A stretch of DNA of 64,000 bases from an uncultured virus (IMG/VR IMGVR_UViG_3300032820_000002) (lineage: Duplodnaviria; Heunggongvirae; Uroviricota; Caudoviricetes). Below are positions 1-64,000 of this stretch, one piece after another. The DNA lies in IMG/VR virus record IMGVR_UViG_3300032820_000002. One strand, given 5' to 3'. The position numbers were made by a program, and so were the translations under genes. How positions within the stretch are numbered: the stretch's first letter is position 1; the number at the start of each line of letters is the position of its first letter. The notes beneath the pieces were generated by a model. It made no database searches, had not been told where the DNA came from, and saw nothing but the letters and a program-made list of their open reading frames with translations.

Positions 1-2
1 CA

Positions 3-146
3 CAAAACATAGTTGAAGAAATATCTACTGAATTAGATATTGCGCAATTTGAAAGTGTTGACCAAATAGTAGCTGGAGAAATTTCTGCTATTGAATCTGA
101 TTCTTTTAATAAAACTACATTGCTAGAAATATATAACGAATTATAA
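3..146 (+). CDS. 3' end of recombination endonuclease subunit (T4 gp47 / Mre11-SbcD-like), truncated by window start
   Basis: Open frame QNIVEEISTELDIAQFESVDQIV...LLEIYNEL* ending at TAA 144-146; assignment mainly from position upstream of gp46. Confidence 0.6.
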   Translation, partial: QNIVEEISTELDIAQFESVDQIVAGEISAIESDSFNKTTLLEIYNEL

Positions 147-147
147 T

Positions 148-615
148 ATGATAGAAATCAAAGATAGTGTAAATGATTTTTTTAAATGGGTTAAAGGTTC
201 CAAGCTAGTTGAACTTAACAACATAGATGTATCAGAGGATCCTGTAAGACCGGAATTAACATTAAGTTTTAGAATTACACACGGTAGAAAAATATTTGGA
301 CTAAAATATAATAATGAAATTGAATCAATTGCTTGCGTTGCAATATGTCCTGAAATACCATATACGGTTAGAGAAATGGATTATATGTCAAGAATAGGTG
401 GTAAAATTGTAATAGCATATACGATATGGTCAAGAAAAAAAGGTGCAGGTAAAGAAATTGTTAAAAAAATAAACAAGTGGACAATAGAAAACAAGTATGA
501 AAGATTAGTAACATTGTCTCCATTAACACCGATGGCTACTCATTTTCATATTAGCAACGGTGCAAAACAAGTCCATATTAATGACGAAACTCAAAATTTT
601 GAATATACATTATGA
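148..615 (+). CDS. Small GNAT-fold protein resembling the malonyl-CoA decarboxylase C-terminal domain
   Basis: Motifs IAYTIWS..KGAGKEIV, LVTLSP and ATHFHISNGA resemble MCD motifs (FYSIS, TLSP, ARFHLGNGA). Confidence 0.55.
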   Translation: MIEIKDSVNDFFKWVKGSKLVELNNIDVSEDPVRPELTLSFRITHGRKIFGLKYNNEIESIACVAICPEIPYTVREMDYMSRIGGKIVIAYTIWSRKKGAGKEIVKKINKWTIENKYERLVTLSPLTPMATHFHISNGAKQVHINDETQNFEYTL

Positions 616-2384
616 TAGAAATTAAAGATCTTACTGTTAAAAACTTTATGAGCGTGGGTAATCAAACTCAAGCTATTGATTTTAATAAAGATCAACTAAC
701 GTTAGTGCTTGGCGAAAACTTGGATCAAGGAGGTGACGATACAGGAAGTCGTAACGGTACAGGAAAAACAACTATTATTAATGCATTAAGTTATGCCTTG
801 TACGGCCAAGCACTAACAAACATTAAGCGTAACAACCTTATTAATAAAACTAATGGTAAGGGGATGTTAGTTACGCTACATTTTGCAATAGAAGGAATAA
901 CTTATAGAATTGAACGAGGACGCGGACCCAACTTACTTAAATTTTTTATTAATAATCAAGAACAAGAGTTAATTGATGAATCACAAGGGGATAGTCGAAA
1001 AACTCAAGAAGATATTAATAAAATAATATCAATGTCTCATGATATGTTTAAGCATATTCTTGCTTTAAACACTTATACTGAACCTTTTTTAAGTATGCGT
1101 ACAAATGATCAGAAAGATATTATAGAACAATTATTAGGTATTACTATACTTTCTGAAAAAGCAGAAAAACTTAAAGACCAACTTCGTATTACTAAAGAAA
1201 CAATTACAGAAGAAAAAATAAAAATAAATGCAATAGAAACAGCTAATTCAAAAATTGAAGCTACTATTAAAAATTTACAAACTACCCAAAAAGCCTGGCT
1301 ATCAAAAAAATCTGAAGATATTAAAAAATTACAATCAGGTATTAATGAATTAGAACAATTAGATGTTGATGCAGAATTAAATTTTCATGAAAAATTAGGA
1401 AAATGGTCTGAACATAATAATAAAATTACAGCTCTTAAAAAAGAATTAAGCACACTAGAGCCTGCACTACAACGTGCTGACAAGTCTGTTGATAAAGTGT
1501 CTAAAGATATCGCAGGATTAGATAATGCAATATGTTATGCATGCGGACAAGAACTTCATGATGATAAAAAAGAAGAAATTTTATCTAAAAAAACTAAAGA
1601 ACTAGACGATGCAAAATTATATGCTCAAGAAATTAACGTAAAACTGTCTACTGTTGTATTAGACTTAGAAGAAATTGGCGACATTAATAAAAAACCAAAT
1701 ACTTTTTATGAAAGTATTAAAGAAGCATATGATCATCGGAGCAATGTTGATAATCTTAAACAATCTTTATTAAACAAAGAAGAAGAACAAGATCCGTATG
1801 AAAAACAGATAGAAGAATTAAAAACTGAAGCAATACAAGAAATTGATTGGGCAATTATAAACGAGCTTGATCTATTTAAAGAACATCAAGAATTTTTATT
1901 TAAACTTTTAACAAATAAAGATAGCTTTATTCGAAAGAAAATTATTGAACAAAATTTATCTTATTTAAATAATAGACTTGCTGGTTATCTTAATAAATTA
2001 GGTTTGGCACACCAAGTTTTATTTCTTAATGACTTAAATGTTGCAATTACGCAATTTGGACAAGATTTAGATTTTGATAATTTGTCACGAGGTGAACGGA
2101 ATCGATTAATTCTAGGATTAAGTTTTGCTTTCCGTGATGTCTGGGAAAGTTTATATCAACATATTAATTTATTGTTTATTGATGAATTAATCGATTCTGG
2201 AATGGATGCAGCAGGAGTTGAACACTCGTTGGCTGTACTTAAAAAAATGGGGCGCGAAAGAAAGAAAAATGTATTTTTAATTTCACATAAAGACGAACTA
2301 ATAGGAAGGGTTAATCATGTTATGAAAGTTATAAAAGAAAACGGCTTTACAAATTATGAAAATGATATAGAGATTATAGAATAA
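612..2384 (+). CDS. gp46: Recombination endonuclease ATPase subunit (T4 gp46 / Rad50-SbcC)
   Basis: Walker A RNGTGKT, coiled coil with CYAC zinc hook, signature LSRGE, Walker B LLFIDE, ISH motif. Confidence 0.95.
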   Translation: MIEIKDLTVKNFMSVGNQTQAIDFNKDQLTLVLGENLDQGGDDTGSRNGTGKTTIINALSYALYGQALTNIKRNNLINKTNGKGMLVTLHFAIEGITYRIERGRGPNLLKFFINNQEQELIDESQGDSRKTQEDINKIISMSHDMFKHILALNTYTEPFLSMRTNDQKDIIEQLLGITILSEKAEKLKDQLRITKETITEEKIKINAIETANSKIEATIKNLQTTQKAWLSKKSEDIKKLQSGINELEQLDVDAELNFHEKLGKWSEHNNKITALKKELSTLEPALQRADKSVDKVSKDIAGLDNAICYACGQELHDDKKEEILSKKTKELDDAKLYAQEINVKLSTVVLDLEEIGDINKKPNTFYESIKEAYDHRSNVDNLKQSLLNKEEEQDPYEKQIEELKTEAIQEIDWAIINELDLFKEHQEFLFKLLTNKDSFIRKKIIEQNLSYLNNRLAGYLNKLGLAHQVLFLNDLNVAITQFGQDLDFDNLSRGERNRLILGLSFAFRDVWESLYQHINLLFIDELIDSGMDAAGVEHSLAVLKKMGRERKKNVFLISHKDELIGRVNHVMKVIKENGFTNYENDIEIIE

Positions 2385-2590
2385 TGATTGAAGACGACAC
2401 ACATGATCTTCTTACTAAAGCATACTTAGAATATTTTAAAGCAAATGATGCTTTTGAATCTAGATTTTCACATCGAACTCATGCTGCAAGTCGAAAATGG
2501 TTACGAGAAATACGTAGACTTGCTAAAATTCGAATGGAAGAAATACACGCAACATATAAAATCAAGAAAGAGACTAAAAGAAATAGGTAG
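2384..2590 (+). CDS. Small basic helical protein, possibly histone-H1/Hc1-like DNA-binding
   Basis: 68 aa, coupled to gp46 stop (TAATG); Arg/Lys-rich AASRKWLREIRRLAK. Confidence 0.5.
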   Translation: MIEDDTHDLLTKAYLEYFKANDAFESRFSHRTHAASRKWLREIRRLAKIRMEEIHATYKIKKETKRNR

Positions 2591-2603
2591 CGGTAAGTAC
2601 CAT

Positions 2604-3026
2604 ATGCATTGGACTTATAGGGGTAAATCAGTAAACGAATTACCTGAAGAATGCGAAGGCTTTGTTTATCTAATTACAAATCTTACCAACAATAAAAAAT
2701 ATGTAGGCAAAAAACTAGCAAAGTTTAAAACAAGCAAACCACCTCTTAAAGGTAAAATAAATCGAAGGCGTGGATACAAAGAAAGTGACTGGAAAGACTA
2801 TTGGGGTTCTAGTGATCATTTAAATGCAGATGTTTTAAAATTAGGCAAAAACAATTTTACTAGAGAAATTTTACATTATTGTCCTAGCAGAGGCGTTTTA
2901 AGTTATCTAGAGGCAAAGGAACAATTCGACCGTAAAGTATTAGAAACAGATGAATACTATAACGGTATTATTAACGTACGAGTAGGCAGTTCAAAAATTC
3001 TTACAGAACATCTAAAAAACTCATAG
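2604..3026 (+). CDS. GIY-YIG endonuclease (Seg-like)
   Basis: GFVYLITN..NKKYVGKK, YWGSS, REILH, E..EQ, YYN motifs; probable start ATG 2604 (MHWTY) rather than 2445. Confidence 0.85.
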   Translation: MHWTYRGKSVNELPEECEGFVYLITNLTNNKKYVGKKLAKFKTSKPPLKGKINRRRGYKESDWKDYWGSSDHLNADVLKLGKNNFTREILHYCPSRGVLSYLEAKEQFDRKVLETDEYYNGIINVRVGSSKILTEHLKNS

Positions 3027-3042
3027 GCAAGATACAGAACAC

Positions 3043-3320
3043 TGTTTGATCGAGGTTGCTCGATCCACCTTGAGGACATAGAATTCTATGTTCAGATGCT
3101 GGTGATGTTCAATAGGCTATATGCTCCTAAAAACCCTTTGCAGAGGAACGAAGCAAGGGATAGCGAGAATCTGCGATAGCAGTATTTTCGTAATGTCGAC
3201 GTAGGTTGGGAAAGGTCAGAGCCCGAGGAGCAAGTCAAATACCTACTTCCGATCTCGTCTATGCAAACTCACATGAAGCGAGAAGATGGAATCTAATAAC
3301 AGGTTCCGTCTGACTAAACA
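3043..3320 (+). ncRNA. Candidate large structured RNA with pseudoknot
   Basis: Non-coding, GC-enriched; at least 5 hairpins plus long-range pairs TGCTCCT/AGGAGCA, GTAGGT/ACCTAC, ATAGGC/GTCTAT; G-U pairs favour the + strand. Confidence 0.65.
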
Positions 3321-3380
3321 ATCTACATGAAACTTAACTGCTTTATTCAAATAAAAAGTGTTAGAGCAAAGCGAAAACAC

Positions 3381-3400
3381 AAATGAGCGTTAGCTCATTT
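3381..3400. terminator. Hairpin, probable bidirectional terminator
   Basis: AAATGAGC-GTTA-GCTCATTT perfect inverted repeat between convergent units. Confidence 0.55.
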
Positions 3401-3411
3401 ATAATATGTAA

Positions 3412-3612
3412 TTAATGTAAATCTGGATCACGACCAAAGCCTGCTCTTACTGTTGATGTTTTAACAATCTGATAAAAAAATTCGCCTTCCGGATCATTAC
3501 TTTTTAAATTTGCTATTGTAGGCATAATTTCTCCATAATCGTAGACATTACCCACTTCTTCTATAATTATTTGGTTAGGAATCCGCTTAAAAATTGTATA
3601 ATGTTCTTGCAT
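3412..3612 (-). CDS. Hypothetical protein (66 aa)
   Basis: Fills the gap; TTAAATA late-promoter-like motif just upstream on the minus strand. Confidence 0.6.
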   Translation of the reverse strand: MQEHYTIFKRIPNQIIIEEVGNVYDYGEIMPTIANLKSNDPEGEFFYQIVKTSTVRAGFGRDPDLH

Positions 3613-3640
3613 CGTAGAATTATTTAATTTATTTAATTCA

Positions 3641-3648
3641 TATAAATA
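3641..3648 (+). promoter_or_regulatory. T4-type late promoter TATAAATA
   Basis: Exact T4 late consensus. (N)NTAAATA also precedes genes at 6260, 10361, 15822, 17955, 20482, 28548, 37444, 44706, 45143, 60663, 63128 (+) and 60650, 63065 (-). Confidence 0.75.
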
Positions 3649-3680
3649 CTACTAGATAACTTTATGGATCATAATATACC

Positions 3681-5195
3681 ATGCAAGTAAAAGAAATTAC
3701 ACTCTACGAAGAAAAACAAAGACTAGACGAAGTATGGAATTGGGTACTAGTCGTGGCAGCGTATTTATGGCAAGGGGCTATGTTTGCAGGTGTTTCTTAT
3801 ATTACCATGGAAGGTATGACATTTATGGTTGATAAATGGCGGAAAGCAAATTTTAATCCTATTGCCGAAGCTATTCCTAATAAAATGAGAATGAAACTGC
3901 ATCTCCAAAAAGGGGATGCTGGATATGGTCGGACGGGCGTAAAGCCAAAATGGTTTCAATATAACGCATATAGTGGTAAATGGCATGAGGTCCGGCCGCC
4001 CACCAGCGTTTCGCCGTGGCGTCTTGTTAAAGGTGGAAGAGTACTCGTCGGAAACGGACTATACCTGCAGAGAGCATTGTGGGCGCAAAGCAAATTGTCT
4101 GGTTGGAAACGGATGCTTGGAATAAACACTTTTATAAACTTGAAGGGTATTAGTAAAGAAGCATGGCAAGCTGCTTATATAATGGCTAAAGCAGGCATGC
4201 AAAATGCTGGCGGGAAATATGCAGCTGGAGATGTAATTCCAGGAAAACCAGGCGTACTAGGTGATGATGGTAAAGACGGCACAGAGCGAAGAGCAAAGGT
4301 AGGAGATCCTGATGTTCGCGACGCAAGGTCAAAATATCCAGATTCTTTAGAGAAATACAAAAATTATATAAATCAAAGTAAAAAAGCAGCAGCTTGGGCA
4401 GCAGCTTCCAAATATATAGCAAAAATTGGTCCATGGCTAATGATGCTAGCGCCTTTAGGTTCTGCTTTGGGTATGGTTTATTGGGGCAGAGCTACTGCTC
4501 TAGCCTATTATGCTGAATTTGAAGAATGGGAAAAATGGAGGGATGCAGATAAAGAGACTCGAGGCCCGAAAGTGGGAATTACCTTAGAAGAATATACTGA
4601 AAGAATGATAGCTTATAGGGCAAGTATATTTGCTGTGTTTGTTGGTGGAACTGCAGGACTGGGGATATTGGGTGCAACTATGATTGTGAGTAACATAATT
4701 GGTAAAGGCCTTGGCATGGCAATCGACAAATTTACTTCAAAAGCTGACTTAGATAGCGCACTTGAAAAAGACTTTAAAAAACTTGGAAGAGCTGCAGGAC
4801 GAAATATACCAATAACGAGAGTAATAATATGGGTTGGTGCTATTGGCTTAATACCTTTATCAATGACTAGAACAGGACAAAGAGCGTTTGCATATCTTCT
4901 TACAGAATTTACATTTTTTGGAATGTTTGAAGACACTTATTGGGATAATCCAAATGGAGGCCTAAGATCAACTATAGCGACTTGGACTGACGGAGCATTT
5001 AAATTTATGCTTGAAAAATGGATTGGGGTGAATGCATACGATTGGTTTGGTAAAAATGCAATATTAAATCCAGAAGATCAATCAGCTTATCAAGCAGGAC
5101 TTAAAAATACAGAACTCCAGAACGATCTGAATAAAGGTAAGGTTCTGCCTGTAGACGAACTTGGTACCTTTTTCAAAGACAAGGCCGGTGATTAA
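3681..5195 (+). CDS. Hypothetical protein with hydrophobic helices; candidate internal/ejected virion protein
   Basis: 504 aa, late promoter upstream, N-terminus MQVKEI...RLDE followed by a hydrophobic segment; several further TM-like stretches. Confidence 0.55.
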   Translation: MQVKEITLYEEKQRLDEVWNWVLVVAAYLWQGAMFAGVSYITMEGMTFMVDKWRKANFNPIAEAIPNKMRMKLHLQKGDAGYGRTGVKPKWFQYNAYSGKWHEVRPPTSVSPWRLVKGGRVLVGNGLYLQRALWAQSKLSGWKRMLGINTFINLKGISKEAWQAAYIMAKAGMQNAGGKYAAGDVIPGKPGVLGDDGKDGTERRAKVGDPDVRDARSKYPDSLEKYKNYINQSKKAAAWAAASKYIAKIGPWLMMLAPLGSALGMVYWGRATALAYYAEFEEWEKWRDADKETRGPKVGITLEEYTERMIAYRASIFAVFVGGTAGLGILGATMIVSNIIGKGLGMAIDKFTSKADLDSALEKDFKKLGRAAGRNIPITRVIIWVGAIGLIPLSMTRTGQRAFAYLLTEFTFFGMFEDTYWDNPNGGLRSTIATWTDGAFKFMLEKWIGVNAYDWFGKNAILNPEDQSAYQAGLKNTELQNDLNKGKVLPVDELGTFFKDKAGD

Positions 5196-5196
5196 C

Positions 5197-5421
5197 TTAT
5201 AGAATAGGCATTCCTGTTTTCTTAACAGTTTCTATATTTTCTATTATTATATTACTAATAATATCCATATCTTCTAAATCTGTATCATGCAACAAAGTAT
5301 GACCATCTAAACCCCCACGCATATACCAACAGAGTTTATATACTTCGTGTTTTATTTTTTTAATAGAAGTTTCATAATCATCTGACAGTTTTGATAAGTC
5401 AGAATCAGAGACTTGGATTAA
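5197..5421 (-). CDS. Unannotated 74-codon frame, probably expressed as a -1 frameshift extension of the upstream chaperone (gp51/gpT-like)
   Basis: LIQVSDSDLSKL...KLCWYMRGGLDGH...ENIETVKKTGMPIL*; no ATG/GTG/TTG in its first 33 codons; overlaps slippery site 5430-5439. Confidence 0.7.
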   Translation of the reverse strand, partial: LIQVSDSDLSKLSDDYETSIKKIKHEVYKLCWYMRGGLDGHTLLHDTDLEDMDIISNIIIENIETVKKTGMPIL

Positions 5422-6248
5422 CGTTGATCGAAAAAATTTGAGTAATCCAGCTCGAGAGAAAGTTGATACTTATTCTCGCAACTTGCACATACTACATCTG
5501 TTGGGGGGACAGCCCAAATATTATTATTTTTTATAATTGCACTTTCTACAGCATTATAAAATTCTTTTTCACTATTTTTTAGAAAATTCAAAATATTATT
5601 ATAATCAGATTCTTTTTCTTCTTCTTCTAATACTTCAACACTTACAACACTAGTACATATTGATTTAAACTTTAATTCGCTAAGTTGATCATAAATTTTT
5701 TGTAATTCTTTAGCTTGATCGTCTTCGCTTTCAATTGTAGGAATAACTTGAACTATTTGTCTTTGAAGTTTAAAATTAATTTTATTAATTTCATTAAATT
5801 CTTTATAACTTAAAGGTGCAAGTTCAAAAGTTATATTATCTACTTTACAAGTATCTATATATTCCTGAGTTACAAAATAATCTATTATAGATTGTAAACT
5901 TATTGCATAAGTATTTTCTTCATCGCATTTTTCACAAGTTGAATCTATACTCATATTATCACCATAGCTAGCCATTCTTATAGCACTTAATATTGTATAA
6001 ATGTCTGTAGATGGAACTTCCCAAGCATTTTTAATTTCTGGAACACAATTTTGAATTATATTAACAGTAGTGTTACCACTAAACAATGCATCTGGTGTTT
6101 TAGTTGCTATCTCATCACTTGCAGTCATGCTATATATTGCTAATTCGTCTGACTTAGCTAATGCATTAGGAGGATACCATCGTCCCTTGCTAGGTAAATC
6201 TATATAGAGTTTTGGCTGTCTTTGATATTTTTCCAATATATTCGGCAT
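5418..6248 (-). CDS. Baseplate hub / tail assembly chaperone (T4 gp26-like)
   Basis: RQPKLYIDLPS, MTASDE, IRMASYG, two CxxC pairs, C-terminal NFF; divergent from tape-measure-like gene. Confidence 0.75.
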   Translation of the reverse strand: MPNILEKYQRQPKLYIDLPSKGRWYPPNALAKSDELAIYSMTASDEIATKTPDALFSGNTTVNIIQNCVPEIKNAWEVPSTDIYTILSAIRMASYGDNMSIDSTCEKCDEENTYAISLQSIIDYFVTQEYIDTCKVDNITFELAPLSYKEFNEINKINFKLQRQIVQVIPTIESEDDQAKELQKIYDQLSELKFKSICTSVVSVEVLEEEEKESDYNNILNFLKNSEKEFYNAVESAIIKNNNIWAVPPTDVVCASCENKYQLSLELDYSNFFDQR

Positions 6249-6316
6249 ACGTTTTCCTAGATAAATAGATGTATATATGCATTATTTAGTAATGTAAAAA
6301 AACCTAGGAATTTTTT

Positions 6317-8626
6317 ATGGCTGACTCAGTTGTTACTCCTGAAATGTTTGAAAAGCTGTCTAAACAGGTTGCAAGTTTAGGAACTACTATATCAAAAACA
6401 GCCGGTGCTGCACAAGGTGCTGCTACAGGCTTTCTCGGTGCGGCTACACAATTTGCTACTGGCAAACCTGCTATTTCTGATACATTAACTGCAATAGGTG
6501 GTTTTGGCAAAAATCTAGCGCCTATTGTAAAACACCTTGAAAAACAAACAGGTATGTATCAACAGCTAACAAGAAGTGGTGTACATTTTAGTGGTAAAAT
6601 GGAAGTTGCATCTGAACTAGCAGTATCTGCTGGTTTAGATATGAAGCAATTTGGTGGAGTAGTTGAACAAAATTCTGAAGTATTTGCTGCAATGGGCGGC
6701 ACCGCACAAGCCGGTGCAACAGCATTTTTTACTCAATTAGAACAACTTAGAACAAGTGAACTTGGTGGGCAAATGCGAGCTTTGGGTATTAGTTATGAAG
6801 AACAAGCCGAAAACATGGCTATGATCCAAAATTTTGAAAATATGTCAATGCGCTCAACTAAAATGACAGAGCAGGAACGAAATGCTGCAACTTTGGCATT
6901 CAGTTCTGAACTAGATCTTTTATCAAAATTAACAGGTAAACAATCTGATGAACTGAAAAAAGGCATGTCTGAAATGCAAAGGGCAGGAGACTTTAAAGCA
7001 CTCCAAATGGACATGAGCGCAGATATGGCTACGGCATTAACAACAGGTGCTGAAGAAGCAAAGGGTGCAGGCATCGGCGACTTGTTTAAAGACATGATGA
7101 TAAGAGGATTTCCAAGCAAAGATCAGTCAAAACTAGCTGCATTGTATGGAAACTCTATGGCAGTTATGACAAAAATGAAAGCGGCGCAAGATAAGGGCAA
7201 TGTTCACGAATATAATAGATTAAAAGGTCAATTAGCAGCCGCAGCAATTCAAGATCAAATGGCTAATAAAGATCTTGCTAAATTAGGAGGTACCACTGCT
7301 GTTACTCAAATTGCAGCTCAAGCAATGGCAGATAGTGGCGCATATCATACTACTTTAAGAAATATGTATGCACAAAGAGCTAGAGAACTAGGTGTTGCAA
7401 TACTAAGTGCTGAAGAAGTAGAAAAATTAGAAGCAAAAGCTAGGGCTCAAGCGGTAAAATCCCGAGACGATCAAATAACAGAAGTACCACAGCAAGTAAT
7501 AGGAGTAATGATTGAAGCCCAAAATGAAATGGTTAATATAGCAGCGACAACACAAAAAGAAGCTACTGTAAGAATTTATGAGACAGTAGCAGAAGCAATG
7601 GGCGGAACTTTAGAAAAAATTAAAATTTGGGATCCTGCTGCTGAACTAGACAAAGGTATTAATGATGCTGCTGATTGGTTTCGAAACTTCTTTCAATTAA
7701 ATGCATCACAAGGTAGACAAGCTATTGGAGAAGCTGAAGCTGTAGGCAGAGGTGACATTGCAGCTCAATTACAAAGAAATGTAGATATACAAGAAACTGC
7801 CAGGGGTTCTTCTGATCCTGCCGACATAGCAGCATCTCAAACAGCAGCGGCAGAAAATGAGAAATTAAGGAGACAACTTGGTGCAGAAAAACAAAAAATT
7901 GCAGGTCAAGAGCCTCCTGGTCAAAATCTTCCTTCTATAAGTGAGAATATTTGGGGTGATCTCAAAGTAGTTCTTCAAGCTCTCTTAGAATTATTTAAAG
8001 GCAATGGCGCCGGTAGCCAATATGGTTCACCTGGTATGTCTAGAGCAGTTAGTGATCTTAGTTCATTAGCACAAAGTTGGGGAGGTGGAACATTTAATTT
8101 AATGCACGGCGAAGAAGCAGTACTAACCAAAGGTCAACTTGCAATGATTGATTCATCTTTTAACGAATTATTTGATAGAACTTCGTCATTTTCTTCTATA
8201 GCACAGCCTAAAGATCCAAACGCCGATCTAAAAAGATTAGGTATAGCTCCTACAATGGGTGCTATGCCATCCACCGGAACTAACAGTACTGATCTTCAAG
8301 GAGCGGTAAATACAATGTCAGCGCAGGACAGGCAGCGTTATATCATGCAGAATAAAGATCTTGCTCAATTAGGAGGTACTACTAGTACTACATCCGCAGC
8401 AGCAGATGCACTAGAATCAAGCAACAGTATGTCAGATTTACTAAGAGTAATGCATGAAATGAAAGATGCTTTAGCGACAGGTGATAATGAAGGATTTAAA
8501 GAAATGAAAAACTCTTTAAATGAAATGACGAAATTAGCACAAGTTCAAAATAGAATTGCTGGAAAACATTTGAAAGTAGGTAAAGGAATGGTTGGTGATA
8601 TTTTTGCAGGAGGACCTAGAGTATGA
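6317..8626 (+). CDS. Tape-measure-like protein
   Basis: 769 aa Ala/Gly/Gln/Met-rich helical sequence with C-terminal MHGEEAVL motif; next to hub chaperone. Confidence 0.65.
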   Translation: MADSVVTPEMFEKLSKQVASLGTTISKTAGAAQGAATGFLGAATQFATGKPAISDTLTAIGGFGKNLAPIVKHLEKQTGMYQQLTRSGVHFSGKMEVASELAVSAGLDMKQFGGVVEQNSEVFAAMGGTAQAGATAFFTQLEQLRTSELGGQMRALGISYEEQAENMAMIQNFENMSMRSTKMTEQERNAATLAFSSELDLLSKLTGKQSDELKKGMSEMQRAGDFKALQMDMSADMATALTTGAEEAKGAGIGDLFKDMMIRGFPSKDQSKLAALYGNSMAVMTKMKAAQDKGNVHEYNRLKGQLAAAAIQDQMANKDLAKLGGTTAVTQIAAQAMADSGAYHTTLRNMYAQRARELGVAILSAEEVEKLEAKARAQAVKSRDDQITEVPQQVIGVMIEAQNEMVNIAATTQKEATVRIYETVAEAMGGTLEKIKIWDPAAELDKGINDAADWFRNFFQLNASQGRQAIGEAEAVGRGDIAAQLQRNVDIQETARGSSDPADIAASQTAAAENEKLRRQLGAEKQKIAGQEPPGQNLPSISENIWGDLKVVLQALLELFKGNGAGSQYGSPGMSRAVSDLSSLAQSWGGGTFNLMHGEEAVLTKGQLAMIDSSFNELFDRTSSFSSIAQPKDPNADLKRLGIAPTMGAMPSTGTNSTDLQGAVNTMSAQDRQRYIMQNKDLAQLGGTTSTTSAAADALESSNSMSDLLRVMHEMKDALATGDNEGFKEMKNSLNEMTKLAQVQNRIAGKHLKVGKGMVGDIFAGGPRV

Positions 8627-10365
8627 GTTGGAAAAAATATTTTACACCTGTAACAATTGAAAATCAAACTGGAACTTATTCACCTTTTAATAGGTTAAAC
8701 ACTAGTTCTCAAGCTGGACCTGCACGAACAAACTATTCTTCTTATCTACCTGATGTTTATGTTGGTAGTCCAAATCGTGTTGAGCGTTATGGCCAATATA
8801 ATACTATGGATTTAGATTCTGAAGTTTCTGCTGCATTAGATATTCTTGCAGAATTTTGTACACACGAAAACAAAGAGAATTATACTACTTTTAGTTTTGT
8901 TTTTAATAAACAAGCAACAGCTTCGGAAATTAGTATTTTAAGTCAATATTTAAAACAATGGAGTAATCTTCAAAATTTTGAAACTCGAATGTTTAGAATT
9001 TTTCGAAATGTTTTTAAGTATGGTGATCAAATTTTTATTAAAGATCCTGAAACTAAAAAATGGTTTCATGTTGATCCTGCTAAATTATCACGCATAATTG
9101 TAAACGAATCAGAAGGTAAAAAACCAGAACAATATATTATTAGAGATGTAAATCTTAATTTTAGAGAACAGGTTGCTACAACTCCACATCAAACTACAGG
9201 CAATGTTACAGGAGGTGGTAGTGGATACATAGCAGGCGGTGTTCGCGGAATGGTAGGAAACTCTCAACAACAATCAGGTTCTAGGTTTTCAACAGATGAA
9301 CAGGAAATTGCTATTAATGCAGAACATATAGTTCATTTAAGTTTATCTGAAGGTTTAGATAATAATTATCCATTTGGTAATTCGTTACTAGAACAAATTT
9401 TTAAAGTATATAAGCAAAAAGAATTATTAGAAGACGCTATTATTATATATCGTGTACAACGAGCACCAGAAAGGCGAGTATTTTATGTTGACGTAGGAAA
9501 TATGCCTACTCACCTTGCTATGCAGTTTGTCGAGAGAGTAAAAACTGAAATTCATCAAAGACGTATTCCAAGTCAAACGGGTGGCGGCGCTAATGTTATA
9601 GACAGTTCTTACAATCCTTTAAGCATTAATGAAGATTATTTCTTCCCACAAACAGCAGAAGGTAGAGGATCTAAAGTAGAAACATTACCCGGTGGTACTA
9701 ATTTAGGTGAAATTGACGACTTACGTTATTTTACTAATAAACTTGTACGCGGTTTACGGATACCTTCTAGTTATTTGCCTACAGGAGCAGACGATGCTAC
9801 TAGTTCTTATAACGATGGAAGAGTGGGTACAGCATATATACAAGAATTACGCTTTAATAAGTATTGTGAACGCTTACAAGGACTATTAACAGAAGAATTT
9901 GATAAAGAATTTAAAGTTTACTTGTTAGAAAAAGGCATAAACATTGATACATCAATGTTTGATTTAAAATTTCATCCACCTCAAAACTTTGCCCAATACA
10001 GACAATCAGAACTTGACAATGCTAGAGTTCCTACATTTACACAAATGATGTCTGTTCCTTATGTAAGTAATAGATTTGCATTAAAACGTTTCTTAGGAAT
10101 GTCAGATGAAGAAATTGCTGAGAATGAAAAATTGTGGAGAGAAGAAAATGAAGAAACACTTATACCACCTCAAGAAGATGCTACAGGAGAAATGAGGGGT
10201 ATTGGAATTAGTTCAGCAGGAATTTCAGCAGATATAGACGGAGCAGAAGATATTCTTGATGCAGATGTTCCTCCTGAGGAAGGAGGAGAAACGGCACCAC
10301 CTGAAACTGCTACAGCAGGCGAAGGACCAGCAACACCTCCACCAGCTGGCGAACAAACGATATAA
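8623..10365 (+). CDS. gp20: Portal protein
   Basis: LLEDAIIIYRVQRAPERRVFYVDVGNMP, EDYFFP..GRGSKVETLPGG.NLGEIDD. Confidence 0.97.
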   Translation: MSWKKYFTPVTIENQTGTYSPFNRLNTSSQAGPARTNYSSYLPDVYVGSPNRVERYGQYNTMDLDSEVSAALDILAEFCTHENKENYTTFSFVFNKQATASEISILSQYLKQWSNLQNFETRMFRIFRNVFKYGDQIFIKDPETKKWFHVDPAKLSRIIVNESEGKKPEQYIIRDVNLNFREQVATTPHQTTGNVTGGGSGYIAGGVRGMVGNSQQQSGSRFSTDEQEIAINAEHIVHLSLSEGLDNNYPFGNSLLEQIFKVYKQKELLEDAIIIYRVQRAPERRVFYVDVGNMPTHLAMQFVERVKTEIHQRRIPSQTGGGANVIDSSYNPLSINEDYFFPQTAEGRGSKVETLPGGTNLGEIDDLRYFTNKLVRGLRIPSSYLPTGADDATSSYNDGRVGTAYIQELRFNKYCERLQGLLTEEFDKEFKVYLLEKGINIDTSMFDLKFHPPQNFAQYRQSELDNARVPTFTQMMSVPYVSNRFALKRFLGMSDEEIAENEKLWREENEETLIPPQEDATGEMRGIGISSAGISADIDGAEDILDADVPPEEGGETAPPETATAGEGPATPPPAGEQTI

Positions 10366-10373
10366 ATACTAAC

Positions 10374-10619
10374 ATGATACTACGTGAATTATTTTACTTC
10401 AATAAAGATACGCTTCAATCAGAAGAAGACGATCGTTATGATCCCGATTATGATCAATCAATATTAGATCCTGATGATACTCGTAAAACACGTTTAACTT
10501 TGGGAGACATCTCAAGGGCAAGAAAATCAGCAGAACTACATAAAAAAGAAAAATCTAAAGAATTAGATTTAGTAAGACAAATGTATGGAATTGCTGCGCA
10601 GGCTGCTGTTGGTGTTTAA
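10374..10619 (+). CDS. Hypothetical head-module protein
   Basis: 81 aa, TATAAATA 5 nt upstream of ATG; DTRKTRLTL motif. Confidence 0.75.
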   Translation: MILRELFYFNKDTLQSEEDDRYDPDYDQSILDPDDTRKTRLTLGDISRARKSAELHKKEKSKELDLVRQMYGIAAQAAVGV

Positions 10620-10624
10620 CTTAA

Positions 10625-11368
10625 ATGGCCAAACTAAATAAGGCTGATTATACAAAAGAAGCTTGGCGAAAATTAAAACAAGAAAAAAAGTTAGAAAAAG
10701 CTGCCAAACGAGCAGCAAAAGCAGAAGCAAAAGCAAAATCTCAAAAACTTAACACAACTCCCCATCAAGAATGTGCCTTTGTTTTAGGCAACGGTCTAAG
10801 TCGACAACCCGTTAATCTTTATTCTTTAAAATCGTATGGTCCTATTTATGGTTGTAATGCAATATATAGAGACTTTGATCCAGACTATCTTGTTGCTGTT
10901 GATGTTAAAATGGTTTTAGAAATTAATCGCGTAAAATATCAAATTAAAAATCCCAATGTCTGGACTAATCCTAATAAAGCATATGATACTTTTCCTAATC
11001 TTAGTTTTTTTAGTCCAAGCAAAGGTTGGAGTTCTGGACCTACTGCATTATGGTTTGCAACTACACACGGACATAAGAAAATTTTTATTCTTGGCTTTGA
11101 TTTTACAGGAACAAATGGTGGAAAACATTTTAATAACATTTATTCAGATACAGAAAATTATAAAAAATTAAGAGATGGTCCTACATATTATGGAAATTGG
11201 TTGAAGCAAACTGTTGACGTTATTAGAGAAAACCCTAGCATAAATTTTATTAGAGTTATAGCATCAGATAATTTTTGTCCCGACGAACTAAATAATTTTA
11301 ACAATTATAAGACCATTCGATTAAAAGAATTCGGTAAAATTTTTGGATTTTCAGTAGAAGATCCTTAA
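10625..11368 (+). CDS. Putative glycosyltransferase-like protein (MAF_flag10/DUF115-like fold)
   Basis: AFVLGNGLSR, YGCNAIYRD, SSGPTAL, IFILGFD motifs; Lys/Ala-rich N-terminal tail. Confidence 0.55.
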   Translation: MAKLNKADYTKEAWRKLKQEKKLEKAAKRAAKAEAKAKSQKLNTTPHQECAFVLGNGLSRQPVNLYSLKSYGPIYGCNAIYRDFDPDYLVAVDVKMVLEINRVKYQIKNPNVWTNPNKAYDTFPNLSFFSPSKGWSSGPTALWFATTHGHKKIFILGFDFTGTNGGKHFNNIYSDTENYKKLRDGPTYYGNWLKQTVDVIRENPSINFIRVIASDNFCPDELNNFNNYKTIRLKEFGKIFGFSVEDP

Positions 11369-11468
11369 ATTGCTCATTTTGAGCCTATATTACACCTGAT
11401 TTACCCGAAATATTGTAAATATATTAGACAGCCTTACCATAGGTAAAATATTTTTAAGGAGACACAAA

Positions 11469-12431
11469 ATGGCAGATCCAAAGAAATTTGAAGAAATGCT
11501 TGAACGCCTAATTAATGAAGATAAAGCAGGTGCAGAAGAGCTTTTCCATGAAATCGTAGTTGAGAAATCACGCGAAATTTATGAAACACTTTTAGAAAAA
11601 GATCTAGAAGATGATGAAGAAGTTGATGAAACTTCTAAAGAAGATGACGACGATGTCGAAGAAGCTTCCAAAAAAGACGATGACGAAGTTGAAGAAGCTT
11701 CTGATTCCGACGATGATGACGAAGTTGATGAAGATTTTGATCTAGACGAATTTGAAATTGACGCCGATGTAGATGCCGATGCACCAGTACTAGGAAGCGA
11801 CGAAGACGCAACCGATGATATGATGGCTGACGTTGAAATGCCCGATGAAGAAGGTGAAGAAGGCGGCGAAGAAGAAATTGAAGATCGTGTAGAAGACCTT
11901 GAAGACGCACTTGACGAGTTAAAAGCTGAATTTGAAGAGCTAATGGCTGGTGATGCAGGCGGCGAAGAAGGCGAAGAAGAAATGGGAGACGAAGAAGGTG
12001 CAGAAATGGAACTACCTGGTGAAGACGATGCCGGAATGGAAGTAGAACCAGAAGAAGCTATTGAAGTACCTACTGAAGCTGTAGAAGATGACGAAGACGA
12101 AGTTGAAGAATCAAAAGCTCCGATGTCTGATACAGAGCAGATGCGCGAATATGTTGAAAAAGTAACAGCATCAATGGGCGATGACGGTGCAAACACCAAG
12201 TCCGTAGTAGCTGGTGCAAATGACATGGGCGGTTCTGCAAAAAACTTGGCACAAGGTAAAGAAGAAAGCGGACGTTCTGCTCCTTCTACTACTGAAGAAG
12301 ACTTTGATAACGTAAACGTTCCAGGTGGAAAGGCTGCTAAGTCATTGTCAAAAAATGCCAAAGGCCACGGCGCTGAGAAAAAAGGCGCAGGCGAAGAAGG
12401 TTCTACTAATAAAAAGTCAATTGTTGCTTAA
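11469..12431 (+). CDS. Highly acidic prohead core protein
   Basis: Asp/Glu-rich 320 aa, AAGGAG RBS, between portal and protease. Confidence 0.7.
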   Translation: MADPKKFEEMLERLINEDKAGAEELFHEIVVEKSREIYETLLEKDLEDDEEVDETSKEDDDDVEEASKKDDDEVEEASDSDDDDEVDEDFDLDEFEIDADVDADAPVLGSDEDATDDMMADVEMPDEEGEEGGEEEIEDRVEDLEDALDELKAEFEELMAGDAGGEEGEEEMGDEEGAEMELPGEDDAGMEVEPEEAIEVPTEAVEDDEDEVEESKAPMSDTEQMREYVEKVTASMGDDGANTKSVVAGANDMGGSAKNLAQGKEESGRSAPSTTEEDFDNVNVPGGKAAKSLSKNAKGHGAEKKGAGEEGSTNKKSIVA

Positions 12432-12458
12432 TTAGTGGAAGTAATTTAAGGATTTTGA

Positions 12459-13082
12459 ATGCGGAATTTATGTGAGACCTTAACATTCGATCAGGCACAG
12501 ATGGTCGTTGAATCTGCCAATGAAGGCAAAGACCTTTTTATGAAAGGAATTTGTATTCAAGGAGGTGTACGCAATGCTAATCAGCGTGTATATCCCGTGA
12601 ATGAAATTGGTAGGGCTGTCAAAACCCTTAACGATCAAGTGACGGGCGGATATTCGGTTTTAGGTGAAGTCGATCATCCAGAAGGACTTAATATTAATTT
12701 AGATCGTGTAAGCCATATGATTACAGAGATGTGGATGGATGGCCCAAACGGTTATGGGAAATTAAAAATACTACCTACCCCGATGGGACAACTAGTTCAA
12801 ACAATGCTTGAAAGCGGAGTTAAATTAGGCGTTTCATCGCGTGGTAGTGGTAATGTTACAGAAGACGGTTCGGGAGAAGTTTCCGAATTTGAAATTATTA
12901 CTGTTGATGTTGTGGCTCAGCCCAGCGCACCAGGTGCATATCCTACTGCAATTTATGAACAATTAATGAATTCTAGGGGAGGATATCAGGCATACGAATT
13001 AGCAAAGGCAACAAGAAACGATACAAAGGCTCAAAAGTATTTAAAAGAATCGCTGATTAACTTAATCGGTCGACTCCAATAA
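12459..13082 (+). CDS. gp21: Prohead protease
   Basis: NANQRVYP, GEVDHP, LGVSSRGSG, TVDVVAQPSAPGA. Confidence 0.95.
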   Translation: MRNLCETLTFDQAQMVVESANEGKDLFMKGICIQGGVRNANQRVYPVNEIGRAVKTLNDQVTGGYSVLGEVDHPEGLNINLDRVSHMITEMWMDGPNGYGKLKILPTPMGQLVQTMLESGVKLGVSSRGSGNVTEDGSGEVSEFEIITVDVVAQPSAPGAYPTAIYEQLMNSRGGYQAYELAKATRNDTKAQKYLKESLINLIGRLQ

Positions 13083-13097
13083 CTAGGAGAAATAAAC

Positions 13098-14228
13098 ATG
13101 TTGGATGCACTAAAAACTCTATTTGAAAACGATGTTGTTTCAGAAGAAGTGCGCCGCGAGATCGAGGAAGCATGGGAAGCAAAGGTAAAAGAAAATCGCC
13201 TTGCTGTTACTGCTGAACTTCGTGAAGAGTTTGCTCAGAAATATGAACATGATAAGCATGTAATGGTGGAAGCTATTGATGCTTTGGTTACTGAGAAATT
13301 AGCAGAAGAAATGAATGAGTTTGCTGACGATCGCAAACAACTAGCTGAAGCTAAAGCAAAATATGCAGTAGCAATGCGTGAAAATGCAATTGTACTCAAA
13401 GAATTTGTTTTAAATTCATTAGCTAAAGAAGTTTCTGAACTACACGAAGATCAAAAAATAATGGCTAACAACTTTTCAAAACTCGAGGAATTTGTGGTAG
13501 ACTCCTTAGCTAATGAAATAGCTGAGTTTTACGAAGACAAAAAAGACGTGGCAGAAACTAAGGTACGCCTTATTAAAGATGCCAAAAAACACTTGACTAA
13601 AGTTAAAGAAAACTTTATTCAACACAGTGCAAAAACAGTATCTAAAACAGTTGACAAAGCCCTACGTGGCGAAATTACTCAACTTAAAAATGATATTGAA
13701 GTTGCACGTAGAAATGATTTTGGACGTAAAGTCTTTGAAGCATTTGCAAATGAATATGCCGGAAGTTATTTAAATAAAAAATCCGAAACTGCTAAACTTT
13801 TAAAAGTTATTAATACAAAAGATAAGCAACTAGCAGAAGCAAAAACATTTGCTGTAAAAGCTAAGAAGGTAGTGGAAGCACAAGAGAGACAAAAAGACTC
13901 ACTTATCGAAACTGCAAAGCGTAAAGAAATTATGAATGGTTTAATTGCACCATTGAGCAAACCTCAACAAGAAATTATGACAGACTTACTGGAAAGTATT
14001 CAAACTAGCAGACTACAGTCACAGTTTGAAAAATATTTGCCAACAGTTATTGATGGCGAAGCACCAGAAAAGCAGAAGAAGGCTAAATTGATAGAAGGCA
14101 AAGAAATTACAGGCAACAGAGAAATAGTAAAAACTAGTAAAACAGTAGACGATTCAAATGTCATTGATATTAAACGTTTAGCTGGACTTATTCCAGCCGG
14201 CGAGACTCGTTTAGCTGGGATAAATTAA
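13098..14228 (+). CDS. gp22: Prohead scaffold protein
   Basis: Coiled-coil protein between protease and capsid; AGGAG RBS. Confidence 0.85.
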   Translation: MLDALKTLFENDVVSEEVRREIEEAWEAKVKENRLAVTAELREEFAQKYEHDKHVMVEAIDALVTEKLAEEMNEFADDRKQLAEAKAKYAVAMRENAIVLKEFVLNSLAKEVSELHEDQKIMANNFSKLEEFVVDSLANEIAEFYEDKKDVAETKVRLIKDAKKHLTKVKENFIQHSAKTVSKTVDKALRGEITQLKNDIEVARRNDFGRKVFEAFANEYAGSYLNKKSETAKLLKVINTKDKQLAEAKTFAVKAKKVVEAQERQKDSLIETAKRKEIMNGLIAPLSKPQQEIMTDLLESIQTSRLQSQFEKYLPTVIDGEAPEKQKKAKLIEGKEITGNREIVKTSKTVDDSNVIDIKRLAGLIPAGETRLAGIN

Positions 14229-14238
14229 GGAGAAAATA

Positions 14239-15408
14239 ATGTCAGAACTACTAGAAAGTCGCTGGCAGGATACCAAAGGTGCCCTTCTTGAAGGCCTTAT
14301 AGGCACAAAGAAAGCCGTTATGGCAACTACTCTGGAAAATACTCGTAAGTATTTGTCAGAAGCTGCTACTGGTGGCGCTACTTCTGCCGGAAATGTCGCA
14401 ACTCTTAACAGAGTTATTTTACCCGTTATTAGACGTGTAATGCCAACCGTTATTGCTAACGAATTAGTTGGTGTTCAGCCTATGACAGGTCCTGTGGGAC
14501 AAATCCACACTCTGCGTGTTCGCTATAGCGACACCAATGATAATGTAGTAGCTGGTGAGGAAGCACTTTCCCCATTCAAGATTGCTACAGCATATTCAGG
14601 TACTGGTACAGACCCAGCAGGCGTTGCAGATGCAACGGCTACGTTAGAAGGGTCAGCTGGTCGAAGAATGTCAATCCAGATCATGAAGCAAACTGTTGAA
14701 GCAAAAACTCGTAAGTTGTCAGCTCGCTGGACTTTTGAGGCTGCTCAGGATGCACAATCACAGCATGGTATTGACGTTGAAGCAGAAATTATGGCTGCTT
14801 TAGCACAAGAAATTACCGCTGAAATTGATCAGGAAGTTCTCAATAGCCTAGGTACCCTAGCTGGTACGGCTGCTGAAACATATGACCAAGCTGCTGTAAG
14901 TGGTACTGCTACTTTTGTTGGTGATGAACATGCTGCTTTAGCTGTTCAAATCAATCGCGTTAGCAATTTAATTGCACAACGTACACGTCGCGGTGCAGGT
15001 AACTGGTGTGTTGTTAGCCCATTTGCGTTAACAATTCTACAGTCTGCAACAACTTCAGCTTTTGCACGTACCACAGAAGGTACTTTTGAAGCTCCAACTA
15101 ACACAAAGTTAGTAGGTACTTTGAATAGTGCAATGAAAGTATATGTTAACACATATGCTGCTGATAGTGCCGACGTATTGGTTGGTTATAAAGGTTCAAG
15201 CGAATCTGATGCTGCTGCATTCTATTGCCCATACATCCCATTGATGTCAAGCGGTGTAGTGTTAGATCCTAGTTCATTCGAGCCAGTCGTATCATTTATG
15301 ACACGATATGGTTACGTTGAGCTTTCTAACTCAGCAAGTTCGCTAGGTAATGCTGCTGATTACTTGAGTAAAGTAGCAATTACTAACGCTAACGTTAGCT
15401 TCCAGTAA
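14239..15408 (+). CDS. gp23: Major capsid protein
   Basis: LVGVQPMTGPVGQI, VEAKTRKL.ARWT.EAAQD, AEIDQE, FYCPYIPL, FMTRYG. Confidence 0.97.
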   Translation: MSELLESRWQDTKGALLEGLIGTKKAVMATTLENTRKYLSEAATGGATSAGNVATLNRVILPVIRRVMPTVIANELVGVQPMTGPVGQIHTLRVRYSDTNDNVVAGEEALSPFKIATAYSGTGTDPAGVADATATLEGSAGRRMSIQIMKQTVEAKTRKLSARWTFEAAQDAQSQHGIDVEAEIMAALAQEITAEIDQEVLNSLGTLAGTAAETYDQAAVSGTATFVGDEHAALAVQINRVSNLIAQRTRRGAGNWCVVSPFALTILQSATTSAFARTTEGTFEAPTNTKLVGTLNSAMKVYVNTYAADSADVLVGYKGSSESDAAAFYCPYIPLMSSGVVLDPSSFEPVVSFMTRYGYVELSNSASSLGNAADYLSKVAITNANVSFQ

Positions 15409-15442
15409 AATGTAAGTTAACAGTTACTTAGGTAACAGAATT

Positions 15443-15470
15443 AAGAGTGACTTCGGTCACTCTTTTTTTT
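15443..15470 (+). terminator. Rho-independent terminator after gp23
   Basis: AAGAGTGAC-TTCG-GTCACTCTT with UUCG loop and T-run. Confidence 0.9.
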
Positions 15471-15490
15471 GGTTTTTTTTCCAAAATAGG

Positions 15491-15519
15491 TTGACAAACT
15501 AATATAGATCATGTATATT
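15491..15519 (+). promoter_or_regulatory. Sigma70-type promoter
   Basis: TTGACA-17 nt-TATATT. Confidence 0.8.
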
Positions 15520-15526
15520 AGTACTT

Positions 15527-15730
15527 GTAATGAGGACGCTCATTACACGGGTTGCAGGGAAGAGGTGTAGTCGAAGCACCGAACCTGGCTTGTCAGGGGT
15601 AGTACCCAGGGGCCTACTCGAAAGAGAACGGTTTCACATTGTGCCTACTAGCACAGGACAAGGCGTTGCCGCAAAATCGAACAAGGGATTTGGACGGCAG
15701 CTGGAGGTAATCCCAAGTCCTTCACCCACC
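15527..15730 (+). ncRNA. Candidate structured ncRNA (about 200 nt), stand-alone transcription unit
   Basis: GC-rich island between a sigma70 promoter and a terminator; multiple hairpins, a closing helix and two potential pseudoknots. Confidence 0.75.
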
Positions 15731-15743
15731 TTTTTTAGAAAGG

Positions 15744-15776
15744 GCCTAGTACTATTTTGTACTAGGCTTTTTCTTT
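15744..15776 (+). terminator. Rho-independent terminator
   Basis: GCCTAGTAC-TATTTT-GTACTAGGC followed by TTTTTCTTT. Confidence 0.85.
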
Positions 15777-15866
15777 ATTCCTTTCTCAAAAAATCATTGC
15801 ATACACATTAGTTCTTTGTATGATAAATACTTTATCAATGAGAGTATACCGCATTAGGATTAAATA

Positions 15867-16904
15867 ATGTCAAAAATTTTAAGAGTAGGAAACGGCGACT
15901 ATAAAATTTTAGTTAAACAAGGAGGTAGTATCACGTTAGATACTACTGATAATGCCCTTGATAAAACCGGAACAGTTGTAGTTACTGGTAATTTAGAAAT
16001 TAAAGGAACAACAACCACTGTTGATTCTACCATAGTTACCATTGCAGATAATATTATTGTTCTTTCTAAAGATAATGTTGCTGCTGGAATTCCTGCTAGT
16101 TTAAATTATAGAAGTGGAATAGAAATAGAAAGAGGAAGTTTATTAAATTCCCGTGTAGTATATGATGAACAAATAAATTGGACAACAGGTGGTTCTTCAG
16201 GTGCAGGAACTTTTACTTTTGAACAAGGAGTTACAACAATTCCTATTAAAGCAAGTGGAATGTTAAATTCAGGTAGTATCTATTTACAACCCATAGGCGG
16301 AACTGTATCTGTAACAAATACTACAAATTATGAAGAACGAGTATATTTTTATGACGGCGGCGTAGTAACTGATCCTGGAGATGGAATTGTTATAAGAGAT
16401 GACGACCATTTACCTAATGCAAAAGGTATAGCAGATTATGTAACTTATATTTTAGCCCAAGGTGCATTTCAAGATAGGATAGAAGAAGGTGCTTATGGGG
16501 ACGAAACATATGTAGAAACTAAAGATTTTAGTGAAACAGGATTAGAAAGTAATGTAGAAATTGGCGTAGATGGTAATGCAGTAGGTAACTTTTATTCTAA
16601 TAGAATAGACTTATTTGATGTAAGAATTAGTGCAAATCGAATCTCATCAACAGCTAGTAACCAAAACTTAATACTAAGTGCTCCTGGTACAGGAACAGTC
16701 CAAATTACAGATATTTTAGAAATGTCAGAAACGCCTCATGCTGATGATGTTTCGATTGATCCTGGAACCCCTTCAGACGGAATAAAAGTTTATTCTAAAA
16801 CACAAGCAGGCGGCGGCACAGGATTATATTTCGCAAATAAAAGTGCAACCGCCGACGAAATAATAAGTAGAAATAGAGCATTAATTTTTAGTATGATATT
16901 CTAA
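15867..16904 (+). CDS. Virion structural protein (fibre/baseplate-associated)
   Basis: Late promoter; VTGNLEIKGTTTTVDS..IADNIIVL and GIEIERG motifs typical of phage fibre proteins. Confidence 0.7.
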   Translation: MSKILRVGNGDYKILVKQGGSITLDTTDNALDKTGTVVVTGNLEIKGTTTTVDSTIVTIADNIIVLSKDNVAAGIPASLNYRSGIEIERGSLLNSRVVYDEQINWTTGGSSGAGTFTFEQGVTTIPIKASGMLNSGSIYLQPIGGTVSVTNTTNYEERVYFYDGGVVTDPGDGIVIRDDDHLPNAKGIADYVTYILAQGAFQDRIEEGAYGDETYVETKDFSETGLESNVEIGVDGNAVGNFYSNRIDLFDVRISANRISSTASNQNLILSAPGTGTVQITDILEMSETPHADDVSIDPGTPSDGIKVYSKTQAGGGTGLYFANKSATADEIISRNRALIFSMIF

Positions 16905-16915
16905 GAGGAAACAAA

Positions 16916-17278
16916 ATGGCAATTATCAATTATCAACTAACCACAGCGCAACTAAATGCAGTGACAGTACCTGCTGCGAAACAGTATGCAATTACAAATA
17001 TAATGGTTTGTAATACATACGATCCAACAGGAGGAAGTCCAGAGCTTCATGATGCAACTTTTACAATGCATTTAATTCCAGATGGTGATTCGTTGACAAA
17101 TGCGGTAACAACTGTTATTAAAGTCCTTTCATTACCTGCAGGAGAAACATTTACATTCGATTCAGAAAAAATCGTTTTAGGAGCAGGAGATATGTTATCT
17201 TTTACTGCTACTTCAGAAACTCCTCCGGGTGCTGGACTTACAGACTTAGCAGTTACAGTTAGTTATTTGGAAGTTTAA
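16916..17278 (+). CDS. Small beta-sandwich virion protein
   Basis: 120 aa; similar in pattern to 22083-22412 and 37131-37448 (I.V.N ... EKIVLGAGD.L). Confidence 0.7.
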   Translation: MAIINYQLTTAQLNAVTVPAAKQYAITNIMVCNTYDPTGGSPELHDATFTMHLIPDGDSLTNAVTTVIKVLSLPAGETFTFDSEKIVLGAGDMLSFTATSETPPGAGLTDLAVTVSYLEV

Positions 17279-17279
17279 T

Positions 17280-17951
17280 ATGCGTTTAATAAAAGCTCAA
17301 AATACAAACTTGAGAACTATTTACGGTAAAGGCGTTAAGTATGACGTAGATGATCAAGTTATAATTGATAGCACAAACACTGTTCTTATGCCTAAAGGAA
17401 CTACAGCACAACGTCCTACATCTCCAAATAATGGACATGTTAGGTACAATACTGATGACGAGCAATTAGAAGCATATCAAAACGGTGCCTGGAGAGAAAT
17501 TCGTTTCAAAGAACCTAATCAAGATCCTAGCATTGTACAACAAAACTTAGGTAATGGTGATGCAACTATTGTACTTTTTGGTCCATTAGATAGTCAAGAT
17601 ACCGATTATCCTGCGCCCGCAGCAGCTCAAAATGTTCTTGTATTTGTAGAAAATGTTTTTCAAGTATCTACTACTAACTACACTCTTGTACAAAATCCTT
17701 CTACAACTAACACTGGACAAGAAGTTGTAGCAGGTGCATTTGTAGTATCCACAGAATATATTATTACAGTAACAGGAACAACAGACTTCACTCTTATAGG
17801 TGCAGCCAACAGTAACGTAGGTACAGTATTTACAGCAACCGGTGTCGGTTCTGGAGATGGTGAAGCAAGACCTACTGGTTATTACCTACAATTTACTTCT
17901 GCACCTGACTTAGCAAAACCCGTAACTGCATTACATAACTTCGACAAATAA
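17280..17951 (+). CDS. Virion structural protein
   Basis: PKGTTAQRP..G.VRYNTD...EAY motif shared with the next two genes. Confidence 0.7.
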   Translation: MRLIKAQNTNLRTIYGKGVKYDVDDQVIIDSTNTVLMPKGTTAQRPTSPNNGHVRYNTDDEQLEAYQNGAWREIRFKEPNQDPSIVQQNLGNGDATIVLFGPLDSQDTDYPAPAAAQNVLVFVENVFQVSTTNYTLVQNPSTTNTGQEVVAGAFVVSTEYIITVTGTTDFTLIGAANSNVGTVFTATGVGSGDGEARPTGYYLQFTSAPDLAKPVTALHNFDK

Positions 17952-17982
17952 TCCAATAAATACTTGTGTCAAGGAGAATTAG

Positions 17983-20466
17983 ATGTCACAAGTAGGAAGG
18001 ATTTCTGGTCCTTTATTAAAAGATAATTTATTACGCAATGGTGTAGATTTATCATTTAGCAATACCTTAGGAACTGATTACGTTTTATATCTAGATGTAA
18101 GTACAAGTACACTAGGAATTACTAAAGATGTTCCTGCTACTGACTTAGATAATATAGGAAACACATTAAGATCTACTAATTTTATTAATAATACTGTCTA
18201 TCCCGTCCCCATTGCAAATTTTAATATAGACGATTCAGATTTAAATGTTTTAGTAGGTGATATTAATTTAAATGCAGGAGAAGCAATTGTATTATCTAAT
18301 TTTGAAAATGATAATATAAAAATTAGTGATAATACAATTTCTACTTATAGAAGTAATGCAAGTATTGAATTAAATCCTAATGGTACAGGAATTGTTAATA
18401 TTATAAACGGATTAAATGTATATGGACACCTCGATACACCATATCAATTAACGTTGGGAGGAAGTATTACACTAGGAGATTCTTTAGCACAAGATACTAT
18501 AGATTTTAAATCTGAGGTTACAAGTAATTTTAATCCTGATGTTAGTCATACATCTAACGTAGGTAGTTTAAGTAAACAATGGGCTACTTCTCATTCTGAA
18601 ACATTAAACAGTCGAAGACTAAATTCTTCTAATGTAGAAATTTTTGATAATGTAATAAGAGCTACAATTTCAAATGATAACTTAGACCTTCAAACACAAG
18701 GAACAGGAAACGTTGGTTTAGAAAATGTACATTTTAATCAAGATGTAGTATCAACTAAATCAGACAGTGGCAATTTAGACTTAGAACTTGCAGGTCCTAC
18801 ACCAGCACCGGCTGAATATAATTGGGGTGATGATGGTGATGCTTCTTTTTATTCTTGGAATAAAATCAGTGGTACAAACTATCTCCTTTCTAATCTTTTA
18901 TTTAATAACACTGGTACACAACTTTATTATCCTAATAATGCCTCAATTCCTGACTCCATTTATGTGCATACGTTATCAACTCCTTGGGACGTGACCTCGA
19001 ATAATTATCCAACTACTACTTATATTTTCGATGTAACTGGAGAATGCCCTAGTACTAATAATATGGGAGGGATCTGGTTTAAACCTGATGGTTCAAAACT
19101 TTTCTGCTGCGGTGGTGTTTATACCGGGACAGAAACTAAATTATGGGCGTATGATTTAAGTACTCCTTTTGATCTAAGTACCGCAACTTTTAATAGTGAA
19201 GAATCAAATGCGTTAGCAACTCCGAGTGATGTAGATGGTAGAACAGGAATTTTCATTGATCCAACTGGCAAGTATCTCTATTTTGAAAGCATGAAAAACA
19301 GCATCCAGTATATACATAGACGAGAATTAGCAACTGCTTGGGACATATCTACTATACCACAAGAAGACCATTATACTAATACTTCTACAAATAAAGTATT
19401 TGCACCAGGTATACAATCTGATGGTAGCTGGGACGATCAAATGAGAGGAAATATATGGATTACTCCTGATGGTGGGAAATGGTATGGAGGATTTTGGGAC
19501 TGGGAACACAGCGGCTCAGCCAATGTCATTTATGAATTTGGTATGTCTACTCCTTGGGATATCTCAACATCTACAGCTACCGGACAAAGTATAAACATAA
19601 GAACACAACAAGGAGTTACGCCCGCCGTCGGGGATGATTATATGAGAAACGAACAAGAACAATCCGGAGGATTATTCTTTAAACCAGATTATACTAGAAT
19701 GTATGTTAGAACTGTAGATTCTGCTAGTGAAACAACAAAAGATTATTCAGGAATTCAAGAATGGAATCTAGACGGTCTAAGTTTTTCTGGTACTGACAAT
19801 CAAATAACTATAGATACAACAACAGCTATAAAAATTGCAACTGGCGATCAAGCCCAACGACCTAATATTAATACAGGTATTAGATTTAATACAACAGCAG
19901 AGCTTTTTGAAGGATACAATAGTGGTAATACAGTGTTTGGTGGGGTTTATTCAGATGATGCAGAAACAAATATTATTGCTCATCCTACTAATGATACTTT
20001 ATTATTTACAGCTAATTCAATTGCTTCTGGTTTTGTTGATTCAGGTGGACCAAATTTAACTGGATTACAAGTAGATGATATCCTTTTTGATGTTGCAACA
20101 GTTAGTACAGTTGCAGGAAATACTAATTTAAATCTTGTACCAAACGGAACTGGTGAAATAGTAATTAACGATATAAGTTTTTCTGATACTACTATAAAAA
20201 ATAATAGTAATAATGCATTTAATATTTCACACACTAACGCAGGTTTTGCTAAGTTTGTAGGAACACATGGATTAGTTATTCCTGTAGGTACAACTGCCGA
20301 ACGTCCAACATCGCCTGATACAGGAGACACACGATGGAATACAACTGTTCAAGAATTAGAAACTTTTGATGGTACTAATTGGATTGCAGCGGCAGGGGCA
20401 GGTAGTGTAATTTCCGAAGCAGCCTATAACGAACTTCTTTTGTCTTATATTATATCTATGGGATAA
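17983..20466 (+). CDS. Tail-fibre-like protein with inserted beta-propeller-like domain
   Basis: N-terminus VGRISGPLLK shared with 20602 gene; central LSTPWD/FKPDG repeats. Confidence 0.75.
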   Translation: MSQVGRISGPLLKDNLLRNGVDLSFSNTLGTDYVLYLDVSTSTLGITKDVPATDLDNIGNTLRSTNFINNTVYPVPIANFNIDDSDLNVLVGDINLNAGEAIVLSNFENDNIKISDNTISTYRSNASIELNPNGTGIVNIINGLNVYGHLDTPYQLTLGGSITLGDSLAQDTIDFKSEVTSNFNPDVSHTSNVGSLSKQWATSHSETLNSRRLNSSNVEIFDNVIRATISNDNLDLQTQGTGNVGLENVHFNQDVVSTKSDSGNLDLELAGPTPAPAEYNWGDDGDASFYSWNKISGTNYLLSNLLFNNTGTQLYYPNNASIPDSIYVHTLSTPWDVTSNNYPTTTYIFDVTGECPSTNNMGGIWFKPDGSKLFCCGGVYTGTETKLWAYDLSTPFDLSTATFNSEESNALATPSDVDGRTGIFIDPTGKYLYFESMKNSIQYIHRRELATAWDISTIPQEDHYTNTSTNKVFAPGIQSDGSWDDQMRGNIWITPDGGKWYGGFWDWEHSGSANVIYEFGMSTPWDISTSTATGQSINIRTQQGVTPAVGDDYMRNEQEQSGGLFFKPDYTRMYVRTVDSASETTKDYSGIQEWNLDGLSFSGTDNQITIDTTTAIKIATGDQAQRPNINTGIRFNTTAELFEGYNSGNTVFGGVYSDDAETNIIAHPTNDTLLFTANSIASGFVDSGGPNLTGLQVDDILFDVATVSTVAGNTNLNLVPNGTGEIVINDISFSDTTIKNNSNNAFNISHTNAGFAKFVGTHGLVIPVGTTAERPTSPDTGDTRWNTTVQELETFDGTNWIAAAGAGSVISEAAYNELLLSYIISMG

Positions 20467-20601
20467 ACTTTCTCCAAAAACGATAAATATATTTAATGCA
20501 ATGTATGATCGATGCTTGCAGGACAAACTGTGGTTGACCAGCAAAGAGCATAAGCTGAAAATTAGGTTAGAGGGACAGGATCCCCGTATTGAGGAAAAGA
20601 A

Positions 20602-22077
20602 ATGGCTGTCGGTCGAATATCAGGTCCGCTTCTTAAGTCAAATTTAATTCGAAACGGAATTGATTTAGCTTTTGAAAATGACTTATTATATCTAGATGTA
20701 AATAACCTGCGTGTCGGTGTTAAAACAAGCTCTCCTCAATATGAATTAGATATTAACGGAACAACAAGAACAACAAACTTAGTAGTAGATACTGATGCTA
20801 CTATAGCTGGTGTAAATTTTAACAACAATACTATCAGTACAACAAACGATTATCTAAATTTAGGCACATTAGATACAATTGTATATCATAATAAATTAAG
20901 AGTTGACTCAATTGACATTGAAGGCAACTTAATATCTTCTAACGATTCTAATGCAAATATAGAATTTCGACCTAATGGTACAGGTACTGTTGACATCTTT
21001 TCAAATTTAAATGTTGATGGTAGTGTACATGTAACAGGAAATATTACAGCAGACGGGAATATTGTAATAGGAGATGAAGATACTGATTCTATAACACTTA
21101 ATGCAGAAATTGCTAGTGATATCATACCAGATGTAACTAATACATATAATTTAGGTTCTGTTAGCAGACAATGGTATAATGCTTGGATTTATAGCGTACA
21201 TTCAAACGATGCTAATATTGGCGATATGGAAATACGCGACAATTATATCCAAACAGTTGTATCCAATGCAGATTTAGAATTAAGAGGTAGCGGAACAGGT
21301 GCAGTAACTATTGATACATTTACTTTTAAAGATGCTACAATATCATCTACTGGAAACTTTACAATATCTCCAGCTACAGGAAATGTACAAATAACAGGAA
21401 CTGGCGCACTAAAATTACCAACTGGTACAACAGCACAAAGACCTACTGCTGATGCAGGATTAATTAGATATAATACAGATTTAAATACATTTGAAGGATA
21501 CGACAATTCTAATTGGATCGTATTAAATGGTGTGCAAGATTTAGATGGTAACACTAAAATTACCGCAGAATTAACGCCTGGCGCAAATGATGACACTATA
21601 CGTTTTTATATTGCAGGAACCCAAGTTGCAGATATTACTAGCGCACGATTTAATGCTGGTAAAGTAATTGTAGATGATATCCAAATAGACGGAAACACAA
21701 TAGAAACTACAACAGCAGATACAGATTTAGAATTTGATGCTAATGGTACAGGCAGTATTGTTTTTGATAGTGCTTTAGGTTTTAGAAATAGTACAATAAC
21801 TAACCTTGTTAATAATGGTATTACAAACTTTTCAAACACAGGTAATGGTTATTATAAATTTACTGGAACAGGCGGAATGGTTATACCTGTAGGAAATAAT
21901 ACTAATCGTCCTCCTGTTATTAATACAGAAACTGGAATGGTTAGGTTTAATACAGCAGAACAAAGAGTTGAAATTTATGACGGGACAGACTGGGTATCAG
22001 TTGCTGGTTCAGCATCAGGTATTACAGTAGGAGATGCAGAGTCAATTGCATTAGAATTAATTTTGAGCTTAGGATAA
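20602..22077 (+). CDS. Tail-fibre-like protein, paralog of 17983-20466
   Basis: MAVGRISGPLLK; PNGTG repeats; P.GTTAQRP..G.IRYNT motifs. Confidence 0.75.
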   Translation: MAVGRISGPLLKSNLIRNGIDLAFENDLLYLDVNNLRVGVKTSSPQYELDINGTTRTTNLVVDTDATIAGVNFNNNTISTTNDYLNLGTLDTIVYHNKLRVDSIDIEGNLISSNDSNANIEFRPNGTGTVDIFSNLNVDGSVHVTGNITADGNIVIGDEDTDSITLNAEIASDIIPDVTNTYNLGSVSRQWYNAWIYSVHSNDANIGDMEIRDNYIQTVVSNADLELRGSGTGAVTIDTFTFKDATISSTGNFTISPATGNVQITGTGALKLPTGTTAQRPTADAGLIRYNTDLNTFEGYDNSNWIVLNGVQDLDGNTKITAELTPGANDDTIRFYIAGTQVADITSARFNAGKVIVDDIQIDGNTIETTTADTDLEFDANGTGSIVFDSALGFRNSTITNLVNNGITNFSNTGNGYYKFTGTGGMVIPVGNNTNRPPVINTETGMVRFNTAEQRVEIYDGTDWVSVAGSASGITVGDAESIALELILSLG

Positions 22078-22082
22078 AATAA

Positions 22083-22412
22083 ATGGCAACGTTTTTTAGA
22101 AATAAAGTAGTAAAAGAAGTAGGAACTGTTCCTGTAAAATGTTTAGAAACAGATGGCGCTACACGATCTACTATTATTGGAATAAATTTAACTAATTTAT
22201 TAGAAGGTAATGTTTTTGTTAGTATTTTAGTTCACGACGATACTAGTGTTCAAGGATTTTATTTAAAAGATGTTATGATACCTCCTAATACAAGCCTACG
22301 GGCATTAAGTACTGGAGAAAAATTAATACTTGCACCTAGCAATTCATTACATGTTGTAACAGATACAACTGATTCAATAGATGTAATATTAAGTTATGTG
22401 GATATTGTATAA
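22083..22412 (+). CDS. Small virion protein
   Basis: 109 aa within the fibre operon; EKLILAP motif. Confidence 0.7.
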   Translation: MATFFRNKVVKEVGTVPVKCLETDGATRSTIIGINLTNLLEGNVFVSILVHDDTSVQGFYLKDVMIPPNTSLRALSTGEKLILAPSNSLHVVTDTTDSIDVILSYVDIV

Positions 22413-22421
22413 GGAATAATT

Positions 22422-22790
22422 ATGTCAAACTATATAGGAATGAGTGCAGATTCAGTAATACCTAATACACAAGGTAGGTATTTCTATGGCTTAAGACGAA
22501 CAGACGAAGGTGAATTATTTTTTGGTAGAGTTGATCAATTTAAAAATGAAGATTCTATAACAATTAATAAACCTGGAGATCCTACAGAAAATTTTCCTAG
22601 TTTTTCTGAAGGACAAGATTTTTATGAAGGAAGGGACGCTAATCATAATTTAGTTTATGATAATTTAAATTTTGAACAATATCGTTGGGATGACAAAAAT
22701 ATTTATTATTATATTAATTCAGAAGGCGAGCTAGTAGCTAGAATAAATCAAGCTCAAACATATGATGATAATTCATCGTCAGCAGGATAA
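22422..22790 (+). CDS. Hypothetical virion protein
   Basis: 122 aa, AAGGA RBS, in operon. Confidence 0.7.
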   Translation: MSNYIGMSADSVIPNTQGRYFYGLRRTDEGELFFGRVDQFKNEDSITINKPGDPTENFPSFSEGQDFYEGRDANHNLVYDNLNFEQYRWDDKNIYYYINSEGELVARINQAQTYDDNSSSAG

Positions 22791-22804
22791 GAATGGAATA
22801 AAAA

Positions 22805-25800
22805 ATGGCAGACTTTAAAATTGAAAGAATTAGATTCCGTTGGAAGAATATATGGACAGGCTCTACTGCTTATGTAAAAGATGATATAGTAATATATCAA
22901 GGAAAAGCATTTGTCTGTTTAATAGGACACACTTCCAACACAGACTTTTATATTGATTTAGAAGCTGCATCTCCTAAATGGGGATTAATGTTAGACGGCT
23001 ATGAATGGCGAGCCGATTGGGCACCTAGTACATATTATTCAAAAGGTGACATTGCAAAATTTAAAGCAAATATTCTTAGATGTATAACTCCGCATACTTC
23101 TGCTGCAACAACAACATTAGGATTGCCTGCAGATAGCAGCAAATGGGAATATGTAACACAAGTAGTTAATTGGCTTAATGAATGGACCATTAGTACTTCT
23201 TATGATCTTCGTGATGTAATTAGATATAATGGTTATGTTTATTCTTGTAATACAAAACATGTTTCAGCTGCTACAACAGCTTTAGGATTAGAACAAGACC
23301 AAGCATACTGGACAATAGTAACTGCTTCTGATCATTGGTCAGGCGATTGGACAATTAATACAAGATATCGTTACTCCGATGTTATGAGATATAACGGTAT
23401 ACTATATAGATGTATAATTGGACATACAAGTGGAACAGTTACATTTGATGAAGATTCTACTTCATCAGAATGGGAAATTGTAACTTCTGGAGTAGAGTAT
23501 AGAAGTACATTCACAGATAACACACGATATAGAATTAATGATGTTGTAAAATATGGTGGATCTCTTTGGAGATGTTTAATAGAATACGTTTCTAGTTCTT
23601 TATTTAGAGAAGATGAAAATCCTCATTGGGAAATCTATCTACCAGGATTAGAGTTTGAAAGAATCTGGGATCAAAATATAGAATATAATAGAGGCGATAT
23701 AGTACTTTATGGTGGTTATGTTTATACTGCTTTAGAAAATAATAGTAATAGTGTTCCTAGTTTATATGGAAAAGCACAGGATTCTGGAATTTGGGAATTA
23801 TTGAAAGAAGGATATACACACAAAGGTGAATTTGGTGAAGATAGTTCCAGTCAAGAATACAAAACAGGTGATGTTGTTAGACACACAGGTTTCTTATATC
23901 TTTGTCTTGCTGATTCAGAAGGTGAAGTACCTGATGGTTCTGCCAAGTGGCAAATATTAGTTAACGGTAGTAATCACAGAGCAGAATGGAGCGACAGTGG
24001 AACATATAATCTTAAAGACATTGTTCTATATTCTAGTTCTGCATATATTTGTATCTTACGACATGGTTCGTCTGCTTTAACTAGACCTGATATAGATGCA
24101 ACTAATTGGACACTTTTAGTACAAGGAACTGCATCTAACGTTTTAACACAACGAGGCGATTTAAGAACACACTTTTCTGAAGTAGATAGTACATTAGCTG
24201 ATGAAAGATTGCCAATAGGTTTATCAGGTGAAGTTCTAAAAACTTTAACTGATTCAAACTGGGAACAAGGTCGACCTGTTTGGTCAAATGTTGGTGCAAT
24301 AGATAATGTTTACTTTGTTGGTACACATGGTCAAGATATTTCTACTGCTGGTGCAACAGAACAAAACCCCTTTAAAACTATCAAATTTGCCTGTGATTAT
24401 ATTCAAGCAGATTTAGCAAGCCGTGCACCGGCTACAGTTTTTATTAAATCAGGAACTTATCACGAAATACTTCCTATAAGTGTTCCAGCAGATGTTGGTT
24501 TAGTAGGTGATGAATTACGTAGCGTTAAAGTAAAACCTAGCCCAGGATATGAGCAAAGTGATATGTTCTATGTTAGAAATGCTGGCGGTATACGAAATAT
24601 GCATTTAGAAGGTATTAAAGGAACATTTTATAGAGGAAGTGTTAAAACAGACGGGGTACATGGTAGATCGGATGGCGACTTAGTAGAAATACGCGATATT
24701 TTAGTTAATTGTGTATTAGGATCAAAAACATATCCTATAGTTGAAACTACTACTACATTCACTGTGTTATCTTCATTTTTACTTACATCTGCATTTCAAG
24801 TTGACTTAGGAACTAGTGCAGTTGGCCATACTTATGTTAGTGGTGGTACAGTTGTTAAAGGTGACGGAACAAGACTAGCAATTACAGATTTTGATTATAA
24901 TGGTGGTACAGGTATTGGTACAATTACTACAGCAGTAACACATAACTTATCAGCTTCAGATACTGTAAACTTATTTGGTATAATAACAAATTGTAGTTAT
25001 GGAACTAAAGTATATCCTCAAATGCCGCATGCAGGAGTTTATCCTGTATCAGTAGTAGGTACTGATGTTTTAAACTTTTTCTTACCAACTAGTGATATAG
25101 TACACAATTATACTAGTGGCGGCGAAGTTAAAAATGTAACACTTTTAAATGCAGGTAGTGCAACAAATATCACAGGATTTAACTACGCAAATGAGAACGG
25201 ATATACAACTATTACTTCAGCTGATCATGGATTAGAAATTGGTGATTATGTTAAACTAGCAGATATTAAAGTTTCTTGTACACATCCTGCTGTTGCTGTA
25301 GGGTCGTCAGGAGGGGAAAAAATTTATCCTGATACTACAATAAGTTCAGGAATATTTTATGTTTATGATGTTATAGATGAGAATACTTTTGCTTTTGGAA
25401 TGGATATAAGTACATTTGTTCACGCTTATCTTAGCGGAGGTACAGTACAAAAAGTTACATGGACAACATCTAATCCACTTTCTTTACTTTCTTTTACATA
25501 TAATTCCGATGGCATTATAAACGAACACGGAACAAAACGTCCAACCGCAGGTGCATTTGTATCCTTAGATCCAGGAACAGGACCTGCTGATGAAACTGTT
25601 TGGATTACAACCAAATCAACTTATGTACAAAACGTAACAACTTTTGGTGAAAGATGTGTTGGTATGAAAATTGATGGCTCATTACACAATGGTGGACTTG
25701 TTTCTATTGTTGCTAATGACTTTTCACAAATAATAATTGATGGTATAGGTTATTGGGCTTTATATAATGGAATGTCAGAATTGGTGTCAGTTTTTACTTA

Positions 25801-28519
25801 TTATTGTCATATAGGATATCTATCAGAATTTGGTGGTAGACTACGTGCAACAAACGGAAATAACTCTTATGGAGATTTTGGTTCGGTTGCAGAAGGAGTA
25901 AATCCTTCAGAAACTGCAATTATAGGAAAAGTAAATAATAAATCAACTGAAGCTAAAGTAAGTGTTGTTGAAACAAACGGAGTTAATTTATTAGCTTTTG
26001 GCTACTCAAATGCTGGTCAAGAATATACTAGTGCTACTCCTACAATATCAGGATCAGGATATGGTGCTGTTATAAAGTATGAAGAATTTAGAAAAGATGC
26101 AATATCAGAAGTAAGAATAACCGATCCTGGAGATTCTAGTACCTCTGGTGGATTAGGTTATACTTATAAATTAAATACTGCCCAAGGAGGCGATAGTACA
26201 ACTATTACACTTTCAGCAGCAGATACTGAAGGTACTGCCGTCCTTTATAGAAATCAAAGAATAGTTATAGTAGGAGGAAAGGGCGCAGGGCAATATGGTA
26301 CAATTACTGATTTTGACACAGTAACTAAAATATGTCAAGTAAGTAGAGAATCTGATATGGGAGCAGGTTGGGAACATTTATATCCTGGTTTTCAAATAGA
26401 AACTACTTTAGATACTAGTACTAGATATTCTATTGAACCTAGAGTAGATCTAGCTTGGCCTACCTGGACAAAAACAAGTCAAACATGCTCAGTTGATGTT
26501 CTATCTCTTACTTCTTCAGGCGCAGGAACAACTAATTTTATAGCATCAAATAAGTCAGGCGTTGCTCCAGGAGCTGTTGTTTATTCAACAGATGGCGGAG
26601 CTAATTGGTTAAATTCTACATTAACAGGAGCTACTATAGGTACATTTGGTCTATGGAACAATGTAATAGGAAATAGAAAAAATAATAATGTTTTAGCACT
26701 TATGCAAGGACATACTGTTTATGCAGCCCGGTCTACAGACAAAGGCGAAACTTTTTCAGAAATTACTTTTGCTAACGGTGCTAATTGGATAGATGCTGCT
26801 TTTGGAGATAATGAAATCTTAGTAATATCAAGTGGTAGTGCAACAGAAATAGCTAAAAGTACAGATAGTGGTGCTACTTGGACAGCTGGAACTACAATAT
26901 CAGGCGAACATTTTAATATTGCATATGGTAATGGAAAATATATAGTAACAACATATGGCAATTCATTCTCTACTTCAACAGACGGTGACACTTGGACAAC
27001 TGTAACTGTTCCAATAAATTCTCATTGGCAAGATATTGCATATGGTAATGGCACATTTGTAGCAGTTGGTGAAAATGATTCAGCTGTTATATACAGTTCA
27101 GATGGTGTAACTTGGTATACAGCTTATGTAGATATTGAGGATATGCATGATAGTACTGCAATAACTTGGAGTACGGTAGAATATAATGCAGGCGTTTGGA
27201 TGATTACAAATGCAACAAACGATACTGTTATTACATCACAATCAGCAAGTTCGTGGTACTCTTATTTAGAAGATAGTGTTAGGAAATCATTAGGCTATTC
27301 ATCGGGAGCATTAACAGTTACATCAGGAGAAAACGATTTAGGTAGGCCTATTTGGCTGTTTGCTACTGGATTAGATGATAGTACCTCTAGCAATTTACAA
27401 CTAGTTCAATTTGGAGCAAAACCGCTAATTAGAGTCACTGTAACTGGTTCAAGAATATCCGCATTTACAATTTACGAGCCTGGTAGTGGATATGCATCTG
27501 CTCCAACTTTATCTATCTCAGATAACACAAATACAGACGACGTGACATTTACTGTAAGAATGGGAAGTAGCGGAGTACTAGCCCAACCTGTCTTTGTTAA
27601 TAGAGGGGCTGACTTTAATATAGCTTCTGCAACTGTTGCTGGAGACGGCTATGCTGACTCTTATCAATTAGGAAATAGTCTTGTTATGAAGGACGTAACA
27701 AGAGAACCCGGACCAGGTGATAACTTAATTATTTCAGGAATAAACGATATTATTTATAAAGTTGTAAGTATTGATATTGTAACTGGCTCTGAACCGTCAT
27801 TAGCTATGACAATAACTATTAGTCCTCCACTTGGTAAAGCAGAATCTCCCAACCACGATACTTCTACAGAAATTAGGCAGAACTATAGTCAAGTTAGATT
27901 AACAGGACATGATTTCCTTGATGTAGGTACAGGTGATTTTAGGGAAACAGATTATCCTAGATTATATACAGAAGGTTTTAATTTTCAAGAAGGTTTTGAA
28001 CCTAAAACTTATAACGAAGTAGTAGAAAAAGGTGGCGGCAGAGTATTTTATACTTCAACTGACCAAGATGGTAATTTCCGTGTAGGAGAATTGTTCTTAG
28101 TAGAACAAAGCACCGGTGTTATAACATTAAATGCAGATTTATTTAATTTTACAGGTTTAGAAGAAATTTCTATAGGCGGATTTCAAGTAGGCGGTACAGT
28201 AGTTACTATTAATGAATTTTCAAAAGAGCCTACGTTTTTCGAAAATTCAGATACAATAGTACCTACACAAAAAGCTACAGCAAGTTATATAACATCACGA
28301 GTAAGTGGTGGCGGTGCAAATGCAGCTACTAACCAACTTAATGTTGGACAAATTAGAATATCTGAAAACAATATTTCATCTATAGTTGATACAATTGTGG
28401 TGCCTGGATTAGTAAATATTACAGGTGGTATAAGTGGTAGTTTATTAGCAAACATGTATTACATTGGAACTTCTGATCAGGGACACGTTATGGATGGTGA
28501 AGGAACAGCAACATGGTAA
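22805..28519 (+). CDS. Giant tail fibre/adhesin (1904 aa): CBM5/12-like repeats, beta-helix-like region, Asp-box propeller
   Basis: Repeated W-x5-Y-x3-D-x-V-x-Y-x-G units; PFKTIK.A and GDELRS motifs; S-T-D-x-G-x-x-W Asp boxes. Confidence 0.8.
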   Translation: MADFKIERIRFRWKNIWTGSTAYVKDDIVIYQGKAFVCLIGHTSNTDFYIDLEAASPKWGLMLDGYEWRADWAPSTYYSKGDIAKFKANILRCITPHTSAATTTLGLPADSSKWEYVTQVVNWLNEWTISTSYDLRDVIRYNGYVYSCNTKHVSAATTALGLEQDQAYWTIVTASDHWSGDWTINTRYRYSDVMRYNGILYRCIIGHTSGTVTFDEDSTSSEWEIVTSGVEYRSTFTDNTRYRINDVVKYGGSLWRCLIEYVSSSLFREDENPHWEIYLPGLEFERIWDQNIEYNRGDIVLYGGYVYTALENNSNSVPSLYGKAQDSGIWELLKEGYTHKGEFGEDSSSQEYKTGDVVRHTGFLYLCLADSEGEVPDGSAKWQILVNGSNHRAEWSDSGTYNLKDIVLYSSSAYICILRHGSSALTRPDIDATNWTLLVQGTASNVLTQRGDLRTHFSEVDSTLADERLPIGLSGEVLKTLTDSNWEQGRPVWSNVGAIDNVYFVGTHGQDISTAGATEQNPFKTIKFACDYIQADLASRAPATVFIKSGTYHEILPISVPADVGLVGDELRSVKVKPSPGYEQSDMFYVRNAGGIRNMHLEGIKGTFYRGSVKTDGVHGRSDGDLVEIRDILVNCVLGSKTYPIVETTTTFTVLSSFLLTSAFQVDLGTSAVGHTYVSGGTVVKGDGTRLAITDFDYNGGTGIGTITTAVTHNLSASDTVNLFGIITNCSYGTKVYPQMPHAGVYPVSVVGTDVLNFFLPTSDIVHNYTSGGEVKNVTLLNAGSATNITGFNYANENGYTTITSADHGLEIGDYVKLADIKVSCTHPAVAVGSSGGEKIYPDTTISSGIFYVYDVIDENTFAFGMDISTFVHAYLSGGTVQKVTWTTSNPLSLLSFTYNSDGIINEHGTKRPTAGAFVSLDPGTGPADETVWITTKSTYVQNVTTFGERCVGMKIDGSLHNGGLVSIVANDFSQIIIDGIGYWALYNGMSELVSVFTYYCHIGYLSEFGGRLRATNGNNSYGDFGSVAEGVNPSETAIIGKVNNKSTEAKVSVVETNGVNLLAFGYSNAGQEYTSATPTISGSGYGAVIKYEEFRKDAISEVRITDPGDSSTSGGLGYTYKLNTAQGGDSTTITLSAADTEGTAVLYRNQRIVIVGGKGAGQYGTITDFDTVTKICQVSRESDMGAGWEHLYPGFQIETTLDTSTRYSIEPRVDLAWPTWTKTSQTCSVDVLSLTSSGAGTTNFIASNKSGVAPGAVVYSTDGGANWLNSTLTGATIGTFGLWNNVIGNRKNNNVLALMQGHTVYAARSTDKGETFSEITFANGANWIDAAFGDNEILVISSGSATEIAKSTDSGATWTAGTTISGEHFNIAYGNGKYIVTTYGNSFSTSTDGDTWTTVTVPINSHWQDIAYGNGTFVAVGENDSAVIYSSDGVTWYTAYVDIEDMHDSTAITWSTVEYNAGVWMITNATNDTVITSQSASSWYSYLEDSVRKSLGYSSGALTVTSGENDLGRPIWLFATGLDDSTSSNLQLVQFGAKPLIRVTVTGSRISAFTIYEPGSGYASAPTLSISDNTNTDDVTFTVRMGSSGVLAQPVFVNRGADFNIASATVAGDGYADSYQLGNSLVMKDVTREPGPGDNLIISGINDIIYKVVSIDIVTGSEPSLAMTITISPPLGKAESPNHDTSTEIRQNYSQVRLTGHDFLDVGTGDFRETDYPRLYTEGFNFQEGFEPKTYNEVVEKGGGRVFYTSTDQDGNFRVGELFLVEQSTGVITLNADLFNFTGLEEISIGGFQVGGTVVTINEFSKEPTFFENSDTIVPTQKATASYITSRVSGGGANAATNQLNVGQIRISENNISSIVDTIVVPGLVNITGGISGSLLANMYYIGTSDQGHVMDGEGTATW

Positions 28520-28573
28520 ATCGTAAAACAATTAAGGTACAAACTTATATAAATATACAAAATGGAGTGGTAA

Positions 28574-31500
28574 ATGGCTGAATTTAAATTAGGAAGAATT
28601 AGATTTATTTGGAAAGGGGACTGGACCGCTTCTACTGTCTATTGGAAAGATGATGTTGTAAGACAAGGTGGCAATACTTATATATGTACTAAAGGATATA
28701 CTAGTACTGCTGATTTTCAAGACGACATAGCAGGTTATTGGAATAAATCATCCGACGGACAAGAGTGGAAAGGTGATTGGATTGTTGCAACATATTATAA
28801 AATTAATGACATTGTTAAAAATGGTGGTTATTTATATGTTGCAAACGAAGGCCATACAAGCGCAGCAACAGCAGAATTAGGATTAGAAAACGATCAATCT
28901 AAATGGGATCTTTTTGCAGAATTTTTTAATTATAATGCAGACTGGGCGATTGCTACTGCTTATAAAATTAACGATATTGTCAAATATGGTGGCACTGTTT
29001 ATATATGTATAACAAGCCATACTTCAGCTGCTACAACAGTTTTAGGTTTAGAACAAGATCAAGCTAAGTGGCAAATTTTTTCAGAAGGTTTTAATTGGAA
29101 AGATAATTGGACCGCAAATTATCGTTATAGAGTTAATGACATTGTCCGCGATGGCGGAATTATGTATGTCTGTATAACAGGACATACTTCAGCAGCTACC
29201 AATGCTTTAGGCTTAGAAGCAGATCAAGCTAAATGGGAATATGCTCACAAAGGAATAGATTATAGATCAGACTGGGCCACAACAACAAGATATAAAGTAA
29301 ATGACGTTGTAAAACACGGTGGCGGCATTTGGATATGCATAACTTATCACACTAGTCAATCTAATTTTACAGTTGATCAAGCAAAATGGTCTCAATTTGT
29401 AGAAGGATTAGAGTTTGAAGATAGTTGGGATCCAGGAACAAGTTATCAACCAGGTGATTTAATAACATATGGTGGTTATTCTTATGCAGCTATTACAAAT
29501 AACTTAGAAAAAAGGCCAAGTGATAATCCTACAGATTGGGATTTATTTACTACAGGTTTCCGTTTTAGACAAGACTGGGGCGATGATAGTACTTTAGAAG
29601 AATATCATGTAGGTGACGTAGTAAGACTAGGTGGATATACTTACTTGTGTATTGCAGATAGTTCAGGGCATCGACCACCTAATGCAACATATTGGGAAAG
29701 ATTAAACAGTGGCTTGTATTGGAAAAATGCCCATGCTGATGCTACAATATATGATGCAGGTGACACTGTAAGACAAGGTGTTAGCAGTTATATTTGTGTA
29801 CTTGGACATACATCTAATACAGGCGTTAATGATCCTGCTAACGATGGCCCAGGTACATATTGGAATTTATTAGCAGGTGGTCCTGAAACTGATGTCTTAA
29901 CTACAGCAGGAGATTTGTTATACCATTCAGGCGCAGGTGCAGCAAGACTTCCAATTGGTGAACCAGGACAAGTTCTTTCAGTTACTTCAGCAGGTAATGC
30001 TCCAGAATGGGCAGCTTATGGCAAAATTGATAATATTTTCTATGCTGATAACAATATTGGCGAAAATGAAGAAGCACCTGGTTATGGTGTAACATTATCT
30101 CGACCTTGGAAAAATCTTAAATATGCCTGTGATCAAATAGATCGCGGTGCTCTAAGACCTAATGCAAAAAAATTATTGGAACGCAATAAAGGCTATATCC
30201 AAGCAGAAGTCAGAGAATATGTTAAATGGAATCATACTGCAAGTAACGCAACCGGAATATGGGTAGGTTATACATGTGATGACCTTGACAAATGTGCTCG
30301 CGATGAAGGATATATTATAGATGCATTAATTCATGATATATCTCATGGCGGCAATAAAAGTATAAGAGATGCTACTATGACTTTTTTCAATGGTGGACAT
30401 TATCCTTATGCAAAAAGATTAATAACAAACAACAAACAATTTATAATAGATGAAGTAATGTCTTGGTTTGATATTACTTATCCAGGTGTACATACAGCAG
30501 AACGACATGCATTTTGCGTAAGAGATACAGGATATAATATTGACGCAATTATTCATGATATAACACACGGTGGACAAGATGAAAGTGTTAGAGTAGCTAA
30601 ACTTTATTGGACTGGTGCTAGTTCTAAACTAGGATCAGGCGAAATAGCTTATGCTCTTGCTGTTAATACGCAAGTACGAGATCTTATTAATAATAACATC
30701 CTTACTAATAGCGGTTCATACAGTCGATATCAAAATAGAGGTAAAATTACTACATCAGGAGTACATGGACGTAGTGCAGCTGATTTAATTGAAGTAGATG
30801 CTATTACAGTTTCGTGTCCAATGGGATCAAAAACATATCCATTGTCGACTAATGCTACAACTGCATTTACTGTTTTGGCTTCAGGTTTAACAGATACTAC
30901 ATTCCAAGTTACTCTAGGAACAAGTGCTATTGCTCAAACTTATGTTAAAGGCGGCGTAGCTATTCCAGGTGCAGGAGCTCAAGTAAATAATAGACTAGAT
31001 ATTCGAAACTTTGACTATAATACTGGAACTGGTATTGCTACAATTACAACTATGGGTGGTGCTACTGTTACAGCTACAGCACACGGTAAAAATCAAGGTG
31101 ATTTAATTGCAGTAGATAGTGTTCTATTAAGTTGTTCTTTGGGACAAAAAACTTATCCAGTAAATAGTTTTTCAACAGCACATTCAACTAATCAAACATT
31201 TGAAGTTTTAGCTTCAGGTCTAACTGGAACTGCATTTGAAATTGACCTTGGAACAAGTGCAATTACACATACTTACGTTAGTGGTGGTACAGTTGTTAAA
31301 GCCGGTGGCGCTAGATTAGCAATTACAAATTTTGTTTATAATGCTGGTACAGGTATTGCTACAGTTACTACAGCAACTCACAGTTTATCAGCAGCCGTTG
31401 ATGTAGAAATACGCGGCGTTGTTATGACATGTACTCATGGAACTAAAGTATATCCAGCAATACCTCATGCAGGAATTTATCCGATAACTAAAGTAGCTGA

Positions 31501-34500
31501 TGCAGATACATTAGATTTTTACTTACCATCTAGTGCTATTGCACATACTTACGTTGCTGGCGGAACAGTAAAATCAGCAACATTAACTAACGTTGGTAGT
31601 TCAACAGCAATTACAAATTTTGTTTATGTTAATGCTCAAGGACTTGCTACTATTACTTCAACAGGACATGGTCTAGCTGTAGGCAATCTTGTTAAAATAG
31701 CAAGCGTTACACTTTCTTGTCCAACTGGAAATAAAGTTTATCCAGATACAAATGTATCTTCAGGTGTATTTTATGTTTATGATGTACCTGATGCTAACAC
31801 ACTTGTTATTGGTATGGATCAAAGTGCTATTGCACATACTTACGTTAGTGGTGGTACTTGTCAAAAAGTTACAAACGCTACAACTGACTCTGTTAATATA
31901 TCAGGTTTTGTATTTGACGCACATTCTGGACACGGATTAGTTGCTGCAAATACTGTAAACTTATTTGGTATTATAACTAATTGCGAATTTGGAACTAAAG
32001 TTTATCCACAAATGCCAGTCTCAGGAATTTATAATGTAAAAGAAGCACCAACTACTTCTACATTAAATGTTTTCCTACCGCCTAGTGACATAGAACATAA
32101 TTATACTTCGGGCGGAACAGTAAAATTAGCAACCCCTACTAATGTAGGCGGTTCAACAGCTATTACTAATTTTGTATATGATAATACAACTGGATACACA
32201 ACTATTACTTCTGCCTCACACGGATTGGCAATAGCTGATTATGTTAAACTAGCTACTATTTCAGTTACTTGTACATTAGGAGGTAATTCAGAAACTATAG
32301 TTTATCCAGATCAGTCTATCATGAATGATCTGAGTTCAGGTTACTTTAAAGTTTATGATGTACCAAATGCTAATACATTTGTTATTGGTTTAGAGAAGAG
32401 CAATATTGTACATACTTATGTTAGTGGTGGTACTTCACAAAAAGTTACAATAGCTACTAGTGCTTCTGTTAATGTATCAGATTTTCTATTTGCTAAAGGT
32501 AGCTCAACCCAGTGGTTTGATGTTGGCGACGGCGAAGCAAGTGCTGGAAATAGAGTAACATACTTAACTAGTGTTATTAGTGATATTACTCAAAATGGTT
32601 TAGGATCTGTTCCTACATCGTTACCTTTGCTTACAAGCATTAACGATGAAATTGATCAAACAAAAGCAGCAGCGGATTATGGTACTACAGTTATTGATGC
32701 TGTATTAAGTAATGCTCTCCCTGCAACCAGTTATCAAGCTAAAACTAGCAGAGGCTACTTAACAACAGCAACACACGGACGAAGCGCAGCTGATTTAATT
32801 GAAGTAAGAGATATTGCAGTTACTTGTCCACAAGGATCAAAAACATATCCGTTAGTTTCAACTACTACAGCATTTTCAGTTCATCCCGGAGGTCTAACCG
32901 CAACCCAATTCCGAGTTACTCTAGGAACAAGTGCTATTGCTCAATCTTATATTAGTGGCGGTACAGTTGTTAAAGCTGGAGGTGCTAGATTAGCAATTAC
33001 AGATTTTGCTTACAACATAGGCGGTAATCATAGTGTAACAGCCGCAACATATACACCAGCATCAGGAGTAATGGTGTTAACTATTGGAACACACAATTTT
33101 CAAGTTGGTAACTATGTTAATATTGCTGCAACAAGTTTAACTTTTACTTGTGCCTTAGATAGTCATGCAACAGAACATAGCTATCCAAGAGCTGGTGGAG
33201 ATGATCCTTCCTATAATACACCCGTTGCAATTACAGCTATAGGTACAGATTCAATTACTATAAATGTTGGTATATCAAGTGATACGTCAGCACATACATT
33301 TGTAAGAGCTACTACTAATTGTATATCGTCAATACCTGCGGCTAATAGTGTATCAGCTGCAACATATGACCCAGGAGCAGGAATATTGGTGTTAACTATT
33401 GGAACACACAGTTACCTAGTTGGTAACTGGATTAGAATTGCTACAGATAGTTTAACTTTTACTTGTGCCTTAAATAGTCATGCTACACAACATACCTATC
33501 CAAGAGCAGGTGGATCTGATCCAGCATATAATGCACCTGTGCTCATTAACGCCGTGGACGCAACAACAATTACAGTACAGGTTGGTATATCAAGTGATAC
33601 GTCAGCACATACATTTGTAAGTGCTACTGATAATTGTATCACAAATGACATTGGAACTGGTATTGCTACAATTACTACAGCAACATCTCACAGTTTATCA
33701 GCAAGTGATACAGTAAACTTATTTGGTATTAAAACTAATTGCGAATTTGGAATTAAAATTTATCCACAAATGCCATTCTCAGGAATTTATCCTGTAACAG
33801 AAGTACCAGATACCACTCATTTAAACATTTTCTTGCCAGGAAGTAATGTAGCACATAGTTATACTAGTGGCGGTACAGTAAAATTAGCAACTCCAAGTAA
33901 TTCGGGTGGTTCAACAGCTATTACTGGTTTTGTATATGATAATACAACTGGATATACAACTGTTACTTCTACCTCACATGCATTAGCAATAGGCGATTAT
34001 GTTAAACTAGATGCTATTACAGTTTCGTGTGTATATGGAAATAAAGTTTATCCAGATACTGCAAACAGCTCAGGAATATTTACTGTTTACGATGTGCCAG
34101 ATGCTAATACGTATGTTGTTGCTTTAGATAAAGGCAATGTAGCACATACATATGTTAGCGGTGGTACTTCACAAAAAGTTACAGTAGCTACAAGTGCTTC
34201 TGTTAATATATCAGGTTTTGTATTTGATCATACGCCTGCTATTACCCAAGTAATAGATACTAGCCTTACAGAAGAAAGTGATGCTCAAACATTAGTTACA
34301 AGTTTAACAGGTATTATGACTACTGCTTTAGGTACAACAGCAACACCAGGAACTTCTACACTTGTTCCAGCAGAACTTATTGCAGGCAATACACTTTTTG
34401 CTAAAACAGGAAGATTTGATGAAACATTACCAATCATTGTTCCTGCAAATACAGCAATAGTTGGTGATGAATTACGTAGTGTTAGAGTATATGCTGCGGC

Positions 34501-37114
34501 AGCAACAGTTACAGATTCAGTTAAAGTACTAGCCGGAGTAAACAGATTAAAATTAATTATAAATGATATTGTTCAAAATACAGCAATTACAAAAACTTCA
34601 GGAAATGCAGAAGCACAGGTTGTAACTAGACCTGCTGGTTCTACAGGTGGAGCCGAAAAAGCGGAAGGATTAGTACAAGAACTTTATGATTACATTGACT
34701 GGGGTGTTAATGGAGCATCAGTTGACTCTACAGTTCCTCAGACTACAGGAAGTAATTTCACAGTAACCAATACAGGATATACATATGCTGTAGAAGTACT
34801 AGAAGCAAATAGAACGTTTATTAAAGCAGAAATTATAGCTTTTATTACTGCTAACTATCCTGCTTATACAGGGTATGCTACAAAATGCGAACGTGATTTA
34901 GACTTCTTCTTAGACGGAGTACAATATGATCTAGTTCATAATACAGGTTCTAGTGGTGTTCGTCCATATGAAGGAAATTATAAAACATTACTTTATGCAC
35001 GTTATTATGTAAACTCTGTATCCGGAAATGCTTTAGAAGACATGTTCTACATGCGTAATGCAACTGGATTAAGAAACATGTCATTAAATGGATTAGCAGG
35101 AACACTAGGCTCTGCTAATAGTTATGGAACAAGTCGACCAACAGCTGGTGCATTTATTTCATTAGATCCAGGTTGGGGTCCAGATGATGATCGTACATGG
35201 ATTTTTAATAAATCACCTTATGCACAAAATGTAACAAACTTTGGTGATGGTTGTATTGGATTAAAAGTTGATGGTGATATACACAATGGTGGTTATGATT
35301 CAATTGTTGCTAACGACTTTACACAAATAATAAATGATGGAATTGGCGCCTGGGTAACAAACCTATCAAGAGTAGAACTTGTTTCTGTATTCACATATTA
35401 TTGTCATATAGGTTATCTTGCAGAAAATGGTGGCAAAATTCGTGCTACCAATGGCAACAACTCTTACGGAAATTTTGGGTCAGTTGCAGAATATAAAGAT
35501 AACGAAGAAATAGCAATAACTGGTACTATAAATAATAGATCCACAGAAGCAAACATTAATCAAGTAATTACAAATGGTGATGATATTTTAACATTTGAAT
35601 TTTTAAATGCTGGGGTTAATTATACTGGTCCAGGCACTACAATTACTCCTTTAGGAGACGGTTTTGGAGCTGTTATAGCTTCGTCGAATATTAAAAATGG
35701 TGCAGTATACGAAGTAAGATTACTTGATCCTGCTAGTAACTTAGGCGGAGCTGATTATGTAACTGCTGGAGGGAAAGCTCAAGGTGGAAATCTAACATCT
35801 ATTACAATTTCAAATACTGATACTGGTACAAATACAACCTACATAGGTATGAATGTATTCATTACTAGTGGAATAGGTGCTGGACAATTTGGATATATAG
35901 ATACATTTAATAGTACATCAAAAATTGCAACTGTCCGAAAGCACAGTGATGATAATGCAGGTTGGGATCATGTTTTAGGTGACGATTCTTCTACATATCC
36001 AACATTAGATGACACAACAACATATATAATTGAACCAAGAGTAACATTTACATCTCCTCCAAGCGGTCATCCTTGGGATGATTGTGCTAAAGGACGAGCA
36101 AAAGTTTCAGATGGAAAAATTGAACACATTAGAATTTGGGATCCAGGCAGTGGATATGTTAGTGCGCCTACTATGACGTTAACAGATCCAAATAATACTG
36201 TTGATGCACCTAACTTAGTTAGAATAGGTAATGGTGTTTTAACACAACCTACATGGACCAATAGAGGAACAGATTTTGAAACTGCTACTGCTACAGTTTC
36301 TGGTGATGGATACGCAGATATGTATCAACCAGGAAATTATATTAGGATGGCAGAAATGTCTGATATTCCTCAAGACGGTGCAAATATCGAATTTGGCGGG
36401 ATAGCTGCAACGTGGTTTAAACTAGTACAAACTACTGGTTTAACAGGAACCCCTGGTACATATACTGGTTTGGTACAAGTTAGTCCTACAGTCAGTGTAA
36501 CAGATGCTCCAGAACACGGAGAAGCTGTAACATTTTCAATAAGATATAGTCAAGTTAGATTAACTGGACATGATTTCCTTGATATCGGAACAGGAGATTT
36601 TACTGAAACTAATTATCCGGGAACTCCAACTATTCCACCAGATCAAACAAAAGAAACTAATGATTTTGGTGGAGGAAGATGCTTCTACACAGCAACTGAC
36701 CAAGATGGTAATTTCCGTGTAGGAGAATTGTTCAATATTGAACAATCAACAGGAATTGCTACCTTAAACGCAGAAGCGTTTAATATTTCTGGATTGCAAT
36801 CATTGCAATTAGGTGCTGTAGAATTAGGAGGCACTGGTGCTGTAATTAGTGAGTTTTCAACTGATGGAACTTTTACAGCAAATAGTGATGAGATTGTTCC
36901 TACACAACGAGCTATTAAAACTTATATTAGTAGTCAAATTGGTGGAGGAGCAGGCGAACTTAACGTAAACAGTATGGTGGCAGGCGTGGTTCAGATAAAT
37001 AGTAATCAAATAACAACCACAACGGGTGTCGCAATTAACATAGCTTCAAGCATAAACTTTCAAGCAGGTGTTTCAGGACAACCACTGGCAATAAACTACT
37101 TTTTAAAAGCATAA
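28574..37114 (+). CDS. Giant tail fibre/adhesin (2846 aa), paralog of 22805-28519
   Basis: Same N-terminus (F-K-x-x-RIRF-x-W-K) and C-terminus (YSQVRLTGHDFLD, TDQDGNFRVGELF); many nested repeat modules. Confidence 0.8.
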   Translation: MAEFKLGRIRFIWKGDWTASTVYWKDDVVRQGGNTYICTKGYTSTADFQDDIAGYWNKSSDGQEWKGDWIVATYYKINDIVKNGGYLYVANEGHTSAATAELGLENDQSKWDLFAEFFNYNADWAIATAYKINDIVKYGGTVYICITSHTSAATTVLGLEQDQAKWQIFSEGFNWKDNWTANYRYRVNDIVRDGGIMYVCITGHTSAATNALGLEADQAKWEYAHKGIDYRSDWATTTRYKVNDVVKHGGGIWICITYHTSQSNFTVDQAKWSQFVEGLEFEDSWDPGTSYQPGDLITYGGYSYAAITNNLEKRPSDNPTDWDLFTTGFRFRQDWGDDSTLEEYHVGDVVRLGGYTYLCIADSSGHRPPNATYWERLNSGLYWKNAHADATIYDAGDTVRQGVSSYICVLGHTSNTGVNDPANDGPGTYWNLLAGGPETDVLTTAGDLLYHSGAGAARLPIGEPGQVLSVTSAGNAPEWAAYGKIDNIFYADNNIGENEEAPGYGVTLSRPWKNLKYACDQIDRGALRPNAKKLLERNKGYIQAEVREYVKWNHTASNATGIWVGYTCDDLDKCARDEGYIIDALIHDISHGGNKSIRDATMTFFNGGHYPYAKRLITNNKQFIIDEVMSWFDITYPGVHTAERHAFCVRDTGYNIDAIIHDITHGGQDESVRVAKLYWTGASSKLGSGEIAYALAVNTQVRDLINNNILTNSGSYSRYQNRGKITTSGVHGRSAADLIEVDAITVSCPMGSKTYPLSTNATTAFTVLASGLTDTTFQVTLGTSAIAQTYVKGGVAIPGAGAQVNNRLDIRNFDYNTGTGIATITTMGGATVTATAHGKNQGDLIAVDSVLLSCSLGQKTYPVNSFSTAHSTNQTFEVLASGLTGTAFEIDLGTSAITHTYVSGGTVVKAGGARLAITNFVYNAGTGIATVTTATHSLSAAVDVEIRGVVMTCTHGTKVYPAIPHAGIYPITKVADADTLDFYLPSSAIAHTYVAGGTVKSATLTNVGSSTAITNFVYVNAQGLATITSTGHGLAVGNLVKIASVTLSCPTGNKVYPDTNVSSGVFYVYDVPDANTLVIGMDQSAIAHTYVSGGTCQKVTNATTDSVNISGFVFDAHSGHGLVAANTVNLFGIITNCEFGTKVYPQMPVSGIYNVKEAPTTSTLNVFLPPSDIEHNYTSGGTVKLATPTNVGGSTAITNFVYDNTTGYTTITSASHGLAIADYVKLATISVTCTLGGNSETIVYPDQSIMNDLSSGYFKVYDVPNANTFVIGLEKSNIVHTYVSGGTSQKVTIATSASVNVSDFLFAKGSSTQWFDVGDGEASAGNRVTYLTSVISDITQNGLGSVPTSLPLLTSINDEIDQTKAAADYGTTVIDAVLSNALPATSYQAKTSRGYLTTATHGRSAADLIEVRDIAVTCPQGSKTYPLVSTTTAFSVHPGGLTATQFRVTLGTSAIAQSYISGGTVVKAGGARLAITDFAYNIGGNHSVTAATYTPASGVMVLTIGTHNFQVGNYVNIAATSLTFTCALDSHATEHSYPRAGGDDPSYNTPVAITAIGTDSITINVGISSDTSAHTFVRATTNCISSIPAANSVSAATYDPGAGILVLTIGTHSYLVGNWIRIATDSLTFTCALNSHATQHTYPRAGGSDPAYNAPVLINAVDATTITVQVGISSDTSAHTFVSATDNCITNDIGTGIATITTATSHSLSASDTVNLFGIKTNCEFGIKIYPQMPFSGIYPVTEVPDTTHLNIFLPGSNVAHSYTSGGTVKLATPSNSGGSTAITGFVYDNTTGYTTVTSTSHALAIGDYVKLDAITVSCVYGNKVYPDTANSSGIFTVYDVPDANTYVVALDKGNVAHTYVSGGTSQKVTVATSASVNISGFVFDHTPAITQVIDTSLTEESDAQTLVTSLTGIMTTALGTTATPGTSTLVPAELIAGNTLFAKTGRFDETLPIIVPANTAIVGDELRSVRVYAAAATVTDSVKVLAGVNRLKLIINDIVQNTAITKTSGNAEAQVVTRPAGSTGGAEKAEGLVQELYDYIDWGVNGASVDSTVPQTTGSNFTVTNTGYTYAVEVLEANRTFIKAEIIAFITANYPAYTGYATKCERDLDFFLDGVQYDLVHNTGSSGVRPYEGNYKTLLYARYYVNSVSGNALEDMFYMRNATGLRNMSLNGLAGTLGSANSYGTSRPTAGAFISLDPGWGPDDDRTWIFNKSPYAQNVTNFGDGCIGLKVDGDIHNGGYDSIVANDFTQIINDGIGAWVTNLSRVELVSVFTYYCHIGYLAENGGKIRATNGNNSYGNFGSVAEYKDNEEIAITGTINNRSTEANINQVITNGDDILTFEFLNAGVNYTGPGTTITPLGDGFGAVIASSNIKNGAVYEVRLLDPASNLGGADYVTAGGKAQGGNLTSITISNTDTGTNTTYIGMNVFITSGIGAGQFGYIDTFNSTSKIATVRKHSDDNAGWDHVLGDDSSTYPTLDDTTTYIIEPRVTFTSPPSGHPWDDCAKGRAKVSDGKIEHIRIWDPGSGYVSAPTMTLTDPNNTVDAPNLVRIGNGVLTQPTWTNRGTDFETATATVSGDGYADMYQPGNYIRMAEMSDIPQDGANIEFGGIAATWFKLVQTTGLTGTPGTYTGLVQVSPTVSVTDAPEHGEAVTFSIRYSQVRLTGHDFLDIGTGDFTETNYPGTPTIPPDQTKETNDFGGGRCFYTATDQDGNFRVGELFNIEQSTGIATLNAEAFNISGLQSLQLGAVELGGTGAVISEFSTDGTFTANSDEIVPTQRAIKTYISSQIGGGAGELNVNSMVAGVVQINSNQITTTTGVAINIASSINFQAGVSGQPLAINYFLKA

Positions 37115-37130
37115 TAATGGAGAAAATGAA

Positions 37131-37448
37131 ATGGCTACAGGAAGATTAGGAACAGCAGACGTAGGAGCAGGAGCATATACTACAGTATATACTTGTCCTG
37201 CAAGTACGTTTTCTATCGTAAGTATCAGTCTTGTAAATAGAGCGTCGCAGTCTGCATTTGTAAAGTTATCAGTATCAGATGCTGCTACACCTACAAATGA
37301 TGAATTTTTAGAATTCAATGTAGAACTCACTAGTAAGGGAGTTTTAGAAAGAACTGGTATCGTGATGGGAGCAGGAAACTTGTTAGTTGTTTATTCCAAT
37401 CAAGCAGGCGTTAGCGCCGTGGCGTTCGGAATTGAAACATCGACATAA
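37131..37448 (+). CDS. Small virion protein
   Basis: 105 aa; LERTGIVMGAG motif. Confidence 0.7.
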   Translation: MATGRLGTADVGAGAYTTVYTCPASTFSIVSISLVNRASQSAFVKLSVSDAATPTNDEFLEFNVELTSKGVLERTGIVMGAGNLLVVYSNQAGVSAVAFGIETST

Positions 37449-37473
37449 ATACATATAACAAAGGATTAATACA

Positions 37474-37806
37474 ATGGGAAGATACATATCAACTACGCCA
37501 GGGGCGGTATCAACTATACGTGAAGTAAGTACTACTTACCAATCTCTACCTAATGATAGAATTATGGCAGACGTTAGCAGTAGCGCATATACTATTACAC
37601 TCCCAGCAGTAGCAGACGTTATTGCAGGTGATGTAGTACAAATAGTAGATGTGTTAAACAACGCGGCTACAAATAATATCACAGTTGGAAGAAATTCTGC
37701 TAATATTAATAGTACAGCAGAAGATATGGTAATAGACGTTAAAGGTTCTGTTACAACATTCACGTATGTTAATGTCACTTACGGGTGGGTTATTACAAGC
37801 GTATAA
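37474..37806 (+). CDS. Small fibre-associated protein
   Basis: TITLP..GD.V.IVD...A.NNITV.RN...GW module common in T4-like fibres. Confidence 0.7.
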   Translation: MGRYISTTPGAVSTIREVSTTYQSLPNDRIMADVSSSAYTITLPAVADVIAGDVVQIVDVLNNAATNNITVGRNSANINSTAEDMVIDVKGSVTTFTYVNVTYGWVITSV

Positions 37807-37821
37807 AAAGAGGAAAGGTTA

Positions 37822-38874
37822 ATGGCGACATTATCTACGTACATAACTGATAAAGCAGAGAATTTTAGTACTCAAGAAGGTAATATAGAAACCGGAAGAG
37901 TTTACTTTTATACTCCTGCTACTACGAGCAATCATTATGAAGATTTTTACTGGTGTGCTCCGGGAGCAGGAACAGCACGAATAGAAATTTGGGGATCACA
38001 AGGCAGTGGTGCACAGATGTGTTGCTGTGGAAACGGTATAGCTGGTAATCCTTCAGCATACGTTGTAAAAACTATAGATGTAACAGGAACTAGTTGGGTT
38101 TGTGGAAAAACTGGTTTATCCTGTGGTAATGGCGGCACATTATGTTATAGAGGTATAGGAACTGGTGCATGTTTTTGTTACTCTGGAACCACTCAAAGTG
38201 GTTGTCTTTGTGCTCAACCTGGTGATGGTGGACGCTCATGGTGCTCACCTAGTCATAGTCCATACTGTTGTTGGTCAACAATCACCGGATCTTGCCCTAA
38301 CGCTTTCCCTAATGGGGTCTCAGGCCAACATGGACATATTGGTTGTAGTGGTTCTTGTGATGCAGGCCAAGGCGCCTGGGGCTCCGGACAGGGAGTAACA
38401 TGTAATACAATTGGAACTCCTGCTTGCGCTTATGCTAGTGAGAGTCCAGTAGCTGGAAAAGACTGTCTTGTTAATGGAGGATTTAGCTGTTCGTCTTTCT
38501 TTACATGTGATAGTGCAAACTTTTGCTATCATCAGTATCATATAAGAACCGCAGCAGGTATATATGGTACATGCGGGGCACTGGTAACATTCTCGAATGA
38601 TCATGATAGTTCTTATTCACAAGGAGGAACAGGAGGGTATATAAGTAATTTTCAATATGCTTTACAAGGAGCATCAAAACATCCACAACATGGATTTCCG
38701 CCATCTTATTGTTGGAACGGAGCAAGACACTGCGGCTGTTATGAAGATCAAGGCTGCCAGGCTTATGCACCTCATGGAATTCCAGGATCTGCTCCTTGGA
38801 CATGTAATAGTGTTAGAGACCATGCAATGCGAGGTGGACATGGCGCAATTAGAATATTATTTAAAGCGACTTAA
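37822..38874 (+). CDS. Cys/Gly-rich putative receptor-binding protein 1
   Basis: About 29 Cys in 350 aa (hand count); IEIWG..GSG and GG.G.IRI glycine-rich frame. Confidence 0.7.
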   Translation: MATLSTYITDKAENFSTQEGNIETGRVYFYTPATTSNHYEDFYWCAPGAGTARIEIWGSQGSGAQMCCCGNGIAGNPSAYVVKTIDVTGTSWVCGKTGLSCGNGGTLCYRGIGTGACFCYSGTTQSGCLCAQPGDGGRSWCSPSHSPYCCWSTITGSCPNAFPNGVSGQHGHIGCSGSCDAGQGAWGSGQGVTCNTIGTPACAYASESPVAGKDCLVNGGFSCSSFFTCDSANFCYHQYHIRTAAGIYGTCGALVTFSNDHDSSYSQGGTGGYISNFQYALQGASKHPQHGFPPSYCWNGARHCGCYEDQGCQAYAPHGIPGSAPWTCNSVRDHAMRGGHGAIRILFKAT

Positions 38875-38887
38875 TTAGGAAAAAAAT

Positions 38888-39895
38888 ATGGCATCTTTAC
38901 AAGAATTAATAAATGACAGAATAGGCGGAACGTATAGCTCAGAAGAAACCAATCTTGACGATGGGGAAATATTTGTATATTGTTCTGGTAGAGAATATGG
39001 ATGCTTTACAAGCTGTTTTTGCTGGCCTGCAAAAGTTCCAGGAACAGCAATTATCGAAATGTGGGGTGCAGGAGGCAGTGTTGGTTGTAACTGTTGCTGT
39101 AATTTTTCCATGGGAGGCGAATCCGGATCATATGCTACTAAAACAGTCCTATTTGGGGCACCAGGTTATGTTTGTGGACAAACAGGACATTCATGTATGA
39201 CTAATGCAGCTTTTTGTTGGCCAGGATGCTCAATGGCTACTTGTGTTATGATCTGCGACGGTATAAACGCCACAGCAACAGGCTGCGTATGTATGTGTGC
39301 TGAAGGCGGTAATGGTGGAGGTCAATGGTGTCGTACTAGTACATCAGCTACTTGTTGTTTGACTTCTTGCTGTTTTCCAGGCGTACCTCAAGTTGATGGT
39401 CATAGCGTAGGATGCGGATATGTTTGTGGTTGTCGAAATACATATCATCATCCAACGGCATACGGCGGCACTACAAACTGTGGTGCTACTTTTGCTTGTT
39501 CTGCAAGTTGGACATGTGATACTTCTTCCTCAAGAAATTATTTACAAAGCTCTAACGCAATACCGTTTGGTACATATAGTTCATGTAAAGCTAATGCTAT
39601 TCATACTGAAGACTCTGGAGGAGCGATGTCGGCTGAACAATCAGGACACGGTCCTTGGAACCAAGTACAAGTTAAAGGAAGTATTCATAGAGCACCTCAT
39701 ATGGGGCATCCATTCTCACCAGGATGTTGGAATTCAAGTAGAATGTGTGGATGCTATGAAACTACAGGATGTATACCTAGAGTTCCACCTGGACAAGGTG
39801 CTACTCATGCATTAGGTTGTCCTGGTGTGCGAGCAGTTGGAATGCGTGGCGGCCTAGGATATGTAAGAATAACATTTAAAGCAACTACACCATAA
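38888..39895 (+). CDS. Cys/Gly-rich putative receptor-binding protein 2
   Basis: About 34 Cys in 335 aa (hand count); IEMWGAGG, CNCCC, CW...MCGCYE..GC, GGLGYVRI. Confidence 0.7.
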   Translation: MASLQELINDRIGGTYSSEETNLDDGEIFVYCSGREYGCFTSCFCWPAKVPGTAIIEMWGAGGSVGCNCCCNFSMGGESGSYATKTVLFGAPGYVCGQTGHSCMTNAAFCWPGCSMATCVMICDGINATATGCVCMCAEGGNGGGQWCRTSTSATCCLTSCCFPGVPQVDGHSVGCGYVCGCRNTYHHPTAYGGTTNCGATFACSASWTCDTSSSRNYLQSSNAIPFGTYSSCKANAIHTEDSGGAMSAEQSGHGPWNQVQVKGSIHRAPHMGHPFSPGCWNSSRMCGCYETTGCIPRVPPGQGATHALGCPGVRAVGMRGGLGYVRITFKATTP

Positions 39896-39913
39896 GAATT
39901 TAGGAAAAAGAAA

Positions 39914-41020
39914 ATGGCAAAATTATCAACTTTATTAGGCGCAAAAGAAGCTATAGCAGGGGATGTCACTGAAACCAATTTAGAAAGTGGTAGAATATGG
40001 GGCTACGATCCAGCTAACTTTGGCGAATTTGCTACAGGCGGACGCTGGTTTGGTTGCCAACTTACTGATGATGATCAGAAAGTAGCAACTGTTGAAGTTG
40101 AAGCTTGGGGTCCTGGAGGACGCGGCAGTGCATGTCTATGCTGTTGTGGTGGTGGCGTAGGCGGAAACCCAGGTGCTTATATAAAATTTACTGCTAAAAC
40201 AACACGTTTTGGTTGGATGTGCTTTACTGGTATGAGATCCTGTAACAGCGGTGGCAACTGTATGTGTGGTGGCTGCGGAACTTCAACTTGTATTCAGATT
40301 TGTCCTCGTTGTACAAGCGGAACATGTTCTGATTTTGGATGTGCTTGTGTATGTGTACAACCTGGCGAAAGTGGTTCGTCTTTTTGTCATAATGCCAACT
40401 CAATGATGTGTTGCTTAGGTCAAGTAGGTTTTTGTATTACGCCAGGCTTTACGCCATGGGATGGTGCCGGTGGTGCTAGCGCAGGTTGCGGATATGTTTG
40501 TAATATGGGTAATGGTTCTGGGCCTACTTTAAATTTTGCAGACTCCGATCACGGATTGCCTCATGCATATTACTCAGACGCTTCAGGTAAAGGTGCTGTT
40601 TCAGGAGTTACTTGCTGTGATCCAGGACTTGATAGAGTAGCATGTATCTTTTATGGACATTGCAACTCTTGTTGCTGGCAATGCTTTACACAATTTCTTA
40701 AATCTAACGTAAACAGATATTCCACCGATGGAGCAGAATTACGGCTGAGTCATCGATTTGGTAGTGCTGTTTCTTATTATGGAGATGCAATGCATACTGC
40801 AATGATGGTTCAACAAGGACTTACTAGATCCCCAGGACACTTTCCATGGACTGCTTGTTGGGGACCAATGGGCTTGTGTCAGTGTTATGAATGGTCAGGG
40901 TGTGTTCCTTGGATGGCTCCAACCTTACCAGCGCCTGCTTCGTTTGCCTGCTCTGGTGTTAGAACACATGGATACACAGGTGGATTTGGGGTAGTAAGAA
41001 TTAAATATTATGGAGGTTAA
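39914..41020 (+). CDS. Cys/Gly-rich putative receptor-binding protein 3
   Basis: About 35 Cys in 368 aa (hand count); VEAWGPGG, CLCCC, CW...LCQCYE..GC, GGFGVVRI. Confidence 0.7.
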   Translation: MAKLSTLLGAKEAIAGDVTETNLESGRIWGYDPANFGEFATGGRWFGCQLTDDDQKVATVEVEAWGPGGRGSACLCCCGGGVGGNPGAYIKFTAKTTRFGWMCFTGMRSCNSGGNCMCGGCGTSTCIQICPRCTSGTCSDFGCACVCVQPGESGSSFCHNANSMMCCLGQVGFCITPGFTPWDGAGGASAGCGYVCNMGNGSGPTLNFADSDHGLPHAYYSDASGKGAVSGVTCCDPGLDRVACIFYGHCNSCCWQCFTQFLKSNVNRYSTDGAELRLSHRFGSAVSYYGDAMHTAMMVQQGLTRSPGHFPWTACWGPMGLCQCYEWSGCVPWMAPTLPAPASFACSGVRTHGYTGGFGVVRIKYYGG

Positions 41021-41077
41021 TCCATAATTAATATATAATATGATTTAAAAAGACTAAATAACTAAGGAAGAAAGAAA

Positions 41078-41767
41078 ATGCCAGCAAAGAAAAAATTTAC
41101 ATTTAACCTGCCAGATGAACCTTGGATTCAGACACGCAATAAAAATTTAACAGTAGACTTGGTTTATAAGGGAGCGCGATATCATATTTTTAGTGTAGAT
41201 AATGCTACTAAAAAAGTATGGGCAGTAGAATGGTCAGGCGATGACAAAGCATACGGCGGAGATCCTGCAGAATTTGTTCATGAAGGTCATAGTTTTTATC
41301 TATTAGCTTCAAATGAAGACCCTGCGGCTGCTGCTTATTTGACCGGGGATGATTGGGTTGTTACACCAATTCCAGATTATGTAGCTGAGATTCCAAATCA
41401 TCCAGATGACGATGACGGAAATCCAGTTGAAAACGACGATTATGAATATACGTATCCAACAACCGGAATAGTTCAACATTGTTATAAACATGCAGAGGGT
41501 TTTGTTTATGATGCAGATACAAATACATTTACATATCCCGACTATGCTGATCATAGTGAAGTAGTTTCAAAAGAAGAACTTTTTAAAGGTTTTAATGAAA
41601 TTTGCATGAATATTGAAGCAGCATTAGCTGATCCTGATAAAGATTTAGATCCAGAAGATAAAGTAGAACTAGAAGCTCATTGCAAATGGCTCAAAGCTGC
41701 ACCTACAGTATTTGCAGATGTTGATACTTGGAAAATACCTTATCCACAAATTCCATCTTTTGATTAA
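41078..41767 (+). CDS. Acidic protein, possible tail-fibre assembly chaperone
   Basis: C-terminus ELEAHCKWLKAAP...WKIPYPQIP resembles Tfa-type chaperone ends; follows the Cys-rich trio. Confidence 0.45.
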   Translation: MPAKKKFTFNLPDEPWIQTRNKNLTVDLVYKGARYHIFSVDNATKKVWAVEWSGDDKAYGGDPAEFVHEGHSFYLLASNEDPAAAAYLTGDDWVVTPIPDYVAEIPNHPDDDDGNPVENDDYEYTYPTTGIVQHCYKHAEGFVYDADTNTFTYPDYADHSEVVSKEELFKGFNEICMNIEAALADPDKDLDPEDKVELEAHCKWLKAAPTVFADVDTWKIPYPQIPSFD

Positions 41768-41841
41768 ATAATTTCAAAAACATATAACGCCCTTAATCTT
41801 ATCTATAAGTAGTTATAACTACTTACACTAAGGGGAAATAG

Positions 41842-42789
41842 ATGAGATCAAGGGCTTTTTTTGTGAATGGAGGTTATGGTAGAACTGTCTGTTCTATTCC
41901 CGCATTCGAAGCATATGAAAAGGAATCAGATGATTCTGACTTTATTATAGTTTGTGAAGGAGGTACTGATGCATTCAAGGGACATCCTTTGTTGGATGAT
42001 CGAACATATGACAATTGGCATAAAAATTTATTTAAAGAAAAACTTGTAAATAGAGATATTATTACTACCGAACCTTATCGAATATGGGAATATTATAATC
42101 AAAAATGTAATTTAACACAAGGTTTTGATATACAAATTAATAATAAAGGAATTAGAAACCTTCCTAAACCTAAAATGTATCTTTCAAAAGAAGAATTGTT
42201 AGTTGGTAGACAATTAATTAATCAAGTAAAAGAAAAAGTAAAAAAAGAAAAAATTATTATTATCCAGCCCTTCGGAAGGGGAATTCAGCATATAGATAAT
42301 TCTTTTGTAGATAATACCGGCCGTAGTATTGAATTTAAAGATTTCAAAACATTAATTAAAAAATTACAAGAACACGATTTTGGAGTAATAGTTATGGCTG
42401 AAATGGGTTTTGATTTTTCTAAAGATAATTTCAAAGATGAAGTTGCTATGCCAGAAAGTGTTTCATTACGACACTGGACTGCTGCTATTAAATTTGCTAA
42501 TCATTTTATAGGTTGTGACAGCGTAGGACAACATTTATCATATATAGTTGAGACACCTACAACCGTTATTGTTGGACCTACTTTCCCTATAAATATATCT
42601 TATCCAGATTGCGATTTCTTTAATATTGTTGATTTAGGAATGAAAGGTAGAGTATACGATCCTATTAGAATTATGCCAGATGAAGCTACTGCTAGACATA
42701 ATGAAAATTTAATGACAATGACTTCTGATATTCAAGATTATGTTATTGATAGAGTATTAGGAAAACCGGAAGACGACGATGCCGAATAA
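41842..42789 (+). CDS. Glycosyltransferase, GT9/heptosyltransferase-like
   Basis: GGYGRTVC.IPA, IIIQPFG, W.AAIK.A.HFIGCDSVGQH. Confidence 0.75.
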   Translation: MRSRAFFVNGGYGRTVCSIPAFEAYEKESDDSDFIIVCEGGTDAFKGHPLLDDRTYDNWHKNLFKEKLVNRDIITTEPYRIWEYYNQKCNLTQGFDIQINNKGIRNLPKPKMYLSKEELLVGRQLINQVKEKVKKEKIIIIQPFGRGIQHIDNSFVDNTGRSIEFKDFKTLIKKLQEHDFGVIVMAEMGFDFSKDNFKDEVAMPESVSLRHWTAAIKFANHFIGCDSVGQHLSYIVETPTTVIVGPTFPINISYPDCDFFNIVDLGMKGRVYDPIRIMPDEATARHNENLMTMTSDIQDYVIDRVLGKPEDDDAE

Positions 42790-44710
42790 GCCTGTATGGA
42801 TTGCTGGAATTGCTAGAGGTCACAATGCAGGAATCTGTCTACTTAAAGATGGTGAAATTGTTTTTTCTATCGAAGAAGAACGATTTACACGGACTAAGTA
42901 TGATGGAGGTCCACTTGCTTCTATAGTTAAAGTTTTAGAGTATACTGATAAACTAGATTATCTTGTTGTAGCACATACTACTAGTCTTAGTCAAGCCAAT
43001 GGAGCAATAGAATTTACAGGCGAGAATGTATATACAGGCTTAGCTAGCAAACTAGGATTAATAGATCGAAAAAAGGATTTACAGAATCATCCGCAAGTTG
43101 TAGATTTAAGTCATGTACATCATAAATTGCATGCTGCTTGTGCTTTTTATCGATCAGGATTTGAATCTGCTATTGGAATAGTAGTTGATGGTGCAGGAAC
43201 ATTTATACCATTATCCATTGGAGGCGAGGAAACAATGGCTTTTGAAACTGAAACAATATTTGAATGTTCTTATCCTGGAAATTTTAAAACTTTATTAAGA
43301 CACTTAGGAACTAGGGGTCCTCATCAAGGAGGAATAGTTTTAACACCTGACGGCGAAACTGATCATAAATATCCAACAATAGTATCTGATCGAGCTGGAA
43401 TTACAAAAGTCTATGAAGCTGTAACGCAATATTGTGGGTTTCAAGCCATTGAAGCAGGAAAAACTATGGGTTTATTTCCTTATGGAGTACCTAACGATAA
43501 TATTCCTACGTTGTTTGATAAGGATGTAATAACACCGTTTCCTTTATCAAATAGAAATTTAATAATTCCTACATATCCAAATGCAGCTTGGATAAATGAC
43601 GAGATGTATTCAGAATTAAACGAAAAACAACCAGTTTATAGTCGTGTCCCTCAAGAACAACATCAATTATACGGTACTGCATCAGCAATAACAAGTGGTG
43701 GGTCTGAAGATTTAACAGACGCAACAATCAAAAGTAGCACACAACACAATGACGGTGGACAACCGCTAGGTGAAATTGATGTAACTTTATTACAAAATCG
43801 AAGAGATTTAGCATATGCATGTCAAATACAAACTCAAGAACAGGTAGCTAACATTATTAGATATGCATTTGAAACAACTAAACAAAAAAATATTGTAATT
43901 AGTGGAGGTTATGGTTTAAATTGTGTTGCTAATTATTATTATTTGGATGCATTAAAGGATTTAGATTTAAACATTTATGTAGAACCTGTTTCAAATGATG
44001 CTGGAACTGCAATGGGAGCAGCTTTTCTTTTTCATAAAACTTTAACAAACGATCATGTACCAATGCCTCGGCAAAATATTTTATTCTTAGGACCTAAGTA
44101 TAAATTTAATACACAACAACTTAAATCTATAGCTAAAGAATATAATGCAGATACCGAAACATGTACTAATGAAAAAATTATAGAATTAATTACTTCAAAA
44201 AATATTGTTGCAATTTTTCAAGGCCGAAGTGAAAATGGTCCACGAGCATTGGGGAATCGAAGTCTTATATTTGATCCTACATTTAAGGATGGAAAAGAAC
44301 ATGTTAATCAAGTAAAACGTAGAGAATATTTCCGCCCCTTTGCTGGATCAATTTTAGAAGACGATGTACATGAATGGTTTGATTTACGAGGTATGGAATC
44401 ATCACCTACTATGATGTATGCTGTAAATTGTAAAGAAGGCGTTGCTGAAAAAATTCCTTCAATTATTCATGTTGATGGAACTTGTCGCATTCAAACAGTT
44501 AATAGAGAACAAAATAGTTTATACTACGATATAATAAAATGCTTTAAAGATAAAACAGGCATTCCTATTATTTTTAATACTAGCTTTAATTTAGGAGGAG
44601 AACCTTTAGTAGAAACATTACAAGATGCACTCCGAACACTTCGTGATAGTGATCTTGAATATTTATACTTACCTGAATACGAATTTCTATTTACGGTAAA
44701 GAACGAATAA
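42779..44710 (+). CDS. O-carbamoyltransferase (NodU/CmcH/TobZ family)
   Basis: HNAG, EEERFTR.K, HHKLHA, VVDGAG, AGKTMGL, SGG.GLNC.AN, E.GPRALGNRS, RPFA, NTSFN. Confidence 0.95.
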   Translation: MPNKPVWIAGIARGHNAGICLLKDGEIVFSIEEERFTRTKYDGGPLASIVKVLEYTDKLDYLVVAHTTSLSQANGAIEFTGENVYTGLASKLGLIDRKKDLQNHPQVVDLSHVHHKLHAACAFYRSGFESAIGIVVDGAGTFIPLSIGGEETMAFETETIFECSYPGNFKTLLRHLGTRGPHQGGIVLTPDGETDHKYPTIVSDRAGITKVYEAVTQYCGFQAIEAGKTMGLFPYGVPNDNIPTLFDKDVITPFPLSNRNLIIPTYPNAAWINDEMYSELNEKQPVYSRVPQEQHQLYGTASAITSGGSEDLTDATIKSSTQHNDGGQPLGEIDVTLLQNRRDLAYACQIQTQEQVANIIRYAFETTKQKNIVISGGYGLNCVANYYYLDALKDLDLNIYVEPVSNDAGTAMGAAFLFHKTLTNDHVPMPRQNILFLGPKYKFNTQQLKSIAKEYNADTETCTNEKIIELITSKNIVAIFQGRSENGPRALGNRSLIFDPTFKDGKEHVNQVKRREYFRPFAGSILEDDVHEWFDLRGMESSPTMMYAVNCKEGVAEKIPSIIHVDGTCRIQTVNREQNSLYYDIIKCFKDKTGIPIIFNTSFNLGGEPLVETLQDALRTLRDSDLEYLYLPEYEFLFTVKNE

Positions 44711-44720
44711 ATATGTTATA

Positions 44721-45122
44721 ATGTTTAATTTGACTAAATTTTTTAACAAAGGTCTTAAAGATAGTGTTTTATTCTTATCAAATGGTGCAATATCTCACAA
44801 TGGCCCATGGAAACAAATCTATGCAAATACCCTTGTAGATAGGTTTTATGTTGGAGACTTTTCTGCTGCAGAATATACTATTTCAGTAGACTTTGATAAC
44901 GATAACAAAGAATTAATTAAATTATTAGTAACTGCTAGTATAAGTGAAGCTAGTATTATTATATACGCTCGAAACAATCTAGGTACAGATCTTGTAGAAT
45001 TAAGTGCTTCTGTCAACGAAAGCTATGTTGATATTATAGCAAATCCTACAGCCGGTAAAGACGGTTCTAAAATTATATACACTGTACAGTATTTCCAAAA
45101 TCAAAATCCACTAATACTCTAA
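44721..45122 (+). CDS. Hypothetical virion protein
   Basis: 133 aa, late promoter immediately upstream. Confidence 0.7.
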   Translation: MFNLTKFFNKGLKDSVLFLSNGAISHNGPWKQIYANTLVDRFYVGDFSAAEYTISVDFDNDNKELIKLLVTASISEASIIIYARNNLGTDLVELSASVNESYVDIIANPTAGKDGSKIIYTVQYFQNQNPLIL

Positions 45123-45175
45123 TCCTCTAACATCTATAATATGATAAATATGTTTATTAAGAGGATTATGATATT

Positions 45176-46078
45176 ATGGCTACAGTTACAAATACTGCGT
45201 TAAAATCAAAATATGGGTTTTCAAGTAATGGGTTTTCTGTAGATGTAAATGGTAATATAACAGCTAGAACATTAGTACAAACAGGTGCTGATATTGATCC
45301 TGGGCAACCCGCAGATTTTACAGTAGCCGAAAACGGAGGAGGCACAGCTTGGACTTTAGCTCCTTCTGTAGGAGAAAATCCTACAATAGCATTGTCTAGA
45401 GGTACATCTTATATAATAGATCTATCATTAACTACGACAGCATTTTATATATATGATTCTACTCCAGCTCAATATTCTACTGGTTTAACACATTCTACTG
45501 GAGTTTCAGGAACAGATGCACAAGGATTAAGTACAGGAAGAATGGTTTTTTCTATAGCAACAACTGCTCCTGATACATTAACTTATAGAAATTTATCAGG
45601 AACTATTTCAGGTTTAATTAATGTAATAGACCCTGCAGGACGATTTGATACTTTAACAGTAAATGGTTCAACAATTTCTACAGATACTATTACAGGAGCA
45701 TTAACAGTTGCTGGTGGTGTAGGATTTGGAAGCAATTTAAATTTAGGTACTAATTTAAATTTAGGAGGTGATGTTACTGCAACAGGAAACATTATTTCTC
45801 CAAAAATATATCATGATTCTATTTTAACTGTTGAAGGAGAAACTTCAATAGCTATTAAAATAGCAGACACATCTGTAGGTACAGTACTTTCAACTGGATT
45901 GAGTATTCCTATAAATAATAGTAATATAAACAGTACTGTTATAGGAGACGTAACACCTTCTACCGCAAGTTTTACTTCTACTACAATTTCAGACGCTCCG
46001 ACTACATTAACGTCAGGAACGAATAAGAAATATGTAGATGAAACTGCTACAGCATTATCAATAGCATTTGGATTTTAA
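45176..46078 (+). CDS. Fibre-like structural protein
   Basis: NPTI.L.RG module, TGALTVAGGVG, NKKYVD..A.ALSIAFG C-terminus. Confidence 0.7.
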   Translation: MATVTNTALKSKYGFSSNGFSVDVNGNITARTLVQTGADIDPGQPADFTVAENGGGTAWTLAPSVGENPTIALSRGTSYIIDLSLTTTAFYIYDSTPAQYSTGLTHSTGVSGTDAQGLSTGRMVFSIATTAPDTLTYRNLSGTISGLINVIDPAGRFDTLTVNGSTISTDTITGALTVAGGVGFGSNLNLGTNLNLGGDVTATGNIISPKIYHDSILTVEGETSIAIKIADTSVGTVLSTGLSIPINNSNINSTVIGDVTPSTASFTSTTISDAPTTLTSGTNKKYVDETATALSIAFGF

Positions 46079-46083
46079 ATAAT

Positions 46084-49000
46084 ATGGCAAAAAAACAATT
46101 AAAAGACTACGTATTTAGACCAGGCGTCGGAGCAACTTCTTATGTTTATCCAGATGGTTATAGCTTATTAAATAGCAACAAAGAATTTATACAAAAAGAA
46201 TCTTCAGCCTGGATAGCAACACAAGTTGCTGCTGCAAATACATACTCTTATGCAGAAACAGTATTAACAGCAAATAAAAATTTTATAGCAGACGAAGCAG
46301 TAGCTTGGTTTGACGCTAATAACCCTGGTATACATAATGATACACGTCATGAAAAATGCGAACGTGATACGAAATATAATATTGATGCAATTGTAGCAGA
46401 TCTTCATACTGGAGGTAATTCAGAAACTATTGCTACAGTAAAAAAGTATTGGGAAGGTGCTAGTTCTCAATTAGGCGCAGGGGAAGTAACATATGCCTTG
46501 TCTGTGAATAACAAAGTAGAAGAAATTATTAATGATTATGTTCTTACTAATAAAGCATATACAACTGGTCAATCAGGTCACGGATTAGCAGCTTCAGATA
46601 CTGTAAACTTATTTGGTATTAAAACTAATTGTCAATTTGGAGATAAAGTTTATCCTCAAATTCCATTTTCAGGAATGTTTAGGATAACTAAAGTACCTGA
46701 TGCTAATACTGTAGAATTTTTCCTACCAACTAGTGAAATAGATCATGTTTATGTTGCTGGCGGGCAAATATTCTTAGCAGCTCCTACAAATGTAGGCGGT
46801 GCAACAAATATTAGTACTTTTGAATTTGATAATACAACAGGTCTTACTACTATAGGATCAAATGTACATGGTTTAGCAGTAGGTGATGCAGTTCAACTAG
46901 AAAATATTACAGTTTCTTGTCTTTACGGAAGTAAAGTTTATCCAGATACCTCAACTACTTCTGGTATATTTGTAGTTTATGATGTAATTGATAACGATAC
47001 ATTTGTTATTGGAATGGACAAAAGTAAAATTGTACATACCTATGTTAGTGGTGGCACAGTACAAAAAGTTAACGTACCCGTAAGTGGTGCTGTTAATATA
47101 ACTGGCTTTATATTTGATCGGGTTCAAGGCATAGGTAGAATTACAGCAGCAGCTCATGGTAGAACTGTAGGAGATATGATTGAAGTCGAAAATGTTAACT
47201 TTACTTGTTCTTTAGGAGCAAAAACATATCCAGTAACTTCAAACACTACAGCATTTACTGTTAGATCACAAAACTTGTCCACAACAACATTTGAAGTAGA
47301 TATTGGAACAAGTGGTGTTACTCAAACTTATGTTAGTGGTGGCATTGTAGTTAAATCAGGAGGGGCTAGATTGCCAGTTTCTGATTTTAATTATAATACT
47401 GTAACAGGTATTGCTACAATTACTACAGCAACAAGCCAAACAATTAATGCAAATACTGTATCAGCTGCAACATATACACCTGCAACAGGTGTAATGGTGT
47501 TAACTATTGGAGCACACAGTTATGAATTAAATGACTATATTATGATTGCTCCAGAAAGTTTAACTTTTACTTGCGATCTAGATAGCCACGCTACTCAACA
47601 TAGCTATCCACGGGCAACTGGTTCATCTGCACCTGGTGGGAAGGATTATGCTTATAATACACCTGTTAAAATTACAGCCACAGGAGCAACAACAATTACT
47701 GTAAATGTTGGTATATCAAGTGATACATCTACACATACATTTGTAAGTGCTACTGCTGGTGGTATATCAGAAAGCGATTCTAATAGTGCAGCAGATAGAG
47801 TAAAGTATCTAATAGGAATTATTAATGATGTTACTGAAAATGGCTTAGACGCTATTCCTACAGGTCAAATTTATAGTGTATCGGCTGCAACATATACACC
47901 TACAACAGGATCTATGCAATTAACTATTGGGTCACACGGTTATCAAATTGGTGACACTATTAGGATTGCTACAGAAAGTTTAACATTCACTTGTGCCAAA
48001 GATGGCCACGGTACTCAACATAGCTATCCAAGAGCTTCTGGAAGTACCGCACCAAGTGGAGCTGACTATGCCTATAATTCACTAGTGTTTATTACAGCCA
48101 TTGGAGCAGCAACTATTACTGTAGATGTAGGTATATCAAGTGATACATCAACACATACATTTGTAAGTGCCACTGCTGGTTGTATAACATCACCTCCCGC
48201 AACTAATAGTGTATCAACTGCAACATATACACCAGCAACAGGAGAAATGCAGTTAACTATTGGAACACACAGTTACACAGTTGGTAGCTCTATTAGAATT
48301 GCTCCAGCAAGTTTAACTTTTACTTGTGCTTTAGATAGTCATGCTAGTAATCATACATATCCAAGAGCAACAGGTTCATCCGCGCCAGGTGGAAAGGATT
48401 ATGCATATAATGCGCCGCTTGAAATTTCAGTAGTAAATGGCGATACAATTACTGTAAATGTTGGTATATCAAGTGATACATCAGTACATACATTTGTAAG
48501 TGCTACTGCTAATTGTATAACAAGCGATTCGTCTGCTTGGTCAAATTTTAGTTATGTTGTTGCTACATGTGAACGAGATGTAGGATATCTTCTTGATGCA
48601 TACTTATATGATTTACGATATGGAGGTACTGCCGAAACATGTAAAATTATAGGATTTTATTGGGACGAAGAAGTAGCCCAAATAGATGGCAACCGTCTAC
48701 CAGAAATTAATACTCATGAATTTATACGAGATCTTATTAATAATTATGTTCTTACTAATACAGCATATTCAACAACTCAATCAACTGCGTCTCAAGTTAT
48801 TGATCTTTCAAAAACTACAGAAGCCAATGTAACTTCTCGAATTACTTCTTTAACAGGAATTGTAATTAACGTTATCACAAATGGGTTAACTGCATTACCA
48901 GGAATAACACCAACAGGTGTAGGCACAATACGAATTCAAGGACGTTGGGATCAAGACAACCTTTTATTAATTACTAATACTACAGATAATATCACAATTT

Positions 49001-52000
49001 ATAATTTTGTTACTCCTGAATTAGGTGGAATCTGTAGTTATAAAGCGGGTGGGGATGATACAGATTTTCCAAGATATTTACAAGTTACAGATACTATAAC
49101 TACAATAACACTTAATACAGATACATCTACACAAGCAGGAACAGACGATTTACAAATCTTTGTAGAAGAAGAAAAAGAAAGTGCAATCAAAACAGACGCT
49201 ATTGAACGTGATCGCGTATCAACAGCGTTAGCTATGCTTGATGCTGACTTTGAATATGGCCTACAGCCTACTAAATGGAGTGCTATTGGAGTATTAAGAG
49301 GTTATCCTAGCATATATGAAATACCAGGCACTAATACAGAAGTTTATAATATAACATCTGATGCAAGTTCGGGAACAGGCGGTGTTGGACAAAGTTTAGT
49401 TACTGTAACAACACAAGGTCCTCATGGATTTATAGAAACAGATCCTGTTACTGTTAAAGCATTAGAAAATTCAGTTGCAGGTGCATCTAGAGCAGAAGGG
49501 TCTTTTGTAATAACTACTGTTCCTACATCAACTTCATTTACATATTATTCTAAAGCAAAAGTAGGTACTAGTAATGGCGATGTCTTATTAACTTCTTATA
49601 CACAATTAAGAAAAGCAGCATTTTATACAGGAGCATCAATTGGAAGTCCAACTTTTTCAGTAGCAACCCAAGGTAGTGGTGGAACAATGACTGTAGAATT
49701 AGATGTTCCTTCTGGTAATACAATAATTCCTTATGATGGGCAAACTCCAGGAACAGGTTCTCCATTAGTTAGTGCAAGTATTCCAACAGGTTCACAAGTA
49801 ACAGGATCTATAGAACAATCAGCAGGTGGCGGAACATATTTAACTCCAGAAATATCAGGAGATTATATATCAGGAACATCTTCTATAACATTTGTTGATT
49901 CAACTGGTATATTAGTAAACCTAGGAGCTGATTCAGGAAACGGAACAGTTACATATGTCGAAACTGTTAATCATCCTAGCAATACTATTACTCTTACATC
50001 ACCATTAACTAGTTCTTTAATAGGAAATACTACTGTATATTCTAGTATTACAGGAACTAACGTAGCACCTATTGGTACAAATGTTGAAGTTAGTATTGAT
50101 AATACAGCAACAACTTATTCTGTTACAGGCATTACTACCCCAGGTAATGACTATTCTGTAGGTGATAATTTACAGATACCAGGTACTGCATTAGGTGGCA
50201 TTAACGTTGTTAATGATTTAAAATTAAGAGTTGCAACTCTTACAGGGGCAAGCGGTGGAATAGCTTCTTTAGATGTTATTACACCAAATACAGGATTTAA
50301 TGGCACTCATACTTTTACTGATGTACCAGCAGCAAATGTAGGCGGTAGTGGTACTGGCGCTGTTTTTGATGTAGTGTACGAAGATACTGTTTTTACTTCT
50401 GTAACACTAGCAGCAAGTTCTGTTGATGTTAACTTTACAGTTAATGATAGACTTGTTATTACAGGAACAACATTAAGTACTGCTGGTGTAGATCTTGTAA
50501 ATGATTTAGTTATACTTGTTACAGGTGTAGGTGGTGGCGGTGATATAACTGGTTTTACTTTTAGTGGTCTTGCTCCTCATGCACAACAAATATATAATAA
50601 TCCACAATGGACAACATCGGGCGGCGGCAGCCAAATTCTTTTCGAAGTAACAAGAACAGGCCAAGGCGATAGTGCTGGCAGTTCAATTGGAATATATTCA
50701 CTTCAATTTACAGATTATGGAACAGGCTTTGCTAATTCAGATACAATTGATATAGCAGGTGTAGAATTAGGAGGCGATTCTTCTGCTACTTATGATTTAG
50801 AAATTACAGTTACTGGTGTTGATGGATCAGGAACAATTACAGCATATTCCCCTGTAGGTCTTGCTGTTAATACCGATACAAAATTAAATATTAATGCTAA
50901 TGCATTAATTGGATCGGGAGTTGAATTTACTGTTGATATAGCTGGGGGGAATTATACTGTTACAGGGCCATTTACTCCAAATGGAGGTGTTGGTTACGGT
51001 GTTGGTCAAGAACTTCTCATAGCAGGAAATTTATTATTAGGAACATCTCCAGCAAATGATTTAACAATAACTGTTACAAGTGTTGTTGCTGACGATTCCA
51101 CTGGACGCGGCGAAGTCCTTACTTATACTAGTGCAGGATCTGCTGTAACAAACACTGGTTCATTTACAGGTATTCAACCAAGTACTGTACCTGGAAGTGG
51201 AAGCGGCGCATTATTTCAAATTACTAGAGCCAATACTGTATATTCAATTACTGCATATGAAAATTCAACAGGTTATACAATAGGTGATAGGTTATCAATT
51301 GCAGGTACTTTATTAGGAGGTGGTACTCCTGCTCACGATTTAATTCTGCGAGTAACTAGTGTAGCTGGCGGAAATGTAATTGATGGAGCAACAATAGAAT
51401 CTGGTGTCGGTACGCCAGGAAGTATCTTTGATCTTATATGTACTTTTACAATGACAGAAGCATCAAGTAGTATATTAGTAAAAGGTGCTAGTGTTGTATT
51501 TGAAGCATTAGCTTCCATCACAATAGATTTTCCATATGCTCATGGCTTAGTTCCAGGCAGTAGTTTTATTACTACTATTACATCCGATGATGCTTCTAAC
51601 AATCATACTCTTGCAGCCGGTTCTACAAGAGCAACAAATATTCCAACTGAAAAACAATTAACATATCAAGCTAGATCGGGTGGCGTAATAGATGTATCAG
51701 GAGGTGATATTATTGGATACGTATATCCAAGACCAGATTCATTCTTTGTACATAGACCGTTTGATGGAGGAGTAATGTTAGGAACAGGTGGTCCCCAACA
51801 TGCTGCTCAAGCCATTCGTCAAAGTAAAAAATATCTTAGATATCAATCAGGTAAAGGTGTTATGTATACTACTGGTGCAATGTTTGCACCAAGTTATGAA
51901 TTAAAATCTGTAACAGCAGACAGCCTCGAAGTTAATGCATTGATTACCGTAGTTACAGATGATAACGATCACGGAGTACAAATAGGTGGTATAATAAGAC

Positions 52001-54195
52001 TTAAAGGTATTGACACTCCTGGATATAATTCAGGTCCAGAAACTGCTACTCCTCCTGAATTTGATTATGAAGTAGTTAATGTTACAGATGAAAGAACATT
52101 TAAAATTAGAGCACAACGTAGATTGGGAGCAGTTGAAGCTGTGTTTGGTTTTAATGCTCAAATGAGTGTAGTACATTGGCATGGTTCTACTGTCCGAGCA
52201 GGAACATATGATGATCAAAATGGAACTTTTTGGGAATATGATGGAACACAACTTTGTGTTGTACAAAGAACTGGCACATTCCAATTAGCAGGAACTGTTG
52301 CTGTAAATGCAGACTCTAATTATGTAACAGGTGTAGGTACAAGATTTATAGATCAATTAGCAACTGGTGATAGAATTATTATTAAAGGAATGACGCACGT
52401 TGTTACTCATGTTAAAAATCAAACAGCAATGTGTATTAATCCAGACTTTAGGGGTGTAGTAAATGTAACAGGCGCAAAAGCAATGCGAGTTACTGATAAA
52501 AGAATTAAACAAAAAGATTTTAACTTAGATACCTTTGACGGCAAAGGCGCTAGTGGTTTTGAATTAGATCCTGCAAGAATGCAAATGATTGGAATACAGT
52601 GGGCCTGGTATGGTGCAGGTAGAATTGATTTTTGGGCCAGAAAAGCAAGTGGTAAAATGATTTCTGCTCATGGTATACGTGGGTCAAATATAAACACAGA
52701 AGCATATATGCGTTCAGGTAACTTACCAGTTCGATATGAAGTAACAAATGAAGGACCTCCAGGGAAACTTTCTGAAGCAATAGATGCTTCGCAAACTACT
52801 ATTAAAATAGAAGATGCTAGCTTCTTTCCTACATCGGGTGTTTTATATATAGACAACGAGATAATTTCTTATGATGGAGTATTTGAAAATTCATTATTAA
52901 ACTGTGTAAGAGGTGCTACATATACAAATTTCCAAGCTGGTGCTAGTCGGAGTTATACTGCGGCAGCAGCTACTACTCATTCAAATAAAACAGGAATAGT
53001 TTTAATATCTAATACTATTACACCGTTAATTAGTCACTGGGGTTCATCTTACTTAATGGACGGCGGCTTTGATTTTGATCGCGGTTATATCTTTTCATAC
53101 GCTGAAACAAATATATCAGTAACAACTGTTAAACAAACAGCATTTCTATTAAGACTTTCTCCTAGTGTATCAAATGCAATTGTTGGTGACTTGGGTGAAA
53201 GAGAGTTACTTAATCGTGCGCAGTTATTACTATATGGTATTGAGGTTACTTCTGATACTGGAACAGGTGGGTTTATTATTGAAGGTGTTATTAACCCTCA
53301 AAACTATCCTATCAACCCAGTAGACATTGGTTGGTCAACTTTATCAGGACTTGCCCAAGGCGGACAACCTAGTTTTGCACAAGTAGCTTCTGGTGGTTCA
53401 GTAGTATGGAGCACAGGTGCTACTCCAACAACTTCAACAGCAACAGCAGTTGCAACTGTTACAGGAGTTTTAGATTCGGGTCAATATACAAACTGGAATG
53501 GATCATATTATGTATATGTAAGTGCTACTGACTATCGGACTACTTTTGGAAGTAATAGTTTAGATATTGTATTAGGTAAAAGCATATCTGGTTCAGGTAT
53601 ACAAACAGGTACTATCATTGATGGTGGATATATTTCAGATTATGATAATTATGGTTACTTTTATCTTAACTTAAGAACAACAGCACAGGTTGCACAAAAT
53701 ACAGCTTCAGCTTTTACTGTTACTAACAATCCAGCACTTACAAATGCTAACAAAGCATTCTTTGATACTACTTCGTTCTTAGCTAGTGGAGCAGCAGGTG
53801 GTACTGCTGTAACAAATGGCGGCAGTGTAACTTTCCCCCCATCTACTTTTGTTAATACTATATCACTTAAAGAATGGGCTGGTACTGAATATTATGAAGT
53901 AACATTTAATAATGCATTTAGTGGTACGCTTGCTAATGGATCTGGAACAGTAGAATTTACATTTGAACAACCTCCATATGCACTACCAGGAGAAACTGTA
54001 TTTTCATTTATTGCTGTTCCAGGCGAACGTTCTACATTAGACTTAGCAGAGATGAAAGAATTAACAAATACTCCTATAGGAGGTCGTGGAACATTTCCAA
54101 ATGGACCTGACGTGCTTGCAATTAACATTTATAAAATTTCAGGTGCGGCAGTTACAGCTAATATTGTTCTTAAATGGGGTGAAGCTCAGGCTTAA
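46084..54195 (+). CDS. Giant virion protein (2703 aa) sharing modules with 28574-37114
   Basis: Shared CERD helical, SDTVNLFG and YPRA modules; DADFEYGLQPTKW; lectin-like C-terminal half. Confidence 0.8.
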   Translation: MAKKQLKDYVFRPGVGATSYVYPDGYSLLNSNKEFIQKESSAWIATQVAAANTYSYAETVLTANKNFIADEAVAWFDANNPGIHNDTRHEKCERDTKYNIDAIVADLHTGGNSETIATVKKYWEGASSQLGAGEVTYALSVNNKVEEIINDYVLTNKAYTTGQSGHGLAASDTVNLFGIKTNCQFGDKVYPQIPFSGMFRITKVPDANTVEFFLPTSEIDHVYVAGGQIFLAAPTNVGGATNISTFEFDNTTGLTTIGSNVHGLAVGDAVQLENITVSCLYGSKVYPDTSTTSGIFVVYDVIDNDTFVIGMDKSKIVHTYVSGGTVQKVNVPVSGAVNITGFIFDRVQGIGRITAAAHGRTVGDMIEVENVNFTCSLGAKTYPVTSNTTAFTVRSQNLSTTTFEVDIGTSGVTQTYVSGGIVVKSGGARLPVSDFNYNTVTGIATITTATSQTINANTVSAATYTPATGVMVLTIGAHSYELNDYIMIAPESLTFTCDLDSHATQHSYPRATGSSAPGGKDYAYNTPVKITATGATTITVNVGISSDTSTHTFVSATAGGISESDSNSAADRVKYLIGIINDVTENGLDAIPTGQIYSVSAATYTPTTGSMQLTIGSHGYQIGDTIRIATESLTFTCAKDGHGTQHSYPRASGSTAPSGADYAYNSLVFITAIGAATITVDVGISSDTSTHTFVSATAGCITSPPATNSVSTATYTPATGEMQLTIGTHSYTVGSSIRIAPASLTFTCALDSHASNHTYPRATGSSAPGGKDYAYNAPLEISVVNGDTITVNVGISSDTSVHTFVSATANCITSDSSAWSNFSYVVATCERDVGYLLDAYLYDLRYGGTAETCKIIGFYWDEEVAQIDGNRLPEINTHEFIRDLINNYVLTNTAYSTTQSTASQVIDLSKTTEANVTSRITSLTGIVINVITNGLTALPGITPTGVGTIRIQGRWDQDNLLLITNTTDNITIYNFVTPELGGICSYKAGGDDTDFPRYLQVTDTITTITLNTDTSTQAGTDDLQIFVEEEKESAIKTDAIERDRVSTALAMLDADFEYGLQPTKWSAIGVLRGYPSIYEIPGTNTEVYNITSDASSGTGGVGQSLVTVTTQGPHGFIETDPVTVKALENSVAGASRAEGSFVITTVPTSTSFTYYSKAKVGTSNGDVLLTSYTQLRKAAFYTGASIGSPTFSVATQGSGGTMTVELDVPSGNTIIPYDGQTPGTGSPLVSASIPTGSQVTGSIEQSAGGGTYLTPEISGDYISGTSSITFVDSTGILVNLGADSGNGTVTYVETVNHPSNTITLTSPLTSSLIGNTTVYSSITGTNVAPIGTNVEVSIDNTATTYSVTGITTPGNDYSVGDNLQIPGTALGGINVVNDLKLRVATLTGASGGIASLDVITPNTGFNGTHTFTDVPAANVGGSGTGAVFDVVYEDTVFTSVTLAASSVDVNFTVNDRLVITGTTLSTAGVDLVNDLVILVTGVGGGGDITGFTFSGLAPHAQQIYNNPQWTTSGGGSQILFEVTRTGQGDSAGSSIGIYSLQFTDYGTGFANSDTIDIAGVELGGDSSATYDLEITVTGVDGSGTITAYSPVGLAVNTDTKLNINANALIGSGVEFTVDIAGGNYTVTGPFTPNGGVGYGVGQELLIAGNLLLGTSPANDLTITVTSVVADDSTGRGEVLTYTSAGSAVTNTGSFTGIQPSTVPGSGSGALFQITRANTVYSITAYENSTGYTIGDRLSIAGTLLGGGTPAHDLILRVTSVAGGNVIDGATIESGVGTPGSIFDLICTFTMTEASSSILVKGASVVFEALASITIDFPYAHGLVPGSSFITTITSDDASNNHTLAAGSTRATNIPTEKQLTYQARSGGVIDVSGGDIIGYVYPRPDSFFVHRPFDGGVMLGTGGPQHAAQAIRQSKKYLRYQSGKGVMYTTGAMFAPSYELKSVTADSLEVNALITVVTDDNDHGVQIGGIIRLKGIDTPGYNSGPETATPPEFDYEVVNVTDERTFKIRAQRRLGAVEAVFGFNAQMSVVHWHGSTVRAGTYDDQNGTFWEYDGTQLCVVQRTGTFQLAGTVAVNADSNYVTGVGTRFIDQLATGDRIIIKGMTHVVTHVKNQTAMCINPDFRGVVNVTGAKAMRVTDKRIKQKDFNLDTFDGKGASGFELDPARMQMIGIQWAWYGAGRIDFWARKASGKMISAHGIRGSNINTEAYMRSGNLPVRYEVTNEGPPGKLSEAIDASQTTIKIEDASFFPTSGVLYIDNEIISYDGVFENSLLNCVRGATYTNFQAGASRSYTAAAATTHSNKTGIVLISNTITPLISHWGSSYLMDGGFDFDRGYIFSYAETNISVTTVKQTAFLLRLSPSVSNAIVGDLGERELLNRAQLLLYGIEVTSDTGTGGFIIEGVINPQNYPINPVDIGWSTLSGLAQGGQPSFAQVASGGSVVWSTGATPTTSTATAVATVTGVLDSGQYTNWNGSYYVYVSATDYRTTFGSNSLDIVLGKSISGSGIQTGTIIDGGYISDYDNYGYFYLNLRTTAQVAQNTASAFTVTNNPALTNANKAFFDTTSFLASGAAGGTAVTNGGSVTFPPSTFVNTISLKEWAGTEYYEVTFNNAFSGTLANGSGTVEFTFEQPPYALPGETVFSFIAVPGERSTLDLAEMKELTNTPIGGRGTFPNGPDVLAINIYKISGAAVTANIVLKWGEAQA

Positions 54196-54821
54196 TTATT
54201 TTGCATCCATTTTGCAAAAGAACTTAAATCATCAAATATTTTAGTTTGCTTTTTTATTTTTTGATACGTATGTCTTTTTAATTTTTCTTCAGTTTCGTTT
54301 CCGTAACCTGTTCGAACAAGAATAGGTTTAGCACCTATTTTTATTGCAGCTTTTAAATCTGTAAGTTTATCTCCTACATAATATCCCTTATTAAATTTAA
54401 TATTAGGATTTTCTTTTTCACAACGTTTAAACATACCAACATTAGGTTTTGCAAATTCATCATCTTTTCTATTACTAGAACTATAATATAATGCATCAAT
54501 ACTAGTACAGCCAGCATTACCTAATAATTGAAACATTTTATCATGTATTCTATCTACATCACGCTGTGACATTATGCCTTGTTCTATTCCGCCCTGGTTA
54601 GTTATAATTACTATTAGAAATCCTAATTTTCTAAGAGAAGAAATAGCTTCTAAACTTCCTTCTATAGGATTAAAATCTTCAGGATTAATAACATATGTTC
54701 CTAAATCCTTATTAATAGTACCGTCTCGATCTATACCAATAACAATATTAGAATTTTTTTGTTTGTCAGATATTAATTCTGGAATATCTGAACTCCATCT
54801 AATTATTGGGGATTCTACCAT
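54192..54821 (-). CDS. gmhB: D-glycero-D-manno-heptose 1,7-bisphosphate phosphatase-like HAD
   Basis: DRDGTIN, ITNQGGI, KPNVGM, VGDK.TD, LVRTGYG; lacks the usual CxH/CxC zinc motif. Confidence 0.85.
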   Translation of the reverse strand: MVESPIIRWSSDIPELISDKQKNSNIVIGIDRDGTINKDLGTYVINPEDFNPIEGSLEAISSLRKLGFLIVIITNQGGIEQGIMSQRDVDRIHDKMFQLLGNAGCTSIDALYYSSSNRKDDEFAKPNVGMFKRCEKENPNIKFNKGYYVGDKLTDLKAAIKIGAKPILVRTGYGNETEEKLKRHTYQKIKKQTKIFDDLSSFAKWMQNN

Positions 54822-54822
54822 T

Positions 54823-55680
54823 TTAGCTATCTCCTTCTATCGAATCGTCTGGATGCGGGTAAGAACAAAAAATTCCACCTACGTGTGCAATATCAGATTC
54901 AAAAGGCTTCCCTGGAAGGGTTTTACTTACTACATTATTTCTAAAAATTTCTGCATCATCTACGGGTTGATAACCTAAATGCGAAACTTTATGATTAGAG
55001 AAAAATGCTTCTTGATTATTAGATATACCATAAACTATAGTAAATCCTACTCTCTCTACTGTTAAACAACGTTCTACTAATTGTACAAGGTCTCTATAAC
55101 TTAGCCAAGTAGCTAAATGTCTTCGATCACTAGGTTCTGGAAAACAAGAATTAATCCGTAAGCAAGCTGACTCTATATTAAATTTATCAAAATATAATTT
55201 AGCTAAATCTTCTACAAAACATTTAGATAATCCATAAAGAGTATCGGGTCTATGTGTTATATCTGTATCAGCACCTGCCTCACGTTGAACAAATCCAACA
55301 GCATGAACAGAACTTGCATAAACGATTCGACTAATACCGTGCTGTCGTGCTGCTTCGTAAATATTATAACCTCCCTTTATTGAAGAATTAAGAATTTCAT
55401 TCCAAGGACGTTCTACAGAAGCTGCTCCAAAATGAACAATAGCATCACAACCTTCTACCACTTTCATTACAGCATCAAAATCACTTAATTCACATTGAAT
55501 GACTTCTTCATTATCATTTGCCGAAGCCATCGACTCTCGGTCTGTTAAACGACATACTTCTGCAAGAGGTGCTAATCCTTTACGTAATTCTTTACCTAGA
55601 TTTCCTGCTGCTCCTGTAATTAATAATCGATTAAATCGAGGCGTTTCACTCAGTTTTAGGAACTTCTTTAACTTCTGCAT
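54823..55680 (-). CDS. NAD-dependent SDR, uronate dehydrogenase-like
   Basis: RLLITGAAGNLG, YASSVHAVG, RPDTLYGLSKCF.E, TWLS..DL, YG.SNN; AGGAG RBS. Confidence 0.75.
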   Translation of the reverse strand: MQKLKKFLKLSETPRFNRLLITGAAGNLGKELRKGLAPLAEVCRLTDRESMASANDNEEVIQCELSDFDAVMKVVEGCDAIVHFGAASVERPWNEILNSSIKGGYNIYEAARQHGISRIVYASSVHAVGFVQREAGADTDITHRPDTLYGLSKCFVEDLAKLYFDKFNIESACLRINSCFPEPSDRRHLATWLSYRDLVQLVERCLTVERVGFTIVYGISNNQEAFFSNHKVSHLGYQPVDDAEIFRNNVVSKTLPGKPFESDIAHVGGIFCSYPHPDDSIEGDS

Positions 55681-56047
55681 TTTGACTATCTCCTGGTACT
55701 ACTCTATAATTGTCTTCAACTGAATCCGGAGTACTTACTTCTGTAATACTACTATTATCTTCTAATGCTTCTAACTGGTGTGGTTGCAGGGGCGGGTTAT
55801 GCCAAACTTGTCCTTCTGTAAGTTCTTGTTGATAAAGAGAGGCATTGGTTGTGTCTATCCATCTAAGAAGAAATTTTCCTGAATTAACAAACCAAGTTTC
55901 ATCTTTTTTACTATGAAAATGCATAGAAAACTTACTTCCTGCTTTTTCAAAAACCATTATTTTACAACAATACAAATCATTAGTTGCCCATATAAGTTCA
56001 TAACCCCAGGCCTTTTTAACGTGTCCTTCTAATCTAGTTTTATCCAA
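55646..56047 (-). CDS. Cupin (sugar isomerase-like)
   Basis: KAWGYELIW, SMHFH..KDETW, P...HQL, EVST..SVEDNYR; TTG start with GGAG RBS. Confidence 0.8.
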   Translation of the reverse strand: MDKTRLEGHVKKAWGYELIWATNDLYCCKIMVFEKAGSKFSMHFHSKKDETWFVNSGKFLLRWIDTTNASLYQQELTEGQVWHNPPLQPHQLEALEDNSSITEVSTPDSVEDNYRVVPGDSQNAEVKEVPKTE

Positions 56048-56066
56048 AATCTATCTCCACACTTAA

Positions 56067-56753
56067 TTAATCAAATTTTATATCAAATACATTCCAACTC
56101 ATTGTAATTCGTTCAACATCGCTGGTAAAAGGATATACTTGATGCCTAAGTTGTGCTGGAAACATATAAAGTTCTCCTGTTACAGGATATTTTCTATATG
56201 CTCCTGCACCCCAAGAACCATGTACCCATTCTAATTGACCCGGGCAACGAGCATTTGACGCCATAGGTACTGTTCTAACTTCTGAAGAAATTTCTTCAGG
56301 AATTTGTACCATAACAATTCCATTAATTACACCAGAATGGCAATGTAAAGGATTAAATTCGTTTGCTCTCATAAAATTAAACCAAGTACCATTTCCTAAA
56401 TGAAACTTAATTTTACTATAATCTGGCAAGGGGTTATTTTTTTCTTTCTCTAATTGAGGAAGCTGCTGTCTTTCCTGTATTTGACAAATTTTAAAATATT
56501 CTTGTATGTGAGGCAATAATATGTCTATCATCTTTTCCCGCATTTCGTCATTTTCAATATCAGATCCTCTTTGCTCTGCAATATTTCCTGATAACATATC
56601 GCCTACATGAAAAGCAGTACGGCTTAATTCTGCATACTCTTGGATAAATTTTAAATCGTTTGCGTTTAACACAGTTTCATATATTGGTGGACTAAATGGT
56701 AATAAAATACTATGTTCTTTTACAAACTCACCGTTTTTATTTTCAATATTCAT
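56067..56753 (-). CDS. 2OG-Fe(II) oxygenase-like protein
   Basis: W.N..RANEFNPLHCH, MFPA.LRH.VYPF...ERITMSWN. Confidence 0.8.
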   Translation of the reverse strand: MNIENKNGEFVKEHSILLPFSPPIYETVLNANDLKFIQEYAELSRTAFHVGDMLSGNIAEQRGSDIENDEMREKMIDILLPHIQEYFKICQIQERQQLPQLEKEKNNPLPDYSKIKFHLGNGTWFNFMRANEFNPLHCHSGVINGIVMVQIPEEISSEVRTVPMASNARCPGQLEWVHGSWGAGAYRKYPVTGELYMFPAQLRHQVYPFTSDVERITMSWNVFDIKFD

Positions 56754-57561
56754 TTATATAATCCTCAATATTAATCCAATTAATATCAATAATAGAATTT
56801 AATTTACTCAAATCTGCATTAGTATATTTTTGATATTGTAATTTTAAATTATCTGGCATAGGTATATATTCTATATCAACTTGATATTTTGATGCTACTG
56901 CTTTTGCAATAGCATAAAAACTTACAGGATTTCCGGTTCCTATATTATATATACCTTCTGAAGTTGTTTGCATCATTTTTTTATGAACTTTACAAACATC
57001 TTCTACACAAATAAAATCTCTAAAATAATTTTCACTATTTTCAAATATTTGAATCACTTTATTTTCTTTTGCTTGATTTATAAATTTTGTATAAGGACTT
57101 GCTTGTTCTTTTTTATGATTTTCATAAGGACCATAAACATTAAAATATCTAAATCCTTGTACAGTAATATCAAATTCACTTAAATTTTGAGTTACAAATC
57201 TATCAAACAAATATTTTGACCAAGCGTACGGTGATTGAGGAAATAACAACCCATCTTCTGTAAAATGATGTGTAGGACCATAAACACTAGCACTCGAAGC
57301 ATATTGAAAATTAATTCCTAAAGTATTACAAACTTGTAACAATCTTAATGAGTATTCATAATTTTGCTCTATAATCTGATCTACATCAGAAAAAGTAGTA
57401 TCACTAATTGCTCCTAAATGTACTACCCAATCATAACTACTAGGATCAGGAATAGTGTTAGGCATAAACTCCCAACCCTCTACTTGATGCCCTTGTTGCA
57501 TAAAATAAGAAGTAAGATTCTGTCCAATAAAACCTTTATGTCCGGTTACTAATACTTTCAT
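56743..57561 (-). CDS. hldD: ADP-L-glycero-D-manno-heptose 6-epimerase
   Basis: TGHKGFIG, HLGAISDT, YASSASVYG, YAWSK, FRYFNVYG..E.HK, RDFI.VED, YQKYT.AD. Confidence 0.85.
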   Translation of the reverse strand: MKVLVTGHKGFIGQNLTSYFMQQGHQVEGWEFMPNTIPDPSSYDWVVHLGAISDTTFSDVDQIIEQNYEYSLRLLQVCNTLGINFQYASSASVYGPTHHFTEDGLLFPQSPYAWSKYLFDRFVTQNLSEFDITVQGFRYFNVYGPYENHKKEQASPYTKFINQAKENKVIQIFENSENYFRDFICVEDVCKVHKKMMQTTSEGIYNIGTGNPVSFYAIAKAVASKYQVDIEYIPMPDNLKLQYQKYTNADLSKLNSIIDINWINIEDYINEY

Positions 57562-57998
57562 TTTTCGTCTAATAAACTAATTGTTTTAAATACTGTTTCT
57601 AATTTTAAAAGATTTACTTTATTTTGTAAAGTATTACGTAAGCCTAAATGTAATGGCTTTGGCCATTTACCAAAACTACACCATGAATATCCGCTATGCT
57701 CACTATTAAGTACTGGAATAAATTCTGACTGAACAACTACTATATAAGTATGAAATTCAAATTGTGCATCATTAGAAACAAATGTTTCTAATGGTAAGGT
57801 TTTTTTAATTTTAGGAAGAGAACCTATTTCTTCCTGAATTTCTCTTTTTAAACCTTCCCACGGTGTTTCAGTATTTTGATTAGTACCACCTACTATACCC
57901 CACATATTTGCTTGTTTTCCATTAGATCTATGTAAAAACAAAAATCTATTTGTGTCAAGGGTATAAAAGAGAGCACCACTACAAACAATATCACTCAT
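57558..57998 (-). CDS. Nudix hydrolase
   Basis: Nudix box GG....TETPWEGLKREIQEEIG. Confidence 0.9.
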   Translation of the reverse strand: MSDIVCSGALFYTLDTNRFLFLHRSNGKQANMWGIVGGTNQNTETPWEGLKREIQEEIGSLPKIKKTLPLETFVSNDAQFEFHTYIVVVQSEFIPVLNSEHSGYSWCSFGKWPKPLHLGLRNTLQNKVNLLKLETVFKTISLLDEK

Positions 57999-58011
57999 AC
58001 AAATAATTATC

Positions 58012-59484
58012 TTAAAATACTAAGCGCCAACTACCGTCTGGATATTCGCCTTCAAACGATAATACCCATTCAGTTAAGTTCCATTTATATTGAATACCTG
58101 TATTTAAATTAGTAGTATAAGTTACAGCAGTAGAAGTTGATGCATCAAAAACTATAGTCCAACTAGATCCGTCCCACTCAATTATATCATTAGCACCTGC
58201 AATGAAATCAGATCCATTTGTATTTTTCCAAGCATCAGGACCGTCTGTATTATCAGTACTACCTATTGGTCCTAATAATAATATTCTACCACCCACTGTT
58301 TTAAGATCTGTGGGATTGGATTTACCTGGATCTATAATATAATTAATTTTTGCACTATCACCTGTAGGACCAGTTATAACTGTATCAGTTGGTAAACTAT
58401 CTTCGTCCCAGTTTACTACTGCCACTGTTAAATCATTGGGGTCAACAGCAAATGTTCCTATAATTTCATTAGTAAGGTCTATTCTTGATAATCGTACTTG
58501 TGTTAACCCTGCTTCATATGTAAAGGGGTATGCTTTTAAATATCCTTCCCAAGTTTCTCCTCCAACAATACCACTTTTAACTAATTGTATTGTATTATTT
58601 AATACTAATAAATTAGGATGATTGTGTGATATTCCTATTGTTGCTAGAGCTTCGCCAGCAGTGTACGGAGGATCTCCACCTCGTGCTAATTTACTAGGAG
58701 TTGGTGTCGCCACAACATCTCCTTCAGCATTTGTTGTTATGCCAGTTTCTGTAGTAGCATTGATAGTACTTAAAGGAGACGGAAAAGTAGAAAAGTTTAA
58801 AGTACTTATATTTCCTGTTTCATCAAAAATACTTTGAAGGATACTAGTAATAATACCTAATCTTTTAACTTTTGTAGGAGGCGAAATATAAATAGGTGTT
58901 TTAAATCCTAATGTAGCAACATCTATTTCGCTTTCAGTTCCTGTTGGAATACTTCTACTACTAAAATTAATATTTTCTAAATTTACTACACTCAAACTAG
59001 TCCAATCTATATAATTATCTGTAGTTTGAATTTCTAAACTTGGATTAAACAACATTAGTATTTGTTCTAATATTTGAAGTTTTTGATCAGTATTTGTAGT
59101 CCAAATATCACAATTTACTCCTAACATATATGGAGTAGGCATTAGTCGTTCCACAGTGAAGTTCTTTCCTGCTTCATTAAGATATTCTTCACCTTCTTCG
59201 TCATATGCCCTTTCTCTAATATGGAGTTTACTTACATAAGTAGGATCAGCAAGCATAGCAGTATTCATTTCAAGATCTCCTACATAAACCGCCATTCGCG
59301 GAGCACTAGGAAGTTTATTTTCAGAATTATCACGTAATAAAGTTCCCACTTGACGTGTAATATCTCCATACATTACAGGAACTTGTGTAAGAACTCCTTT
59401 CCCATCTTTATAAGAAAAATTACTCATTAATCTAATAATTTGGGTTAAGTATCGTCTAACTTGCCCGTCGTAAAAATGCTCCAT
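58012..59484 (-). CDS. gp15: Tail completion / sheath stabilizer with C-terminal extension
   Basis: HFYD..RRY, VPVMYG, P.PY.L, QILEQIL..FNP; adjacent to gp14/gp13. Confidence 0.75.
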   Translation of the reverse strand: MEHFYDGQVRRYLTQIIRLMSNFSYKDGKGVLTQVPVMYGDITRQVGTLLRDNSENKLPSAPRMAVYVGDLEMNTAMLADPTYVSKLHIRERAYDEEGEEYLNEAGKNFTVERLMPTPYMLGVNCDIWTTNTDQKLQILEQILMLFNPSLEIQTTDNYIDWTSLSVVNLENINFSSRSIPTGTESEIDVATLGFKTPIYISPPTKVKRLGIITSILQSIFDETGNISTLNFSTFPSPLSTINATTETGITTNAEGDVVATPTPSKLARGGDPPYTAGEALATIGISHNHPNLLVLNNTIQLVKSGIVGGETWEGYLKAYPFTYEAGLTQVRLSRIDLTNEIIGTFAVDPNDLTVAVVNWDEDSLPTDTVITGPTGDSAKINYIIDPGKSNPTDLKTVGGRILLLGPIGSTDNTDGPDAWKNTNGSDFIAGANDIIEWDGSSWTIVFDASTSTAVTYTTNLNTGIQYKWNLTEWVLSFEGEYPDGSWRLVF

Positions 59485-60644
59485 TAGTTATCTGCCTTTG
59501 GTTTAAGTGCTTTTGACAAACTTTGTTTTTCTGGTACAACTTCTCCAGCAATAGTGCTTGTAGTAGGATTATTAATAAACGTACCCTTTTGAGTAGCTCT
59601 TGTATCTGTATTTGTTAATGACATTCTCACTGCATTTTCCATTTTTACCCACCTTGCTCCGTCGAATCTAAATAATCTATTAGGTAAGAAATCTGTTCTT
59701 AAGAAATAATCATAAGTTGATGGTACAAGTGGAAAACTTATACCGTGGCCAAAATCTGCTCCATTAGGAGGTAAACCGTCACCTATTAAATATCCTTGAT
59801 AACCTTCTTTCTCAGGAGGTACCATTACTTTATCAACAGTTATACCATCAGTTGCATCTAAATCCGAAGCATCTACTGTAACTAATGCTGTATCACCATT
59901 GTCATCTACGCTTAAAGTAAAAAGATGACTTGTATCATAACCACTCTTTGCAGCATCTTCTTCTGCTTGTTTAACAATTGCATCATTAATTTGCATTTCT
60001 TGTTCGTATGTTGATAACAAATCTCTTAATGTATTGCCACCTGGTGCATCTTCTTCTGCTGGAAGATCTAAGATTTCTTTAAATTCTTGACTATCTACTA
60101 TTTGCTTCATTTTTACACGATACAAATGTGGATACCATGTTTGTGTAAATCCTTCTGAAGCACGATTAACATCTTCTACTACATAAAATCTTTTAAGTGC
60201 AGTAGCATAATCGTTAAGTGCATATTCATCTACTAAATGAGGCAATTCGATTACATCACCCGACATTATTTTTCTTCCTAATGTTTTTACTGAACTACGA
60301 ATATGAATAGTTAACATAAGCGTATCATTTTGTAAAAATAATCCAAATTGAGTCATATCAAAATCTACATCTTGAACATTATAAACTCCTCGCATTGCAT
60401 AAACATCAGGATCATATTTTCTATCACGGTTTTCCATAAACAGCAAGTCTTGAATATTAGTTTCCTTTACGCTGTCATAACGTGGTTGATCTGCTGTAGC
60501 ATCAGTTTCATCAGGATTTGATGGTCCTAAATATTTGTGAACAAATAAATCAGTACCACCCACAGTAAACATTTCTAGAATTTGTCTATCTAAAAAGTCA
60601 AAATCGTTACCTTTTTCTGGTTTATATAAAGATAGTCTTGGCAT
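59484..60644 (-). CDS. gp14: Neck protein / head closure
   Basis: DLLF.ENRDRKYD, TQFGLFL, GDVIELPHL; divergent from gp13. Confidence 0.7.
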   Translation of the reverse strand: MPRLSLYKPEKGNDFDFLDRQILEMFTVGGTDLFVHKYLGPSNPDETDATADQPRYDSVKETNIQDLLFMENRDRKYDPDVYAMRGVYNVQDVDFDMTQFGLFLQNDTLMLTIHIRSSVKTLGRKIMSGDVIELPHLVDEYALNDYATALKRFYVVEDVNRASEGFTQTWYPHLYRVKMKQIVDSQEFKEILDLPAEEDAPGGNTLRDLLSTYEQEMQINDAIVKQAEEDAAKSGYDTSHLFTLSVDDNGDTALVTVDASDLDATDGITVDKVMVPPEKEGYQGYLIGDGLPPNGADFGHGISFPLVPSTYDYFLRTDFLPNRLFRFDGARWVKMENAVRMSLTNTDTRATQKGTFINNPTTSTIAGEVVPEKQSLSKALKPKADN

Positions 60645-60649
60645 ATAAC

Positions 60650-60670
60650 TATTTATCGGAACGATAAATA
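60650..60670. promoter_or_regulatory. Back-to-back divergent late promoters forming an inverted repeat
   Basis: TATTTATCG-GAA-CGATAAATA. Confidence 0.75.
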
Positions 60671-60688
60671 CAGTAAGGAGAACTTTAA

Positions 60689-61447
60689 ATGTCAGAATTG
60701 CAAACTCAAAGACAAGAAATTTTTGACTATGCTTATGCTATGCTAGGTGGTGGGATGATCGATGTTGAACTAGATCCTGTACACTATAATACTGCTTTAA
60801 CCAAAGCATTAACTAAATTTCGACAGCGTTCTGATAATTCTGTAGAAGAATCTTATATTTTCCTTCCTACAGTAGTAGATCAAAACGAATACATATTACC
60901 AAATGAAATTGTCGAAGTAAGAAAATTATTTAGACGGTCTATTGGTTCTCGAAGCGGTGGCGGCGATGGTGGTACACTCTTTGAACCATTTAATTTAGCA
61001 TACACAAATACTTACTTATTAGCAAGCTCTAATATGGGTGGATTAGCTACTTACGAATTATTTTCAGGATTTCAAGAAATAGTAGGAAGAATGTTTGGCT
61101 CATTTATTGAATTTAAATGGAATCCAGCTAATAAAAAACTTACACTTTTACAACGTCCACGAACAGAAGAAAACTTATTATTATATTGTTATAATTATAG
61201 ACCCGATAGTGAACTTTTAACAGATTATCTAGCTAACCAATGGCTAAGAGATTATACAGTTGCTACTTGTAAATTTATGCTAGGAGAAGCACGTTCTAAA
61301 TTTGCTACAATAGCTGGTCCTCAAGGTGGTAGTCAATTAAATGGCGATACCCTTAAAACCGAAGCAGCAGCAGAAATTGAAAAACTAGAAGCAGAAGTTT
61401 CTTCAGCAGTTTCGGGTGGTGTAGGTTACGGTTTTCTAATTGGTTAA
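60689..61447 (+). CDS. gp13: Neck protein / head-tail adaptor
   Basis: LGGGMIDVEL, WLRDY..A..K..LG..RSKF...GP.G...LNG. Confidence 0.85.
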   Translation: MSELQTQRQEIFDYAYAMLGGGMIDVELDPVHYNTALTKALTKFRQRSDNSVEESYIFLPTVVDQNEYILPNEIVEVRKLFRRSIGSRSGGGDGGTLFEPFNLAYTNTYLLASSNMGGLATYELFSGFQEIVGRMFGSFIEFKWNPANKKLTLLQRPRTEENLLLYCYNYRPDSELLTDYLANQWLRDYTVATCKFMLGEARSKFATIAGPQGGSQLNGDTLKTEAAAEIEKLEAEVSSAVSGGVGYGFLIG

Positions 61448-61454
61448 TAATTAC

Positions 61455-61483
61455 TTGACATTTATTCTTTAAGAGTATATAGT
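61455..61483 (+). promoter_or_regulatory. Sigma70-type promoter
   Basis: TTGACA-17 nt-TATAGT; predicted +1 coincides with ATG 61490. Confidence 0.75.
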
Positions 61484-61489
61484 TATAAT

Positions 61490-62158
61490 ATGACTATAGA
61501 AGAACATTCAGTTAAAGTTATCCCTATGTTTTCTGTTCCTTTATTTCAAACAAATATTGGTCCACCTGACGCCATAACTAAAGCATGGATTGTAAACTTA
61601 GATTATCCTCAAGGTCGCGTAGGAGTAACAGCAGGAATAGGTTTAGTTGAAGAAGATCCTACTAAACAAGGATTCCATATCTTAAATAATCCTCAACTTA
61701 AATCTCTTAAAATAAAAATTCAAAAAGCTATTGATTATTTTGTGCATGACATATTAGATATTACTGATGATGTAACTGTGTCAATTGAAACTAGTTGGAT
61801 AAATCAGTATAAACAAGGTGAGCACAATATGCTCCATAATCATACTAATTCAATATTAAGTGGAGTATATTATATAGACTTCCCTCCCAATTCAGGAAAT
61901 ATTACTTTTTCAAAAACAAATCTTTATAATAATATATTTCCTATGCAGTTAATGCCTCAGTCAAAAGGAAAAAAGAATAACCAATATAATTTAAGTGGAT
62001 ATGAAATAGTTCCTGAGACAGGAAACGTACTTATATTTCCTTCATTTTTACATCATGGTGTACCTCCTAATCCTACAAAACAGGATCGATATAGTTTAGC
62101 ATTTAATACTTATATTAGAGGAGAAATAGGTCACGGACCTTCTTTATTAACATTATAG
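61490..62158 (+). CDS. 2OG-Fe(II) oxygenase-like protein (TIGR02466-like)
   Basis: SWIN, HNHTNS.LSGVYY, IFPS.L.H.V, RYSLAFN. Confidence 0.85.
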   Translation: MTIEEHSVKVIPMFSVPLFQTNIGPPDAITKAWIVNLDYPQGRVGVTAGIGLVEEDPTKQGFHILNNPQLKSLKIKIQKAIDYFVHDILDITDDVTVSIETSWINQYKQGEHNMLHNHTNSILSGVYYIDFPPNSGNITFSKTNLYNNIFPMQLMPQSKGKKNNQYNLSGYEIVPETGNVLIFPSFLHHGVPPNPTKQDRYSLAFNTYIRGEIGHGPSLLTL

Positions 62159-62167
62159 GACTATAAT

Positions 62168-62776
62168 ATGATTATTGGTATCTGTGGTTTAATCGGATCT
62201 GGTAAAAACACTGTTGCTGATATTTTAATTCAAGAACATAATTTTCAAAAATTAAGTTTTGCAGACAGACTCAAAGATGCTGTAGCAGCTACATTTGGCT
62301 GGGACCGAATGATGCTTGAAGGTACAACCGATGTTAGTCGAACTTGGCGCGAAAAACCTGATGAATTTTGGTCAAACGAAACTAATAGAACTATTACTCC
62401 ACGATTAGTATTACAAGAATTTGGTACAGATTGTTTACGTGTTGGATTTTTTGATGGAATTTGGGTTAGTTTAGTTAAACAAACAATAATAGAAAATCCA
62501 CATAATAATTATGTTATTACTGATGTGCGTTTCCAAAACGAAGTTAAAATGATGAAAAATATAGGTGGATTTGTATGGGAAATTAAAAGAGGACCTGATC
62601 CCAAATGGCGAATAGAATATGAAAATAATAACATAGAACCTTCAGTACATGCTAGTGAATGGCACTGGATTAAAGGTCCTAAAGATGTATATATTGAAAA
62701 TTCTGGAACAATAAGCGATCTTAAAAATCAGGTAAAAGATCTCCTTGCTTCCACTGAACACCATCCTTCTGCATAA
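62168..62776 (+). CDS. Deoxynucleoside monophosphate kinase (T4 gp1-like)
   Basis: IIGICGLIGSGKNT, SFAD.LK, PRLVLQEFGTD, ITDVRFQNE, HASE. Confidence 0.9.
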   Translation: MIIGICGLIGSGKNTVADILIQEHNFQKLSFADRLKDAVAATFGWDRMMLEGTTDVSRTWREKPDEFWSNETNRTITPRLVLQEFGTDCLRVGFFDGIWVSLVKQTIIENPHNNYVITDVRFQNEVKMMKNIGGFVWEIKRGPDPKWRIEYENNNIEPSVHASEWHWIKGPKDVYIENSGTISDLKNQVKDLLASTEHHPSA

Positions 62777-63059
62777 TACGTTGACAATTTGCACATATTG
62801 TTTTTAAATTACTAAATTTACAATTAGCTAAACTTCCATCTATATGGAATACATTAAACTGTTCTTGATAACTACTTTTAAAATTACATTTTTCACAGTA
62901 GTCTTTTTTATTATAACCTGACTGTTTCCATTTAGGAAAACCATAACCTGTACTTCCGTAACGAGTACAAGTCTCGCATTTCTTACGGAAATATGTTTTT
63001 CCATTCTTTTTATAATTTATAGCAGCAGGTTTTAACCCACAAATACATAAAGGTCTCAT
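62721..63059 (-). CDS. Zinc-binding HNH-like protein
   Basis: CxC/CxxC pairs, HIDG..ANC..SNL..ICANC. Confidence 0.7.
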   Translation of the reverse strand: MRPLCICGLKPAAINYKKNGKTYFRKKCETCTRYGSTGYGFPKWKQSGYNKKDYCEKCNFKSSYQEQFNVFHIDGSLANCKFSNLKTICANCQRIMQKDGVQWKQGDLLPDF

Positions 63060-63182
63060 ATAGATATTTACCTACCCTTTATGGCCCCTTTTTACTAGAG
63101 TTTAATAACCTTTTTTATTCCGATAATGGTAAATACAAGTAGATGATTTATCCCGAGAATTATACATTAGGAGAAAAATAAA

Positions 63183-64000
63183 ATGGCATTAGTATCACCA
63201 GGCGTACAGGTTAGCGTTATAGACGAAAGTTTCTATACTCCAGCTGAACCAGGTACAACCCCAATGATTTTCGTTGTAAGTGCTACAGGCAAGAAAAATG
63301 CTGCAGGTGATGGAACAGCACAAGGAACGACAAAAGCAAATGCAGGTAAACCATTTTTGCTTACATCTCAAAGAGATTTAGCTGATACGTTTGGTGATCC
63401 TGTATTTAAAACAGACAGTAATAATAATCCAGTACATGCTGGAGAATTAAACGAATACGGTTTACAAGCTGCATATTCATACTTAGGTATTAGTAATAGA
63501 GCTTGGGTAACCAGAGCAGATTTAGATTTAGACGAGCTTATAGGAACAGCAACAGCTCCAGCAGATAATCCAGCCGCAGGCGCATATTGGTTTGATACCT
63601 CAACTACAAAATTTGGTATTCAAGAATGGAATAGCGCAGCTATTACTGAAACTGGAGGACAAAGTTTTACAAATAAAATACCATTAGCAATTACAAGTAT
63701 TTCAGACGTTACTGGAACAGTAGAAAATCCAGGTGCGCCTAAAGCATCTGTAGGATCAATAGGCGAATATGCAATAGTTGCTATTACGACTCTTAACACA
63801 ATGTGGTATAAATCCCCAGGTAATGCACCTAGCGTAACAGCTGGTGCTTGGGTTGAAGTAGGAAGCGAAGCTTGGATTAAAAGTTGGCCAACTGCTAAAG
63901 GAACTAAAGCTAATCCTACATTTGTAGGAACTACAGCTATTACTTTAAATAGTGTTTCTGTAAGTATTACTTCGTCAGATGGTATTGCAGATGTTGCAAC
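63183..64000 (+). CDS. gp18: Tail sheath protein, 5' part (truncated by window end)
   Basis: MALVSPGVQVSVIDES..., TSQRDL.DTFG.P, ELNEYGL.AAYSYLG; AGGAG RBS and GGTAAATA upstream. Confidence 0.9.
   Translation, partial: MALVSPGVQVSVIDESFYTPAEPGTTPMIFVVSATGKKNAAGDGTAQGTTKANAGKPFLLTSQRDLADTFGDPVFKTDSNNNPVHAGELNEYGLQAAYSYLGISNRAWVTRADLDLDELIGTATAPADNPAAGAYWFDTSTTKFGIQEWNSAAITETGGQSFTNKIPLAITSISDVTGTVENPGAPKASVGSIGEYAIVAITTLNTMWYKSPGNAPSVTAGAWVEVGSEAWIKSWPTAKGTKANPTFVGTTAITLNSVSVSITSSDGIADVA

Follow-up and report, generated by a model that had tools for sequence, protein, structure and literature searches.

An undescribed class of phage RNA with a guide-like code matched in cis

What does a large folded RNA do directly behind a nuclease gene in a phage genome, and do the two belong together? 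The question is raised by a stretch of 64,000 nucleotides from an uncultured virus (IMG/VR record IMGVR_UViG_3300032820_000002; hereafter the window), where a structured non-coding RNA (about 3035..3331, + strand, its ends set by conservation) follows a GIY-YIG nuclease gene. A preliminary description had proposed an undescribed, ribozyme-like RNA that might be a partner or guide of the nuclease, or might be linked to replication or recombination. We find that this RNA, here called type A, belongs to a real and undescribed class with a guide-like code in cis, that it is probably tied to replication or recombination, and that the nuclease is a neighbor rather than an obligate partner. The function that we propose comes from comparing sequences.

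The window comes from a large T4-like phage. Its genes include a gp46/SbcC-like recombination nuclease subunit (612..2384, +; phrog_77, E 5e-93), a baseplate hub gene and a portal gene at 8623. A conserved 68-aa ORF (2384..2590, +) is found in most type A loci and matches neither Pfam nor PHROG. In relatives (six long contigs and cultured phages), gp46 belongs to an operon of late sigma factor, gp47 and gp46. The order in the six long relatives, whose gene names were transferred from cultured genomes, is late sigma factor, gp47, gp46, small ORF, GIY-YIG, RNA and a baseplate hub gene on the opposite strand, except that several genes separate gp46 from GIY-YIG in contig G007. Among cultured phages, PA5oct, Phosso, Atu_ph07 and 121Q-type jumbo phages have the nearest gp46 proteins (36-48%). 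GC skew switches sign about 5 kb upstream of the RNA, at a divergent gene boundary; it tracks the coding strand and therefore gives no origin signal. A 66-aa ORF (3412-3612, -) converges on the RNA, and short minus-strand ORFs of similar size lie there in several relatives. Farther along, at 15529-15733 (+), the window holds a manA RNA of Rfam (64.6 bits, over the gathering score), here in a jumbo phage that is not cyanophage-like.

The RNA is clearly structured. The segment 3027-3400 folds better than its shuffled versions (z -5.39; 0 of 100 shuffles as good), with the single-sequence fold prediction itself being poor, and all 20 motifs of the preliminary description are present at their positions. 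An Rfam search of 2900-3700 gave no match at E<=10, and 20 homologue loci gave no intron or ribozyme match at E<=5; the type A RNA is thus without an Rfam family. Two interleaved helices had been proposed to form a pseudoknot. The first, TGCTCCT/AGGAGCA (3122-3128/3226-3232), covaries (MI-APC 0.56-0.81 in 92 sequences), and 104 of 105 homologues form at least 5 bp of it, compared with 55% when partners are swapped. The second, GTAGGT/ACCTAC (3201-3206/3241-3246), can pair in 30/30 aligned sequences, but it is nearly invariant and therefore shows no covariation within type A. Neither long-range pair proposed to close the domain is supported: ATAGGC/GTCTAT pairs as well with swapped partners (mean 3.68 bp) as with its own (3.72 bp, n=105), and TGTTTG/TAAACA is unsupported, with 3-6 bp in 11 sequences and no control.

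Instead, the 5' junction domain (3037..3110) closes locally, through GAACA/TGTTC (3037-3041/3106-3110) and CACC/GGTG (3066-3069/3101-3104), which form at least 4 bp in 35/36 and 36/36 sequences, respectively, with visible compensatory changes; hairpins at 3048-3065 and 3074-3093 complete it. This domain is shared with sister types B and D, whose profiles match window positions 3022-3105 at E 1e-4 and 2e-5. The pseudoknotted core (3122..3250) adds to the two crossing helices an invariant pairing, GGAA (3145-3148) with TTCC (3247-3250), and three hairpins: 3134-3159 with an invariant GGAACGA loop, a variable one at 3163-3191, and 3208-3224. Next comes a loop, closed in the window by 3253-3257/3279-3283, that presents a 7-mer (copy 1, 3271..3277) behind an invariant ACTC. 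A terminal GC-rich hairpin (3284..3311) separates it from copy 2 (3325..3331), which stands behind an invariant ATCT (3321-3324). The doubling of ACATGAA at 3271 and 3325 had been remarked before; it proves to be the most informative feature of the RNA. No promoter-like site was found on the + strand ahead of the RNA in a scan of the window. A look-up of sequencing data returned six runs with a share of at most 0.13; the four examined were all contigs, in which strand and ends are not readable, and contig pieces from relatives cover 2728-3101 (X3), 2908-3048 (X4) and 2831-3271 (X1, its status as RNA data a guess).

How widespread is this design? A scan based on the nuclease gave at least 600 stretches, and among the best 80, which were kept, 25 carry the type A core and a second core (type B) is found in 18; inspection by eye assigned 4 to type C and 7 to type D and saw no RNA in 19, the remainder being truncated or variant. 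Independent pattern scans for types A, B and C gave at least 120 matches each. Conservation of the type A RNA thus extends over 120 viral loci or more, and profiles tie types A-D together via the common 5' domain or the 3' module. The type B pattern had no match in bacterial genomes, and blastn searches of cultured phages with the type A and type B RNAs returned chance matches only. The 5' part of type C is Polynucleobacter-1 of Rfam, with 8/8 scanned loci scoring 63-118 bits (gathering score 37). That motif (RF01718; Weinberg 2010, PMC2864571), which spans only 141 nt, is thus the 5' domain of a sister type that also has the 3' repeat module; the window RNA does not match it.

The two copies of the 7-mer vary together. 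In 106 of 108 type A sequences the 7 nt behind ACTC are identical to those behind ATCT, and 11 different 7-mers occur. Identity is complete at positions 1-6, holds in 106/108 at position 7 (68.5 expected) and drops to chance at position 8 (50 against 48.9 expected). Among 74 anchored type B sequences, 64 match at 7/7, 3 at 6/7 and 7 scored 4 or less (28 more could not be anchored), and a foreign 7-mer matched in just 10 of 13,032 control comparisons; in type C the copies are identical in 85/91. Parsimony on trees of 259 sequences, built without the repeats, gave 88 and 86 steps for the two copies and 90 for both jointly, against about 174 if they were independent, figures biased towards agreement because the best candidate behind the motif was chosen as copy 1 and the B/C pairs in the test were limited to those matching at 6/7 or better. 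The two copies thus changed together about 86 times on the trees. In fact, six of the seven positions have changed in step, position 6 being an invariant A in types A-C, and the composition of the 7-mers is biased. One locus, L116, falls outside the anchored type A set and has a 10-nt repeat of its own.

The variable guide segment that the preliminary description had advised looking for therefore exists, but it matches the RNA's own 3' end. Types A and B hold no consistent reverse complement of the 7-mer on the RNA strand, and the simplest partner for copy 1 would therefore be the opposite strand at copy 2. Pairing of the copies with each other as palindromes was ruled out by variants such as ACAGAAA and GCCACAG, and a possible second block of coupled sequence (TGRC) ahead of each copy was unconvincing (in type B, AC/AC 20 and GC/AC 18).

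Does the nuclease belong to this RNA? It is a stand-alone SegE-type GIY-YIG protein of 140 aa (2604..3026, +), matched at full length by PF19835 (SegE_GIY-YIG, E 4.7e-34); as the preliminary description noted, it has the catalytic domain only. Residues Y22, Y33, G35, K37, Y66, E103 and N120 are invariant, and the PF19835 match with the conserved Tyr, Glu and Asn places it in the GIY-YIG superfamily; its catalytic residues are intact. The predicted model (pLDDT 94) contains a basic beta-hairpin and has the I-TevI catalytic domain as top PDB match (E 0.13, prob 0.97). Over the closest loci it is 73-87% conserved, and a quick protein tree was poorly resolved. With the T4 Seg-type free-standing homing endonucleases it shares the PF19835 domain and I-TevI as closest solved fold, but it differs from them in being the catalytic domain only, at a fixed site and exchangeable with resolvases. 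This GIY-YIG family is named 'NAD synthetase' in PHROGs (phrog_447) and in many phage records, apparently a propagated misannotation.

Linkage was counted in loci with at least 1400 nt upstream, leaving out 47 (A), 55 (B) and 47 (C) shorter ones. Co-occurrence is near total in type A, where GIY-YIG lies upstream of the RNA in 72/73 loci, but looser in the sister subtypes. Type C has GIY-YIG in 64/65 and a resolvase in one; of the 73 type B loci, 52 have GIY-YIG, 8 only a PD-(D/E)XK resolvase-like gene, one has both and 12 have neither. Thus a resolvase or no nuclease replaces GIY-YIG in 21/138 sister loci (types B and C), and the position can also be taken by endonuclease VII or unrelated genes. 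In some loci GIY-YIG is divergent from the RNA, or another gene lies between them, and in 19 of the best 80 nuclease loci inspection by eye showed no downstream RNA. Phage Melnitz encodes the nuclease at 79% identity, after nrdB, and the RNA was not found in its whole genome. Conversely, with Melnitz as positive control, the PF19835 family is absent from the complete genomes of 121Q, XbC2, GAP32 and PA5oct, which carry related or candidate RNAs. The idea of an RNA partner or guide of the nuclease thus fails as an obligate tie: given its replacement in sister loci and Melnitz without the RNA, the nuclease is a neighbor in a shared slot. This slot, which other branch-cutting nucleases also fill, is probably that of the branch-cutting nuclease of the operon, and the interchange with resolvases suggests that GIY-YIG here resembles a housekeeping nuclease. 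A facultative interaction with the RNA may nevertheless occur. Measured against OMEGA-like systems, the locus has a variable guide, a matching target and an adjacent motif, but in cis only, and it lacks the obligate RNA-nuclease linkage. The sole type A locus without nuclease (L116, 998-1495) has a 166-aa ORF with no Pfam match above cut-off. In several type B loci (L055, L066, L072), short AGGCAC-like repeats stand just past the nuclease stop, ahead of the RNA.

Cultured phages carry a comparable design. At the syntenic site in 121Q, XbC2 and GAP32, an endonuclease VII-type or unannotated gene points away from a gap of about 800 nt, which in 121Q and XbC2 ends with a short repeat, a GC hairpin, AAYC and the repeat again, as in the 3' design of type A. 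Profiles do not link this Rak2-type RNA to type A (0/49 and 0/108), and we therefore infer homology from position and design. It matches in 72 phage records at 293 places, with 4-5 copies, tens of kb apart, in 10 of 11 genomes examined (the pattern gives 2 for RaK2). The copies are all on one strand; a reversed-pattern control gave 0, and one match in Kaldavass was false. The repeat matches over at least 5 nt in 47 of 50 rows, often with a mismatch at the first position, and a promoter-like site lies 290-495 nt upstream in 44 of the 50, a count that has no chance control. All Rak2-like genome copies carry a core GTCA or close variant. Yet paralogous copies within one genome (EJP2, Munch, Hallingskeid, GAP32) differ from each other and are matched in cis, which argues against one protein reading all sites.

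The Rak2-type RNA also occurs in eight bacterial loci, mostly adjoining tyrosine or serine recombinases, with CI/Ner-type regulators and defence genes (Kiwa, Hachiman) as further neighbors. The 25 flanking island proteins scanned, a subset of those listed, include no initiator or primase; one island carries ParB-like partition proteins. Two Serratia copies that are 93% alike show the same base difference in both repeats, and the 121Q copy has no match in plasmids. The enterobacterial islands L586-L593 (recombinase, RNA, CI/Ner switch, defence genes) have the appearance of satellites of Rak2-like phages. At the syntenic site, Atu_ph07 and Vibrio phage 2.275.O have no such gap, and no clean repeat was found in Phosso, where the element was recognised by eye only, or in the syntenic PA5oct copy. 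In Phosso, an annotated RNase HI gene (L508 7774-8160) comes right after the syntenic gap and would fit primer processing. The syntenic PA5oct gap is related (E 1e-31) to ncRNA004 of that phage, which its description places at 246,116-246,734 with 0.02-0.08% of phage reads (PMC7318152, Table 1). CATAAG occurs there twice, and the annotated ncRNA004 ends on the final base of the second copy. Our RNA profiles do not match ncRNA004, however, and its kinship is therefore suggestive only. A third place related to it lies at about 12.9 kb (W03, E 1.6e-25), near but distinct from the published ncRNA001 and ncRNA002.

Behind copy 2 an A/T-rich tail (3332..3403) holds short hairpins at 3358-3380 and 3381-3400. 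Hairpin loops of the C-GNA-G and C-GNNA-G kind are especially stable in DNA. Such mini-hairpins are enriched in the 140 nt after the type A RNA (n=106), with 211 on the top strand against 18 in shuffled sequence and 87 against 16 on the bottom strand; types B and C show enrichment on both strands and the Rak2 group on the top strand only. In the window the first mini-hairpin is degenerate and the last tail hairpin is also terminator-like on the minus strand. Six marine contigs, which are 40-66% complete, and the window each yielded just one copy of the RNA, and neither profiles nor mini-hairpin clusters revealed further copies in the marine contigs. A mini-hairpin cluster at 63.9 kb of the window, considered as a second copy, was rejected since it sits in a coding region. 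In the type C genome G007, a non-coding stretch with such a cluster lies at about 10.9-11.3 kb (in the RNA-oriented contig).

To explain these results we propose that this RNA acts in cis by recognising its own DNA and, like RNA II of ColE1, forms an R-loop preprimer marking a replication origin, a reading to which we give an even chance. Within it, the identity of loop and copy suggests that the RNA grips its own DNA, most likely in order to start DNA replication. The RNA would be transcribed and fold. As the polymerase passed copy 2, the loop with copy 1 would pair with the template strand there, because this strand is the only nearby sequence complementary to copy 1; the pairing would hold the duplex open and start a persistent RNA-DNA hybrid. 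The RNA 3' end, or an end trimmed by RNase H, could then prime the leading strand, and the exposed downstream hairpins could load helicase or primase. GIY-YIG would be the last gene of the upstream recombination operon and not required. What we count for such a preprimer are the fold, the coupled copies, the mini-hairpins, the co-oriented Rak2 copies, the promoter-like sites and the islands that appear free of an initiator. What we count against it are the single copy in the marine contigs and the window, the lack of a gap in Atu_ph07 and Vibrio phage 2.275.O, and a conserved pseudoknotted core that exceeds the obvious needs of a preprimer. The last downstream hairpin may be no more than a terminator for the minus strand, and pairing alone does not explain the invariant A at position 6.

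Could the RNA be a catalyst instead? Its invariant pseudoknotted core, and a 7-nt loop that is variable throughout and sharply bounded, would suit a self-guided ribozyme whose loop, like EBS1 of group II or the IGS of group I introns, keeps hold of the template strand, or of an antisense RNA that converges, while the core cuts or joins beside the 7-mer and yields a 3'-OH. Group IIC targets have a hairpin ahead of the target site, and group I introns a bulged-C consensus; on the template strand here a hairpin likewise precedes the 7-mer, and the crossing helices follow the P3/P7 order of group I, with a possible bulged C, seen by eye, before the G-C pair 3200-3201. A ribozyme is nevertheless unlikely, given that no Rfam intron or ribozyme match appears even at E<=5-10, that types A, B/C and Rak2 retain the 3' module although their cores differ strongly, and that the putative cut site has no invariant G-U. 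We are equally doubtful of its boldest form, a protein-free, self-programmed RNA initiator of a new ribozyme class, whose 7-nt loop would nick or join the template of its own gene to start replication. If true, jumbo phages would have several co-oriented sites of this kind, borrowed by satellite islands and retargetable via seven bases.

Other readings place the recognition in a protein or in the history of the locus. A common trans factor, either a protein dimer or another RNA, could bind both copies, the RNA being a scaffold or regulator like GOLLD or ROOL. The invariant A, the biased 7-mers and the GTCA core of the Rak2-like copies would fit it, but paralogues in one genome hold different cis-matched variants, nucleases 92-95% identical accompany different 7-mers, and six positions changed in step, so that we consider it quite improbable. 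More doubtful still is an RNA-guided GIY-YIG, in which the nuclease would bind the RNA and nick its own genome at ATCT plus 7-mer. That site does occur just 1-3 times per long contig, and the tight linkage in types A and C, the intact catalytic residues and the basic beta-hairpin would all fit; against it stand the type B loci with a resolvase only or neither nuclease, the divergent or separated genes, the nuclease loci and Melnitz without RNA, and the four genomes without the nuclease family. Finally, copy 2 could be flanking DNA captured at insertion of a mobile element, as a target-site duplication. Conservation indeed falls directly past the 7-mer, and the Rak2 type sits in several places and in islands. 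Copies at unrelated sites, however, keep nearly the same repeat and similar tails, and the marine element keeps to a single syntenic site even as its 7-mer varies, which makes an insertion footprint very improbable indeed.

How does the preprimer reading compare with known systems? In ColE1 the G run sits in a distant loop. Published accounts of ColE1 state that in the RNA a stretch of rG has to interact with a stretch of dC in the template strand (PMC4412123) and that RNA II is about 550 nt long (PMC5043065). The phage RNA resembles ColE1 RNA II and the T4 oriF/oriG R-loop origins as a folded non-coding RNA of similar size with downstream single-strand signals; as for ColE1 (PMC4412123), an upstream segment is proposed to pair with the template near the RNA's own 3' end, here through a coupled direct repeat that predicts the pairing. 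It differs in having no sequence or Rfam similarity, a variable 7-mer instead of a G run, a home in jumbo phages with several copies, and an origin role that is predicted only. The newness thus concerns the RNA class; the likely working principle has a precedent in ColE1.

Guide RNAs and introns offer further comparisons. The crossing-helix order recalls P3/P7 of group I introns, but J8/7 and P8 differ from their consensus and neither an Rfam model nor P/Q/R/S elements were found; as noted early on, no gene is interrupted, the RNA lying between complete ORFs with varying neighbors. Group II EBS1-IBS1, HYER and the IS110 bridge RNA also use a short variable loop to specify a DNA or RNA site. 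Compared with these and with group I, however, the phage RNA has no Rfam match, no exons, no DV-like domain that we could see and no recombinase tied to it in phages, and its loop reads in the same sense as the 3' flank of the RNA itself, whereas intron guides are complementary to an exon. GOLLD and ROOL are likewise large, structured and phage-borne, but the phage RNA has no Rfam match; to our knowledge, a coupled internal repeat is not a feature of either. Searches of the open-access literature turned up only Polynucleobacter-1 and the PA5oct ncRNA list as earlier descriptions, and supplementary motif catalogues could hold fragments.

A freely varying 7-nt loop that tracks a same-sense site in cis over about 86 changes is unusual whatever its function. 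If the RNA proved catalytic, it would be a new programmable ribozyme acting on DNA. If the RNA marks an origin, it would account both for the co-oriented copies in Rak2-like jumbo phages and for the integrase islands without a replication protein.

Follow-up and report, generated by a model that had tools for sequence, protein, structure and literature searches.

A manA-family RNA with its own predicted promoter and terminator behind the capsid gene of an uncultured marine jumbo phage

What kind of RNA gene sits between two late structural genes of a large phage, and what might its product do there? The question comes from the window, a 64,000-nucleotide stretch of DNA from an uncultured virus (IMG/VR IMGVR_UViG_3300032820_000002), in which an original prediction made from the letters alone proposed a self-contained structured noncoding RNA gene. 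The preferred reading, with a probability of about 0.6, is an accessory, free manA RNA that would be made by the host polymerase, assemble with itself and act in trans as a decoy or scaffold. The parts of this reading carry different strengths, and the evidence for each is taken up in turn below.

Family and genomic setting

The sole match at cut-off to Rfam in the whole 64-kb window is manA (RF01745) at 15529–15733. It scores 64.6 bits against a gathering cut-off of 55.2 (E 3.7e-14) and covers model positions 1–192, which is the whole model. The stretch is almost certainly a member of the manA family, as the original prediction had guessed. The novelty that the prediction implied does not hold, given that manA has been catalogued since 2010 and cryo-EM structures appear in a 2026 preprint. 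The copy is a new member of an already known family, and since the family is known, this copy alone is no discovery. The RNA body is placed at 15526–15733 on the + strand by the Rfam match and by RNA contigs at 15541–15721 and 15539–15724. When the RNA was compared by blastn with 50,697 phage records, only seven short matches came back, all to the promoter end.

The window spans genes for the head and tail structure of a T4-like jumbo phage; those for the portal, the prohead protease and the major capsid protein lie upstream of the RNA. The immediate upstream neighbor is the T4 gp23-like major capsid protein gene (14239–15408, + strand; phrog_138, E 2.5e-101). Its product shares 72.5% identity with the capsid protein of Vibrio phage 2.275.O and ~68% with those of GAP32 (68.5%), CBB, XaC1 and PA5oct. 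The next gene (15867–16904, + strand) encodes a 345-amino-acid virion structural protein-like product with short matches to phrog_15769 and phrog_697. The source is an uncultured, marine GAP32/XaC1-like jumbo phage, and nearly all metatranscriptomes containing the stretch carry a marine label. Elsewhere in the window (42779–44710 and 54192–57998), carbamoyltransferase, nucleotide-sugar epimerase, 2OG-Fe(II) oxygenase and NUDIX genes lie among the tail genes and likely form a surface or DNA modification cluster.

Fold, loop pairings and self-assembly

The RNA folds far better than chance (z = −5.88, with none of 200 shuffles equally good), the folded stretch including the terminator hairpin. 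Pattern scans for homologues returned at least 120 viral and at least 118 metagenome stretches, with 122 distinct cores, the window included, among the matches listed. In one match set, 6 of 11 were judged by eye not to be manA and were removed, and two agreed with the window letter for letter along the compared stretch. For 66 sequences filtered at 93% identity from the matches listed, the named structure is 86.8% paired, compared with 71.5% when shuffled and 32–54% when slid. Compensatory changes occur at 41 of 56 pairs in these 66 listed sequences versus 34 in shuffles; the structure was named by hand using the Rfam alignment, the counts lean towards it and ignore relatedness among sequences, and P5 and part of P9, being fixed by the search pattern, are uninformative. 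The four closest sequences are 99.1% paired. RNAalifold on a MAFFT alignment recovers no more than 17 pairs, a shortfall caused by two subtypes with unlike 5' ends. The comparison shows that the helices covary among homologues, which supports the core, P2–P9, as the multi-helix manA scaffold.

Like the family as described by Weinberg et al. 2010 (PMC2864571), the window copy has nine helices, a GACG-capped P1, a GGG-GURGUR-CCC P5, a P9 and a marine phage setting. All helices lie on the + strand. P1, the 5' hairpin of the original prediction, is present as a 9-bp stem with a GACG loop at 15526–15547 (Rfam match and folding). The predicted closing helix survives as the 4-bp P2, GGGU/ACCC (15549–52/15724–27), which has support from the Rfam match, comparison and folding. 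Its longer form, CAGGGA/UCCUUC, has a probability of ~0.24 and was rejected; its 3' bases belong to P9, a hairpin (15703–07/15719–23, with L9 at 15708–18) that was overlooked at first and is supported by the Rfam match and comparison. Comparison also places P3a (15555–58/15584–87), P3b (15564–67/15577–80) with L3 at 15568–76, and P4 (15589–94/15657–62), which closes the junction of P5 (15596–98/15605–07), P6 (15609–35, with a GAAA loop at 15620–23) and P7 (15639–44/15651–56). P8a (15665–71/15695–701) is paired in all four close sequences, and P8b carries L8 at 15682–88 in the family register. Compensatory changes are present in P4, P6 and P7.

Most of the internal stems proposed earlier are found in this fold, namely GGTG/CACC, CTC-GAAA-GAG, TGTGC/GCACA and GTTGCCG/CGGCAGC. 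The stem CCTGG/CCAGG has a pairing probability of 0.0, and its bases form P3a and P5 instead. The proposed pseudoknot CUUGUC/GACAAG was rejected, as the Rfam match and comparison make it the ordinary nested helix P4. In homologues of the L044 type, the most frequent subtype, the two ends of the RNA pair with each other (alignment columns 11–18 and 235–243), giving an extra closing helix outside P1/P2 that is lacking in the window's subtype. Many L044-type homologues have a second UACCA in loop L3.

Two pairings between loops were found by comparison. The first, also overlooked in the original prediction, spans 15600–15650 on the + strand and joins UAGUA of L5 (15600–04) with UACUA of L7 (15646–50), a complementarity of 5 bp in the window. 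The pair 15601/15649 is A–U in the window and G–C in the three nearest relatives (L442, L444 and L451); across the 66 sequences from the matches listed, it is GC in 46, AU in 15, GU in 2 and other in 3. Within the cores among the matches listed, an A in L5 goes with a U in L7 in 31 of 34, and a G in L5 goes with C in 63 of 88 and with U in 24 of 88.

The second pairing (15685–15714, + strand) joins GGGA of L8 (15685–88) with UCCC of L9 (15711–14). The GGGATT/AATCCC complementarity raised earlier as a potential pseudoknot is thereby borne out as a real loop–loop pairing. The letters differ from the Rfam consensus, ACUGUA/UACAGU, and are AGGA/UCCU in the three nearest relatives; the letter pairs vary further among phages, e.g., ACAGA/UUCUG, AAUGA/GAUCAUU and CGAGA/UUCUCG. 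When L8 and L9 were permuted among sequences, own loops scored 8.3 versus 6.7 ± 0.2 for permuted ones, and 0 of 2000 permutations scored as high (65 loop types), with loops chosen by automatic folding and some of them mis-picked. The set was chosen without use of L8 or L9 (128 distinct sequences, 65 loop types), and 16 of 215 P3-pattern loci without a detectable P9 were removed before the count. The single-strand fold of the window favors another top of P8 that hides part of L8; the register used for the window comes from comparison, against that fold, and the family register (GAA/UUY top) is retained in all four close sequences. The covariation shows that L5 pairs with L7 and L8 with L9, and it fits pairing within one molecule and between molecules equally well. 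Because the loop letters vary between phages yet stay self-matched, they would point to a role in assembly, not to recognition of a fixed host RNA.

The accessible text of a recent preprint describes five manA variants that form closed oligomers built from a pentamer (Ren et al. 2026, 10.64898/2026.07.01.735769). In this source, manA_A0F1, deposited under PDB 24QD/24QE, forms a pentamer and a 60-mer cage whose pentamer is held by L5–L7' and L8–L9' kissing loops, manA_pho34 forms a decamer, and oligomer size varies by member, from pentamer through octamer and decamer to 60-mer. The cages formed in vitro at ~3 mg/mL RNA and 10 mM Mg, and that text assigns them no biological role. Loop numbering here follows the Rfam helix order and was set beside the description in the preprint; as this order gives the same two complementary loop pairs, the gene is read as a self-assembling manA RNA. 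The window RNA shares with manA_A0F1 the complementary L5–L7 and L8–L9 loops and the GAAA loop on P6. It differs from the cages described there in having no clear L3–L8 complement by eye and in being known from sequence alone. The ROOL and GOLLD RNAs are also RNA-only multimers (10.64898/2026.07.01.735769), but they are several hundred nucleotides long with another fold, and neither has an Rfam match in the window.

In the proposed mechanism, host sigma70 polymerase would start at about 15526 and stop at the terminator at about 15775. The transcript would be ~250 nt long, of which ~205 nt form a folded core. The core folds into the nine-helix manA scaffold, and L5–L7 and L8–L9 may then connect copies as a pentamer and as closed oligomers, by analogy with the five members seen by cryo-EM. 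On the same analogy, the odds slightly favor an oligomer in the cell. More tentatively, the likeliest task of the RNA would be to engage a host factor in trans during infection, serving as a multivalent and stable scaffold or decoy, with a nuclease, an RNA-binding defense factor or a translation factor as candidates. The original prediction had floated a decoy or an anti-defense RNA, and both stay candidate functions. A further step seems doubtful, namely that an early free transcript builds RNA-only closed particles in the cell, with the L8/L9 code allowing self-sorting, and that these sequester or protect cargo or a host defense factor. If true, an RNA-only cage would for the first time have a biological role, and manA would be reclassified from a leader to a trans-acting RNA.

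A monomeric free RNA is an unlikely alternative to self-assembly, though the equal fit of the covariation to within-molecule pairing speaks for it. Both loop pairings would then be intramolecular pseudoknots, and the cages would be a by-product of high concentration in vitro. A possible pseudoknot was drawn by Weinberg et al. 2010 (PMC2864571), and the differing oligomer sizes of family members (10.64898/2026.07.01.735769) also fit a monomer. Against it, every one of the five variants in the preprint assembled into defined closed oligomers, and in both of those modelled in detail L5–L7 and L8–L9 act between molecules (10.64898/2026.07.01.735769).

Transcription and the leader question

The signals that would make the RNA an independent gene were largely as the original prediction placed them. 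An intrinsic terminator of the capsid transcript lies upstream (15443–15472, + strand), with a 9-pair stem at 15443–15464 followed by a T run, and would insulate the RNA gene from upstream late transcription. A sigma70-type promoter, TTGACA-17-TATATT (15491–15519, + strand), has 11 of 12 consensus matches and a predicted transcription start at ~15526, and its position is conserved among homologues. The surrounding 3.5-kb region holds 7 promoter-like sites against 9.8 expected by chance, and the one before the RNA scores best. A sigma70-type promoter with at least 10 of 12 matches stands at the expected place in 102 of 114 homologues from the matches listed (shuffles: mean 5.6, maximum 10), and a strong promoter is present in 176 of 207 of the pooled set, again among the matches listed. 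The RNA gene's own terminator follows (15737–15782, + strand), a 16-pair stem at 15737–15774 with a T run. A terminator lies 3' of manA in 98 of 119 homologues among the matches listed, versus 13–20 in shuffles, and in only 76 of 129 of a set selected on P3 alone. With promoter and terminator kept among homologues and helices that covary, the claim of a self-contained structured RNA gene stands.

The next structural gene would have a separate promoter. A late-type box, GATAAATA (15822–15829, + strand), is a putative promoter for it, judged from TAAATA statistics: TAAATA stands within 70 nt of 14 of 38 ORF starts, with ~0.05 expected per start. A TAAATA late box lies downstream of manA in 95 of 117 homologues among the matches listed. 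From promoter type alone, the RNA would be expressed early. By strict scan, the only other strong sigma70-type site on the + strand of the window is TTGACT-17-TATAAT at 55682–55710, which borders minus-strand sugar-epimerase genes.

Four metatranscriptome runs were compared with the locus as contigs, and two of them, from different studies, hold a contig wholly inside the RNA. One (15541–15721) has no differences from the window; the other (15539–15724) has three, one of which turns a U–A pair of P6 into U–G and two of which fall in an internal loop. Both of these runs lack cover in the 100-nt bin before the RNA and beyond 15800. The mapping suggested with the original prediction thus gave contigs confined to the RNA body in half of the runs, and the other two (X14 and X19) do not cover the RNA; 15801–17200 is covered by none of the four, and these gaps do not argue for silence. 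As contigs without a DNA control, those of the RNA body are a weak hint of a discrete RNA.

Independent transcription of the manA gene is strongly implied by this layout, and the manA of the window is very probably a free RNA and not a leader. The family is catalogued otherwise, as an element of 5' UTRs that regulates metabolic genes nearby in cis: in Weinberg et al. 2010 (PMC2864571), manA occurs in potential 5' UTRs and is marked 'Y' for cis-regulatory and 'y' for riboswitch. Rfam likewise types it as cis-regulatory, a label that is an annotation of the family and no part of the model score. The window copy, set between late structural genes of a jumbo phage, carries a promoter and a terminator of its own, and it is not placed as a 5' UTR, given its own terminator, the separate late box and its inverted relatives. 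L442 and L444, two of the nearest three relatives, carry manA inverted in the same slot, where it faces the 3' end of the capsid gene and has its own promoter and terminator. Among the matches listed, only these two are inverted, and two overlapping sets hold 63 and 55 copies on the same strand.

A cis-regulatory leader, either riboswitch or attenuator, whose fold would sense a ligand and set read-through into the next gene, is accordingly improbable here, despite the published classing. The inverted copies have nothing to regulate, and the genes downstream of manA are unrelated across phages. Some copies lie between tRNAs. In cyanophage S-CREM1, manA begins 2 nt past tRNA-Leu and touches tRNA-Asn, and among the listed homologues without a strong promoter, 5 of 31 have a tRNA directly upstream. 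Four homologues (L357, L371, L479 and L289) have manA inside tRNA arrays. Two others have it adjoining a permuted tmRNA (L459 459–1003 and L520 235–783), on the same strand in L459. ROOL and GOLLD RNAs of phages are frequently found in a tRNA neighborhood.

The 3' side of manA bears on the leader from both directions. Within the pooled homologue set (n = 219, matches listed), the feature downstream could be classed for 178 of the matches listed: a terminator in 124, a late box in 17, a tRNA in 2, a close ORF in 8 and none in 27, where a close ORF is one ≤45 nt away without a terminator, tRNA or late box before it. These eight favor a leader, as does Pelagibacter phage Mosig, which has a promoter, no terminator and a rubrerythrin gene starting ~25 nt downstream. 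In 93 of 93 cases, the terminator begins at least 16 nt beyond the conserved core and does not overlap it, and no expression platform overlapping or competing with an aptamer was found. The 5' arm of a terminator pairs a little more stably with the RNA it belongs to than with other RNAs (−8.93 versus −8.59 ± 0.17 kcal/mol), as a leader would have it, but the difference of 0.3 is small and may be due to composition.

The lack of a terminator in Mosig and its presence in only part of the P3-selected set leave room for a leader role in some phages, and manA may act as a leader there. For the present phage group at least, the evidence suggests that the cis-regulatory label is wrong. A literature search, thin on subscription journals, found no paper on a stand-alone manA gene in jumbo phages. 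The analysis adds genomic evidence that a riboswitch candidate is laid out as an independent gene in well over 100 related phage sequences, one that can flip orientation and that retains the loop pairings by which cages form in vitro. Mosig and S-CREM1 are cultured carriers, open to tests of the transcript and of its oligomeric state. The Mosig copy (L321 4001–4211; MT647606.1 108164–108371, minus strand) is unannotated, scores 64 bits, has a sigma70-type promoter and lies upstream of rubrerythrin and gp32. In six homologues (L338, L351, L360, L380, L385 and L466), a common conserved stretch directly 3' of manA replaces the terminator; it is possibly an uncatalogued RNA, and L338 gave no further Rfam match at E 0.01.

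The slot behind the capsid gene

Retrieval by capsid similarity gave 80 loci, of which 42 span the full interval from the capsid gene to the next conserved gene. Copies of manA are present in at least 15 of these 42 complete intervals. A model built for this purpose (R1) found 13 and the pattern found 15; L028 and L048 match Rfam manA at 43.7 and 46.3 bits, below the cut-off. As R1 missed diverged copies, 15 of 42 is a lower bound. No match to manA came from the records of three cultured relatives that share the head module, and the controls S-CREM1 and Mosig were matched. Of the 73 listed homologues with flank enough to judge, 58 have a homologue of the capsid gene ahead of manA in the same orientation; manA also occurs at other sites (L451, Mosig and S-CREM1). 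The manA RNA is accessory.

This distribution bears on a packaging or virion RNA like the pRNA of phi29, in which a pentameric ring of kissing loops would sit at the portal or the capsid vertices. The phi29 pRNA is also phage-made, of similar size (174 nt) and forms rings through loop–loop pairing (PMC5066667), a ring that the pentamer building block of manA resembles, and the capsid gene is the common upstream neighbor. Such a role is nonetheless highly improbable. The pRNA is essential for packaging (PMC5066667), and the presence of manA at the slot in 15 of 42 relatives makes an essential packaging role unlikely; the RNA is also missing from the three cultured relatives that share the head module, changes site, shares its slot with other accessory RNAs and small genes, has a promoter that is not of the late type and, in the window, lacks an Rfam match to pRNA.

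A small protein gene or a self-cleaving ribozyme is scarcely credible: the ATG-started 93-codon frame that covers the RNA (15530–15811, + strand) has no PHROG match, is open in only 6 of 115 homologues among the matches listed, the window included, and has a stop codon before the homologous stretch in all three nearest relatives, so that a frame so rare and so broken is a chance frame and not a gene, and the ribozyme suggested earlier has no support from the Rfam scan of the window, in which no ribozyme family reaches cut-off. The conservation of this frame, named with the original prediction as what would speak against an RNA gene, is absent.

The preferred accessory RNA has company in the post-capsid slot. 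Matches to the glutamine riboswitch (glnA) occur there at L003 4234–4281, L008 3972–4021, L038 4666–4713, L047 4233–4280 and L022 4236–4282, and the match precedes a small ORF in the three loci inspected. With glnA in the same slot as manA, the slot appears to be a hotspot for accessory RNAs. Many relatives (14 of 20 loci; L003 4702–4784, L072 4550–4633, L011 3354–3438 and others) carry the Rfam family freshwater-2 in the stretch that follows the capsid gene. In the five relatives inspected, it follows a TAAATA late box and precedes a start codon, and it looks like the leader of a late gene; a literature search on it found nothing. In five short intervals (L011, L037, L054, L068 and L080), freshwater-2 starts ~90–100 nt past the capsid stop, so close that there is no room for manA before it. 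The window has neither freshwater-2 nor the late gene behind it. Two identical manA copies (L319 2985–3202 and L320 2921–3138) occur in one metagenome-assembled bacterial genome and are possibly on phage contigs binned with it.
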